Shown here one piece after another: positions 1 through 64,000 of a DNA stretch of 64,000 bases; the stretch's first letter is position 1, and each line of letters starts with the position of its first letter. The stretch lies in NCBI RefSeq assembly GCF_964204645.1, contig NC_134033.1, positions 16,376,655 through 16,440,654 on the forward strand, in the 5' to 3' direction. The notes beneath the pieces are model-generated. The model searched no databases. It saw nothing but the letters and a program-made list of their open reading frames with translations, and had not been told where the DNA came from. Both the position numbers and the translations under genes were made by a program. This stretch comes from Tubulanus polymorphus. Lineage: Eukaryota > Animalia > Nemertea.

Positions 1-277
1 GCTGCCACCGCTGCTGTTCAAATGCTGTATTCAATGCATTTTGATATGTAATGATATTAAACAAAAATTTAACTGTTTTGGGGTTCGACCCAAATTTTCG
101 CGGTAATGGATTTTTATGGTACGCTTAAAATTCCCCTGCTTCGTCCACTGGGGCGTTACGATGAAATGCGATAGATTTGGATGTGATCACCTCACAGGTG
201 ACTGACCAACTGACCCAATTTTCTGCTAGACGCTTTATTCCTCTAAAAAAGGTTAAGACGTGTTGGACTAAACGTAC

Positions 278-2310
278 CGTGTATGTGGTCCGATACTGAG
301 GAAGTTTTTCGTATTGCTAGATTTGATTTTAAACTTTATACAGCCGCTTGTAGCATCTGTCAGTTCATCCATGGTTTTATAGATTTCAACTCTTTCCGAG
401 AGATCTTCAACGAGAACAAAAGATGATATGACCTGCACAACCACTAAAAGATGCCCAGAACTTCCATAGATGTTTTTGATTTACGTCATTTGTTTATCTT
501 GCTTTATATAGTTTGGATCATAGTTTCCCAAGACTTCCATATTTGATACCTCTCGAAGGGATTACATTCCCCCAGCAGGGATTCGAACGAGATTGACATG
601 TTAAGGAACATGCAACACTAACCGCGAGTGCGCAGCCTCATGTGCAGCCTCATGCTAAGCTAAATTCTATTTTGTTTTAACCCGGGTTTTTCCATTTATA
701 GTTCTGCCATGAAATTTGCCTCAGTGATTAGGCCTATACAATTGCACTGTATGCAACCAACAGGACTCAACCTGCTTGGACTCAGCAGTGATAATGTATG
801 AGATTCCCGCAGTTTCACGACACTCGTAGTTTTAGTTTCACTTAATTACGTAAATTACATACCGAAAAATTCTGTTTCAAAGTAAACTGTGTTGTTCGGC
901 CATTTCCTCGCTCCTTGTTGTAAATTCCTAAACTGTGTTAAAAAAAACTAAGATGCGTTGAACGCTCGCATTTCAACCCATGGCTTTACTAAATTACTGT
1001 TACTATCTAATATACTATTTCGTTTTATAACAGGCTTCGAACTTGGGATCTGGGTTGGTCTGACCATAAAAATATTGATAACTATATTTCCGATAGATGG
1101 CGTATGTAAAATACAGTTCAATGCAAATCTTTGCCATTGACGTTTCAAGAAATTTGGTAGTTCAGCGAAATTCTAATAGATGGCGATAATGTCGTAATGA
1201 ATATTCCTCGTACATCTCGGTTTAACAAACATTTGCCAATCATTCATGAAACGATTATCTCAGGACCACTCGGATTCGGTATCAGTAAAAACTGATTCGA
1301 TTCTTGGACAACATATATCCAAGACAATGCAGAATCAGCGGGAATAAGCATTAGGTTCGGACCTAGGGTAATCACACTTGGGTAGGTATCAATAATAAGT
1401 ACTGGGTTCGAGCCTAGGAAACCAGAGTTCATCGTGGAATAGATATCAATAATATAGATTATCAAATGCATACGGATCCAAAATTGCTGATGTCAATATC
1501 TCCTTGGTAAAGACCTGAAAACTCCGTGGGATGCTGTTCTGTAAGAAATATATAAACGGTTTAAACAAGTTTGATGTCAAAAATTATTTATCTTCGAGGT
1601 AAAAGCGAGCGTTTAACTCACGTTTGTAAGCCTCGAATTCTACTTCACTCTGAAAATGCAGATTATTTATTCAAAAACGTGTCAGGGTTATCATCATCTT
1701 TGCGATGATACAGGAGTGTCTTGTTGAAGGCTACTGAATTCTAGATCTCTTCTAATCTATGTCGTACGGTTAATGAGTTAGGAGAAAACATCTCATTCAA
1801 AAAAGTGGGGTCGCATTTATTAAGATACATGTTAATAAAATCCCACAATAAAATAATTAATGATAAAATGTTTATTCTAAAAACATAGGAGAAATATTTC
1901 GGGTGGTTCCTACCACATTTCTTCAGTCAAAAATGACTTGCCAAAAGCAAATATTTCTCATATTTTTTTAAATAAACATTTTATCATTAATTAATTTATT
2001 GTGGGATTTTATTCATATCGTTTTATCACGGATATTGTGATCTAATTGATTTAATAAGATAAATGGTAGTTGCGGCCTGGAAGGCGCCGCGTCCTTGCAA
2101 TTGAAATAATTATATACCTAACGTTTCATCGTTACTTTTCAAAGGAAATTTTCGACAAGTAGGCTGCGAAAGACCTAAACTGCATACGAACATAGTAACT
2201 AATATTCTTACCATAATCGGCTGTTTTATATCAACATCGTTGTTGGGAACCGCTACAGAAGTTCCGAGGAACAACGCGCAGTTGATAATTCCGATAACAA
2301 ACGCCGCCAT
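278..2310 (-). CDS. Astacin-family (M12A) zinc metalloprotease, N-terminal part; the gene continues beyond the window start
   Basis: Five phase-compatible GT-AG exons: 2310-2212, 1649-1622, 1538-1474, 932-863, 404-278. They translate to MAAFVIGIINCALFLGTSVA (signal peptide) VPNNDVDIKQPIMSEVEFEAYKQQHPTEFSGLYQGDIDISNFGSFRNLQQGARKWPNNTVYFETEFFDLSERVEIYKTMDELTDATSGCIKFKIKSSNTKNFLSIGPHT. This contains the pro-domain Asp-switch-like YQGDI, the R-N maturation site, KWP and CIKF motifs typical of astacins. The HEXXH exon is outside the window. Confidence 0.85.
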
Positions 2311-2320
2311 GTTTGCGTAT

Positions 2321-2350
2321 GACTGAACGATGAAACAGCGCCGCTTTATA
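2321..2350 (-). promoter_or_regulatory. Candidate TATA box plus initiator for the astacin gene
   Basis: The minus strand reads TATAAAG (2350-2344), then TCAGTC (2326-2321), then caaacATG. The spacing of about 26 nt is slightly short, and the same sequence could instead follow a splice acceptor at 2353/2352. Confidence 0.35.
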
Positions 2351-3369
2351 CCTGTGATGCATGTGTGCATTTTCGATTTTCGGATTGATAAGATTTCGAG
2401 AAAAAAACAGTGATATATCACATTCACATTCAGATTTAACTGATTCACATGTAAATTGTGTTGATGGCTGTCATGAAAAATTGGTTTTGACTTTTGTTAT
2501 CAATCATTTTCTGTTGCTGTTTTATCATAAAACGGAGTTGATATATCATTTTCATATGTTTTTCTGTTCTGGTTCAAGTTCAAGGTCACCGTCAAGCCCC
2601 CACGCACTACCTTCTCCGAACTGAAACATCCATTATCTAACAACAAGGGAAATATAATTTACAATTGTCTATGTGCTTTATTCCCATCGCGTAGTTATGT
2701 CTACAAAATGTGACAGCAAGAAAACTTGATTTGAAAATTGTTGAGAATTTCAACCTCGTGAAAAACTACGTACAAGACCCAAACCTAAAACACATTTATA
2801 TATTGAAATAAGAAACAGAAATTCGTGAGAAAATTATTCTATAGAATATAAAGGATACATCAATAACCGAACTATCAAAACTCATACATAGAAAATTGCA
2901 CGCGTGCCTCGAATCTCGTGGGAGAACCAATAAATTATCACAAAATTCTCCGGACCAGTCGATGGGATCGTTATCACAGTCCAATTGGAGTGATATAATG
3001 CGTAGGGCTAAGAAAATCTATACCTTGTTTCTCACTTCGGCTGAGCTAAAAAGTTGACTCGGCCGGCCGCCCGTCTACCATATGTACATAAATTATTTTC
3101 AAAATCGGCGATCGAGGTAAAATTAAAAGACCCGGCAGTTATAGAAAAGAATTGACTAATTAAATGAATCATATCATATCATATCAACTTCACAAATTTT
3201 ACATGAGTGAACCGCCCGATTAGGAGAAACAAGGGTATCATTTTTGTTTGATATATCGGCGTCAGGCGGGGCACGCAATATCTGAGATAATCGACTCACC
3301 GGGGGCTAAACAGAGTCCGGGACACGTGATAATCCGGGAGGCTAAAGCGCAGTCTAATATGTCTATAAC

Positions 3370-4468
3370 TTATTTGTCGCCGCCGCCGGAACAGCAAAAC
3401 ATCTTAAGGACGATTTCTCGCACTTCCGGTGATGTAAACACGTACAGAATGAAGTTAATGGAATATGAGGCGTCCCAGACGAGCAGCATAACCTCCGCAA
3501 TCACTCCTACAATCTTCAAATCGGGTCGAATCGTGTAAACAGTACTCAACACGGCGCCAGGTGTCGCGCAAATCATAAAAGTTATCGAAATCGCCAGAAA
3601 TAATTTCGTAACGCGGTTCGTCGCCTGCGCCTTTTTGTCGTTGCTGCCGAACGCCGAGTTTTTGCGCAACGTCTTTATCACGATCGCGTTAACGATCGCG
3701 ATCACTAAAAACGACCCGTGACTCAAAGCGATCGTCGTGAAGATCACGTTCGCGAAGTCGGTCGCTAACTTCACCAAACACGCACCTGCTATGTAATGAT
3801 TAGCGACGCCCGGTATCAGCTGATAAGCCCAGATGATTATCGTAAAGGTAAACATACTGGCGATGATTTTCTTCGCCGTCGATTTCGAGCCTAGCCGTAG
3901 ATACGCCAACGGGAACACTAGCGCCACCAATCGGTCGACCGACACGACGATAATCATCCAGTTGCTGAGCGCCGTTACTAGGTAATACACGTAGGACGTC
4001 GCCGCGCACGACCAAGGCCCGACGAACGGTCGAACGATATAACCGTAACCGAGCCATACACCGAGCAGGTTTAGATAGAAAATAAGTCTGATCAGCACGT
4101 TCAGCAGATCGGTGACGGCAAGAACTGCGAGATACACGCTGTAGGCGTGTCGTTTCATCTGGGAACAGGTCATTATGAAAAACGTGAGCGAGTTGCCCAG
4201 AATTCCGATCGGAATGATGATCGCCAGCGATATGACGTTCAACCAGACCTTCCAGGGCGTCACCAAAAAACCCGGTCGGATAGTCGCCGATGTACAAGTA
4301 CGGCCACGGGAATCCGTACCCGAGCGATTCGAAAAAAGCAGCCGGGTCGACGAAGCCGGCAAAAATATTACCGAAACCGCCACCGCCGAAAGCGCCACCA
4401 CCCGTGATGTTTCCTAACGAAAAGTTCGCGTTGGCGAGCATGGATCCCGTTGGTAAAGCTGCCGCCAT
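3370..4468 (-). CDS. Intronless class A (rhodopsin-like) peptide GPCR, FMRFamide/sex-peptide/myosuppressin-receptor-like; apparent 1-nt frameshift at 4265-4270
   Basis: The 7TM frame (3370-4401) has GNSL in TM1, LAVTD in TM2, DRL at the DRY position and NFILY at the NPxxY position, but it starts at GTG with a stop just upstream. The only good ATG (aaaATGGCG, 4468) opens another frame with N-glycosylation sequons NFS and NIT. Removing one T from GGG TTT TTT G joins the two into a 365-aa receptor. Confidence 0.85.
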
Positions 4469-6612
4469 TTTAGCCGATTAGAATTCCGTTGAATTCGAAA
4501 GTCAAACTGATTCTTTTAAGTGATACGCGTACAACACCGTGTTTCTCCAATTGTTTCAGTTCAGCTTCAGTGAAGCAGCAGTAAAAAAGCAAAGTTCTTG
4601 CGATACTTGACTTTAGTCTGCTAAAGTTGAGTAACTGAGTAACTAGCATCCGCAACCATCGTGCGTTTTGTTCTGGAAGTCGTTTCGGCCAGAGTTGGTA
4701 CTTCAATATATAGGCCTAAACCCTGACCAATGACTCTTCACGGTGCCACCCTTTCAATTTCCAAAGAAATTCGATCTTCCGCCGAATTCGAACTGTGATA
4801 ATTATAATCTAGAGATTGTGAAATTCGGCTTCGGGTCGGATAGCGAGTTTTCGATATGATGTTGAGAGTAACATCTGAAACCGTATAATTATATAGCAGG
4901 CCCACTGCTGCACACAAAACCAATCACATCAATTCCATCAATCGATAGGTTTGGTCATATTTTCGATTACACGATCAATCACAATCGGACACCTTTTATA
5001 GACCAGGCAGGTGTGTCCATATTGAGGGAGAGTCCATGTATCGATCTAAACGGAGACTTCCACATCTTGGGTACAGGGTCTAATAGTTTCTGCACAAAGC
5101 TTAGATTTTCAGGCGCGGCAGACGGTAGCACCGTATAGGCACGTGCTTCCGTCGCGAAAATCTCGTGCCCTTTTTCATTTTTTTCTTCCCCATTGTAAAA
5201 AGGGAACATTTGGTCATCTATGAATCCCACAAGTAGAGAATGGCACATTTTTACAATACGAAACCGATAATTTCAAACGAAAAAAATGTACATTCAGTCG
5301 TCCAGCAATTCTGAAAAAAAAACAAGAAAGGGCGGCCTTTCTCTGTGAATCCCAAAAGTAAAGGGCACATCTTTACGAGACAAGGCAGATCAAACATAAA
5401 GGCGTTGCACCATTCTTCATGATTTCATTGCCTGAAAACTAACATGCAGTAAATTTTCTAGAAATCAATATGCATCAAGACTTCATCATTTATTTCCAGG
5501 AAATTGAACCAAAAGCGGTAAGGATTTTCTGGGAGAGCTGTGTGAATACTATAATAGTGAACACTGTAATACTATAATCTGGATTTCTGTGTACAACCTT
5601 TCAAGCATGAATTGTCCTTTATATATTAAGCAGCTTGTGATTTACGCATCATTGAACACGTGTATTTATATTGGTGAGTCCTGTTATGTGGACGAGAAAT
5701 AAACTAGACATGCGACAAACGTCACATTTATTGTTCCTACGTCATATCAGCCACCAAATGGCCGTCGTTTATCCCCTGGTAGCCGCTTGCGCTTCACTAT
5801 ACGCGCAAGGCGTTGTGACGTCATTTCCCCGTAAAACTTTTGAAAGTGAGTAATTGGAAGCCAACAGGCCCAAGACTGAACCCTGGGGAAGCCCACTACT
5901 AAGCATTTTAGAAGTTGATCTGCTGCCATCGCGTTAAGCATGATTACTGAGATACAATCTTAACCATTCAAGCTCTGTACTATTAAGGACTAAGATGTCC
6001 CTCATGTGGTAGAGAAGGATAACATGGTCCGCCGTGTCGAATGCCGCACTTGAGTCCAACAGCACCAGTATAACGTGACGTCAAGTATAAATATGTGACA
6101 GCAAAATCCTCACGCCTCGATTAAAAGGCAAAAAAATCACGAAAATTCATTCTTTACGAAAATATAGCTTTTATTATTCGTTCAACGACACGCTCACAAT
6201 ATTCATAATTCGAAAAATACGAAAAGAAATACATGGACAAATCGTCAGTAAATCCACGTAAAGCTTAATAATACTAGCAATTACTACAGCAGTTTAAATA
6301 TTAGGAAAAAAACATGACTTATTGTGAATTCTTGGACGGAAAAATCTCAGTTAAGACTGCCACGAACGCAGGCCAAGCACAATTAATCTCTTTTCGTCTC
6401 TTTTCGCGGGGAAAATTTCTTAAATCATTCATTAATTTCTATCACAGAAAGTTGCTACATTTATTGATTAAAAGATTATCTATTAACAATTTATAAACAT
6501 GTGGATCCTGTTTCTGTGGGCTCATGCCCGAAACCTACCAGAACACGGGCCCATGATAATCAAAGAATTCCAAGATACGTTATCTATCATTGATCACAAT
6601 TTAGTTATACAG

Positions 6613-6935
6613 AACAGTTCCACAGATTAATGGATCCATTTCCACAATTATGGATTCAGTTCCACATTTCTGGATTCAGTTCACCGCAGATCCAGTGGAT
6701 CCAGTTCCACAGTTATGGATTCAGTTCCAAGATTCTGGATCCAGTTCCACAGTTGTGGATCCAGTTCCAAGATTCTGGATCCAGTTCCACAGTTATGGAT
6801 TCAGTTCCAAGATTCTGGATCCAGTTCCACAGTTATGGATTCAGTTCCAAGATTCTGGATGCAGTTCCACAGTTGTGGATCCAGTTCCACAGTTATGGAT
6901 ACAGTTCCACAGTGTTCTAGACCCAGTTCTGAACC
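6613..6935. repeat. 20-bp minisatellite (GGATCCAGTTCCACAGTTVT)
   Basis: About 15 tandem copies; explains the three overlapping repetitive ORFs at 6630-6969. The same family occurs at 8545-8740, 16815-16925 and 18822-19127. Confidence 0.9.
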
Positions 6936-7592
6936 CAGCATCACAGTTCAATTAGACACTATGGAGTAGCAATTAGTTCATTTACAATAATTAAACAATA
7001 AAAGGTTCAAATTAACGGTCACGAAGTGACTCTGACTTCACTAAACATTGCAATAAACTCACAACAAACTGTGGAACTCGATCCACGAAAACATATTTAC
7101 AAAACAAATTAATCTCACACAAAATACATATAGTAATTACAAAATCTTAAAAATATTATTTTTGACGAATTTCTTTAACATGATTTGATAAAATTACGTA
7201 GAACCTTCGAAGTCCTTCCAATAAACTACAGTTAAAGCCCGTCCTTCTTGGGCCCAACACATTTCAGAGAACAAATTTATCAAATCTGACTTAAATTCGA
7301 TGAAAATATAATTTTTCTATCATAATGCCGAATTTGTTATGATACCATATCGGCCCAATGATGGCAACTGACTTTAATATTACATATAACAGCTTAAAAT
7401 CCTCACCACAACTAACCGTAAGAGCATTTACAAATAGAATGGGACAAGAGGTCAGTATTTCCCCTCATCAACTCCATGAATAAACCAAAAAACTGCATCA
7501 GTTTTACGTCAAGTTAAAAACGACCCTGTTTTCTACAAATACAATAACACTCCATTAGTTTACCTTCTAATTAACATAACTAGTTTTTTAAT

Positions 7593-9492
7593 CTAATTGA
7601 AACTGTAATTGTCCATATTTGGGTTGGTGTTGAGTTCATTCGGCGCCGATGGAGGTCCTCCTGTTTTATTATTGATGTTGCTGTAGAGATTGTTGCCGGT
7701 GCGTTTGCGATCGGCGCTGCGACTTCGACCTTTAAACGGCACCTACAGAAATACACAACAGAACAAAATTGATTAATAACGAAACAAATCAAACTTTCAG
7801 GATTGAATTCTAATAAAGGACCGTGGGTAGGGAATACATTTTACTTTTGAAGACAAAAATCGATTTGTTCTCGAATTGCAATAGCAATCAACAGCTGATA
7901 AAGATGAAATTATGTTACTCTGTGTAGTAACTATGTTCACCTTTGATGATATATATGTATATGGTAATGGGTTTTCTCTGTGACTCAATAGCAGATCGTA
8001 GAATAATCAATACTATCTTCTTTGTTTTGTTTGTTTGTTTGTTTGTTTTGGCTTTACGTCACTTGGATCTTGGTTTCCCGAAACTAACCCTATTGAATTA
8101 TTCTTTTAACCTCACGACGGGACCACGGCCTTTGAAGTGTTGCCCGCTGTAAGCAGCCAGCAGGACTCGAACTCACTTGTCACTCGGCACTGATAGTGGA
8201 CGCAACAGCATCACGCCTTATCTCACTGAGCTACTGAGTTGATAAGGAAATCACTCGGGAAGCCATTCTAAAGGGCTTTCCAAGTGATGCCCTTTTGAAG
8301 GGCTTTCCCAGTGATGTCACCATCGATAAACTAGGTCAAGCATTGATTAGTAGAATGGGGAAAAATTGATTGAATTTTTGCACAATTCCTCCCAGTACCG
8401 CCAAACGGCTTAAGAGCTGATGGACGAAACTTGCTATCAATTCCAACATCTATCTCCCTCCTAATGACAAAATATCAGCTGTTTATATCCAGTGGTAACA
8501 ATTTGTGCCACCAAGAGCTAACAGAAAGTTACTCTCAGGACCATTCCAGTTCCACACTTCTGAACTCCGCAGTTCAGGATTCACTTCCTCAGTTCGGGAA
8601 CCAGTTCCACAATTCTGGACATAGTTCCACAATTCAGAATCCAGTCACACAGTACTGGTTCCAGTCACACAGTACTGGATCCAGTCACACAGTACTGGAT
8701 CCAGTCACACAGTACTGGATCCATTTACACAGTTCTGGACCCCGTTCCTCATATCACAATAATTCAAATAACATTTGCAAAACACGATGCACACATTGAC
8801 ATAAGTATAGGTCGGTTTTAGTGATGGGCGGAACACAAAATCAAACCACACAGAAATCGTTCCTCATTGAGGAGATGACACACAGATACTTAACGGTGAC
8901 GACCTTCAAACCACACGAACAGTTTAACATACTTACTATAACGATACGATCGCTGGCTACTTTGTTAAAGTAATCACCATAAAACTATACGTTAGATTCA
9001 ATATTATTACACGTAAGAAATACAGAGTTATACACGACTGGTAGAGACTGGTAGAAACTGGTAGAGACTGGTATTAATATCTTAGTATTTCAGATTTAAT
9101 GAACAAAACCCACGGTTGATGATTTTGCAGTTTATTTTCCGACAGTTTCCAAGTTTTGTCTTAACTTCATCATCGCTTTTTGGTTTCTCTGGTGATGATG
9201 ACTCTGATGATGAAGACTGATGATGATGACTCTGACGATGATGATGACTCTGATGATGATGATGATGATGACAAGTTTAGTCAATACTTGGAAACGATCA
9301 GAAAATAACTGGTTAAATCTGTGGGTTTCACTCGTTAGAAGTAATCATTATTTGACCAGTAAAATTTGAGCCTTCCAGGATCCATTTCCACTTGGATTTA
9401 GAACATTAATTAGTTAATTTTCGATGTTTCTAATTAAGTCAAATCCTAACTGAAGAAGTGGACCGAGGAATCTCACACCCGCCCGCCCGCTC

Positions 9493-9527
<35 letters not shown>

Positions 9528-12500
9528 TGCTCTCTCTCTTCTCACCTTGACTCTATTCGATTGACGATCACCCATTAGATTATTAACAGTTGCAGGTAGC
9601 TTTTTATTAGGATTTGTCGTTGGCGTCGGGCTGTCTACTCGCTTGCCACGGGTGCCTCCTGGACTTGGACTGCGACCTACATAAGCAAGCACACACACTC
9701 ACTGATTAGCATTAGTAAAGGCTGGCAGAGGAAACAAGGGGGCAGAAACAGGGAAGGGGAGGTGGTAGGGAGTAGAAACAGGTAAGGGGAGGTGGAAGGG
9801 CCAGAAACAGGGAAGGGGAGGTGGTAGGGGTAGAAACAGGGAAGGGGAGGTGGTAGGGAGTAGAAACAGGGAAGAGGAGGTGGAAGGGCCAGAAACAGGG
9901 AAGGGGAGGTGGTAGGGGTAGAAACAGGGAAGGGGAGGTGGTAGGGAGTAGAAACAGGGAAGAGGAGGTGGAAGGGCCAGAAACAGGGAAGGGGAGGTGG
10001 TAGGGGTAGAAACAGGGAAGGGGAGGTGGTAGGGAGTAGAAACAGGGAAGAGGGAGGTGGACGGGCAGAAGTTTTTTCTAAGGGTTTTCATTTATTAAGT
10101 TTACGGTCAAATTCATATCAGACAATTGAAATTTTAACCTGTATTTGAGATGTTATAAAGGGCAGAGGAAAAGGGAATTTCTAGGAGCTGGGAAAATGTT
10201 TTTAGGAGTCATACAAGTCATATTTTAACCACTGTATCCATGGGTCTAGGATAACTTTATGGTATACAATTGACATGTCATATGCCTATACATGGATTAG
10301 TTTCAGCTTTTGGGATTAAATAAAATTAGATTATGTGAATCTTCGGTGGAGGTACATATAAAGGGTATGCCGGCGGACGCTCGTGTTGGTTTTGAGTGAA
10401 AAAGCAAGAATTTCAAGTTCAAACAATAACATACTGTGGCAATAGTTAAAACCAGTGTTGCTATAGTAATGGGATGAGTGTGCGTTTATTGAACGACGGG
10501 AATGATAAGCGTGGATTCTATACGACTACACTAGCGACACCTGGTGTCGTCTATAATCATCTTACCGCCGTCCGATTCGGTATTTACTCGTTTACTGTTT
10601 TTAGCGCTCAAATCCGGACTGAGCTGAGGTCGAAACTCTGTATGGGAGAAGTTTAAATAGTCTCTCAGTATCGGCAATTTATGATCCAAATCGATCCTAA
10701 TTCAAGATCAGACGTCAGTTCCACGGTCAGTTCTGAATCCGGTTTCAAGAAAACGGTTTTAAGCTTAAAACGGTTCAACGAAACCAGACTCGGGAGTGAG
10801 AATTTACTTAAATTCGTTCATTTTCATCGATCCAAAAAGTCACAAATAAATCTTACCCCGAACTCGGGTGGAACTGGTTCCGGAACATTTTGTCCGAACG
10901 CAAAAAAAAGGTGAAGAATTCAAAAATGTAAAAATCGCATGCATTCATTTAGAAAACATTAAGACAGATTTCATTTAAAAGTATGAGCTTTCACTACAGA
11001 AGGGGCTGCAGTTGCTGTGAAGTCGGTTGTCACGTACGTACCTCCGATACGAATACATTCCTCTTTATGTCTCGTATTCCACGCTTTCAGTTTACAAGCC
11101 TTACTACAATAATACACCTCTTTACAGCGCGTACACGCGGCTAATCTCACTCCGACAGACCTTCCGCATTCATAGCAATACTTCAATATCGGGTGCCTAC
11201 AACAACAATAACACAAACAATCAAATTCATATTTACTTTCATCTTTAACCGCTGACTAATCAATACGTACCCTAAAGTGTTGGAGATAATTTTTTCCCCG
11301 GTGTTTTGAATAAAAGGTATACCTCTATAGTGCGTCTACACCGCGGTGCGATGTATCGTTAGGACGTACTAATATTTCAATTTGCGCTGATATGACTGGT
11401 ATACCGTTATAGTGTGTCTACACCGCAGTGCGGTGTATTTTTATTTACTAATACTTAAGCGTTTTGGAAAGGCGCCGCCATCTTTCATTAGAGATAAAAA
11501 CTAATAATAACATCAATACACCACGATGCGGTGTACTAGCTAAGTGTTTTACCGACTTATACACCGCACTGCGAAGTAGACGCACTAAAAGGGTTAAAAC
11601 AATCGGACTGGATTTCGATTAGGCCGATATGTTAAACTTGACGAGTAGAATCTAACACGAATAGATTACATATGAAATTGTTAGAGAGCTATCTATTGAT
11701 GCATGCTGCTATAGGCTTAAGAGAATCAGTGGAATATAACAATGAAAACTGATTGAATTCTCGAGAAAAATGACGTGACAGAAAACAATTAACTTGTTCA
11801 CAAGTAAGAGCAATATCCATGATTCACGTTGAATAGACAATAGACTGAGCCACCGTTAGACAATATAGTAGTTTCTATACAGATCACTAAAGGGAGCCAA
11901 TACTTGTTTCTACAAAGGTAGCTAAACGGAGCCACTAGTAGTTTCTATACAGATCACTAGAGGTCGCTGCTACTAATAGCAAACCTTGCCACTAGGCGGC
12001 GTTCGTTGTCCAGTTTAAGTTTAGCCAGAAACACGGCGGCGTCGCGTTCAAAAAGCACCAAACACCGTTTTATGTTTGACTCGTTACTGATGAATATAAA
12101 AGTTTCCGAAAAAACAAACCTAAATTTCACGATTTAACGGCACTGCCACCTGGAGGTTAGAACTCAACAAGATACACCGAATTGGTCCAACCTAAATGTG
12201 CCTCTCCCTATGTGCGGTGTACCTCACAGGGACAGATCCAGACTGGAAGAAAGGGGTGCACCTCATATTACTAGCGCAATGATGGGTGTCCCGGAGAGCG
12301 CCACAGGCACGAGCCACTTGCAGAGGTGTCTGAATTTATCCCCGAGAAAAATTTTGAAAATCTAGGTACATTTTCATGCACACTAGATCAAGAGTAGTAC
12401 AGGGGATAAAAAGCCTATATCATGTGGATTTACAAAAGGGCGCTTGATCAGAGAAAGGGCGATTCGAACCCCAAGCCCCCCTCTGGATCTGCCACTGCCT

Positions 12501-15500
12501 CACCTGCAAACCTTGTTCAACTATAGAATGTATCTCTTATTCAATGCGTCAGTTTCTACTGCCGAATATTCAAAAATTAACATTAACAGTTCTACCTGCT
12601 CGTTAAACTATTAACTCAGCCCCGACATCTATAAGCTAAGCCCCTTGATCTACATATGAGCTCGCCCCTGTCAAACTATAAGCCACGCCCCATAAACTAT
12701 AAGCCCCACCCTAAGGATTATAAGCTCCACCCCATAAACTGTCAATATCAGTTCCTCCTGCCTACCTGATATCAGCTGTTGAATCTGGTAGAGCTGTTTG
12801 ACCGCCGCGACTATCATGAGTTACCGCATTGAAACTAACGCCCCCTTTATTAGTCGACCGTGGACGGACGCCACCAGGGGGCACCGCTGCTCCGGTACCG
12901 GTATATACAAAACTCGGACTCGGACTGCGACCTAAAATGTAATACGGACGAAATTGATTTTCGAACAATCTTAAATTTCGAGTTTTTCCCAAGATCGAGT
13001 AGCTTACTTCTAATGCCGCCGAGTTCTTCCATTTCCAGTCTATAGCGCTCTCGTAGTACGGCTTTTTCCCTCAAGATGGCGCCGACGTGAGCGAGCAATT
13101 GTCTGCGATCGTTGAACGTGTCTCGTTCCGCGGGAGTGAGGGCGTGGTACGGCATATGAGCTATTCGCCGATCCTACAATACAAAATCACTAACCGGTTA
13201 TACCCTATAGATGGCGCCACAAACCACTTATTTGTACCACAAACAAGTCAATCATAACTCCATTGAGAGAAACCGACAATATCAATTCAAACAAGAAACG
13301 AAACGCTTAATATGACTTTCCTAAATTAACATGACGGTGCTTGTTTAATCCATCATCAAAATTAAACATCAGTAACTTTTAACTGCTAGCGTTTAAGTAT
13401 TCAAAATTCATAAACATTTCATTAAAGCAAAGATTTAATAACTGTATTGAATATTTTGAAAGTTCCGAAGAGAAACTAAGTCTCTATTACGAGTTATTTT
13501 CAACCAAAGGAAGAAATTGTGTCATAGCAATAGCAAAAATGAACTTGGCTAGAGCGAAAGTCCATAACAATGTTTTTGTTGTTTATTTTCTTATGTTCCA
13601 AGGAATCGTTTCACCCATCTTAAGAGTTAATTTGAAAAAAGATGGACAGTTGTTTGATTAATAATTCGTGCGTTTTTCTCGATGGTATTTATCGAGACCG
13701 GAAATAATCTGAACTGTTTACAACGACATTAATTACAACTTACGAGATTGTACATGTAATACGCGTAATCGACAGCAGTTCCTGGAATTCTCTTCGGGCC
13801 GATCAGAATCGGAGCCAGAACGTTCGCGCCTGATTTCACTAACTTATCAATCTATCGTAAAAATAAAAACACAAATCATTCTTATCCATGAAATATACAT
13901 ATATCATATACGTCATCGAATCGCGAATCGGGATTTCAAACTTAGCATGGTGGCCACTTTTATTTGACGCGCTTTCCCCCCGACTATTCCCAGACATGCG
14001 CGTTGATTTCCCTGACTTGATCTGCTAAGAATCCGATCAACTAACGTAGTTAAATACATAAGACATAGACGTAAACTGATTGATTTTACGCGCGATCCGG
14101 CAATCTGAACATATATCCAAGACTTTTCCCTGATTTACCGACCAGATTTAGACGACTGCTGATCGGTCGTCTGTGCTCGTACTCGGTCGATGACGCCACG
14201 CAGAAAGCGCTTCCGATTCCGTGAGTCAAACGTAAACTGGGATTCGCGCCGTACAACAATAGTTCGTCTATCGCCAGGTCGTTACCGCTGGTGATGGCTA
14301 GCGAGAGCGGCGAGTGACCATTGCACAGTAGATTCGGGTCGGCGTGGTGATCCAACAATAGATGTACGACGCGGCAAGCTTTCTGTAGTGAATACGTAGA
14401 AAGTGTTAGATCAAAATCATCTGCATTTTCAAGCTACAAAAGATTACAATTTCAAAACAGCTGCCAGCTCTGTTTGTCTGGCTTCACCCTTAAAGCTGCA
14501 ACTTAAATGAGTCTGGCAGCAGGGTTAACCCATCGGCGCTCAGGAATTTCACTATATAGTGTCTATTACTCCACAGAAAATTGAAGGGAAAATCAAAGTT
14601 CATCGCGAATAGCTCATTTGTTGTTCATTTTCATGCATTATAAGTTTGTGTTATTCTGTAGTAAATAGTCAAGGCTTTCGTATGGATGTAAGATTTGATG
14701 AGGTGGGCCACCAAAATCGTGTCCTTTGCCCCCCCCCCCACCCCACCCGAAATTCATCCAGACTTACTTGTATTAGAAGTGAGCGCTCAGATACGGTGCT
14801 CTGTACGATATTGTGAGGACTCGGGTGTCTAGTTTATCATAAGCTATCGGGTTCGAATCCCACTATAACTGTTTATGTACAGCAGACGTAAAAAGATTCG
14901 GGCAGCTCGAGGAGTAATAGGTAGGGTGGATATGGGCAGGGCTCGAGGAGTAATAGGCAGGGTGGATTCGGGCAGCTTGAGGAGTAATAGGCTGGGTGGA
15001 TATGGGCAGCTTGAGGAGTAAGAGGCAGGGTGGATATGGGCAGCTTGAGGAGTAATAGGCAGGGTGGATATGGGCAGGGCTTGAGGAGTAATAGGCAGGG
15101 TGGATATGGGCAGCTTGAGGAGTAATAGGCAGGGTGGATATGGGCAGCTTGAGGAGTAATAGGCAGGGTGGATATGGGCAGGGCTTGAGGAGTAATAGGC
15201 AGGGTGGATATGGGCAGCTTGAGGAGTAAGAGGCAGGGTGGATATGGGCAGGGCTTGAACGGTAATGGGTTAAAAAAGACCTTCCATTTTATGTTGTCAT
15301 ATATATCATGTATCACTCTCGAAATATTGCTGGTTATTCCTGTTAAAATAGGCTCAATGTCATCAGTGCGTTTCTCCATATTGTGTCAAATGCCTTTTGG
15401 TAGTCGATGAATATCCAATAAAGTTTACGCTCATTACAAAGTAAGATATTCAAGAGCGTGAAGTAAAAATATGATCCATGATACTGAGGTTCTTGGTTTT

Positions 15501-18500
15501 CATCCTAGTAATTGATTTATCTTCAAAGATTCGTCTAAACATTCATTTATTACACTAGTAAATAAATTATTCAGGCAGCTCAAAAGAGTTCTGGCGAGGC
15601 TCGCGTGCTAATGGGTTAAAGAGTCATAAATATTTACCTCATAATCGTCGTCCCGCGCGCAAGCGATATGTAAAGGCGTCCGTCCGCCTAAGATCGATCT
15701 ACTGACATCATCGATCTGATCTTTAATCCATTCATCGTACTGTAAGAGCGAGTGACGGAACAATTTGAGTTTAACACGTAAAACTGTACCCCAGAGTCAG
15801 CAGTTGGTTGAAGTAATACGGTCCCTACAGATCAGTCATAAAATGGTTGCAGTGGAGTCGGAATTGTAGCGACTGCGATAGCTGCGGCAATAATTAACTG
15901 AATGATTTTTCCTTTGAATACCACGTTTTGACGAAATTGATGTCAATTCAATTCGCAGCAGCAACAAATAAGAATCTGTCAAAAATCAGCAACTGGCCGC
16001 AGCGATCAAAAAATGCTTCCCACGTCCCTGGGTTGAAGTAAACCGATGATGCCGTGACTTTTATGGAATAAATTTAACGATATCGACCCAACTTTTGAAA
16101 ACCTTAACAAACAGTTTCAATTAATACGAATTACGTATGTCTAGTCATCAAATTTTTCTCTCCAACTTTCTTAACTCCGCGCGATAAAAAAGTTTATTTC
16201 ACTTTTAAATTGAAGTCTGTCACTATCAATTCTGCAGAAACATACTTGGCCATCCTTTATACGTACTGTGGCATTATCTAATCATTGTAATACGTAATCA
16301 TTTCGAATAAAGTGACTTATAAGTCTAAATTAGGGCTGGGAACTAAAACTATAGCTTCTATCTATGTTCATATATGATGTACATGTCACTATAATAGATA
16401 GATGAATAACTAAGTGTCGTGGTTACGTACGAGTAGTTTATTGAGAAATGTTTCATCCTCCGCCGATCTGACGTCAGGATTCGCTAAAGCGTCGAGCAGC
16501 AGACGTGTGATCTGAACTCCTTCTTCACCCGGTAGAGCGCACGATATGTGCAATGCAGCTAAACCACCTTTCTGTAAAACAGATCGAACAGTTCGATTAG
16601 AAACCAGGGGCCAGTTGCACAGTCGTGACTTAAGTCCAAAAGTGATCTTAAATTTTAAGACTGGTCTTAAGTTGTTAGATTGGCTATAGAACAAAGTTGA
16701 TCTTAGACTGGTCTTAAGTCTAAGCCATGACTTTGGAACCGGCCCCAGTTTATCGTGAACCAATTCCATAGGTTGTAAGTCACATTAAGTTGAGCTAATT
16801 TTCTAATCTTAACCCAGAATTGTGGAACTGGGGCCTGAGCCATAGAAATGGATTCAGTTTTACAATCTTAGATCCAGATCCACAGTTCTGGATCCAGTTC
16901 AACAATTCTGGAGCCAGTTCCACAGTAGGCCTACTGGACCCAACAGTTTGGGACTATTCCAGAGTACACTAACTAAACTGAACTGTCCTGAATTGTGGAA
17001 CCGGGTCCACGTGGAACTGTGTGGAATTGTATACATGTCGAACTGTGGCCGGTGAATACCTCTTTAGCGAGTGTAGATTCTGTCGAAGCTCCTTTCAACA
17101 GGAGCAGACGCACCATCTCGACGTCTGCAGCTTTAACCGCGAAAAACAGAGCAGGCATCGGGACAGACGCCGCATTAGGATCAGCTCCACGCTGTAATAA
17201 TAACTGTATCGTACTTTCCATCAGAGTATACCTACAAGAAACAATACCAAATAAAGCTTTATTCATTTCAACTCTTAGATGGTGGCTTATGTTAATACTT
17301 AATTTTACAATTCCGGGCCCTGTTGCTGAGTGATGTATGAAGTCTAATAGGGATCGTAAATTGAAAGACTAATCTTATGTTGTTAGATTGGCTTGACTTG
17401 GCTATGTTACCTAAGACTGTAAGATCGGCTATAGAACTAAGATGGTCCTAACACAGGTCTTAAATTGTTAGGTAAGCTATAGAACTACAAGGTTGTCTGG
17501 AACTAATATTGTATTAGACTGGTTTTAATGATGTTAGATTGGTTATAGAACAAAAATGAACTTAGACTGATCTTAAGTTGTATGGATTGATTATAAAACT
17601 TGGACTGGTATCAAATCAAAGCTATAACTGGCTATAGGACCCAATTCCCGTGTATCCACAGTTCGATAGTTCTGAAACCGAATCCTGAACTGTGGAACCT
17701 AGTCTTAAACCATTTTTAAATTGAAACTTACTCAGATTTTTTGACGGCTAACTGTCTGGCGGTACCGTCATCTCCGACCTGACATCGTTCCATCACCGAC
17801 TCGTTACGACTCAAGGTCGTCGCGCACCGTTCCACGAGCTGATTGGTCACCGTGATCGAGTAATTACGCATGGAGACGTTCGATTCGAAGTCGCTGAACG
17901 GAGTCAGTAAATCCGTACGGTATTCGTCGACGTCCTGACCCGCGTCCGAACCCTCGTCCGAAGTCGAACGCTCGCGAGTCGTATTGAGTTTTACCCTCGC
18001 GGTATTGTCGCCGGTACCGTGATGAGGATCTATGACCTCAGAACTCGCGAGGGTCCGCGTCGGCGCGGCGACCGGCTGCTCGGTTTTCTTTCTGTTCGTT
18101 TCTACGTTCAGTTTTTTTCCGCCGACCGTCGACGCCTTTTTCAAATTCGCAGCTACGCGAAACAATAGAAACGAAACGACATTGTGGTTACCATAGAGAC
18201 AACTGATAAAATCATCCCTGGTTTTAGAAACACAAATTAGAGCAGCCATGCTTAGGTTATTTAAGCGACCATCTTAGATTCTGATTAGCGGTCATCTTGA
18301 ATTTTAGATTTAAGTGGCCATCTTGGATTCTGTTTAAAGCAGCCATCTTGGATTCTGATTAAAATGACCGTCTTGGATTTCTAATAAAGCGGCCATCTTG
18401 GGTTTTGGTTTAATTTTCATCAAAGCATCCATCTTGGATTTTTATTAACGAATCCATTGAATTTGATTTAAGTGGCATTCTTGGATTTTGAATAAAGCGG

Positions 18501-21500
18501 CCATCTTGGATTTGACTTCACGTTGAATTCTTTGAAAAGCAATATTTACGTTTTTTTCGTTCCGATTTCTTATCACCGTGCGTCTCCTTCATAATGCCCT
18601 TGACGTCGGTGTGTTCGCCCTTGACCTCCGGAGCGTTGTCTGCTATTGTCGTCTCGGCGATGTTCTGTTTGAATCGATCGATCGGATAAAAGAACACGCA
18701 GCACGTCGCCAACGACGACATGCCTTCATCTGTCATTTTATTGACGTCTGCTCCGTGATCGAGTAAACAGTTGATCACGTCCTTAAACCAGTTCACCTGA
18801 AACACACATCATTTCTAATCATGTTCCACAGTTCTGGACTCAGTTTCACAATTCTGGACCCAGTTCCACAGTTCTGGACCCAGTTCCACAGTTGCGGACC
18901 CAGTTCCACAGTTCTGGACCCAGTTCCACAGTTCTGGACCCAGTTCCACAGTACTGGACCCAGTTTCACAATTCTGGACTCAGTTCCACAGTTCTGGACC
19001 CAGTTCCACAGTTCTGGACCCAGTTCCACAGTTCTGGACTCAGTTTCACAATTCTGGACCCAGTTTCACAGTTCTGGACCCAGTCCCACAGTTGTGGATC
19101 CAGTTCCACAGTTGTGGACCCAGTTCTAAGCTGCTTCACCCTTTCAGTGCCGTCTAATCAATACCTGGTGATAGCTGGTAATAATTTGAAAATATTTCAA
19201 AAACTCCACCCCAGTGCATAGTAAGAACAGGCATACCACTATAGTCTACATCGCAGTGCGGTGTACCGGTATCTTTAGTTACTTACATGTTTAACAGATG
19301 CTGCCATCTTTCAATAATATAGAATGAATAAGATAAACACTAATTACTAATGATATCAATACGTCGCGATGTGTTAGCTAAAATCCAGCGCTGATTAATA
19401 CACCGCACTACGGTGTAGATCAACTGAAAGACCTCTAAACTTGCTAGAATACTCACAGAAGCTGCGATCAACGAAGTGAACCCGTTCTTATCGGCAACAT
19501 CAACAAACGCTTTACGTTCGTTCAAAATGGCCGCCACAAGTGTCAAATCACCGTTCATCGACGCTTGAATCAACTGTTCGGACGCGAGTTCAATCGCACC
19601 GCGCTCGCCGCTAAACCCCGACCGGTCGCCTCTCATTATCGCCGCTACATCGAACGAGCAATCGCCCGAAAATGAGTCGTGTTTTAATACGTGTTTCTGA
19701 ATTTCCACACAAGATGGCGTTTTGTTCAGTATTTTAACCGGTTGTTGCTGCTGCTGCTGTTGCTCGTCAGCTGCGAGATCCTCGCTGCTCATCGTGTTCT
19801 GTTTGAAATATTCGGTATCGAATATTTTCCGATCTATCGCCGCGCTGCGCGGATCCAACGTCTCGCTGAATATACTAGCGCTAGTCGATTCGCGCGAGAT
19901 TCCTCCAACGCCGATTCCCGTCGATTGAATTTTACGCAGATTCTTTTCGTTTTCGTCGGAGCAGACGTCGCCGAAACGTCGCACGTTGTCGTTGATTCGC
20001 ACCCGGCTGCTTCGTCCGGTTACTCGCGATTCCTCGTGTTCAACGCCCTCTATATCCGGTTTGATGTACTCGACGTGGTGCGCCGGATTGTACTCGAATT
20101 CCGCGTGATCGGACATCGTAAAAGCGCCCTCTATCGGCGTACATATTTTCAGCAGACGCTCGCGATGCCACAAGCCGACGTCTTGTTTGCCGTCGGTGTA
20201 GGTTAAAACGCCGGGACCTTCTCTCTCATCGGCGCGGTATAAACCCTACAAATACAGTCCCGAAAAATATCAGGGCAAACAGTTTCATAAAATTGATTTT
20301 AAAGATTTTGAGGAGAAAATTCAAAATTACGAGGAAGTGTCTGCATCACTTTCATATCCCAAATTCTGTAGACTCCTAAATCGGTTCTGTTTATCTTAAG
20401 TAAACCATTAATTTGGTGGATTTGTAAGCAAATTTTCATCATTAAGTCTATCTAAACTTGGTTTCTAATTCGCTAACCGCCTAATTGTTACTTATGGCAG
20501 GGGTTCGCATTGATGAACTCACAGGTGACTGGTAGGTTGACAATGATCTCAGAGTAAATGAGCAAAACCCTCAGTTCGTGATGGTTTCTCTGACAATGAA
20601 GTTTTAATCAAAACTTCAAAAATGTCAGAAGTCGGTTTCACTCAATAACGCAGGGTTTTCCACATTGTTTTCCCATAAATTCTTCCCAGATTTTTCACTA
20701 TTTCGAATTTTGCGAATATTTTTGCGCAAACTTTTCTCGCATTTTTTTAAACATATTTTCATGATTTTCATGGATATTTCACATTTTTTCACTCGCATCG
20801 ATCAAACAAAAATTTGAAGAGTTAAAGCTGCATGATGCTGCATTAAGATGGACAAATTTCACCATAAAGATCCAACCTTGTATCAACGACTAATCTGAAC
20901 ACAATAACTATGATTTCTAATTTTCTAAGGCTGCACGAATGCCATACGTACCTCGAACTGCGAGCCGTCTGGGTAAGTAAAAATGCCGTAACCTTCCTTT
21001 TTATCCATATAAAACAATCCGGAAAACGCCGATCCATCCGGCCATTTATATGTTCCGCGTCCATGGCGACGGTCTCTAAAAAACTGACCGGCATACTCCT
21101 GAAAATGAGAAATAGAAAAAATCATTTCCCGATCATAAAGTTCTATATATGATTTTGAATTAATCTCTGGATCTAAAACCTTTAGGTAGCTGCCGTTAAA
21201 TTTGACTCTAGATTTAGAAATTCAAATGAAGTTTGATTTTTTTTTAAACCAAAAGAACACGCGATAGAAATATAAGTCGGTCAACCCTTAATCAAGTTAT
21301 ATCCGGCTGAATTTATAACCGGGCGGACGTACGTGATCAGTTTGTTTAGAGTAATAACAAATCTAGCTGTTTGAATGTTATAACGATCAATGAACGTCAC
21401 GCTACTAGTCACACTAGTCATACTAGTCACGCTAGTCACGAATAGCCTACAATAAACACTGCACAATACGTGCTATACTTCAGTATTGAGTGCCGGGGAA

Positions 21501-23527
21501 GAGTCTTTTCTTAATCATCGACATAAATCTTACTAATGAAATAAAATGGCCCTAGGCCTTATTGAATTGAATATTAAACAAAATCTCTGCTTGAAAGGAA
21601 TTAGTTAATAAAATGAGGCGATTTTTAATTCCATCCATGTACACAAGTTTCAAATATCCCCAAGAAATGGCCAACAATTAATGACAAAATCACTCGCGGT
21701 TGATTTTGCCCCTTTAAGAGACTGAAATTGTAATTTATCAGTAATAGGCGTCTGGCTCTACATCAGGGTGAGGAATTCTGCACGATCTGTCTATATACAC
21801 AGTGGACTCATTATAGTCTGATTAATTATTCATAGATTCATGTCTCGCAGATCAGTAACTACAAAACTATAAGCAGGAGCATAGGAGGCACCCACCCGAG
21901 CACAGGAGGCACCCACCGGAGCACAGGAGGCATCCAACACCAGACTGAGCCAGTGTTCTCCACAACAGGTTTTAGAGGGGTGGCCACCCCTTTCCTTTTC
22001 ACATCCACCCCTTAAATAAAATAACTGACCCTCCCTGAGCGGATGTCAATATTCTATTAATGCTGATAATTGATTTGAAATATACAATGTAATGTGAAAA
22101 ATAGAAGATTCCACCAAAATTGAATTAAAAGCTTAAATTTTCTGTTTCCCAGGGGATCGAAAGCCATCAGCAGCCACTATTTCATACACTTAACAATGAA
22201 TGCAGCCCTTTTAAAATCCCCGCGTGGAGATTACACTGGGACCTGCTGGAGGAGGGGGAGGAACCACAAGGGGAGGGGACTTCTGCTGGAGGAGGGGAGG
22301 AGGAACGACGAGGGGAGGAGACTTGAATTATTGATTACCTCTCCGTTCGACCAGTGATGTTCACCGATTCCATCTCGTAAATCTTCGATGAATCTTCCTT
22401 CGTAACTGGCTCCATCAGCCCAAATCTGTTTACCTTTTGAGACAATCGAACAATAATTAGATATCATTCCCCACAATTAATTACCTCGGGTTCTAGGGGC
22501 ACGGTTAGACTATAGCCTACGGGTTAGTTCAAGACCTATTTGGGGTAGGCCTATGTTGGGTAGGCCTACTCCTAAAAGTGATCTAAAAGATTGAAAACCA
22601 CTAATATACAAAATCAACAAGATCAAAAATGAAATCTATTACATAAGGCTACAACATTTCAGACTCTTTCTAAGGGGTATGATCAAAATACATTGTTTCT
22701 TTGACGTTAGAGTTCAGATAAAATTCCAAAAACTGTCAGATTAGAAGTCATCTGTGGGTTTTGCTATCACCTCTGAATAGGCCTACCGAGATCTAGGCTT
22801 CACTCGACCAGACACCTGACAGCGGAATTCTGTTTTCAAAGATACTGGAATATTGGATAATCTAAGCTAATATTAGTATTCAATTATTAAGGTACCCCAA
22901 AACTTCAACTATGGGCCCCAGTGTAGCCAGACCGAGCCCTTGCCCTGTCCTTTTCAGGCTTGTGTCGAGGGAGTTCAGGGTTAGCATACGAACCCGCTAA
23001 AAATGTGTGCCTTTCAAAATGTCCTGATGTCAAAAAATTTGGGTCAAATTTTTTTTCCGAAATTTGCGTACAGTTAACAAGAGTTGCGTACAGTTGTGAT
23101 GGTCTTTTTGTAATGAGAAGTAATCCGTTCTCAAATGACTTATTCAGTTAGCCTAACTAGGCCCTTCATATTTAAGATGTTCTGTCATTTTTAAATAGGA
23201 AGCCTAGTGCCCCTTTTCATGGTAAAAAATGCCCCTTTGCTTGAAATAGAACTGCCACTCAAAAAAGCTGGGCACTGATTGGTTTCTTGGTCCATATTTA
23301 CCATGTCCGTGTCGAATATTACAAATGAATTCTCCTTCATATTGAGCTCCATTCGGCCAAACAAAAACTCCCAATCCGACTTTCTTATTGTCCTCGATTC
23401 GACCTTTAAACGTAGCTCCGCTTTTATAGGTTTTTTCATCGTTTTCCGACGACGAAGATAAATCCTGACGAGTTACGGCCGATTTCAGCGTCGGTAGACT
23501 GTGATCTGAACGCAGTGTCACTTTCAT
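7593..23527 (-). CDS. ANKMY1: Ankyrin repeat and MYND domain-containing protein 1 (MORN repeats, ankyrin repeats, zf-MYND), about 1151 aa
   Basis: 16 phase-consistent exons: 23527-23302, 22433-22339, 21098-20952, 20245-19457, 18796-18550, 18152-17732, 17231-17060, 16571-16431, 15739-15638, 14382-14143, 13851-13744, 13173-13008, 12931-12766, 11196-11042, 9676-9546, 7742-7593. MORN repeats (YEGEF..HGHG..WPDG), ankyrin repeats ([18 protein letters not shown]) and a MYND finger ([33 protein letters not shown]) are present. The start codon and last exon are the least certain parts. Confidence 0.93.
8152..8238 (-). mobile_element. tRNA-derived SINE-like head
   Basis: The minus strand has an A-box-like TAGCTCAGTGAG and a B-box GAGTTCGAGTCC but no proper cloverleaf. 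Similar fragments occur near 36883-36946 and 55571-55635. Confidence 0.5.
9743..10070. repeat. Purine-rich 29-30 bp minisatellite (AGAAACAGGGAAGGGGAGGTGGTAGGGAGT)
   Basis: About 11 tandem copies with three recurring variants. Confidence 0.9.
14900..15257. repeat. About 33-37 bp minisatellite (GCAGCTTGAGGAGTAATAGGCAGGGTGGATATGG)
   Basis: About 10 tandem copies; explains the ORF at 14873-15379. Confidence 0.9.
16608..16745. mobile_element. PIF/Harbinger-type MITE
   Basis: TIRs GGGCCAGTTGCACAGTC / GACTTTGGAACCGGCCC flanked by a CAG duplication. Relatives at 56889-57026 (CTG TSD) and degenerate copies at 60843-60975, 58970-59180 and 17315-17640. Confidence 0.75.
18822..19127. repeat. 20-bp minisatellite (GGACCCAGTTCCACAGTTCT) in an ANKMY1 intron
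   Basis: About 15 tandem copies beside the acceptor of exon 5; explains the ORFs at 18793-19221. Confidence 0.9.
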
Positions 23528-23945
23528 CGTTCGATTTCAAAATTTAATATCCCGAAGAAAATGTCGGATTCTTTTAAAAAAGAATATTTTTCACTTTACT
23601 TTCTATTCCCGAATAGAAAGAGTGAACTAAATTATTTATATTTAGATTTTTCAACAAATTCGATACTATTATTTTCAATTAATAGCGTGTGAAGAGTTTC
23701 CTGGCCGAAGTTTTCTACGGCGGAAGTCAGTATTTTACGACCCGTTTAACGCGTATTTCTCCGGTTTATTGGATATAAATCGATATTCTCACTCACTCGT
23801 ATTAAGTCCGTTTAGTTTTTTTCGGCGCGGATACATTTTGCGGGGGTTGTTAGCCCCGTGAAAAGCTGTGTTCCTGATTTTCGATCCAGTTTTTTTATTT
23901 GTAGGAACAAACGGCGGCCATTTTACGCCGTTTAACTTCCTATCA

Positions 23946-23958
23946 GTCGCTTAGCAAC
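23946..23958. promoter_or_regulatory. RFX X-box in the ANKMY1 promoter, with a YY1-like motif at 23913-23924
   Basis: GTCGCTTAGCAAC fits the X-box consensus GTHNYY(N0-3)RRNAAC, about 420 bp upstream of the ATG. This is consistent with a ciliary/sperm gene. Confidence 0.6.
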
Positions 23959-26900
23959 GGCCATAACAGTGGCACGCGACCTAAGTTGTCCTCCACTATA
24001 ACCAGTAACTGGATTATAATCAGTAACCGGACATTAGAAATTATAATCAGTAACTGGGCTAACAATCCGCCACACATTCGCATCGTTTTTTTTTTTCACG
24101 GTCCGCCTGCCGATAACTGAAGATTAAATTCGCCTCAGGGCGGTTGATATCTGCAGAAGCTAAATTCGCTTCTCATTCGTTTAGTTCGACTATAGTCGAC
24201 TAACTCGGAAGGTGGCCCTGGGTTCGTGAAAATGATTCACGGGCGAGAAGCAGTTAATTTTATAGCTTGGCAGAGAAATAGGGGTGTTACTAAAAACTAT
24301 GCGCTACTAAAACGTAGGCCTATGCACTTTTGAGGTATTAAAACTATGCATGACTAAAAAGAAGTCCGAAGATACTCGAAATCATCACTTGGGCCGCTCT
24401 GTGTACCACCACTGGCGGAACGTAAATTGGTCGGTTTTCTCGGGTGCATATAGTTATCGTTTTTAGTAGTGCTTCGTTTTAGTAACACTTGTAACAACGA
24501 ATGACAACTTTCAAAATCAATCATATTTATTCTCATACAACAATTATACAAAATGCCAGGTTTGTGCTCGAGGAATTATAACGTAAGCTCCTCAAACACG
24601 TGGACTTTCAAAAACAACTAGTCCAACCACCATAGGCGTATAAACTATAAATGAGAGTTTATACGTCCATGGGTCCAACCATAGACTCTAAAACAGAGCG
24701 TAAATGGCCCACAACCATGGACTCTAAACTGTAAGAGTCCATGGCTCCCCGCACTAAAACCAGAGATAAACCTGGCCGAATACTCAGGAAAGCGTAGGAT
24801 TTCAAGTAATCAATCTGATTTACATATGTTACATCATTTTATTTTCACATATCAAATTATTAACTTTTAGCTTATTTTCTCAAATTTTGATAGTAATTTC
24901 ATTTCTATTACGAGATTGTACTAACTTAAAACAAATTAACATGTAAGGTATTTAGAAGTCTTTATCTACGATACATTTCCACTACAGCTGATTCAATTTG
25001 CATCAATAACAAAAATACACAAATAATTGTAAACATCGATCCATTAACCAACGAAAATTGGACGAGTCTAAGATTATGAATTTGACAATTCATGAGGTCA
25101 ATATAACCGAAACTTGTTATATTTCATGAAATATGAATCTATCATCGTCAACTTTTCAAATGACATCGAGATTGAGAACATCTCATTTATCAAGAAAAAG
25201 CTCAACTTTTTTCGATAGGACCTTAATAAATCAGTGTTTTATGAACAATTCACATGAACGTGTCATTTTACCCCCCCCCCCCCACAACAACAATCATACC
25301 TAAATGACAGGTATTTATGTACTCGGGGAAGTGCCTCAGTCATTTACAAAAACGTGACCTGTATTTCAAAAAATTCTCCAACATAAAAACATTAAAACCA
25401 GAGATAAAACCACAAATTCAAACTGGAAAGCTTATGATTAACTAAACAGTCTTTGATTTAATTTTCATTTTAACATTATTTTAAGATAACTAGAGTTTTG
25501 CCACCTTTGTCTTTAAGAGGTTTTCAGACATTATCAAATTGGTTATTTTCTCAAATGTTACATTTAATGCAAAGTATTTTGGAGGTATTCTCTTCTATGC
25601 ATACAACAAGATAAATTGAGTATATAAATATTGTTCAAATGTCAATTTGAATATAGCTAGGGCAATTACTAATAACTAATTGCCTTGATATCTACAATTA
25701 AGTTAGATTCAATAACTTTTTGAAGTGCTTCTTGTGCAGATATCTCAGGACCCATATAGTAGACATTGTTAAACCATGGTTTTAGAGTCCATGTATAGCT
25801 GGCACAATCTACTAATTGATACTGTTCACATATCCTCATTTATCAAATTTTCCATAAGGGCCTTAATAAAAATAGTATTCTATGAACCAGTGAAAAAGTA
25901 GCAATACACGTAACAAAACGGTTCAAAATAAAAACATTAGGCCTACAAATTCACTCACTCTGGAAAGCATAAGGTTAACTGATTCTTAATCATTACAAGA
26001 AAACTAAAAACATTGCCAAATTCTAAAAACATTGCCAAATTTTCCTCGTCTTTAAGAGATTTCTTTAAACATTATCAACTGGCTTATTTCACAAATGTTA
26101 CAATTGAAACAAAGCAGGGTCCGATCTAAGCCCAGGACAAGTATATTTTCATTAGGACATGTAGCTTATCATAATCACTCGTCGACCCGGATAGTGAAAT
26201 CTATGTCTCAAAGCTTTTATCCCACTCGATGCAAGGGATGATGTGTCACAATTGGACTGCTCTCGAATACAATCAAGTTGATTTTTGAGGGGGCAAGCGA
26301 TATTACATATATGCTTGCACCAAGGTCAAGTGGCATTTATTCCTTAGATCGAACCCTGCAAACTATTATTAAGGTTTTTCTTTGTGATAATCTAAAAACA
26401 AATCTAGTATCTTCATATAAATATGGTTTGACTGACGAAGCTCCAGTAACTTCTAAAAATTTATATTATTTGACTTGATAGTAGATATTAATACAACTCT
26501 GTATAAAGATCAGAAATTCTTCTTAACCAGATATTACAGGCCCCACATAGATGCGGTTAAACCGATAATCAAAACAAAGCTAGGACATTTGACCAATTAG
26601 CACTGTATCCTCAAGTTAGCCTATCAAGAAACTCTGACCTTCTATTCTAAGCTCCTGCTATTTTCGACAGGGCCTTAATTCAATCAGGATTTTATCAACC
26701 ACTGAAAAGCACCACAGTGGAATTGTTGCTATAAAACTTAACAACTGAAAAGTTTCAACACGAATGGTGAAAATGTACATCGTTTTATTCACACAACAAT
26801 AATATCTTAACCGAGGAATCATCCTGCAAGTTCCTAATTTCGAAACACGCGAACTGTATTACAATAACAGTCTCCAACATAGAGCATTAAAACTAGAGAT

Positions 26901-28769
26901 GGAACATACAGATTCACTCTGGAACTCTAAGTATCAACTAATCATTACTTTTACTAGAAAACTAGAATTTTGCCAACTTTGCCTTGTCTTAAAGATGTCC
27001 AAATACCTAGACCTTAAATACTAAGTATTCTGACGTTTTTCCTGGCAGCTTCAACATAATTATACAATCGGTAACTAATCAATAACATCAATAACTTAAG
27101 TTTATAGCTGTTGTAAATTCTTTCTAAAAAGTAAAATGTATGTACCAGATTTTAGAACATGTAAAACAATGAACAGTCACAGCAGTGATTGAGCGCGGCT
27201 AGTTGAAAGGACGGGTCGATCTTTCATCACAGTTATTCAAAGCATTCTATCATATCAGTTATTTTTTTAAATGTTTTCGATTTAGTTAAGGTTTATGGTT
27301 ATTTGTTTTGTTCATTACAATAACTGAGTTGATAGAATGCTTTGAATAACAACAGAAAAGATCTCGGGTTTTCGCTATACTTAGGGAAGGTTGTTCGATA
27401 AATGAAGAACCTTGTTGATAAATATTTGAAAAAATGCCTTTTCATGTAAATAGAATATTAATTTGTTCATTGTTTGTATTGTTGTTTATTATTTCATCTT
27501 TTTATATATACATATTATCTATTTATGTATGTACTTGTATTTTGTATTATGTATTATTTATACTCCTCTATTTACAACTGCAGGCATTTTTTCACTGTAA
27601 AGTTTCTGGGCCCATTTTAGAAAAGCACTACCGATTCACTGCCACTCCTTGATAATCATTATACACCCAATTTGAAGCCAAGTGATTATTCACGAGAGCC
27701 ATCTCGTGATATGGATTTACCCATTATAATAACGAATGTTCAAACAGCTATAAACAATGTTAAAACGTTCAAAATTAGTCCTAGCTATAACTTTATGCCT
27801 TGTTATTCCTAGCTTTACCTCTCAAATGTAAATAATGGTCTCCTTTCAAATAAAGCTTTCGATTTCAAATACGTAGCAATGATCATCAAACAGATTGATG
27901 GAGGCTCAAAGTTAAAACTCGATGTGAAAATCGACACACACGATTCAATTGTGAAAGTGGGCCTTCGAAAATATATATCCATCAAATAAATGCATCTACA
28001 ATTCAGCGAATACTTAATATTTGTACATCAACACTGGCCTAACGTTATGTTCTATGTTTCCTAACTATGTGATACCTACACGGACAAATAGCCATAGTTG
28101 ACTATGTTTAACTATGGTAAAGTTAAAAGATTAAACTCACAATATCATGTTGAAACTATATCTCAGTTTAGGAGTTAACTCAACAGACCTACGAGTTCAA
28201 ACAAGGCGCTCGACGCGACCATTTACCCCTAGTGACTAACCTAACTTGACTTCTCTATCAACCAAGGATCGAAGACCAATATCGTGAATTAATGGAGCTT
28301 AGCTTTTATTAGACTCTCACATTGCATAAAACATTATAAAATAATTTCCTTGAAAACACTATATCAGACTGGTTTGAAAAAGGGTGATAAGTAAAAAAAT
28401 CAATACTTTAATACAGAAATCTGCTATTGTCTTTGCCGCTCCTGGATCTCAGTGTTTATAAGATGCACTATTGTTTATGCTGCTCCTAATAAGATACACT
28501 ATTGTCTTTGCTGCTTTTAAAACAGTGCTTATCCTGAATCAGTGTTTATGAGATAATCCCGTAGCTGAATCAGTGTTTATAAGATTCACTATAGTCTCTG
28601 CTGCTCCTGATAAAATATTCTATAGAAATCAACCACCGTTTGTAGAAGAATCCATCATTGAGTGATTAATCCGTTGCTGGCTCCTCAACTTCTCATCTGG
28701 GCTTCTGCAGTTTTCATCAGCAAATGGGTCAATCAGTATTCATCTACTTGTAGATTTTCTGATGAGTAG

Positions 28770-29590
28770 ATGATCTCAAGCTGGGCTTCTTCTTATAGTT
28801 CAAATTTAGCTGCAATGATTAAAAGAAGATATCCTGTAATGACAAAATATTTCAATAAGAATCAATGGAAATAATTTCATGTATATCAAGTTACCTTTTA
28901 TGATTGCTGGGTTTGTTATCGGTGTGGATCATCTAAAGTTGTTGGGTTAATGAGTTCGATTCTGTTGGCCTCATCTGTTCGCTGTTCAAGTTGGTCGATT
29001 TTGGACGAGTAGCTGATCTCCAGCTGGGTTTCTTCTTATAGTTGAAATTTAGCTGCAATGATTAAAAGTAGATATCCTGTAATGACAAAATATTTCATTA
29101 AGAATTAATCATAATAATTTCATGTATATCAAGTTACCTTTTATGATTGCTTGGTTCGTTATCGGTGTGGATCATCTTAAGTTGGTTGGTTATGAGTTCG
29201 ATTCTAGTAGGCTGTGCACCGTTCAAGTTGGTCGATTTTGGACGAGTAGTTGATCTCAAGCTGGGTTTCTTCTTATAGTTGAAATTTAGCTGCAATGATT
29301 AAAAGTAGATATCCTGTAATGACAAAATATTTCAATAAAATTAATGGAAATAATTCCATGTATATCAAGTTACCTTTTATGATTGCTGGGTTCGTTATCG
29401 GCGATTATCTTATTAGTTGATTGGTTAATGAGTTAGATTCTGTTGGCCTCATCTGTTCGCTGTTCAAATTGGTCGATTTTTGACGAATATAGTTGATCTC
29501 AAGCTGGGTTTCTTCTAATAGTTGAAATTTAGCTGCAATGATTAAAAGAAGATATCCTGTGATGACAAAATATTTCATTTAGAATTTATC
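28770..29590 (-). repeat. About 240-bp tandem repeat (3.5 copies), each unit resembling one exon plus a 61-nt GT-AG intron on the minus strand; candidate lncRNA
   Basis: Periods are 243, 237 and 243 bp. Each unit has an acceptor ttttgtcattacAG and a donor AAAAG/GTAACT (e.g. introns 28894-28834 and 29137-29077). No reading frame is conserved. A diverged further copy lies at 30310-30430. Confidence 0.6.
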
Positions 29591-29696
29591 ATAATAATTT
29601 CCATAAATAATATACCTAGAATAGCCTACTCAAGTTATATTCGTAACACCGAACAAATTATAAGCGAACATACGATACCTAGTCGAATGAAATGCT

Positions 29697-29798
29697 CGCC
29701 ATTTTGTTTTAGGTTCCACATTGGGTTTTCCCAATGGGGTTTCCCAATTACATCAGAAGTTCCTGGAATTTCCGGTATATCCAACAAACAGCCAATCA
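29697..29798. promoter_or_regulatory. Promoter-like cluster: three NF-kB/Rel-type sites, a YY1 motif and a CCAAT box
   Basis: GGGTTTTCCC (29723-32), GGGGTTTCCC (29736-45), TGGAATTTCC (29764-73), CGCCATTTT (about 29697-705) and AGCCAATCA (about 29790-98). Confidence 0.45.
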
Positions 29799-32700
29799 CA
29801 TTCAATGTAGCTCAGGTAACGAGGTCAACTCAGATAAATAGAAGCAAGAAAATTTTGGGGGTTCATAAAGTGAGGACCCGTAGGTCGAAAAGTACATCGA
29901 GATGAGTCGCAAAAAAAACGGCAACACTTCCAGGAAGGATTGAACTTTTATATATTTCAATTCCAAGTATGCTAATTCTCATATATGAAAATGTGCCATT
30001 ACTTAGTGCTAAAAAGCAGGGTTTTTACGTGTTTTTCAAGAATAAGTCCCCTAAAAATAACTTGATCACTATGAAATTTTTGTGGGCTCGAGAACTCATT
30101 ATAAGCCAAACAATGACACCAAAAATCAACACTATTGGTTCAACAGCCAATGTTTATGCCTTGTTGAAACACCGGTACTCTATTCATTTTCAATGAAAAC
30201 TGCTTCTTCAGACCATTTGCATAGGCAAACCTACGGTTCGCCAAAAATCAACTTACATTTCAAGTTTGCTGGGGTCAGTATCGGTTGAAATGTTCCGAGT
30301 TTGTATCAAATATCAAATTACCTTCTATGATGGCTGGGTTCATTATCGGAGGATCTCCTAAGTTGGTTGGTTGAGTTTCATCCAAATTGGCCCCTTCTGT
30401 GCACTGTTCTCTAATCGGCAGATCTTAGTTGATGAGCTCTCGTTCGACTTTTTTAGTTGGTGTCCCTTACGATCGTGACACACCTGCCAGGAGCGAAACA
30501 GGCGGGAATCGAAGAACAGATATAGTTGTGTGATCGTCGGTCGATTCTACATCATTTTTTTTCGATAATTTTACAATATTTGGTCTTTTTTTTTCATGTA
30601 GTCCGAAAGTTTACAAGGTTGAAGATAATTTTGTCTAATTTTTTTTTTGAAATCGAAGTACAGATATAGTTGTGTGATCGTCGGTCGATTTTACATCATT
30701 TTTTTCGGAATCGAAGTACTTCTTTGTCTTCTTGGGTTTCGTCGAAGCTGAAATTGAGAAAAAGAAAAACATTTTGTAGTCACACATTTCTTCATCATTA
30801 ATCCTAATTTACGTGGGTATCAACTTAACTTTCAAGATTGCCGAGTTCAGTATTTTTTTCGGCATCTTCTGTAGTCGCCTTCTAGCATCTTCCTCTTCAA
30901 CTTCTTGGGAGTCCTGAAATGAAAAAAAGAGAAGAGCGATGAAAACCTGGTACGGAACAAAACTAATGTTCGAAAGCTTTTCAGCTCTCCGTCGCCGGTC
31001 ACATGCCGAGAACACCAGACAATGAGCCAGCCAGGAATATACTGCCCTCTACACGCCCTCACACAGAACGCGAAAACCAGAATGACAACGCCCCACATTC
31101 CCCATCTAACTGCAGGATGTACTGGGCGACGTCAGTAACTGACACACCTGTAAAATTGCACGAAACACAAATAGCGCAGTGCAACCAGCTTGACCGGGTT
31201 GAGATTCAGGATCTCAACTAGCACTCAAAAGCGTGACAAGAGACTTCATCCACTGACCGAGGTTGTCACAAGGACACAATGAAACTAGCACTCACAAGCC
31301 GACAAGAGACTTCATCCACTGACCGGGGTTGTCACAAGGACACAATGAAAACTAGCACTCAAACTAGAAATCAAAGAGCGTGACAGTAGAATCATCCCTC
31401 AGCCGACTCAGAATACCAGAAACAAAGAGCGTGACAGTAGAATCATCCCTCATCCGGGCGGTCACAAGGACACAATGAATGCTAGTAGCGTGACAATCCA
31501 GTATAACCGCTCCATTTGTATCCCGCGCAATCCCACAAATATGCCCGTCATTGACATCACTCAGCACACTTTGTAGATAGGTGGGGGCAGTGAGGCCTCG
31601 TCATCCTGGTTTTCGTGTTCCGTATGAGGGCGTGTAGAGGGCAGAATTTCCTGACCGACTCTTTGTCTGACATCCTCGACACATGAGCGGCGAAGGAGAG
31701 CTGACGCTTTCGGACATTAGTTTTGTTCCAGCAAACTTTGAAATTCGACAGAGAAATCGGCCCTGAAAAATAAAACGGGTTAATTGCTGAAAAATAGAAC
31801 GGATTAATAAACACGGAACAGTACAGGACAGCACAGAGACAAACAGTAACACATAAAACATAAAGACGTCGTTCCTCAGGAAGCAGGAACAGGAGCAAGA
31901 GCGGGAGCGCAGCGAAAATCGCCAGGAGGAGAATCCACGGTAGCATGTTCACAGTGTGAGTAAGCTGAGGTGAATGGCCTATGCTTGTGTACACCGTGGT
32001 CAGCCGGTGACGAATTCAATAGCGCGTATAAATGATATCAACAACTCTGAAAAACCGCAATTGTGTCTTTATTGTTGAATGGGTTTACATTATGAAAGGT
32101 TCCACCGCCGGGTTGAATACGCGCCAGTAGTCAGCTGAACAATATAGTGGAGGAACTTTAATAAGGCCATGAAATAAATTACTTGATTCCCAACAGCTAC
32201 TTCCGAATTTATTAGCCGCCGGGCCTGTTTTTTTTTTCTTAAATTCTAGAATAATTTATAGATTATACCGACCGATAGCTCTTCAGTTTAAGATTCACAC
32301 CAACACAGGTCCTCATATCATAGAAACCGCGTAAACATTTACTAATGAAATTAGTTTATTTGTCACGGACAGTTCATGCACCCCGAGCTAACAACTCACA
32401 GCATGCACGAGGCCGAGTTAGGCGGTCTATTTGAGTCATTGAGGGAAAACCCACTAATACCGTGTATTCATGTAATCATCATTCATACTGTTATCACAGA
32501 ATCCCATCAACAGACAGATGTTCATTTTTTTTTAAACTTGATTCATATTGAGGGGAGACATATTAGGCTTTTTTATTTACTTGGAGCGCCGATCCTCTGA
32601 AATTCTACCAAATACTTCATGCTTACCACTCATAATTTAAAAAAAAAACAAATTGTTTTCTTTAATTTTGATACTGGATTAAACGGTACATCATCATGTA

Positions 32701-33132
32701 AATTTAGGAAAGTCCATATTGGAATTTCGTTTTTTGTTCCAATTTACTCTTATCCCATTTTTGATTTTGGTCAGAGTATGGCGGTATCAAATCATGCGTA
32801 CAGGGTCGACAGTCTGTCCATGAGGATACTAGTTGTAATAAGTCAGAAAAGTCATGATTAGGCAATGATGCAATTCACTAAGTGAAAAACGGCCACTTGC
32901 CACTTTTTCCGCATTAAGTGTTAAATTTTGCTTAGCCTACAAAAATCATGTCATCATTGATGCCGGTCCTCTGATAGAAGAAAAATAAACTCAAAAGAAA
33001 AACCATTCAGTAAATGATAATAATATTTAGTTTATTAATCACAATGCAATAAAAGTAGTAATTGTCAATTTGCCTCATGCTAATTCATACGCTTGCTGTT
33101 GTAATGTGTCTCTGGTGAAATTAATCCCTTAA

Positions 33133-33866
33133 AGCCGCGTTCACACGACAACTAGTAAGACCGGTCTAAATGGGTCCGTACCTGGTCCGGTCCAAATTTA
33201 GACCGGACCAAATTTTGGTGAGCGTTCACACGGCGTTTTGACACGCGGTGATAAAATCGCTTGTCACCGGGCCCACAAGATGTCGCCATCTGCTAAATAA
33301 TTAATTGCGTCTGGATGAAGTCTTGCTACCAGATTCCAAGTAGGACAAGGCATTCTTCATTTGACCAATTCGATCCTCTGTCAGGTTTAGACATTTTTGC
33401 GAATTCGATTTTATTCGATCATGCTGAAACTCTAAGTATCATTTAAACACGGTTTAAAGCACCGCAGTAAAACTGATGATGATCGCGATAAACGAATACG
33501 AATTACGCTCCAAACATTTCCATTGAATAGGGAGGAAAAAGAGTACTTAAAAAATAATTACATAAACGCTAATAAAAGCATTTAAAACTTAATAAACTGG
33601 ACTCACACTCTACCGCAGAGGTTGCGACATCTGCCGCAGATATTTAGAATTACAATTTAGACCAGACCTGGTACCAGTTTCTGTCCACACATGGATATTT
33701 AGACCGGTCCAAGATTTGGTCCGGACCTGGTTCCCTCTTTTAGACCGTGCCAAATTAACCCGGTCTAAACTAGACCGGTCTAATTTGGAACGGTATTTTT
33801 GCCCGTGAGAATGCTTGGTCCGGACCAAATTTAGACCGGTCTCAATTTCGTCGTGTGAACGCGCCT
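33133..33866. mobile_element. Non-autonomous PIF/Harbinger-type DNA transposon
   Basis: 17-bp TIRs AGCCGCGTTCACACGAC / GTCGTGTGAACGCGCCT (16/17 match), a TAA duplication on both sides and subterminal TAGACCGGTC repeats; no transposase ORF. Confidence 0.85.
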
Positions 33867-34042
33867 TAAGTTCTTATCTTTGTCTCTTGGTGAAATAATG
33901 TACGTTCGATATTGACCCTCGCCCTCAATGACTCTCACCTTTCTTTCCCGTCACCTGAAATAATAAAAAGAAAGTATTTCTTAGTGGTTAATTATTGATG
34001 TCGAAAAGTCTGCAAAACATTCTTAGAATCTTGAAAATTATA

Positions 34043-34194
34043 CAGCGGAACCTCGTTGCAACGAACTTCGGGGCACCAGAAAATCTGTTAGTTATAATTC
34101 GTTATATCAAGTGTGGAAATAATTGATTTTGTCTTATCTGGAATGAAATTTAGTTTTGTAGTAACTGATAAATTGTTCAAACGAGGTTCCACTG
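34043..34194. mobile_element. Tc1/mariner (pogo-type) MITE
   Basis: TIRs CAGCGGAACCTCGTT / AACGAGGTTCCACTG with a TA duplication. A related copy in the opposite orientation lies at 51948-52112. Confidence 0.8.
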
Positions 34195-35014
34195 TAAACA
34201 GAGTTCTACAGATGGTGAAAATGTCTCAGAATTCATTGTCTCAATGCAGGTTGAAATTCCAAATAAGGAAATAACATCTGACGAAATCATCTTGAAAATA
34301 ACATCTTAAAATTGATCTACGCTGGTCGACGAAAATGAAAATCTTCACCCGTTAACGAAAATATCATCTTTTGAAATGATCTTGAAAATAACAATCTTTA
34401 AATCGATCTACACCGGGCGATGAAAAAAACAATCTTACGACGGGCGCCTTCGTCGGCATTTGAAACTTACTTGTTTGAAGTCGAACATGGTCGTAGCCAT
34501 CTCAGGTGAACCGATAGATCCTAAATAGTTAATAACGGTTGTCTCTTCACCTCCTTGATTATCATTTACGAATATCTGGAAAATTAACATAATGCGTGGA
34601 TAATTAACTCGAATAAAACTAATGTCTCCAACAATCCCCAAAAATCTTTGAATCAACGACAAGTAGACTGTGCTTCAGGTGAAAAACTAAATTGTGTTGA
34701 AATCAGCCTTTTCTAGAGTCTTAAAAGAATCTTAGAGAATCAATCTTTAACTTCCATCTAAAGACTAATAGAAATTCATTGAATTGGCAGTTTTTTTTCA
34801 AACTCTTTCGAAGCTGCTGTAATTTTTCTGTTTTTTTTTTTCGAATTTGAACTGTAACTGTTTTAACTATTGAAATATGAAATGATTTTCATTCTTACCG
34901 AATTGCTGGAAACATTTTTGAATTTGACGTATCGTAGCGGTATTAAAGTTCCTTCTTTTACATCATCCGCGGTCAATCTGCGTTCAAAAAGAAACAAGAT
35001 GAAAGAGACTCAGG

Positions 35015-35017
<3 letters not shown>

Positions 35018-35059
<42 letters not shown>

Positions 35060-35645
35060 AGGGAGGGAGGGAGGGAGGGAGGGAGGGAGGGAGGGAGGGA
35101 GGGAGGGAGGGAGGGAGGGAGGGAGGGAGGGAGGGAGGGAGGGAGGGAGGGAGGGAGGGAGGGAGGGAGGGAGGGAGGGAGGGAGGGAGGGAGGGAGGGA
35201 GGGAGGGAGGGAGGGAGGGAGGGAGGGAGGGAGGGAGGGAGGGAGGGAGGGAGGGAGGGAGGGAGGGAGGGAGGGAGGGAGGGAGGGAGGGAGGGAGGGA
35301 GGGAGGGAGGGAGGGAGGGAGGGAGGGAGGGAGGGAGGGAGGGAGGGAGGGAGGGAGGGAGGGAGGGAGGGAGGGAGGGAGGGAGGGAGGGAGGGAGGGA
35401 GGGAGGGAGGGAGGGAGGGAGGGAGGGAGGGAGGGAGGGAGGGAGGGAGGGAGGGAGGGAGGGAGGGAGGGAGGGAGGGAGGGAGGGAGGGAGGGAGGGA
35501 GGGAGGGAGGGAGGGAGGGAGGGAGGGAGGGAGGGAGGGAGGGAGGGAGGGAGGGAGGGAGGGAGGGAGGGAGGGAGGGAGGGAGGGAGGGAGGGAGGGA
35601 GGGAGGGAGGGAGGGAGGGAGGGAGGGAGGGAGGGAGGGAGGGAG
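35018..35645. repeat. (GA)n followed by about 590 bp of perfect (GGGA)n
   Basis: Seen directly; generates the spurious REGG/PPSL ORFs. Confidence 0.97.
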
Positions 35646-36043
35646 CTTTTTTGCTGCAGTTCCATCTGAAAAATTAAGTTGAATAATTTGAATTTGAATG
35701 TAAGGAGTTTTAAGGCAGAAACTTTCAAATTGTGAGGAAGTGTCTGTATCACTTTCAAATCCCAATTACTGTAGACTCCTCATAAATGGGTACTGTTTAT
35801 CTCAGTAAGCCGTTAATTCAGTGTTTTGTAGGCAAGTTTTATCCTCAGCACTACCTTAACTTGGCTTCTAATTCAGTATCTGGCCTACCTAGTAATTGGG
35901 TAATGAAAAATCCTCGTCCCAACTTTACAGATTCAGGCATAGTCTAATGTACAACTACAAAAATTTCTAAATTTCCTATTTCTCAAAATTGAAGGAGTTT
36001 CAAGCACCTTTTAACAGCTTTTTCAGTTTTAAAGGAGTTTTGA

Positions 36044-36184
36044 AGGAATCAAGGAGACATGGGGACCCTGTTTAAAGGAATTAAGGAGACATGGGGACCC
36101 TGTTTAAAGGAATTAAGGAGACATGGGGACCCTGTTTAAAGGAATCAAGGAGACATGGGGACCCTGTTTAAAGGAATCAAGGAG
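36044..36184. repeat. About 33-bp tandem repeat, 4 copies, at the end of a dispersed repeat
   Basis: AAGGAATYAAGGAGACATGGGGACCCTGTTTA repeats. The adjacent 35700-36040 segment is homologous to 20310-20480 and, inverted, to 59470-60180. Confidence 0.8.
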
Positions 36185-38200
36185 TCTTAGAGACGCTGGA
36201 GTCTCTTACCGTCTGGGGCGTACATCTTTAACGAACTGTTTCATCTCTTTCTCCTGGCTCTTGATAATGCTTCTTGATGTTTTCCTTTCGACTTTGACCT
36301 TGTTTTTGAAGAAGGTGTAGGTCGGCATCGCTGTATATTGTACCGATTCGTCACTTCCTAAAAAGTGACGAATAAATCATTAAAGCAGAATACGACGGGT
36401 TTTTTGGACGCTTTAAGTACAAACGAACCCGTCTCTCATGGACTTACGGTCAATTTATCGACGTCAACTTTTAGAAAAACGGCATTAGAATATTTGGTGG
36501 CGTCTCCTTCGAAGACAGGAGCGATTCGATGACAAGGGCGCCACCTACAGATAAATCAACAAATACAAACAGATCCGTTAGTACACAGAGGTTAAGTGAT
36601 AGGGTTAAGGTTATAGCAAATAAGGCATATGTTTTTCTTGACCTCTCAATCAATTTGTAAATAGTTTATCAAAAGAGCCACCGATTGATTGACGGAAAAA
36701 TCGGAATGGATTTTTGTTTATTTTTTCGCTCAGGCTATTTTTACGACGCCGTTAACGGATGACACTAGCTATATTTACGACGTTTCATTCTGATTGGCTA
36801 ATCACGTTGCGCATGCGCACTAGGGTGCGCGACTTAGAAAATTCAAGGCAAGTGTGGAGAGTTAGAGAAAATCGAGCGGATCGAGCGAGACTCGAACCCG
36901 GGCCAGTAAATTACTAGCGCAGCATCATACCACTAGATCACCGAGCTCGCTGGGATTCGGTCGAATGTTTTAACTAGATATAGCCTCACCTTACCCTAAT
37001 CCTATCCCGGGGGTAAAACGGACCCTTACCCTAACCCTAACCCTCTCTGGACCCTCTTCTCACCCTCTTGACACTAATCCTCTCCTCTCTTGACCATAAT
37101 CCTAAATTCAATATAAAACCGTCGTAAATGTAGAATTCACGACCGCTTTACGACGCCGTAAATATAGCCACTTTGTTATTTTTTTGGTGGCCCGGCCCGG
37201 TCTGTCGGGCAACTAACTTTAACCAGGTTGCGAACAAATCTACGACGACCATTTTCGAACCAGCGCTGTTCAGTTCAGCCTGAAATTCAGCATCATCGTT
37301 TAAAACTTTTAAATTACCAGACATCGCGGCTTCAGATCGATTTACCGATTCGCAATAATGATTACCGCAGTTTTCGACCGGTGCACCACCCAGCGGCAGA
37401 ACGTAGAATCCTCTATTCATCGGGGCGCGGACTATTCGCTACTAAACGGATTTGATCTCGGTTTTCTATCAAACATAGCACTAAAATTGGTATTAACCTC
37501 GCCAATATCTGATATCGAATTCCTAGAATAAATTATTACAGATCGTGAGCAGTGGGGGTACAAAGTACACGACATCTTGGGGCTGCGGTGCCGAACCCTT
37601 TTGGGAGCGGCCTCTGTGCCCCGCGGGCCCCGTTGCGTCCCGGGCTATCGATACAACCGCGAAACGGCAGTTTTTTACAGTCATGACGACAGCTAAGAGT
37701 AGTGCAAATAACCATCAGAAAAAAACCCATTCTTCGATCTGCTTTTCACATTTCGAAATTCATGTGACTGTCACAATCAGGTGACGCTCTTTATTTCTGG
37801 GCTATTGGCGAAAAGCGACTATCGAATTAAGCACGCGGCGCCGGCGTTATACGTAAAAACAATAGTGTCACAAGTTACTCGGCTGAGTGCACTATCGATC
37901 GGGTGTCAATCCGTTATCGAGAGTCCTTGGACTAACTATCAAATAGGTTCAATCAATTAGGTTATCAGTTCAAATGAAGATGATTTTGATATAGTCGAAA
38001 CGTTGAATGAACTTATTAACTTCGAGGATACATTTCGGACTTTATTTGTCTTTGTTAGTGTCAGATATTACATGAGTCTCTATGATAGCGTGGTTGTGTT
38101 GTTGTCGCGACCAGAACTAGGCCTATTAAATACTCATCACCGGCTTTAAGTTAGATTCGCAGTGTATTTCTGGTCTCTATATCTGCGCCGAGGGAACGCT

Positions 38201-41200
38201 ATGGTTTATAACAAGTAAGTTGTTAATTCTACGCAGTATAATAAACGACGCGATGAATTGGGTCGCGCATTCAAAAAAGAAGAACACTTGTCTCTAATGA
38301 ATGGTGTTAGTGTATGCAAGATAGTATGTAGATGAGTCGTGCTTCCTGGCGTCGAATCAATGAATAGGTTAACTCGATTTAATCATGCACTCTCTAGACA
38401 ATGATTTTATCAAAAGCACGCGCTTTATTGCTAGGCATACTATAGTGCATACTAGCTTTATCGAATACACTTGAACTTGAACTTATATTTATTGCGCCGT
38501 ATATAACATTTATACATAGGATAAGTCATGCGACAAATTTACAGGACAAAACATTGGAGAAGAGTACATAATACATGTAGCATAAAAACAACAGCTTATA
38601 CCAGAAACACCAGCTTGTTCCAGAATACACAGCCGATTAGTCAGGCATACTCACCCGATGAAGCTACTGTAACCCAGTGTAGCGAAAACTGATCATTTAT
38701 TAAGTTTTTAGCTTAGACATTTTCATGAAACTGAGTTGGGCATTATTCATTGCTTGCGTCCAAAGATGATCTCAAAACTAAGAGACTTGTATTAGATATG
38801 ACATAGATTGTCCTAGATCTCGACCTTGACTGACCCCTGGCTGGAATCCTGCGACACCTATACCCAGAAATCCCAACTATCAAACATGTTTTCTTGTTTT
38901 AGGTTTTTCGCAGTTCTGGTGGTTCTATTGGCGATACTGGTGTCACATGACGCGTTACCGCTTTACGACCGCAGCGCCTCTGCCGGTCACTTGCTACTAC
39001 AACAGTACCTCGACGCCAGTCGCAGCTTGAGCGATCACGTGATCGTCGATGGCGACGCCGAACAGCAGACGTCTACCAGTCACGTGGCCCGGCAACAACT
39101 GAGAGGTTTGGCAAAAAATATCTTTGGCCATCCTCGCTTGCCAGGTCTTGGATTGCCCGTCCGCCGAAGTTCACACCAATAACAACCCTGGCCGCAAATA
39201 TTTAATTGGGCGCACAGGGGTCCCGTTCAGCGCCCACCAGTCTATATATCAAGCCAGTCAGATGCGTTTTTGCAGGCACGACGTTTGCTCTACAAATACC
39301 ACGCATCTGATTGGCTAGATATATAGACTGGTGGGCGCTGAGCGGGGACCTGTCCGCGCAAGAAATCGCGGGGCAATGTAATAGACCAATGAAGGGTTTG
39401 CGGCCAGGGGTTTGTGTTGGCGTGAGCTCCAGTGGGCGGCAATCAAACCCTGGCAAGCGAGGATGATATTTGACGTGAATAACCGAAACATCATTTTTTT
39501 GCATCCAAAACTATTTATATAACCTGTAAGAATCCTGGGCCCGGTTTCATAGACCGAGTATCAAAGTTTTCCCTAGGGGTAAATCCTCAATCTGGGTGAC
39601 AAAACCACCATAGTTACAATGAGAAACCATGGTTATAACAGGCAAATTTCAGAATGTTCCCAGGGACTCTTTTTCTTCCACATCTATGAAACCCACCCCA
39701 GGGTCTTGTGTCCAAGACCATCGAATATTGTGAGTTGCCCCTATCTCATATTTGATTGGGATCTCTTAAAAACGTTTACCCGGGCGCGTTGGAAGCAATG
39801 TTTTATTGCTGCGGCCAAATGCCGATTTTGGACAGATTCTTAAAATTCTCAACAACGCCACTGCTACCGGCATATCAAATGGAATCTTTCTTATAAACTT
39901 CTCTCTTTTGGTTGGATAAGGGCAAGTTTTCCACTCTGAAACTCTGCAAAGAATGTACCTCGCTTATCAACAAATGTTCAAATGCGTCGCCTTAATTTCT
40001 TATACGCCTCTTAAATTGACTTTCCTTTTCACTGATCAAAAAATACCCCCGGATATGACACAAGAATTTTAAAAGTCGACCGCGGATCTGTCCCTGCATT
40101 TTATAACTATATTTGTTGAAGATGGCGACTTATTTTGCAGCCGTATCCAAAGCTTTATGGAGCGTCATCTGGTCTCGGTACACACGTGGCAATACGGAAG
40201 TGGGGACAATGAGTTGCGCCACCTGTCGGTTTCTGGTGATAGCAGTAAAGACCCTAATCGAACAGCAGCCGACGCGTGAGAAGTTAATAGAAGGACTGAT
40301 CAGTATCTGTAAAGTGCTCAAAATCGAAGATACTCGCGTTTGCGATAGTGTAATCAGAGAATTCCAGGTACGGGGAACGGCAGCTGAATATTCCACCCAT
40401 ATCCACAGTGCTCTGCGACGTTATATATGGATTCTTAGCGAGTCTACATAAAGTGTTTAGATATGTTTTCCTTCTTGGAATTCTTGGTTTTTTTTTCTAG
40501 AACGAAGTTTTATACGTTGTGTCGCATTTAGTGTTTGACGCGGATGAGTTGTGTGGACTGGTTGTCGGCGATTCGTGCGGTAAACCTTACAATCCAATGG
40601 ACATGTGGAACGTATCTTTACCTAACATACCGAAACCACCGATTCGTCCACCAGTTCCACCAAAGGTAACCTTTATGGGGAAAATGGGGCATCTTTTGAT
40701 AAAATATGTGGGTGCATCGCAACTGGGGCCATCTTTCGTTTAAAATATGTTGGTGCATCGCTACTGGGGGAGGGGGCATCTTTTGATAAGATATGTGGGT
40801 GCCTCGTTGCTTGGGGCATCTTTTGATAATGGGGGGGGGGGGGGGTGAGGGGCATATTTTGATGAAATAGGCCTATGTGGCTGAATCTGCAACATGGTCT
40901 GTCCGTTCAAATCTATAACACGAATAAAATGGCTCTAAAAGTTATGATTTCGCTAAAATGACCCCTAAAATCACGAAATATCTATTTTTCAAGCCTGGTT
41001 CACCTACATTGAGGATTCTACAGTTAGCTGATATACATTACGATCCTCTGTATAAAATAGGCAGCAATGCGAAATGCGGAGAACCACTTTGTTGCCACGA
41101 AGTGGACGGAATGGCTCGTAAGTATTGCTTGCAACACAGGAATAAATACCCCTGAAATTCTTGAATAAGAGTTGCATTCAACTCATTTAATTCACCCGTC

Positions 41201-44200
41201 TTCGGATATATTAACACATTACCCAAGTCATCACTATTTGTGAGTCCACATCTAAATATTTCTAATCTACTTTACTAAGTGTAGGTCGTCATGTGGATAA
41301 GTGTTATCACATTACCAGCTGAGATCATCAGTATTTCGAGTCCCAATTCTTATTTCCAATTTATACATTACTAACTGTGAGCCATAATTTTGAATCGTCA
41401 CATTACGGAAGTCACCTCTATTTTGAGTCTCAATTTGTATTTTTCAATTTTCAACTTACTAAATAGGCCATAATTTTGTTGAGTCGTCACACTACTGAAG
41501 TTGTCTCCTATTTTACATGTATTTAAAATTCAATTTACTAAGTGAAAGTCGTCATTTGGATTTCGGAATGACTACGAAAACTTCAAAAGTTCCAATGCAG
41601 GAACATGTGATATAATGTCCCGTTTTGTATTTAAGCTCCTGGTAAACCGGTGGCTGGCAAGTGGGGATATCCCGGATCGTGCGACTCGCCGATACAATTG
41701 ATCGAAAATCTGTTCGCTCACATTAACAAAACCGATAAAGTAAGAAATCGAAGAAAATAAATATTCATAATTTTGTCCAAACATATTGGACGACCACACG
41801 CACAGTGGGCTTCATAATTTTGTCCAAACATATTGGACGACCACACGCAGTGGGCTTCAAGATTGTATCCAAATACATTGAACGACAGCACAGTGTAGAC
41901 TACCCCCCCTCCCTGCCCCATCCCCATAACCAGGCACGGTTGGCTACCCCGCAAAGGAAGACACACAGTCAACACACAGTACACGGTCATAGAACAAAGC
42001 TAAGCCGTAAGCACGTGCGACGGCGATCAATGATGACGAATCTTCGTGAATTTCCACCCGTATATGTCATATATACCGCAAGCTCGGTGATGTAGTCACG
42101 TGAGGAGTGATAGTGAAATCCTTTAGATTTTGGCGAAGGCACCTCATAGGTGACTGACCCACTGACTAAATTGTCCGCTAGATGGCGAACTAGTCGAAGG
42201 TGGCTGCTCTTACAGCACTGGCATGTAGTGTAGAGCTGTCTTGAGTTGACCCTGGCTCCTTTTCTCTACAACTCTTACGTCAATAGAGACGATGTATTTG
42301 TTTTGTGGTGGTTTTTGTATTTGTTTTGTGGTGTTTTCTACGTAGTTTGATATGATCTATTGGACCGGTGATCTGCCCTCTCACAACGTCTGGAACCAGA
42401 CTCGTGCGCAACAAATCGCCGTATACAAAACACTGACGAAACTGTTCCTGAAATATTTCCCGGGAGTACCGATATACGGGGCTTTAGGAAACCACGAGAG
42501 CGCACCTGTAAACAGGTACGTAGGAATGGCATGTTGAAAGTGTGATTGGATCCAGGACCCAATATTCTAACGGCTTAAACGGCTCTAACAGCTTATCTTA
42601 CCTCAAAATGTGGAACTGGATCCTGAGTTCAGAGTTAACTCTAGCTCACAACTTTGTAACTGGAATTAAATAACTGGATCCTGAGTTCAAAACTGTGAAT
42701 TGAGTTTTGACTCAGATTAACTCATTGGAAATTAACTAATTTTAACTCAGAGTGATCACTAACTCACGACCGTGGAACTACTGGCCTCTGGATCCTGGAG
42801 TTCAGTGTTAACTCACAACTGTGGAACTGGATCCTGAGTTCTGGGTTAACTCTAACTCACCGATTGTGGAACTTAATCCCCGTGCTAGCCCCCGTGCCAT
42901 TAACCTCTCTGCGTAACTATCTCATTCCAGTTTTCCTCCGCCGTTTATAACCGGGGACAACTCGATTCGATGGTTGTACAGCGAAATCGACCAAAGCTGG
43001 AGTCATTGGTTACTTGATTCGACCAGACGAACCATCCTCTAGTAAGTTTAACCCTCTAGCTACATAACTATCAGTCAGAAAAAATGCCGATTTTCACAGC
43101 ACCAAACAGTCTTGGATTATCATTGAATTCTGAGTTATTTTCAGCGGTGGTTATTATACGGCTTTGGTGAAACCCGGATTACGAGTGGTGTCGTTAAACA
43201 TGAATTACTGTAACAATCAGAACTGGTGGTTATTGCTGAATTCTACAGACCCGGCTCAAGAATTACAGTGGTTAGTCGATGTATTGCAACACGCCGAGAA
43301 TAACCACGAAAAGGTATTTCACAGCGGTGCATCCTTCATCGGCGGGGATTCAAACCTGATGGCATCGTGAGACGCTGCCACGTTCCTCCCTCGGTAGGGA
43401 TTCGAACCTGATGGCTTCGTCAAACTCTCGGCAGGGGTTCAATAGATTCAAATCCCTGTCACGAAAGCTGCATTACAGATTGTCACCTTGACCTTTTGGA
43501 TCTGTGTATTATCTGTGTAAAAGTAAAATACGTATAAGTAGTTGTTTTATTCTGTAGGTTCATATCATAGGCCATATTCCGAATGGGAAGTGGGATTGCA
43601 TGAAACCATGGAGTTGGAACTATTATAACATCATAAACAGGTATTTGAATAAATTCACCTTTAATAATGTTAGCGAACGAAATACAACTCGAACATTATA
43701 GAATCTCAACTGTGCATCTACAGCAGTCCTAACGCTACCGAGTTTCTGATTCTCAACTCTGCAACTACAGCAGTCCAAACGCTACCGAGTTCCCTGATTC
43801 TCAACTCGGTAGAATATTTCATTCGTCCTTCACGTTAAGTAAATTTCCTTGCTATAAAAATGTTGTATCTTTGTCATTTATGATATCAGAAATAAAAGAA
43901 CGATATTTTACGGTGTAGACATTATCATGAATGTTGAATTCATTCTGTGATATAAAGAACTGAATATATGAATCACAATGGAAGCTCGTGGGTCGGTTTG
44001 AAATCTAGCCAACCTTCGAAATTCTATTTATATAGAAAACATATAACCGAATTTCAATTCTAGCGGCACGCGTTTTTACGAGCAGTTTCCAGCCGCTGGA
44101 CAAAAAAGCTTTCGCATGCAATAGCTGGAAATTGCCGCTGGTAGCTGGAAACCGCTCCCGCAGTTTGGCCGTTTTCACGAGCGTTTTTGGTGGCAGAGCT

Positions 44201-47200
44201 GGAAACCGCTGTGCTAAGCATTTTTTTCGAGAGGTTTCAAGCCAGCAATTTCCAGCTGAGAAATTTTGCAGTAGCTTTTTCCAGCTGCCGGGTTTTCCAG
44301 CTCGGGTCCAATGGTTCGGTTGTGTTTTCACGAGTGGCAGCTGGAAACCGCTCGTTAAAACTAGCCTTAACTAACGAACCTACTAAATTCGAGTAGCAAA
44401 AACTCGCACTTTTGATAAAATCTTATTAACCCTACGCTTTGCAGTAAGCCTCACCCATAAAACTCAGATAAGGCCAACTCGGAATTTTTATCTAACTCAG
44501 ACAACAAACGAAATCGTTTTTTTCTGACTGGCCAACGCATTTTCCTATCAAGGTTTAATTTTACCACCGGTGCGGCGAGGTTTACTGTAGTATTTGTCTT
44601 AACGTTTTACCGCTTCGACATTAGGTTAACGAAAGCTCTTCTAACGACTCTCCTTATTTTCATGAAAATGTCTAAACCTCGTCACATTTTCAGATACGAG
44701 AGCGTCGTCGGCGCTCAGTTCTTCGGCCACACGCATCGCGATGAATTCGAGATATTCTACGATTTGTCGAATAAATCGCGAGCGTTGAATATCGCTTACA
44801 TATCGCCAAGTGTGACTACGTTACCGCGGCTGTTTCCAGGGTATCGTATTTACACCGTCGATCGACAGCCGTCTGCCATGGTACGTCACGACACCGCACC
44901 GCACCACGTGACCTATTATAGTCAGCGCACGCGTTCAACCAATCAGCATTCGGCATTAACTTCACACAGGCGCATGCGTGAAGCCCACGCTCTCTCACTC
45001 TATCTAGCTTTGTGTTTTGTTTTGGTGATAGGTTATATCAGTGGACTATAAAACGAATATTCGTTTTAAATGTTTAATTAAGACTAAAAGAATCGATACC
45101 TTGTTTCTCCGCTCTACTGAGCTTTAAAGTTGACCCGACCGGCCGCCTATCTACCCTGTATATTACTATTTTAAAAATGGTGATCAATTTTACCATAACA
45201 GACCCGGCCGCTATAGAAATGAGCTGATTACAAATTCCATTACATTTTACAAAAAATAGCCCGCTGCGAAGAAACAAGGTATCATTTTTGTTTAGCCTCA
45301 TGATTAGTTTGTTTTTCACACAGTGTGTGCTACACTTTTTTGACGGACAATCAAAATGCACATTTTAACTTGACAAAATGCACATTTAACCATTCATAGT
45401 CCATGATTTGATTATCATAGATTGTCTAAATTAGGCACGGGCCAAAATCGTCTCCGAGCGATCGAGGCTTATGTCCACTGGTAAATGAACCCTAACCCAA
45501 CAGTATTAAGAGAATCAAACAACAATGATTAATAATATAAAGTTCGAAAATGTCTCCCTAAACTTGTATAGTTCATTCAAAGTCTCGACCATCCTAATTA
45601 TAGTCACATCTTCAGGAAAACTGTATTCCTTGAACTAGTGTAGTTTATTCAACGTTTCGACCATATCCTAATAGTCATCTTCAGGAATACTGTATTCCTT
45701 GAGCTAGTGTAGTTTATTCAACGTTTCGACTATATCCTAATAGTCATCTTCAGGAATACTGTATTCCTTGAACTAGTGTAGTTTATTCAACGTTTCGACT
45801 ATATCCTAATAGTCATCTTCAGGAATACTGTATTCCTTGAGCTAGTGTAGTTTATTCGACGTTTCGACTATATCCTAATAGTCATCTTCAGGAATACTGT
45901 ATTCCTTGAGCTAGTAGTTCATTCAACGACTATATCCTAATAGTCACATCTTCAGGAAAATTGTATTCCTTGAGCTAGTGTAGTTTATTCAACGTTTCGA
46001 CTATATCCTAATAGTCATCTTCAGGAATACTGTATTCCTTGAGCTAGTAGTTCATTCAACGACTATATCCTAATAGTCACATCTTCAGGAAAATTGTATT
46101 CCTTGAGCTAGTGTAGTTTATTCAACGTTTCGACTTTTTCCTGAAAGTCATCTTTAGGAATACTGTATTCCTTGAGCTAGTGTAGTTTATTCAACGTTTC
46201 GACTATATCCTAATAGTCATCTTCAGGAATACTGTATTCCTTGAGCTAGTGTAGTTTATTCAACGTTTCGACCATATCCTGATAGTCATCTTCAGGAATA
46301 CTGTATTCCTTGAACTAGTGTAGTTTATTCAACGTTTCGACTTTACCCAGCTCAGTCATTCTCGAGAACACTGAATTTTTCGTCATTATTGTGGGATTCT
46401 CTTCATATCTGTATCGTCACAACACGGATATATTGGCTTATCTATGGTTAACTCTAAGCCACCTTTCGAGCAACTGGCCCTGGGTTTATCTATACTGGTA
46501 GATTTTAGAATGGTTGCGGGGTTCTTCTATTGGCACAACTGAGAACCTTTAGATTCCTGTACAAATGTCCTGCATGCACCACTCTCTATATCCTACCTAT
46601 ATTTCCAGATATGAAGGCACGGTAGCCGGTCAATTTTTCGGTCACACGCACAAAGACGAATTCGAAATATTCTACGATCAAAATGACGTCAGACGAGCGA
46701 ATAATATAGTTTTTATATCGCCCAGTATCACCCCTTTTACTGCGACCCCTAATTATACTCTTAACTCCGGGTATCGCATTTATACCGTGGATAATACAAT
46801 ACGAAAGGTAAATAACGATGACCCAACTAACATTTATTTACAGTAAACCTCGCCCTAACCTCGGACAAACCGGGACCGGTGGAAAAATTGATCCGGGGTT
46901 AGTGAAGACAGCGTTAATGATCGGAAGATACGTTTATGAAGTTGGTGAAACATCAAAATGTGATGTTTCAGTCCGAGTTTGAGACGAACGTCGAAAATTG
47001 ATTTCATAAGGCGAGGTTTACTGTTGATACGTCTAACTCATCCTCGCTTGCCAGGGTTTGATTGCCTCTCGCCGAGCCCATACCCTGGCCGCAGACCCTT
47101 CATTGGTATATTACATCGCCCAAGATTTCACGAGTGGACAGGTCACCGCTAAGCGGCCACCAGTCCATACGTCTAGCCATTCAGATGCGTTGTTTTCACC

Positions 47201-47758
47201 GGCAGATACGCTCTACCAATTTGGTCGACAACTGTACGTAATTCGTGTTTCTGAATCAGAAAACCAAAATGTCCGTTACATCATTTCAGGATGTTTTGGA
47301 TCATGAAACGTATATATTGAACATCACTGAAGCGAATATCTCCAACGACCCTAAATGGGTCCTCGAATACAAAGCTAAGGTAAGCGTCGCTACAAAATGG
47401 AGGATTCGATGTTTTAACCGTATTCAAATTCTAGATTTATGTCGATATTCGTCCTCGACTACTTCTTTATAGGACGCTTACGGTATGACATCATTGTACC
47501 CACGTGACTGGGATAAACTCGTGCAGCGAATGAAAACGGACGACGAATCGTGGAATAAATTCCAAACGTAACGTTTTAAAACACCGATCAGGTTCGAATC
47601 CCAGCGTGTGTAAAGTCACGAATTTTTTTTTCACATTTTGCAGATACTACGTGAAGTCTTCGGATTCGTCAGCTCGATGCGAGGGCAGCGCCTGTCGACA
47701 CAGCATGCTATGTGCTTTACAGACTGGACGGTCACACGATCAAACGTTCTGTAACTAA
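38201..47758 (+). CDS. SMPD1: Acid sphingomyelinase (signal peptide, saposin B, Pro-rich linker, metallophosphoesterase), 618 or 622 aa depending on exon choice
   Basis: Exons: 38201-38214, 38903-39105, 40141-40367, 40501-40665, 40994-41117, 41636-41739, 42346-42515, 42931-43041, 43145-43313, 43558-43640, [44694-44880 or 46609-46807], 47290-47379, 47473-47567, 47644-47758. All phases are consistent. Six saposin cysteines, PKPP linker and metal-ligand motifs DIHYD, TGD, GNHE, GHIP and GHTH are present. An alternative in-frame ATG lies at 38886. Confidence 0.95.
39129..39465. mobile_element. Foldback MITE, palindromic over most of its length
   Basis: CATCCTCGCTTGCCAGG / CCTGGCAAGCGAGGATG termini with long imperfect arms. 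A half copy lies at 47039-47190. Confidence 0.8.
44072..44361. mobile_element. MITE with internal AGCTGGAAA repeats
   Basis: Imperfect TIRs GTTTTTACGAGCAGTTTCCAGC / GCTGGAAACCGCTCGTTAAAAC. Confidence 0.65.
44694..44880 (+). CDS. SMPD1: SMPD1 mutually exclusive exon A
   Basis: ttttcAG acceptor and GTACGT donor, 187 nt: [62 protein letters not shown]. Confidence 0.85.
45569..46370 (-). ncRNA. Tandem array (69-bp unit, about 12 copies) of minimal type I hammerhead ribozymes, Penelope-like
   Basis: The minus-strand unit reads UAUUC-CUGAAGA-U-GACUA-uuaggaua-UAGUC-GAAA-CG-UU(or UC)-GAAUA. This gives stem I UAUUC/GAAUA, the CUGANGA and GAAA cores, a 5-bp stem II, a palindromic ACGU stem III and a GUU/GUC cleavage triplet. 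Intact copies: 45646-45689, 45715-45758, 45784-45827, 45853-45896 (GUC), 45986-46029, 46188-46231, 46257-46300. Confidence 0.75.
46609..46807 (+). CDS. SMPD1: SMPD1 mutually exclusive exon B
   Basis: tttccAG acceptor and GTAAAT donor, 199 nt: [66 protein letters not shown]. Confidence 0.85.
46841..47023. mobile_element. Tc1/mariner-type MITE
   Basis: TIRs CAGTAAACCTCGCC / GGCGAGGTTTACTG. A related element lies at 44442-44587. Confidence 0.7.
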
Positions 47759-48490
47759 GCAACCTCGAGACGTCCATTGCCGGAGAACTGGGTCAATGAT
47801 CTTTTTTAGAAATAGTTTGATTATGTCTTTCATATCACATCATTAAGGAAAAATAAATTTCGTTTGACAAATTATGGATTTTTTTGACTGACTCATCCGA
47901 TACAAACGATTATCCGATTTACGTGTTTCGTCTACCAAACTGATCCAGGGGTATCTGACCTTTTTACTATAACTGCAACGTCAATAATTGTCTGACTGGC
48001 TCCACCTGGCGGATAAGTAACGTTCCCATCGTCGTAAAAGAAACGGCAGTAGAACAAATGCACAAACACTGATTTGTTTATAACATTGAATTTATTTTCA
48101 TTGCTACAGTTTATAAACTAGTCGCTAGGTGGCACGATGTACGCTATTTATCCAGATCAGATTTTGATATTTCATTCAAATACATCTCACACTACAGAAG
48201 CAAGTGTTAATATATATATTCTAGTAATAATTCATATATTTCAACGAGATGAGTAGTACTTTAAATGTTAACTATTTATTTCATTTGACTTTCGCTATAA
48301 GTTTCATCACGGGTGAATGATGAATCCACTATTCTCTAGTAGAGGAGAGCTCGTGTATCGAATAAACTAGTTAATCTATAAAGTACTATCCATCTCGTAT
48401 TTATTCTATACCCGGTTATCACGACTCCTCTTCTCACGTATTTCATACTAATCGATTGTTCCAAAATGGCTTATATCATATATCATTCTG

Positions 48491-48593
48491 GACCCAGTTC
48501 CACAGTTGTGAATTAGAGTTAACTCTTAGTTAAAATTAGTTCATTTTCAATGACTCTGAGTCAAATCTTAACTCACGACTGTGGAACTGGGTC
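48491..48593. mobile_element. Short Harbinger-type MITE
   Basis: TIRs GACCCAGTTCCACAGT / ACTGTGGAACTGGGTC with CWG flanks. Rearranged copies lie at 42610-42872. Confidence 0.7.
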
Positions 48594-48868
48594 CAGAGGT
48601 CTAATTTCTACCCTTACCCTTACTAACCTTAACGTGAGTCTTTAAATTCGTTGAAAATGGAAAAGTACCGGTGCTACACGAAAACAAAAACTACGAAAAA
48701 AATGTTACAAAAACAACGACAAAAATGGATAACTACAAATGTTATAGTACATTGGAGTAGAACTTAAGTCCTGCTTTCATAACTAAGTCTGACTTTTAAA
48801 CTAATATTTAAGTCCTACATTAGAAATAACTTTAAGACTTGTCATTCGCTGAAATATTCTAGTAAAAC

Positions 48869-49928
48869 CTAAATTCTGCTGATTACGGCCGCCGCTAAGG
48901 TAACGACGAGCGTCGCTACGGACATCCGTGACGCAGTAGCGCTGTTGCACCAGTCACTCTCATCGCAACACACGGGGGTTTCTACAGTGGCTACTTGAGA
49001 GGCTGCTGGGACTGACGTTGCTCCTGTTAGAACGGCGTAGGCGTGGGTTTTTATATCGTTCTCGAAGCCTGTCTTCGCCTCGGCCACGTTATACTTGTAA
49101 GCGTCGTCATCGCATTTCATGGCTTCTACACAGTCTCGTAGCACGTAATTGATACCATTAGCCTTGCCTTTCATAATCTGCAATCATAAGAGACATTATT
49201 TCATAGTTGTCAGATTCATCATACATTATACGTCATAAACAGGGGCTCGTATTTGAAGTTTGGGTGTGAACTGTAGCTTAAATCATCCAGTATCCCAGGG
49301 TACAGATCATCCTTGTAGTACGAGGGATACTGGGTGATCTAAGCTACTACAGGAGGGTTAAAACAACGCAACGGATCTGAAAACGGAACCTGTAGTCCTG
49401 GTTCCATAGATATCTGCATTCATTTTGACTAAGTCCATGTAAAAATGTGTAGTTTAATGTAATTTTAGATCACTTACTACGGCTACGTGTTGATCACCAC
49501 CAGCACCAAGACCACATGGTCTACCGAGCAAGTTCATATAGCCGGCTTCGGTGGCGTGAGCTGCCTCGTGTATCGACGGTTGTCCATCAAAGCATGCCTT
49601 ATACCCGTGTGTTTTATGGGCAGCATTGGCCTTATCGGAGCCCTTACACTGGTATACTAAAAGTGGAGAACCCGCGCGTTGTCCTGAAATGAAATAACTG
49701 ACATTGAATGCAGGAAAGCATATTCGAGTTTATTCGCTTCATTTTCAATAAGCCTGCGTACGTAGTTGATTTTGAATCAAAACCGAACTCACAACTGTAG
49801 AAACACTTGAGTCGTTTCTGTTCAACTAGTTGAAATAGAAAAATAAATCATCAGTTTTAAATTTTAATCTTACCTTGCGCCATCAGAACGAGGCAGCAGA
49901 GGGCGGAGATACATAAAACTAACTTCAT
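48869..49928 (-). CDS. Secreted GPI-anchored Ly6/uPAR (three-finger, quiver/sleepless-like) protein, 189 aa
   Basis: Exons 49928-49874 (signal peptide MKLVLCISALCCLVLMAQG), 49683-49478 and 49177-48869. Motifs YQC, RDC and CCDESDWCN are followed by a small-residue omega region and a hydrophobic tail. Confidence 0.85.
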
Positions 49929-52900
49929 CTCGTAGAATTCAAGTCTTCACTTTGTGTGGTGTTGCAACCAAAAGATCTCACGAACCAAACTGATTCGAAC
50001 ACCGGAATACTCGGTTCTTAAATAGTTAACCTATCCATTGCTTGGTTACTAGAACTGTTTATTGTAGCAACAGGACCAGTTTTCATTTTGCTGCAACGAA
50101 AGTGGGCGGTTACAAAACTTCATCTGCATATGTTTGATGTGTTCCATAGCTCAGTTACGTCACGTGAACCAGTTCGGTCGGATCTTTTTTTTCATGATTT
50201 TTTCTTAATCCCAGAGTTTAACAGGGTGCAATGGCAAACACGACAGTAAACACAAAATGAAACTTGAAATAACGAGACAATAACGTTCCTGTCTACGCTT
50301 CTCCAGGCCCGTGCCGGGAGGGGGAATGTTTTCTGGGCAAAGGTACGAACCCCCTAAAGTTTTCAAAGTGCCCTTCAAAAAGTCAGTGACAAAAAATTCG
50401 AGTCAAGAATTTCATCGATATTTGGATACAATTTTCATGTTTTTTTGTGGTATATGGAAAGTAATAGATTCTCAAATAATCTATTAAGGTACCCGGGCAC
50501 TTCATATTATAGGTTCTTTTTCATTAGGAAAGTGTCCCTTCTCACGGAGAAACCCGAAAAGGGCGGTTCTTTATATAGGATATACCATTGATATTTGCAA
50601 AAGGGCACCAAAATTCCCCCCTCCGCTAAATAGGGAAATGACATGTCTCAACGCTGGAGGCTTAATATCTAGATGAAAATCAATTGAAAATGAAGCAAAT
50701 TTTGTTTGAATTGTCATTGCCTTATTGTTAAGCAGCCCATCTGACGGAATAACAAATCTAAAAGATACCAGTCCAGCCTTATACTTGAATCCTGACTATT
50801 GAACCGGCCATTGGATCGTTACCGTCAACACAAAAAAAATCAACATGTTCCAGCGTCGTGAAAAGCCGTTCACTGCTTGGGCATGTTTCGGATAAAAAAA
50901 ATTTATTCCAAATAAATATTCCGTGTATGTCATCAAACTATAAGGTTTCAAGCGTGTTTACGTATTAAGCGAGGGCTTGGGGTCTTCCTGACGATGAATT
51001 TAATATTTCTTAAATGCGTCGTAAAACACTGGTCTGTCTGACATCATAAATGAAATGAATTCCACATTTCTATGAACGTCTACGTCGTAAAATTTTGGTC
51101 TTTCTGACATCGTTATAATGAAAAGAATTCTGCATTTAAGAAAATTCAGTAAATGCGAAAACAAAGGTTGAACACGGCTGGCAGCGATCACGGGTTTTCT
51201 GCATTAACGATTCCGTTGTACGGATCGTAAGGCCCATTCTTCAGAGATGGTTCTTGCCAAGAGAAAAATGTAATGTTTCAACACAGATCAAACGGTTCAA
51301 AGGTTTTTGTTCTGAGTTTATTATTTTCGGATAAAACTATGAGCCACGAGGAGTGTGAAAACACTGAATGTAATGTTTCAACAATCAATAAAGTATCAAT
51401 TGCATTGATTTGAACTGAATTTCAATTGAATAATTTGTCCCGCTAGACGGAGCTGTTGTAGATAGATAGAGGCCACAACAGAAAGCTATTTCTCTCTCCT
51501 TTTATTAATTGTGCCTATTTAGAAATTGTAAATTTTATTGTTTGTTTGTTTGTTTTTTCTCTCAATTTCTGTACATGCGGCCTGCCATGCTTTCCATTAA
51601 ATAAATTTGAACTTGAACTTGAACCAGACGTCGTCACTGAGTAAGGCCGGAAGTAATTCGCCGCCATAATATGCTCAACCCCGAGGGGTGTCGCAATAAA
51701 GTGTTGATCAAATATAGTCATGTTTTAGAGTAAAGTTATTCAGTACCCTAATTCAGGGGCCAGTTTTACAGTTAATACCAGGACCTGAAGATAAGCAAGA
51801 ACGCGTACGGTAGCAGAATAAAACACTTTTATTAGTGTAATCTGTAGACGAGTTTTTGTGTAAAATTATGTTGAGAAATAATGGCTTGATTTGGTAGAAT
51901 AACCACACTCAGGCGTGGAGAACGGGTAATTATTTCAAAACCGAGTACAGTGTAACCTCGTTATAACGAACTCAGATACAATGATTCATTGGTTATAACA
52001 AATATAGAATTTCGTCCCAAGTAAGAAAATTTGATACTGGATACAACGAAGTATCGGTTATAACAGAGAGATTTTCTGGTCCCGTGAAGTTCGTCGTAAC
52101 CAGGTTCCGCTGTATATACAAAATTCTAAACGATTAAAATCGAATTTTTATCTCGATTCCAAACTAGGTTTCAAATTTATTAATGGCTTGATTCGAAGAA
52201 AAATGCATTTTCAAATGTACTTTTCATTTTGGAGATCTAAAACGAGTTTCTGTAAACAAAAAAGAGACACGTATGTGATTTAAGGATTGGGTTCATAAAA
52301 CCTCTTCAACGTTCTTAAAAATGAATAACTGGTAAAGACTTCGTAAAAACTGGTTGTACTTCGAAGGTCGATTAGATGTACTTTAACCGACGAACCTTTG
52401 GGGTGAATACATTTACTAGATGAAGCTTCTATGCCCCGCGAAATCTCTGAAATTAACCTGCACAGTCTACAGTGGAACCTCGTTAGTACGATGTCTGCGG
52501 TAAATTGAAAAATCATCGTACTAACTGAATTTCGCATTAACCGCTTTATAAAAACGATTTTATATTACCTTAAAATATTAACAGGACACCCCATAAAGAA
52601 GTTTATTGCACGTGTGTTCAGCGCCACAACACAATAGATAGCCCAGACGAAGCATAAATAATGCGGACGAGTTCAAATCTTAAAAAGTTCAAATTTATGG
52701 GAACTCATTAATGAACTATCGCGTACTAAACTTTTTTTTTACCGTAGCAATGAATGGGAGCGGCCACGTCGTATTACCCGGAATCTCGTGTATTAACGTG
52801 ATCGCTCTGAGCGATTCTAAAATTCACCATTATTACTGAGGTTTTCGTTTACAGCCGAATCGTACTCGAATAGTATAAATGATAATAATAATAATAGTAA

Positions 52901-53366
52901 TTTATTTACTTATAAAGCGCATTTCTATAAAACATAATCATTGCACTTCACATTATTAAAACAGATGAGACAGAAGCAGATTAAAACACTAATTGTACAG
53001 GTTTCTAAAATAAAACGTTTTTAAACGTGATTTAAAACATGAGACAGTTGGACTTTCACGAATTTCCTTTCACAAATCGACTCGTAATAGTGCTCTTATC
53101 ATAACCGAAACGAAACATTTTAAATGCGATTTTTACTCTCTCTGAGTCCGAATTACGCGTCGGACTCAAACCCACATTTTTTGGTGTAATCAAAATCTAG
53201 AAGTAGATTAAACTAATTTTCAATTACGTCCTTAACTTTTCATGAAATCCCAACTCATAAGTGTTGATGCCTCCTTACTGCTCTTACCATGATTTCTAAA
53301 ATTACCAGTTAATTTTACAACTACTAGTTTAAAAAGGAATTAAACAGTTGAAAGTTTTAATCTTAC

Positions 53367-53421
53367 CTTCTATCTTCAGGACGAGGCAGCAGAGAGCGGA
53401 GATAGATAAAACTAACTTCAT
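53367..53421 (-). CDS. Duplicate of the Ly6 gene's first coding exon (alternative first exon or orphan relic)
   Basis: 53355-53535 is a close copy of 49862-50047. It keeps the ATG, the 55-nt length, phase 1 and the GTAAGA donor, and encodes MKLVLSISALCCLVLKIEG. Confidence 0.6.
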
Positions 53422-55022
53422 CTCGTAAAATTCAAGAATTTTACTTTGTGTGGTGTTGCAACCAAAAAGATCTCCCGATCCAAACTGATTCGAGCACCGA
53501 AATCCTCGGTTCTTGAAAAGTAAACTAATTGCTTGGTTTGATTATAAACCAAGCCAATAAGTGTTTATTTATAAAACTAGCAACAAAAACACTTTCATGT
53601 TTCCTATGATCAATTATCTTAAGATGATATTTAATTATAATTGCTCATATATGTTTTACGTCGCGTTCTGTTGTCATGGATGTATATTCGGTTCCAACAT
53701 CAATCAGTTTAAGTTTAAAGTTGTTATAGGGTTTTTAGTTAATGCCATTTTTCATTTCCTAGTAACAATATTGCGCTTAAACCACTTCTGTGTCGGATAT
53801 CCTTCATTCATTTCAAACTATTCAAACAAACTTCCAACAGGTCTAAACCGGCAAGACTGATTGGGGTGAAATCAAATTTGGGGGATTTTAATCAAGGGGA
53901 TTTTACCGGGGGATGGGGGATTTTACCGGGGGATGGGGGGGATTTAACCGTTGGATGGGGGGATTTTTACCGTTGGATGATTTATCTGTTACCGGAAGCG
54001 ATTGCTGTTATGTATGGCTATTTTCCACTTCTCTTGTCTTTTTTCTGTTTCTTTATATTTTATAGTAAAATTTTTTATCGCAATCAAGAATAGTGACAGA
54101 ATTGAATTGAATTGAATGTACACAGGCGGCGGGGAAGCGAGTTGTTTCTACTGGGAACGCTCCGGTGGCAAGCGGTTTGTCGGTAGACTGGTTACCGGTC
54201 CCTATCTTCACAATGAATCGTAGACTGGTCACCTGTCCAATTCTGCGCCACCTGCATTCGCAGTCAGAATATAGACTGGTTGCCGGTCTCTACCTGTGGA
54301 CAGGCGACCAGTCTAAAGTCAGAATAGAGACCGGCAACCAGTTTAATTGAATGGAACAGGTAACCAGTCTAGTTTGCCGGTAAACAATACAATGAAATTA
54401 GAACCAACTGTTTTCAGACACGTTTTAGGCGTATTGCTATTCAGTTTTCATCCAAAGAGTAGTTTCGTTAAAAAGGAAGAGCCATTGGTCAATATATAAA
54501 TAAAGCTTCGTTTTGATTTAATTGATCCAAGATGGCTGCGCCCTTGATTTTGAAAATAGTCGCATTGTTTCACCATTGTTTTGAGGCGGAAATTAAGCGA
54601 TAGAGGAGAGATTTTAGAGTGAATACTTTAGCTGTAGCGGAAAATAATTTGACCGTTGGTGTCTGGTTTTATAAATTATTCACGTATCTGCTGGAGCCAC
54701 AAAAAACAGGGACGAGAAGTTGAGAGGAGTGCTGATGCTCGACTTTAAAACTGTATAGGCTGGATTGATTTTTATGTGATTTGTGGAGGAGAGAGAGAGA
54801 GAGAGAGAGAAGGGTCGTCAGTCGGTCTAGTTAGGCCTATATACAAACTTTAAGGTAGGTAGCAAGATTATATGTTAGGGAGCATCTCAAAATTCCAATA
54901 GTTCCGTCAATTAGAATAAACTGTCTCTAATTGGTTTCTGTATTGGAGTGGCCTAAATGAGAGATTGGCAATTAATATACGGTATTTAGATGGTTAGTCC
55001 TATTTAGATCTGGGTGCCTACA

Positions 55023-55456
55023 AGCGGTCATCCTTATTACCGAGATGATGTATTTTACCGAGATGAACCGAGATGAAATTAAATATAACATATTTATTTA
55101 TTCCATATTGATTTTAACCATTGAAATCATATTATATCAATAATAAATGCCTGCTGGAGTCATATTTTACATATTTTGTTGGATATTTTGTAGAAAAATA
55201 ACTTTTAACTTTACCGAGATGAGATCGTCGATCAATCAAATTCAATGAAATTTTATTCCTAACCGAGTTTACGTATTTGAAGTCAAAATTTTTTTAAATA
55301 AAAAAAATGTAAAATATGACTCTATAAGGTATTTATTACTGATATAACATGATTTTAAGTGTTAAAATCGATAAGGAATAAATAAATATGTTATATTTAA
55401 TTTCATCTCGGTTGATCTCGGTAAAATACATCATCTCGGTAATAAGGATGACCCTC
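55023..55456. mobile_element. Foldback MITE
   Basis: Long inverted arms GGTCATCCTTATTACCGAGATGATGTATTTTACCGAGAT... / ...ATCTCGGTAAAATACATCATCTCGGTAATAAGGATGACC. Confidence 0.8.
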
Positions 55457-56628
55457 TACAGTTACGGGAGTCTATACCATACGCACTTGCATGCCTTGGA
55501 ATGAATAAGGTTAGGGTAAGGTTCAGTTATACGTAGATTAGATTTCATCAAGCCAGTAGTTGTGTTCACTGTGGTTCAGTGGGTAAAGCACTGGACCACG
55601 GTTAGATATTGTTCCTTTGGTTTGATTCAAATCCCAATAAGCTTATTACATGCACCCCAAACAGGACTCCCGTAACCATAGCTGTTGCGCTCCATTTACT
55701 GATTCCTGTAACCATACATGGTTCCCTGTACCTCGTGTTGAGGCCTTCAGAAAAAAAATACAGCCATTGCCTGTTTGTGAGCTTAACTTATAGACTGTCA
55801 GGTGATCATCTCTAGACTACCCAAAAGCAAGGCTCATAGTGCCCTAACCATGTTTGCCCTCGGTAGGCCCTGTGGCCTGTTTATATTAGTTGACCAGCTC
55901 TATAGACTTATCAGAAGCTGGGGTTAGGTGGAAGGTGGAAGGCCTCCTAGGTGGAAGGCTATTTGCATTATCACCAGTTCCAGATAATCTCCAGCTAGGG
56001 TTAGGGTTGCAATGAGCTAACCTTAGGTGGGGGAGACTTTTAACACAGCAGGTGACCAGTTTTTGGACTAACCAAAAGCTAGGTTTTTAGTAGGCCTAAA
56101 CCATATTCACCCTAGGTGTGGCCTGTTTCTGTCAGGCGACCAGCGCATATTTTGATTAAGGCCGCGCCTAGGGTTGTTTTTTATTCTGTCGCATCAGATA
56201 ACAAGTTCTAAACCAACCTACGTGCACACACCTGAAGACCCCCTCCGACTAAAACAACGCACTTTAGGCCTGAACACCCGCATTAAAGTGTTACACTTTC
56301 ATTCACATTAACCCCACTAAAGATGGAAGCTGGTTACGAGGTCGTAGTTCTGTCGCACGGTGCTTTTAGAGATAGACGTGGTAGAGGCTTACCGAATCTG
56401 GGTCCGGATTCACAGTTCTTGGGTCGAATTTGATTCAAGAATTATTTCCTTTCTCGTGCTTGTAATTCTAGATTCGAATCTGAACCAATAGAGAACTGTG
56501 GATCCGTGAAACTCGAGTTCCTTCTGTTTAAACTAGCACCGACCGTCCGGAATCAACGGCCTCAAATCGAGAAAGCTGATTTAGCTAACATCGTTTGATT
56601 AGGCAGCGTCCAAATTAGACTACCAATA

Positions 56629-59600
56629 ATGCCCCCGCCTAAAAAGAAAGCGAAAACTGACGATGGTTCTTCGAATACTGCGGGTGCTGCGGGTGCTGCT
56701 GCTGCTGCTGCTGCTGCTGGTGGTACAGATATAATCGAAAGACTCGAATTGAGTAAGTATCATCCGATCATAGGTTTCACCATTCTGGCTCTGCAGTTGC
56801 TCAAAAGCTGATTGAGAGTTAACCTGTAGATAGTTGACATAGTGAATATTAAAAGTTCATCGTTACTATGGATGGTATCTATCCGCTGGGGCCGGTTGCA
56901 TGGTCATGGATTAGACTTAAGACCAGTCTAAGGCCAACTTAGATCTACAGCCAATCGAACAACTTAAGACCAGTCTTAAGATTTAAGCCCACTTTTGGAC
57001 TTAAGTCACGACTGTGCAACTGGCCTCTGGTTATCTTTAACCAACTGTTGAGCAACAGCAGGCTCTGGGTTGAGTTTGACTTTCTGAAATACACTTATTT
57101 CCATTGTTTATTTCTGAGAGTCAAATGTAAACCCGCAACTTCAGAACTGGGTTCAGAATCGCGATTGTGGTTCTCTTAGAATTCTTTTCCGGTACGCTGA
57201 TATGTTTGTGTTTTACTCTCAGGTCGAAGTCAGTTCGCAAAATCGATCGCCGATTTCAAGTTCAACAAAAAAAGAGTTCGAGTCCTGTCTAAAGCTCAGG
57301 ATATACCGGACGCGAGTCGAGGCGTCGTCTATTGGATGGCTCGAGATCAAAGGCTTCACGGTACGTTTTCAGCTGAACTTTTTTTCAAATGACGACAGTT
57401 CCACAGTTGCTGGTTGAGTTCGACTCAAGAAAAAAAGTTAATTTCAAATGTATAATAGCGTGCTAGGGTCTGATTTCGATCTAACGCTGTGGAACCCCAC
57501 CCAGTCCTGAACTAGAACTTCGTATTGATATGTTATGATGTCAATTACAACAGGCTTTAGAGAAGGTTGGGTGGGTATTGTCATTGTATTGTAGATAATT
57601 GGGCTGATTTGTATTGTATCATATTGTATTGTAGATAATTTTGCTGTATTGCGTTGTAGATGATTAGGCTGATTTGCGTTGTAGATGATTGGGCTGATTT
57701 GTATTAGATGAAATAACGAGACTCCCACAATATTATAATGAAAGACAAAATCTGAAAAGGAATTTCTAGGGCCAGTAGTTTATTCGACGTTTCAACTATA
57801 TTCTAATAGTAATCTTCAGGAATAATGAACGAAGATGACTATTAGAATATAGTCGAGACATCGAATAGACTACTGGCTCTAGAAATTATTTCTCGGATTT
57901 TGTCTTTCATTATCAATGTAGGATTAGTTATTTTATCATCACAACACAGATATAGTGTTTTATCAATGGTGTATTGTATTGTAGATAATTGGGCTGATTA
58001 GTATGGTATTGTATTGTAGATAATTGGGCGGTATTGTACGCTCAGCGTTTGGCGTTGAAGCTGAAGTTACCGCTTCACGTTTGTTTCTGTTTGGTGCCGA
58101 AGTTCCTCGAAGCGACGATTCGTCATTACGGGTTCATGTTGTCCGGGTTACGCGAAATCGAACGCGACTGTCGGCGATTGAACATCTCGTTTCACCTGTT
58201 GGACGGCTACGCGAAGGACGTTTTGCCCGATTTCGTGCGCGACAACCAAATCGGAGCGGTGATCACCGATTTCAGTCCGCTTCGAGAACCGCAACAGTGG
58301 GTGAAAGACGTCACGAAATTGTTACCGAAAAATATCGCGTTTTGTCAGGTGAGTTATCGATATTCTCTTGTCGACTGAAATACAGAATGTATATAACACA
58401 AATATATTTATAACACAAGCTCAGCGTTTCACCAGTGGTTTCTGAACTAAATTCTGAACTGATCACAAAAGTTTCCTAGTTGTAGCGAGCACCGTAATTC
58501 CACAATGGTTCAATTACGTTTTACTCTGTGATTTTAGTTGTTTTATTCTTTGTTAGGTCGATGCTCATAACGTTGTCCCGTGTTGGGAGGCGTCTCCGAA
58601 ACTAGAATACGGAGCGCGGACTATCAGGCGTAAAATACAGGACCAACTCGGCGAATATCTGACCCAGTTCCCGTCCGTTGCCGAACATCCTCATTCAGCC
58701 GATACAAAACCAGAGGTGCGTGAATTCGGCATTGCTTATGGGGGGAAGGAAGGAGAGAGAAGGGGATCACGAATTGTCCACTTCTCCCTCCTTAGTGTAG
58801 TGCTCAAAATTGCAAAACCAGCTAATTCTTACTTAGTGCCGAGTCCTGGACCAGTTATTGAGAGCGATGGCGCTCATCCTGACCGTTCAAAATGCTGATC
58901 ACTCTGAACTGACCTTCTATTTATCTTCAAACTCAATTACCCGGTATCTTAAAGCCAAGTAGTTGAGTTCTTAGCTGGTCTAAAATCTTAAGACTGGTCT
59001 TGGTAAGTTGTTAGATTGGCTATAGAACCCAAAATAGTCATAGACTGGTCTTGAATTGTTGGATTGGTTATAGAACCCAAATTGCCTTAGACTGGTCTTA
59101 AATTGTTGGATTGGCTATCGAACTAAGATGAGCTTAGACTAGTCTTATATCTAAACTACGACTGTGCAACTGGTACCCGATAAACATTCAATCGCGTTCT
59201 GTATTTCAGCCGATTGACTGGGACTCGGTGAAGTCAGGTTTACAAGTCGACCGTACGGTCGGTGAGGTTGACTGGGCCGTGCCCGGATCGACCGACGGGT
59301 TGCGTACGCTCGACGAGTTCTGTAAAATCAGACTGAAACATTTCGGCTCCGATCGAAATAATCCGAATAAAAAGGCGCTGTCGAATCTATCGCCATGGAT
59401 ACACTTCGGTAAGTCGCAACAATCGTCTCAGTTTCACCACCCGGACTAGTTGAGATAAGACCTGCATTTACGGGGTCCCTAAGACTCCTTGATCCTTAAA
59501 AGCTCCTCCTGAACGGAAGATGCTTTTAAAGGTGCTTCAATTGAAATTCCTTTGATTTGAGCATAGAATGCCTGAAACTCCTTAAAACTCTTTCAATTTT

Positions 59601-61900
59601 GAGAAATAGGCAATTAGAAATTTTTGTCTAGAGGTAGTTGAAGTTGTATGCCTGAATCAGTACAGTTGGAATCAGGATTTATTTTACCCAATTAGGCGAT
59701 TAAAAGCCTAAAGATAGGAATTTGCTAACAAAAGCACCAAGGTGATGGTTAACCGAGATAAACAGTACCGATTTAAGAGGAAATTTTTGTCTAGGTAGTT
59801 GAAGTTGTATGCCTGAATCAGTGCAGCTGGAATCAGGATTTATTTTTACCCAATTAGGCGATTGCCGAATTAAAAAAGTTAGGAATTTGCTAACAAAAGC
59901 ACCAAGGTGATGGTTAACCGAGATAAACAGTACCGATTTAAGAGGAAATTTTTGTCTAGGTAGTTGAAGTTGTATGCCTGAATCAGTGCAGCTGGAATCA
60001 GGATTTATTTTTACCCAATTAGGCGATTGCCGAATTAAAAAAGTTAGGAATTTGCTAACAAAAGCACCAAATTAATGATGGTTTACTGAGGTAAACAGTA
60101 CTGATTTAAGAGGAGTCAACTGTAACTGGCAAATGAAAGTGATGCAGACACTTCCTTGAAATTTTCTCCTTCAGAACTCCTTATATCCAGGAATGACTGT
60201 ATTTTTAATCTGTGTTTGTTTCGAACCCGTTTTAGGTCAGATATCGGTACAACGTTGCGTGCTGGAAGTGAATCAGTATCGCGGTCGATTCAAAGAATCA
60301 GTCGATGCTTACGTGGAGGAATCGGTGATTCGTCGTGAGTTGGCGGATAATTTCTGTTATTACAATCCGAAATACGATTCCATCGAAGGTAAGATTCCAC
60401 AGTATCCGCAATATCCAAACTATCCAGGTCCCGGGGGCGGATCCAGAGGCCAATTTGTCACTTCCCAAAAGGCAAGATCCTCCCCTGGTTCCACAGTTAT
60501 TCATTGAAATTTGGCCTTAAGTCATGAATCTGTGGAAGTGAACTAGTTTTAACTGAAACTGAACTGACAGCTTGGGAAACTTGATCCCGACCTGTAGAAG
60601 AATGTCCTGAGTATGTTTCATTTTATACATATCAGGGATTTTTAGCGCGTGCTATTACGATAAACACCCAGGGGCCAGTTGCTCAAAAGTTGGTTAAAGA
60701 TAACCGGCAGATAAATACCATAGTAACAATGAACTTTTAATTGTCACTATGTCAACTATCCACTGGTTAACTCTAACCAACTTTTGAGCAACTGGCCCCA
60801 GGAGTACCGCTTAGGTTTTACCATTTTTTGACGCAGGCCGAAGAGCCCAGTTGCACAGTCATGACTTAAACTCATAGAGGTCTTAAATCTCCACAATAGT
60901 CTTAAGTTGTTTGATTGGCCGTTGAACTAAGATGTTTTAAAACTGGTCTTAAACCTAAGCGATGGCTGTACGACTATGATTTGATTAAACCACAGTGTCA
61001 TTCCGCTGTCATATTTTCTTATTGCTGTGATGGCTGTATGTTTATAGGTGCGTACGATTGGGCGAAAACATCGTTGAAACTGCATGAAAAAGACGAACGA
61101 CCGTATTTATACACGAGACAAGAATTAGAAACGGCTAAAACGCACGACGACCTGTGGAATGCAGCTCAGGTAAAAACGACGAGAAAACCAATCACTCTCC
61201 TTTCGGCGATCAATCTTTACACCCCCGTGCGATGTACATAAAATTTGAATTTTTAAACCCCCCCCCCCCCTCTGTACGCAAAATCGGCCATTTCTTCATA
61301 TACATTAAGCATTACAGTGCGCAATTGCACTGACCCCTCCCCTCCTCTCCCCCTCCCCTAATGTGTGCGTAATAAATGAATGACCCCCATACTGATATAT
61401 TGCAGTGGTGTATGGTGTATCTTAAGTCGAAGCTTTTAGATCCACTCAATTTGCCTTCAACTCATATTTTAGTTGCTGCTGCTCTTAAGGCCAAAAAAAA
61501 TTGATACCTTGTTTCTCCGCTCTGCTGAGCTTAAATGTTGACCCGGCCGGCCGCCTATCTACCCTATACATTACTTTTTTTAAAATCGTGATCAATTTTA
61601 CCATAACAGACCCGGCCGCTATAGAAATGAACTGTTTATAAATTTTATCATATTTTACAAAAATGACCCGGCCGCTGCGGAGAAGCAAGGTATCATTTTT
61701 GTTAAGCCTAAAAAAAATTTTTGTTATTTTCATTTTCTAGTTGCAAATGGTGAAAGAAGGTAAAATGCACGGGTTTCTGAGGATGTATTGGGCAAAGAAG
61801 ATTTTAGAGTGGACCGAAAGCCCGAAGATAGCGTTAGAGACCGCCATTTATTTGAACGATCGATATGAACTGGACGGCCGAGATCCAAATGGATTTGTCG
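56629..61900 (+). CDS. phr: Class II CPD (deoxyribodipyrimidine) photolyase; the last exon(s) lie beyond the window
   Basis: Exons 56629-56752, 57223-57360, 58020-58348, 58557-58715, 59210-59408, 60236-60388, 61048-61169, 61741-61900. Class II motifs are present: [87 protein letters not shown]. The N-terminus has an NLS-like PPPKKKAK and a poly-Ala run. A likely 5' UTR exon ends at 54853. Confidence 0.97.
57733..57915. mobile_element. Inverted pair of Penelope-like termini carrying degenerate hammerhead motifs
   Basis: About 85-bp inverted arms. The left arm has the same TATTCGACGTTTC..TCTTCAGGAATA motif as the 45.6-46.3 kb array (57781-57824); the right arm has a decayed plus-strand copy. 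Confidence 0.65.
59600..60070. repeat. About 160-bp unit in 3 tandem copies inside a dispersed repeat
   Basis: GAAATTTTTGTCTAG..GTAGTTGAAGTTGTATGCCTGAATCAGT..AAAAGCACCAA occurs three times. Confidence 0.85.
60672..60798. mobile_element. PIF/Harbinger-type MITE
   Basis: Perfect TIRs GGGCCAGTTGCTCAAAAGTTGGTTA / TAACCAACTTTTGAGCAACTGGCCC with a CAG duplication. Confidence 0.85.
61489..61708. mobile_element. MITE family with three copies in the window
   Basis: Inverted subtermini GATACCTTGTTTCTCCGC / GCGGAGAAGCAAGGTATC, GGC..GCC ends and TAA flanks. A near-identical copy lies at about 45081-45298 and a diverged one at about 3005-3245. Confidence 0.75.
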
Positions 61901-62012
61901 GTAAGAATGAAAATTGAACGCGGTTTATTTCATTCGGGGAGGGGGGGTCTAAATGTGGTAGAGTGAACTATGCCTTGCTCATTAAGTGTCGAGATAGTTG
62001 TAAATATCTAAC

Positions 62013-64000
62013 GGAATTGAGAATCAGGGAACCCGGTAGCGTTGAGACTGCTGTAAATATTTCACTGAGTTGAGAATCAGGGAACTCGGTAGCGTCGGGA
62101 CTGCTGTAAATATTTCACTGAGTTGAGAATCAGGGAACTCGGTAGCGTCGGGACTGCTGTAAATATTTCACCGAGTTGAGAATCAGGGAACTCGGTAGCG
62201 TGTTGAGACTGCTGTAAATATTTCACTGAGTTGAGAATCAGGGAACTCGGTAGCGCGTTGAGACTGCTGTAAATATTTCACTGAGTTGAGAATCAGGAAA
62301 CTCGGTAGCGTCGGGACTGCTGTAAATATTTCACTGAGTTGAGAATCAGGGAACTCGGTAGCGTGTTGAGACTGCTGTAAATATTTCACTGAGTTGAGAA
62401 TCAGGGAACTCGGTAGCGTTGAGACTGCTGTAAATATTTCACCGAGTTGAGAATCAGGGAACTTGGTAGCGTGTTCAGACTGCTGTAAATATTTCACTGA
62501 GTTGAGAATCAGGGAACTCGGTAGCATGTTGAGACTGCTGTAAATATTTCACCGAGTTGAGAATTAGGGAACTCGGTAGCGTTGAGACTGCTGTAAATAT
62601 TTCACTGAGTTGAGAATCAGGGAACTCTGTAGCTTTAAGACTGCTGTAAATATTTCACCGAGTTGAGAATCAGGGAACTCGGTAGCGTGTTGAGACTGCT
62701 GTAAATATTTCACTGAGTTGAGAATCAGGGAACTCGGTAGCGTGTTGAGACTGCTGTAAATATTTCACTGAGCTGAGAATCAGGGAACTCGGTAGCGTGT
62801 TGAGACTGCTGTAAATATTTCACCGAGTTGAGAATCAGGGAACTCTGTAGCTTTAAGACTGCTGTAAATATTTCACCGAGTTGAGAATCAGGGAACTCTG
62901 TAGCTTTAAGACTGCTGTAAATATTTCACCGAGTTGAGAATCAGGGAACTCGGTAGCGCGTTGAGACTGCTGTAAATATTTCACTGAGTTGAGAATCAGG
63001 GAACTCGGTAGCGTCGGGACTGCTGTAAATATTTCACTGAGTTGAGAATCAGGGAACTCGGTAGCGTCGGGACTGCTGTAAATATTTCACCGAGTTGAGA
63101 ATCAGGGAACTCGGTAGCGTGTTGAGACTGCTGTAAATATTTCACTGAGTTGAGAATCAGGGAACTCGGTAGCGCGTTGAGACTGCTGTAAATATTTCAC
63201 TGAGTTGAGAATCAGGAAACTCGGTAGCGTCGGGACTGCTGTAAATATTTCACTGAGTTGAGAATCAGGGAACTCGGTAGCGTGTTGAGACTGCTGTAAA
63301 TATTTCACTGAGTTGAGAATCAGGGAACTCGGTAGCGTTGAGACTGCTGTAAATATTTCACCGAGTTGAGAATCAGGGAACTTGGTAGCGTGTTCAGACT
63401 GCTGTAAATATTTCACTGAGTTGAGAATCAGGGAACTCGGTAGCATGTTGAGACTGCTGTAAATATTTCACCGAGTTGAGAATTAGGGAACTCGGTAGCG
63501 TTGAGACTGCTGTAAATATTTCACTGAGTTGAGAATCAGGGAACTCTGTAGCTTTAAGACTGCTGTAAATATTTCACCGAGTTGAGAATCAGGGAACTCG
63601 GTAGCGTGTTGAGACTGCTGTAAATATTTCACTGAGTTGAGAATCAGGGAACTCGGTAGCGTGTTGAGACTGCTGTAAATATTTCACTGAGCTGAGAATC
63701 AGGGAACTCGGTAGCGTGTTGAGACTGCTGTAAATATTTCACCGAGTTGAGAATCAGGGAACTCTGTAGCTTTAAGACTGCTGTAAATATTTCACCGAGT
63801 TGAGAATCAGGGAACTCTGTAGCTTTAAGACTGCTGTAAATATTTCACCGAGTTGAGAATCAGGGAACTCTGTAGCTTTAAGACTGCTGTAAATATTTCA
63901 CCGAGTTGAGAATCAGGGAACTCGGTAGCGCGTTGAGACTGCTGTAAATATTTCACTGAGTTGAGAATCAGGGAACTCTGTAGCTTTAAGACTGCTGTAA
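62013..64000. repeat. 53/55-bp satellite in a photolyase intron with a 919-bp (17-monomer) higher-order repeat
   Basis: Monomer GAGTTGAGAATCAGGGAACTCGGTAGC(GT)GTTGAGACTGCTGTAAATATTTCACY. The same ordered series of variants recurs 919 bp apart (identical ORFs at 62183 and 63102). Confidence 0.95.

Follow-up and report, generated by a model that had tools for sequence, protein, structure and literature searches.

An old, frame-exclusive pair of exons at the predicted active-site rim of a ribbon worm acid sphingomyelinase

Acid sphingomyelinase (ASM) is a well-studied enzyme, known from Niemann-Pick disease and from ceramide signalling. In the palaeonemertean ribbon worm Tubulanus polymorphus, whose assembly spans 268 Mb, the exon of the ASM gene that encodes part of the active site stands in two versions, which raises the question of whether one gene can make two enzymes with different pockets or whether one of the two exons is no longer in use. 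The original prediction held that the exons are mutually exclusive, that both are under selection, and that splicing may switch substrate preference between sphingomyelin and other phosphodiesters or nucleotides. Tandem exon duplication is a recognized source of mutually exclusive exons, with exclusivity enforced by the reading frame and by nonsense-mediated decay (e.g., Kondrashov and Koonin, 2001; Letunic et al., 2002).

One gene with two versions of exon 10

The window (the whole stretch of 64,000 nucleotides that was analysed) contains a single gene of this type, the features of which are collected in Table 1. Its exons match the RefSeq protein XP_074657493.1 (622 aa, "sphingomyelin phosphodiesterase-like") exon by exon at 95-100% identity (tblastn), and full-length relatives align to the same ~13 exons, which occupy 38.9-47.8 kb of the forward strand. 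The RefSeq protein is alone in its 90% cluster (n = 1), has a name without an isoform label, and is annotated with both PF00149 and PF19272. Its AF2 model (mean pLDDT 83.8) finds its best structure matches in mouse and human full-length ASM in the open form (5FIC and 5I81; TMt 0.89-0.90, 44-45% identity), with SMPDL3A and SMPDL3B as the second-best matches. A saposin-type N-terminal domain is present: in alignments to full-length ASMs, window positions 40206-40367 match the Cys-rich saposin region, and the helical bundle at residues 98-170 of the AF2 model is this domain. Exon 11 alone gave a weak match to PF19272, the ASMase C-terminal domain (E = 9e-4), and a PF19272 search of the worm's own genome returned no match anywhere, not even at the ASM gene itself. 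With a calcineurin-like di-zinc phosphoesterase core, a saposin domain and a helical ASMase C-terminal domain, the product is of the acid sphingomyelinase type, an activity predicted here from sequence and model.

Table 1. Features of the acid sphingomyelinase locus (positions within the window)
Feature	Position	Strand	Description
Acid sphingomyelinase (SMPD1-type) gene	38901..47755	+	13 coding exons in XP_074657493.1 (P0173), plus unannotated exon A
Constitutive exon 9	43558..43640	+	VHIIGHIP...; zinc-ligand His equivalent to human H425; 3' end is the AG of a split Arg codon
Exon 10A	44694..44880	+	187 nt, 1 + 62 codons; GHTH; 8-residue loop; outside the RefSeq model
Intron between 10A and 10B	44881..46608	+	1,728 nt
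Exon 10B	46609..46807	+	199 nt, 1 + 66 codons; GHTH; 13-residue loop; RefSeq exon
MITE (small inverted-repeat transposon)	46835..47029		Close to the 3' side of exon B; detected as inverted repeats I4, I6 and I15
Constitutive exon 11	47290..47379	+	Start of the ASMase C-terminal domain; 16-residue opening stretch

Within the window, a tblastn search with the RefSeq protein found no second copies of the gene's other exons. A profile of exons A and B, run against the whole assembly, matched in two places only, these being A and B themselves, and the worm thus has one gene with this exon. The exon present in the RefSeq protein is B, so that the sole annotated protein is the B form.

Both copies read as complete exons. 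Their lengths are each 3n+1, they share the same phase, neither contains a stop, and each supplies the third base of the Arg codon that is split at the end of exon 9. Exon A is flanked by a ...ttttcag acceptor and a gtacgt donor, which look as good as the sites of the gene's constitutive exons, and exon B by a ...tttccag acceptor and a gtaaat donor; the donor of exon 9 at 43640 is CAG/gtattt, the acceptor of exon 11 at 47290 is tttcag/GAT, and the introns at the locus are all GT-AG. The two translations have in common a run of 15 residues and the motif GYRIYTVD, within a shared layout that opens with Y-E and a further 21 residues and continues through ISPS-x-T to GYRIYTVD. At the protein level they are identical at 36 of 61 positions (59%; BLASTP, E = 6e-24), and the similarity of their DNA fades a few bases beyond the splice sites. 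Direct reading and BLASTP thus bear out the claim of two paralogous exons of equal phase with intact splice sites and no stops.

Translation of the junction frames also confirmed the prediction that only one exon can be used at a time. If A and B are both included, exon B is read as Ile-stop (i.e., it terminates at its second codon), and skipping of both gives MFWIMKRIY-stop in exon 11, with termination after 10 codons. Because both the double-inclusion and the double-skipping forms run into stops, only mRNAs with a single one of these exons would be productive. Steric hindrance is not at play, given the length of the intron that separates the two exons, and an analysis of inverted repeats found no dedicated RNA-pairing device at the exon pair. 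A perfect 16-nt complement does link positions 44574-44589, before A, with 46839-46854, after B, but a dedicated docking or selector role for this pairing was rejected, since the complement is a transposon terminal repeat: the end motif of the MITE downstream of B recurs at 44574-44589, where positions 44553-44590, read by eye, form an inverted MITE-end fragment. As a 15-mer, this motif occurs three times in the window; genome-wide there are 96 exact copies, which often form inverted pairs spaced ~150-175 nt apart, and this abundance indicates a repeat family and not a dedicated docking or selector site. The intron between A and B also holds a 69-bp satellite (45607-46342, 10.8 copies). Rfam searches over 43000-48000 detected no significant family and no hammerhead at E <= 0.01, and a hammerhead search over the satellite region (45550-46400) gave no match even at E <= 10. 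The enforcement shown here is that of the reading frame only, with nonsense-mediated decay expected to follow.

Age of the copies and selection upon them

The two copies have been separate for a long time. Between A and B, identity is 0.67 at first and 0.70 at second codon positions and only 0.39 at third positions (third-position JC distance 1.26), and 16 of the 36 identical residues are written with different codons. Maximum likelihood gave a dN of ~0.37-0.38 with dS saturated, and NG86, LWL85 and YN00 returned no dS for the pair as a result of this saturation. The saturated synonymous sites indicate that the duplication is old. Over the same time, both copies have retained what other animals conserve: an alignment with 50 other animal ASM exons has 25 columns with a conservation of 80% or more, of which 23 are preserved in A and 22 in B. 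When neutral drift was simulated along one branch of 0.63 substitutions per site (a value taken from the third-position distance), 9% of copies remained free of stops and 29% of residues remained unchanged. Taken together, the saturated silent sites and the conserved columns argue for long purifying selection on both exons, in agreement with the original prediction, which had noted that their DNA is well diverged and that GYRIYTVD is nonetheless kept in both. Judged by these sequence comparisons, neutral drift is the state of neither copy for most of its history, and the locus holds a real pair of exons (old, selectively maintained and frame-exclusive) that encodes the active-site rim in the single acid sphingomyelinase of the worm.

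Differences at the pocket rim

By alignment, the duplicated exon spans human ASM from about residue 447 to just before VLDHET. In the human enzyme, H457 and H459 are axial zinc ligands and H425 is a ligand of Zn1, while Y488 stacks on H282, less than 7 Å from the zincs, where it is positioned for a hydrogen bond with the substrate (PMC5062611); the mouse counterpart of H282, H280, is the likely proton donor (PMC4961792). Both A and B keep GHTH and the Arg of GYR, and the alignment to human ASM (H457, H459, Y488) upholds the claim that each exon encodes the metal-binding motif together with the loop of the substrate pocket.

It is the loop itself that differs. No gap is needed to align exon A to human and mouse ASM, as expected from the predicted similarity in length between its loop and that of vertebrate ASM, whereas exon B requires a 5-residue insertion. 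The position of human Y488 is occupied by Tyr, Phe or Trp in 299 of the 310 family sequences compared; A has Leu at this place, and B has Phe, followed by the near-unique insertion. From S-V-T to Y-R, the loop measures 8 residues in 304 of the 310 sequences and likewise in A; the 13 residues of B are the sole case of this length among them. The NPGY motif has become FPGY in A (Asn to Phe) and NSGY in B (Pro to Ser), and in A the invariant Thr of Y-E-x-T is replaced by Val. In the AF2 model, the insertion in B forms a small hairpin at residues 500-508 (strands 500-503 and 506-508) with a block pLDDT of ~81, the core being otherwise very confident. The translations also differ in their sequons, N-K-S in A and N-Y-T within the insertion in B, and a glycan would thus probably sit at different places in the two forms.

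The loop of exon B had been predicted to recall SMPDL3-type phosphodiesterases, and part of this likeness is upheld: exon B and mouse SMPDL3B both have T-P-aromatic followed by a longer loop. However, "TP" is common in ordinary invertebrate ASMs, and exon B scores 58.6 bits to ASM as against 37.7 to SMPDL3B and 33.8 to SMPDL3A (for exon A, 63 bits to ASM versus 32 to SMPDL3B). The ASM chains 5I81, 5FI9 and 5HQN align to both exons at E = 1e-13 to 1e-16, and the whole B isoform, as modelled, matches the structure of ASM at E = 4e-60 versus 9e-37 for SMPDL3A. We therefore rejected an SMPDL3-type identity for exon B, whose likeness to SMPDL3B is possibly a convergence in loop length and not a sign of membership. 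SMPDL3A hydrolyses nucleotides and not sphingomyelin (PMC4961792), and SMPD1, SMPDL3A and SMPDL3B resemble the situation in the worm in that a single fold with varied loops around a common di-zinc site serves different substrates; the vertebrate SMPDL3A and SMPDL3B differ from the worm pair in being separate genes that lack the saposin domain, whereas both Tubulanus exons are of the ASM type.

The explanation that we favour, and to which we give somewhat better than an even chance on the sequence evidence, is an old tandem duplication of exon 10 in a single ASM gene that gave rise to mutually exclusive exons and thereby to two isozymes with different pocket rims. After the tandem copy arose, mRNAs that include or skip both exons would be removed by nonsense-mediated decay, and the two remaining products would have all other exons in common, among them those for the saposin domain, the remaining zinc ligands and the C-terminal domain. 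The difference would be confined to a block of 62 or 66 residues, in which the two zinc-ligand His are kept and which supplies the strand-loop-strand on the ceramide side of the pocket. In isoform A, the loop of standard length would be combined with a Leu for the aromatic residue and a Phe for the Asn of NPGY; isoform B would keep an aromatic residue and add the hairpin with its new N-glycosylation sequon. One worm gene could in this manner make two isozymes where other animals use gene duplicates; B would be commonly expressed at the least, and A would find its use in a certain tissue, stage or condition.

The most serious competitor is that exon A is a recently silenced relic, such that the gene now makes only B and A is still intact because too little time has passed. 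The single RefSeq protein contains B, the polypyrimidine tract of B is stronger than that of A (0.76 vs. 0.65), and A has undergone radical changes at three highly conserved positions, in that the Thr of Y-E-x-T, the Asn of NPGY and an aromatic residue at the place of Y488 are gone, which could reflect recent relaxation rather than specialisation. Yet 23 of the 25 conserved residues have survived in A since the old duplication, as have its zinc motif, its reading frame and its two splice sites, and it is A that stands closer to the ASMs of other animals (mean identity 58.9% vs. 55.4% for B; A is closer in 38 of 50 comparisons). Because A is the more similar to ASM of other species, the choice of B for the RefSeq model may reflect RNA support for B. 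Furthermore, a loop like that of A (T-T-x-P-x-hydrophobic-F-P-G-Y) is the sole version in one genomic contig (P0382); a word search with exon A alone returned two matches at 68% identity, both of them short genomic contigs in which exons 9-11 are fused and which are thus uninformative on splicing. Neither this search nor an exact look-up of the open reading frame around A recovered a Tubulanus transcript with A, blanks of little weight in a collection from which records of this genome may be missing. On balance, we consider it unlikely that A is a relic.

Recurrence in crustaceans and comparison with known systems

A profile search for the exon across 1.84 billion representatives recovered one protein with two matches (P0001), a 147-aa gene model from the amphipod Hyalella azteca (GCA_000764305.4) in which two tandem copies of the exon are fused. 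The Hyalella copies are intact, 193 and 187 nt long, both 3n+1, have AG/GT sites and lie 1.35 kb apart. In the mantis shrimp Oratosquilla oratoria, the RefSeq isoforms X1 and X2 (XP_076061025.1 and XP_076061026.1; 805 and 804 aa) differ in exactly this exon, the two copies of which (193 and 190 nt, both 3n+1) are separated by 2.8 kb, and the woodlouse Armadillidium nasatum has two intact copies of 193 and 178 nt, again both 3n+1. The second copies in Hyalella azteca and Armadillidium nasatum are unannotated. Single copies were found in Penaeus monodon, Daphnia pulicaria and the nemertean Lineus longissimus. Absence from relatives, which the original prediction had named as evidence against it, is thus found in Lineus, a distant nemertean, and we count this single copy against our explanation; in its favour we count the pairs of the three crustaceans, a precedent at the same exon.

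The crustacean pairs are like that of the worm in that the same exon of the same gene is doubled in tandem with the same boundaries, all copies being 3n+1: in worm and crustaceans alike, the exon has a split Arg codon in front and ends before V/L-x-DHET. Common descent of the pairs is nonetheless less likely than separate duplication. Tubulanus A and B have YRIYTVD in common, as well as a tail cut down to 5-6 residues (vs. 9 in the others), and in FastTree analyses of ~60-residue alignments they group together with two other sequences, apart from both crustacean types, with a support of 0.965 in one alignment and of 0.05-0.55 in another. The shared tail and motif, together with this weakly supported grouping, indicate that the duplication in the worm was probably independent of those in crustaceans, and the likelier course is that the worm's exon was doubled once its lineage had parted from that of Lineus.

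The crustacean copies also differ from those of the worm: both copies have Tyr at the place of Y488 and an 8-residue loop, and their differences lie in surface segments. This lends some weight to a second alternative, according to which both exons are used but substrate choice is unchanged, the isoforms differing instead in expression domain, glycosylation, stability, pH profile or sorting (lysosomal vs. secreted), or having split an ancestral expression pattern. Neither worm exon has lost a catalytic or metal-binding residue, and the swapped sequons would fit such a division; however, in Tubulanus the largest differences affect the loop whose length is most invariant, together with the residue packed against the candidate proton-donor His, and we regard this alternative as rather improbable. 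That the pair is an assembly or haplotype artefact is effectively refuted by the divergence of the copies, which are 59% identical in protein and ~59% in aligned codons, of unequal length and 1.7 kb apart in one intron-exon frame, and the same design recurs in three crustacean assemblies.

Two isozymes from one duplicated exon remain our preferred reading, and the pair is of a well-known kind, mutually exclusive exons, to which a pair in a worm ASM is new. Like other members of this class, the worm exons are adjacent, homologous, of the same phase and 3n+1 in length, with an early stop if both or neither are used; they differ from the class in that no docking/selector pairing and no steric constraint was found, and in that the splicing-in of exon A is a prediction. 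Full-text literature searches returned nothing relevant on mutually exclusive exons in sphingomyelinase or SMPD1, and, to our knowledge and in the literature searched, the known splice variants of acid sphingomyelinase are inactive forms and not alternative active sites. Those of human SMPD1 reportedly arise through skipping or cryptic sites, are catalytically inactive and have dominant-negative effects, whereas the two worm forms would both retain the full set of catalytic residues and exchange one homologous cassette for another. The two cases have in common that the same enzyme is alternatively spliced (for human SMPD1, PMC3338701).

The pair constitutes a natural experiment on loop function, in which the catalytic residues are kept while the residue that packs on the likely proton-donor His and an otherwise invariant loop length are changed. 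A broader interpretation, which we put forward as doubtful, is that the exon for two zinc ligands and the loop on the ceramide side is a hot spot of repeated either-or duplication, doubled independently in the ribbon worm and in malacostracans, and that the swap in the worm retunes which phosphosphingolipid or phosphodiester is cleaved. If true, splicing would here act as a switch between isozymes of a lysosomal lipid hydrolase. The doubling of this exon in three crustacean orders, in one of them with annotated isoforms, suggests that swapping it may be a general and as yet undescribed way to diversify the enzyme.

Relatives of the alternative exons and gene models from other animals

The nearest relatives of the two either-or copies of exon 10 of the Tubulanus polymorphus acid sphingomyelinase (ASM) gene in a short tree are the exon-10 parts of two Logan contigs (of SRR33369598 and SRR19053155), L006 grouping with exon A and L007 with exon B. 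Both are AT-rich genomic contigs with very short introns, and in both of them ASM exons 9 to 11 are fused.

In Hyalella azteca (JQDR03010282.1; locus L003, 6001-8722), an annotated gene of 147 aa joins both alternative exon copies and, in the deposited annotation, sits inside a gene model of 1113 aa; most likely, this small gene reflects faulty annotation of an either-or exon pair. The ASM model P0151 from the rotifer Brachionus calyciflorus is, at 1030 aa, much longer than its relatives, and its match to P0173, the RefSeq Tubulanus ASM protein that contains exon B, has an unusually high score (865 bits, 43% identity). Fusion or duplication of a gene model may lie behind P0151.

Repeats within and beyond the ASM introns

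Tandem and interspersed repeats lie on both sides of exon A, as well as farther upstream in the window (see table). The cluster of AGCTGGAAACCGCT-like motifs comprises inverted repeats I2, I5 and I7-I14 of the inverted-repeat listing. No Rfam match to a hammerhead ribozyme was obtained over window positions 43000-48000 at E <= 0.01, and the 69-bp satellite array returned no Rfam hammerhead match even at E <= 10. The (GAGG)n microsatellite accounts for a spike in GC skew, 0.49, in the 34-36 kb bin.

Repeats and transposon copies, in window coordinates
Feature	Position	Location	Details
(GAGG)n microsatellite	35019-35645		~157 units
Tandem repeat, 32-nt unit	36039-36184	adjoins (GAGG)n microsatellite	4.6 copies
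Tandem repeat, 47-nt unit	43704-43807	just 3' of exon 9 donor	2.2 copies
AGCTGGAAACCGCT-like motifs	44070-44360	intron preceding exon A	direct and inverted copies, densely clustered
Transposon fragment	44553-44590	~100 nt upstream of exon A	inverted
69-bp satellite	45607-46342	intron separating exons A and B	10.8 copies, matching at 89%
Transposon, full copy	46835-47029	just 3' of exon B	

A transposon family flanking the exon pair

The exon pair is bracketed by members of a small transposon family of the inverted-repeat type, whose end motif, GGCGAGGTTTACTGT, occurs in 96 exact copies genome-wide (the reversed-sequence control yielded 0 copies). The full copy and the inverted fragment could pair with each other in the pre-mRNA, in which case exons A and B would both be looped out.
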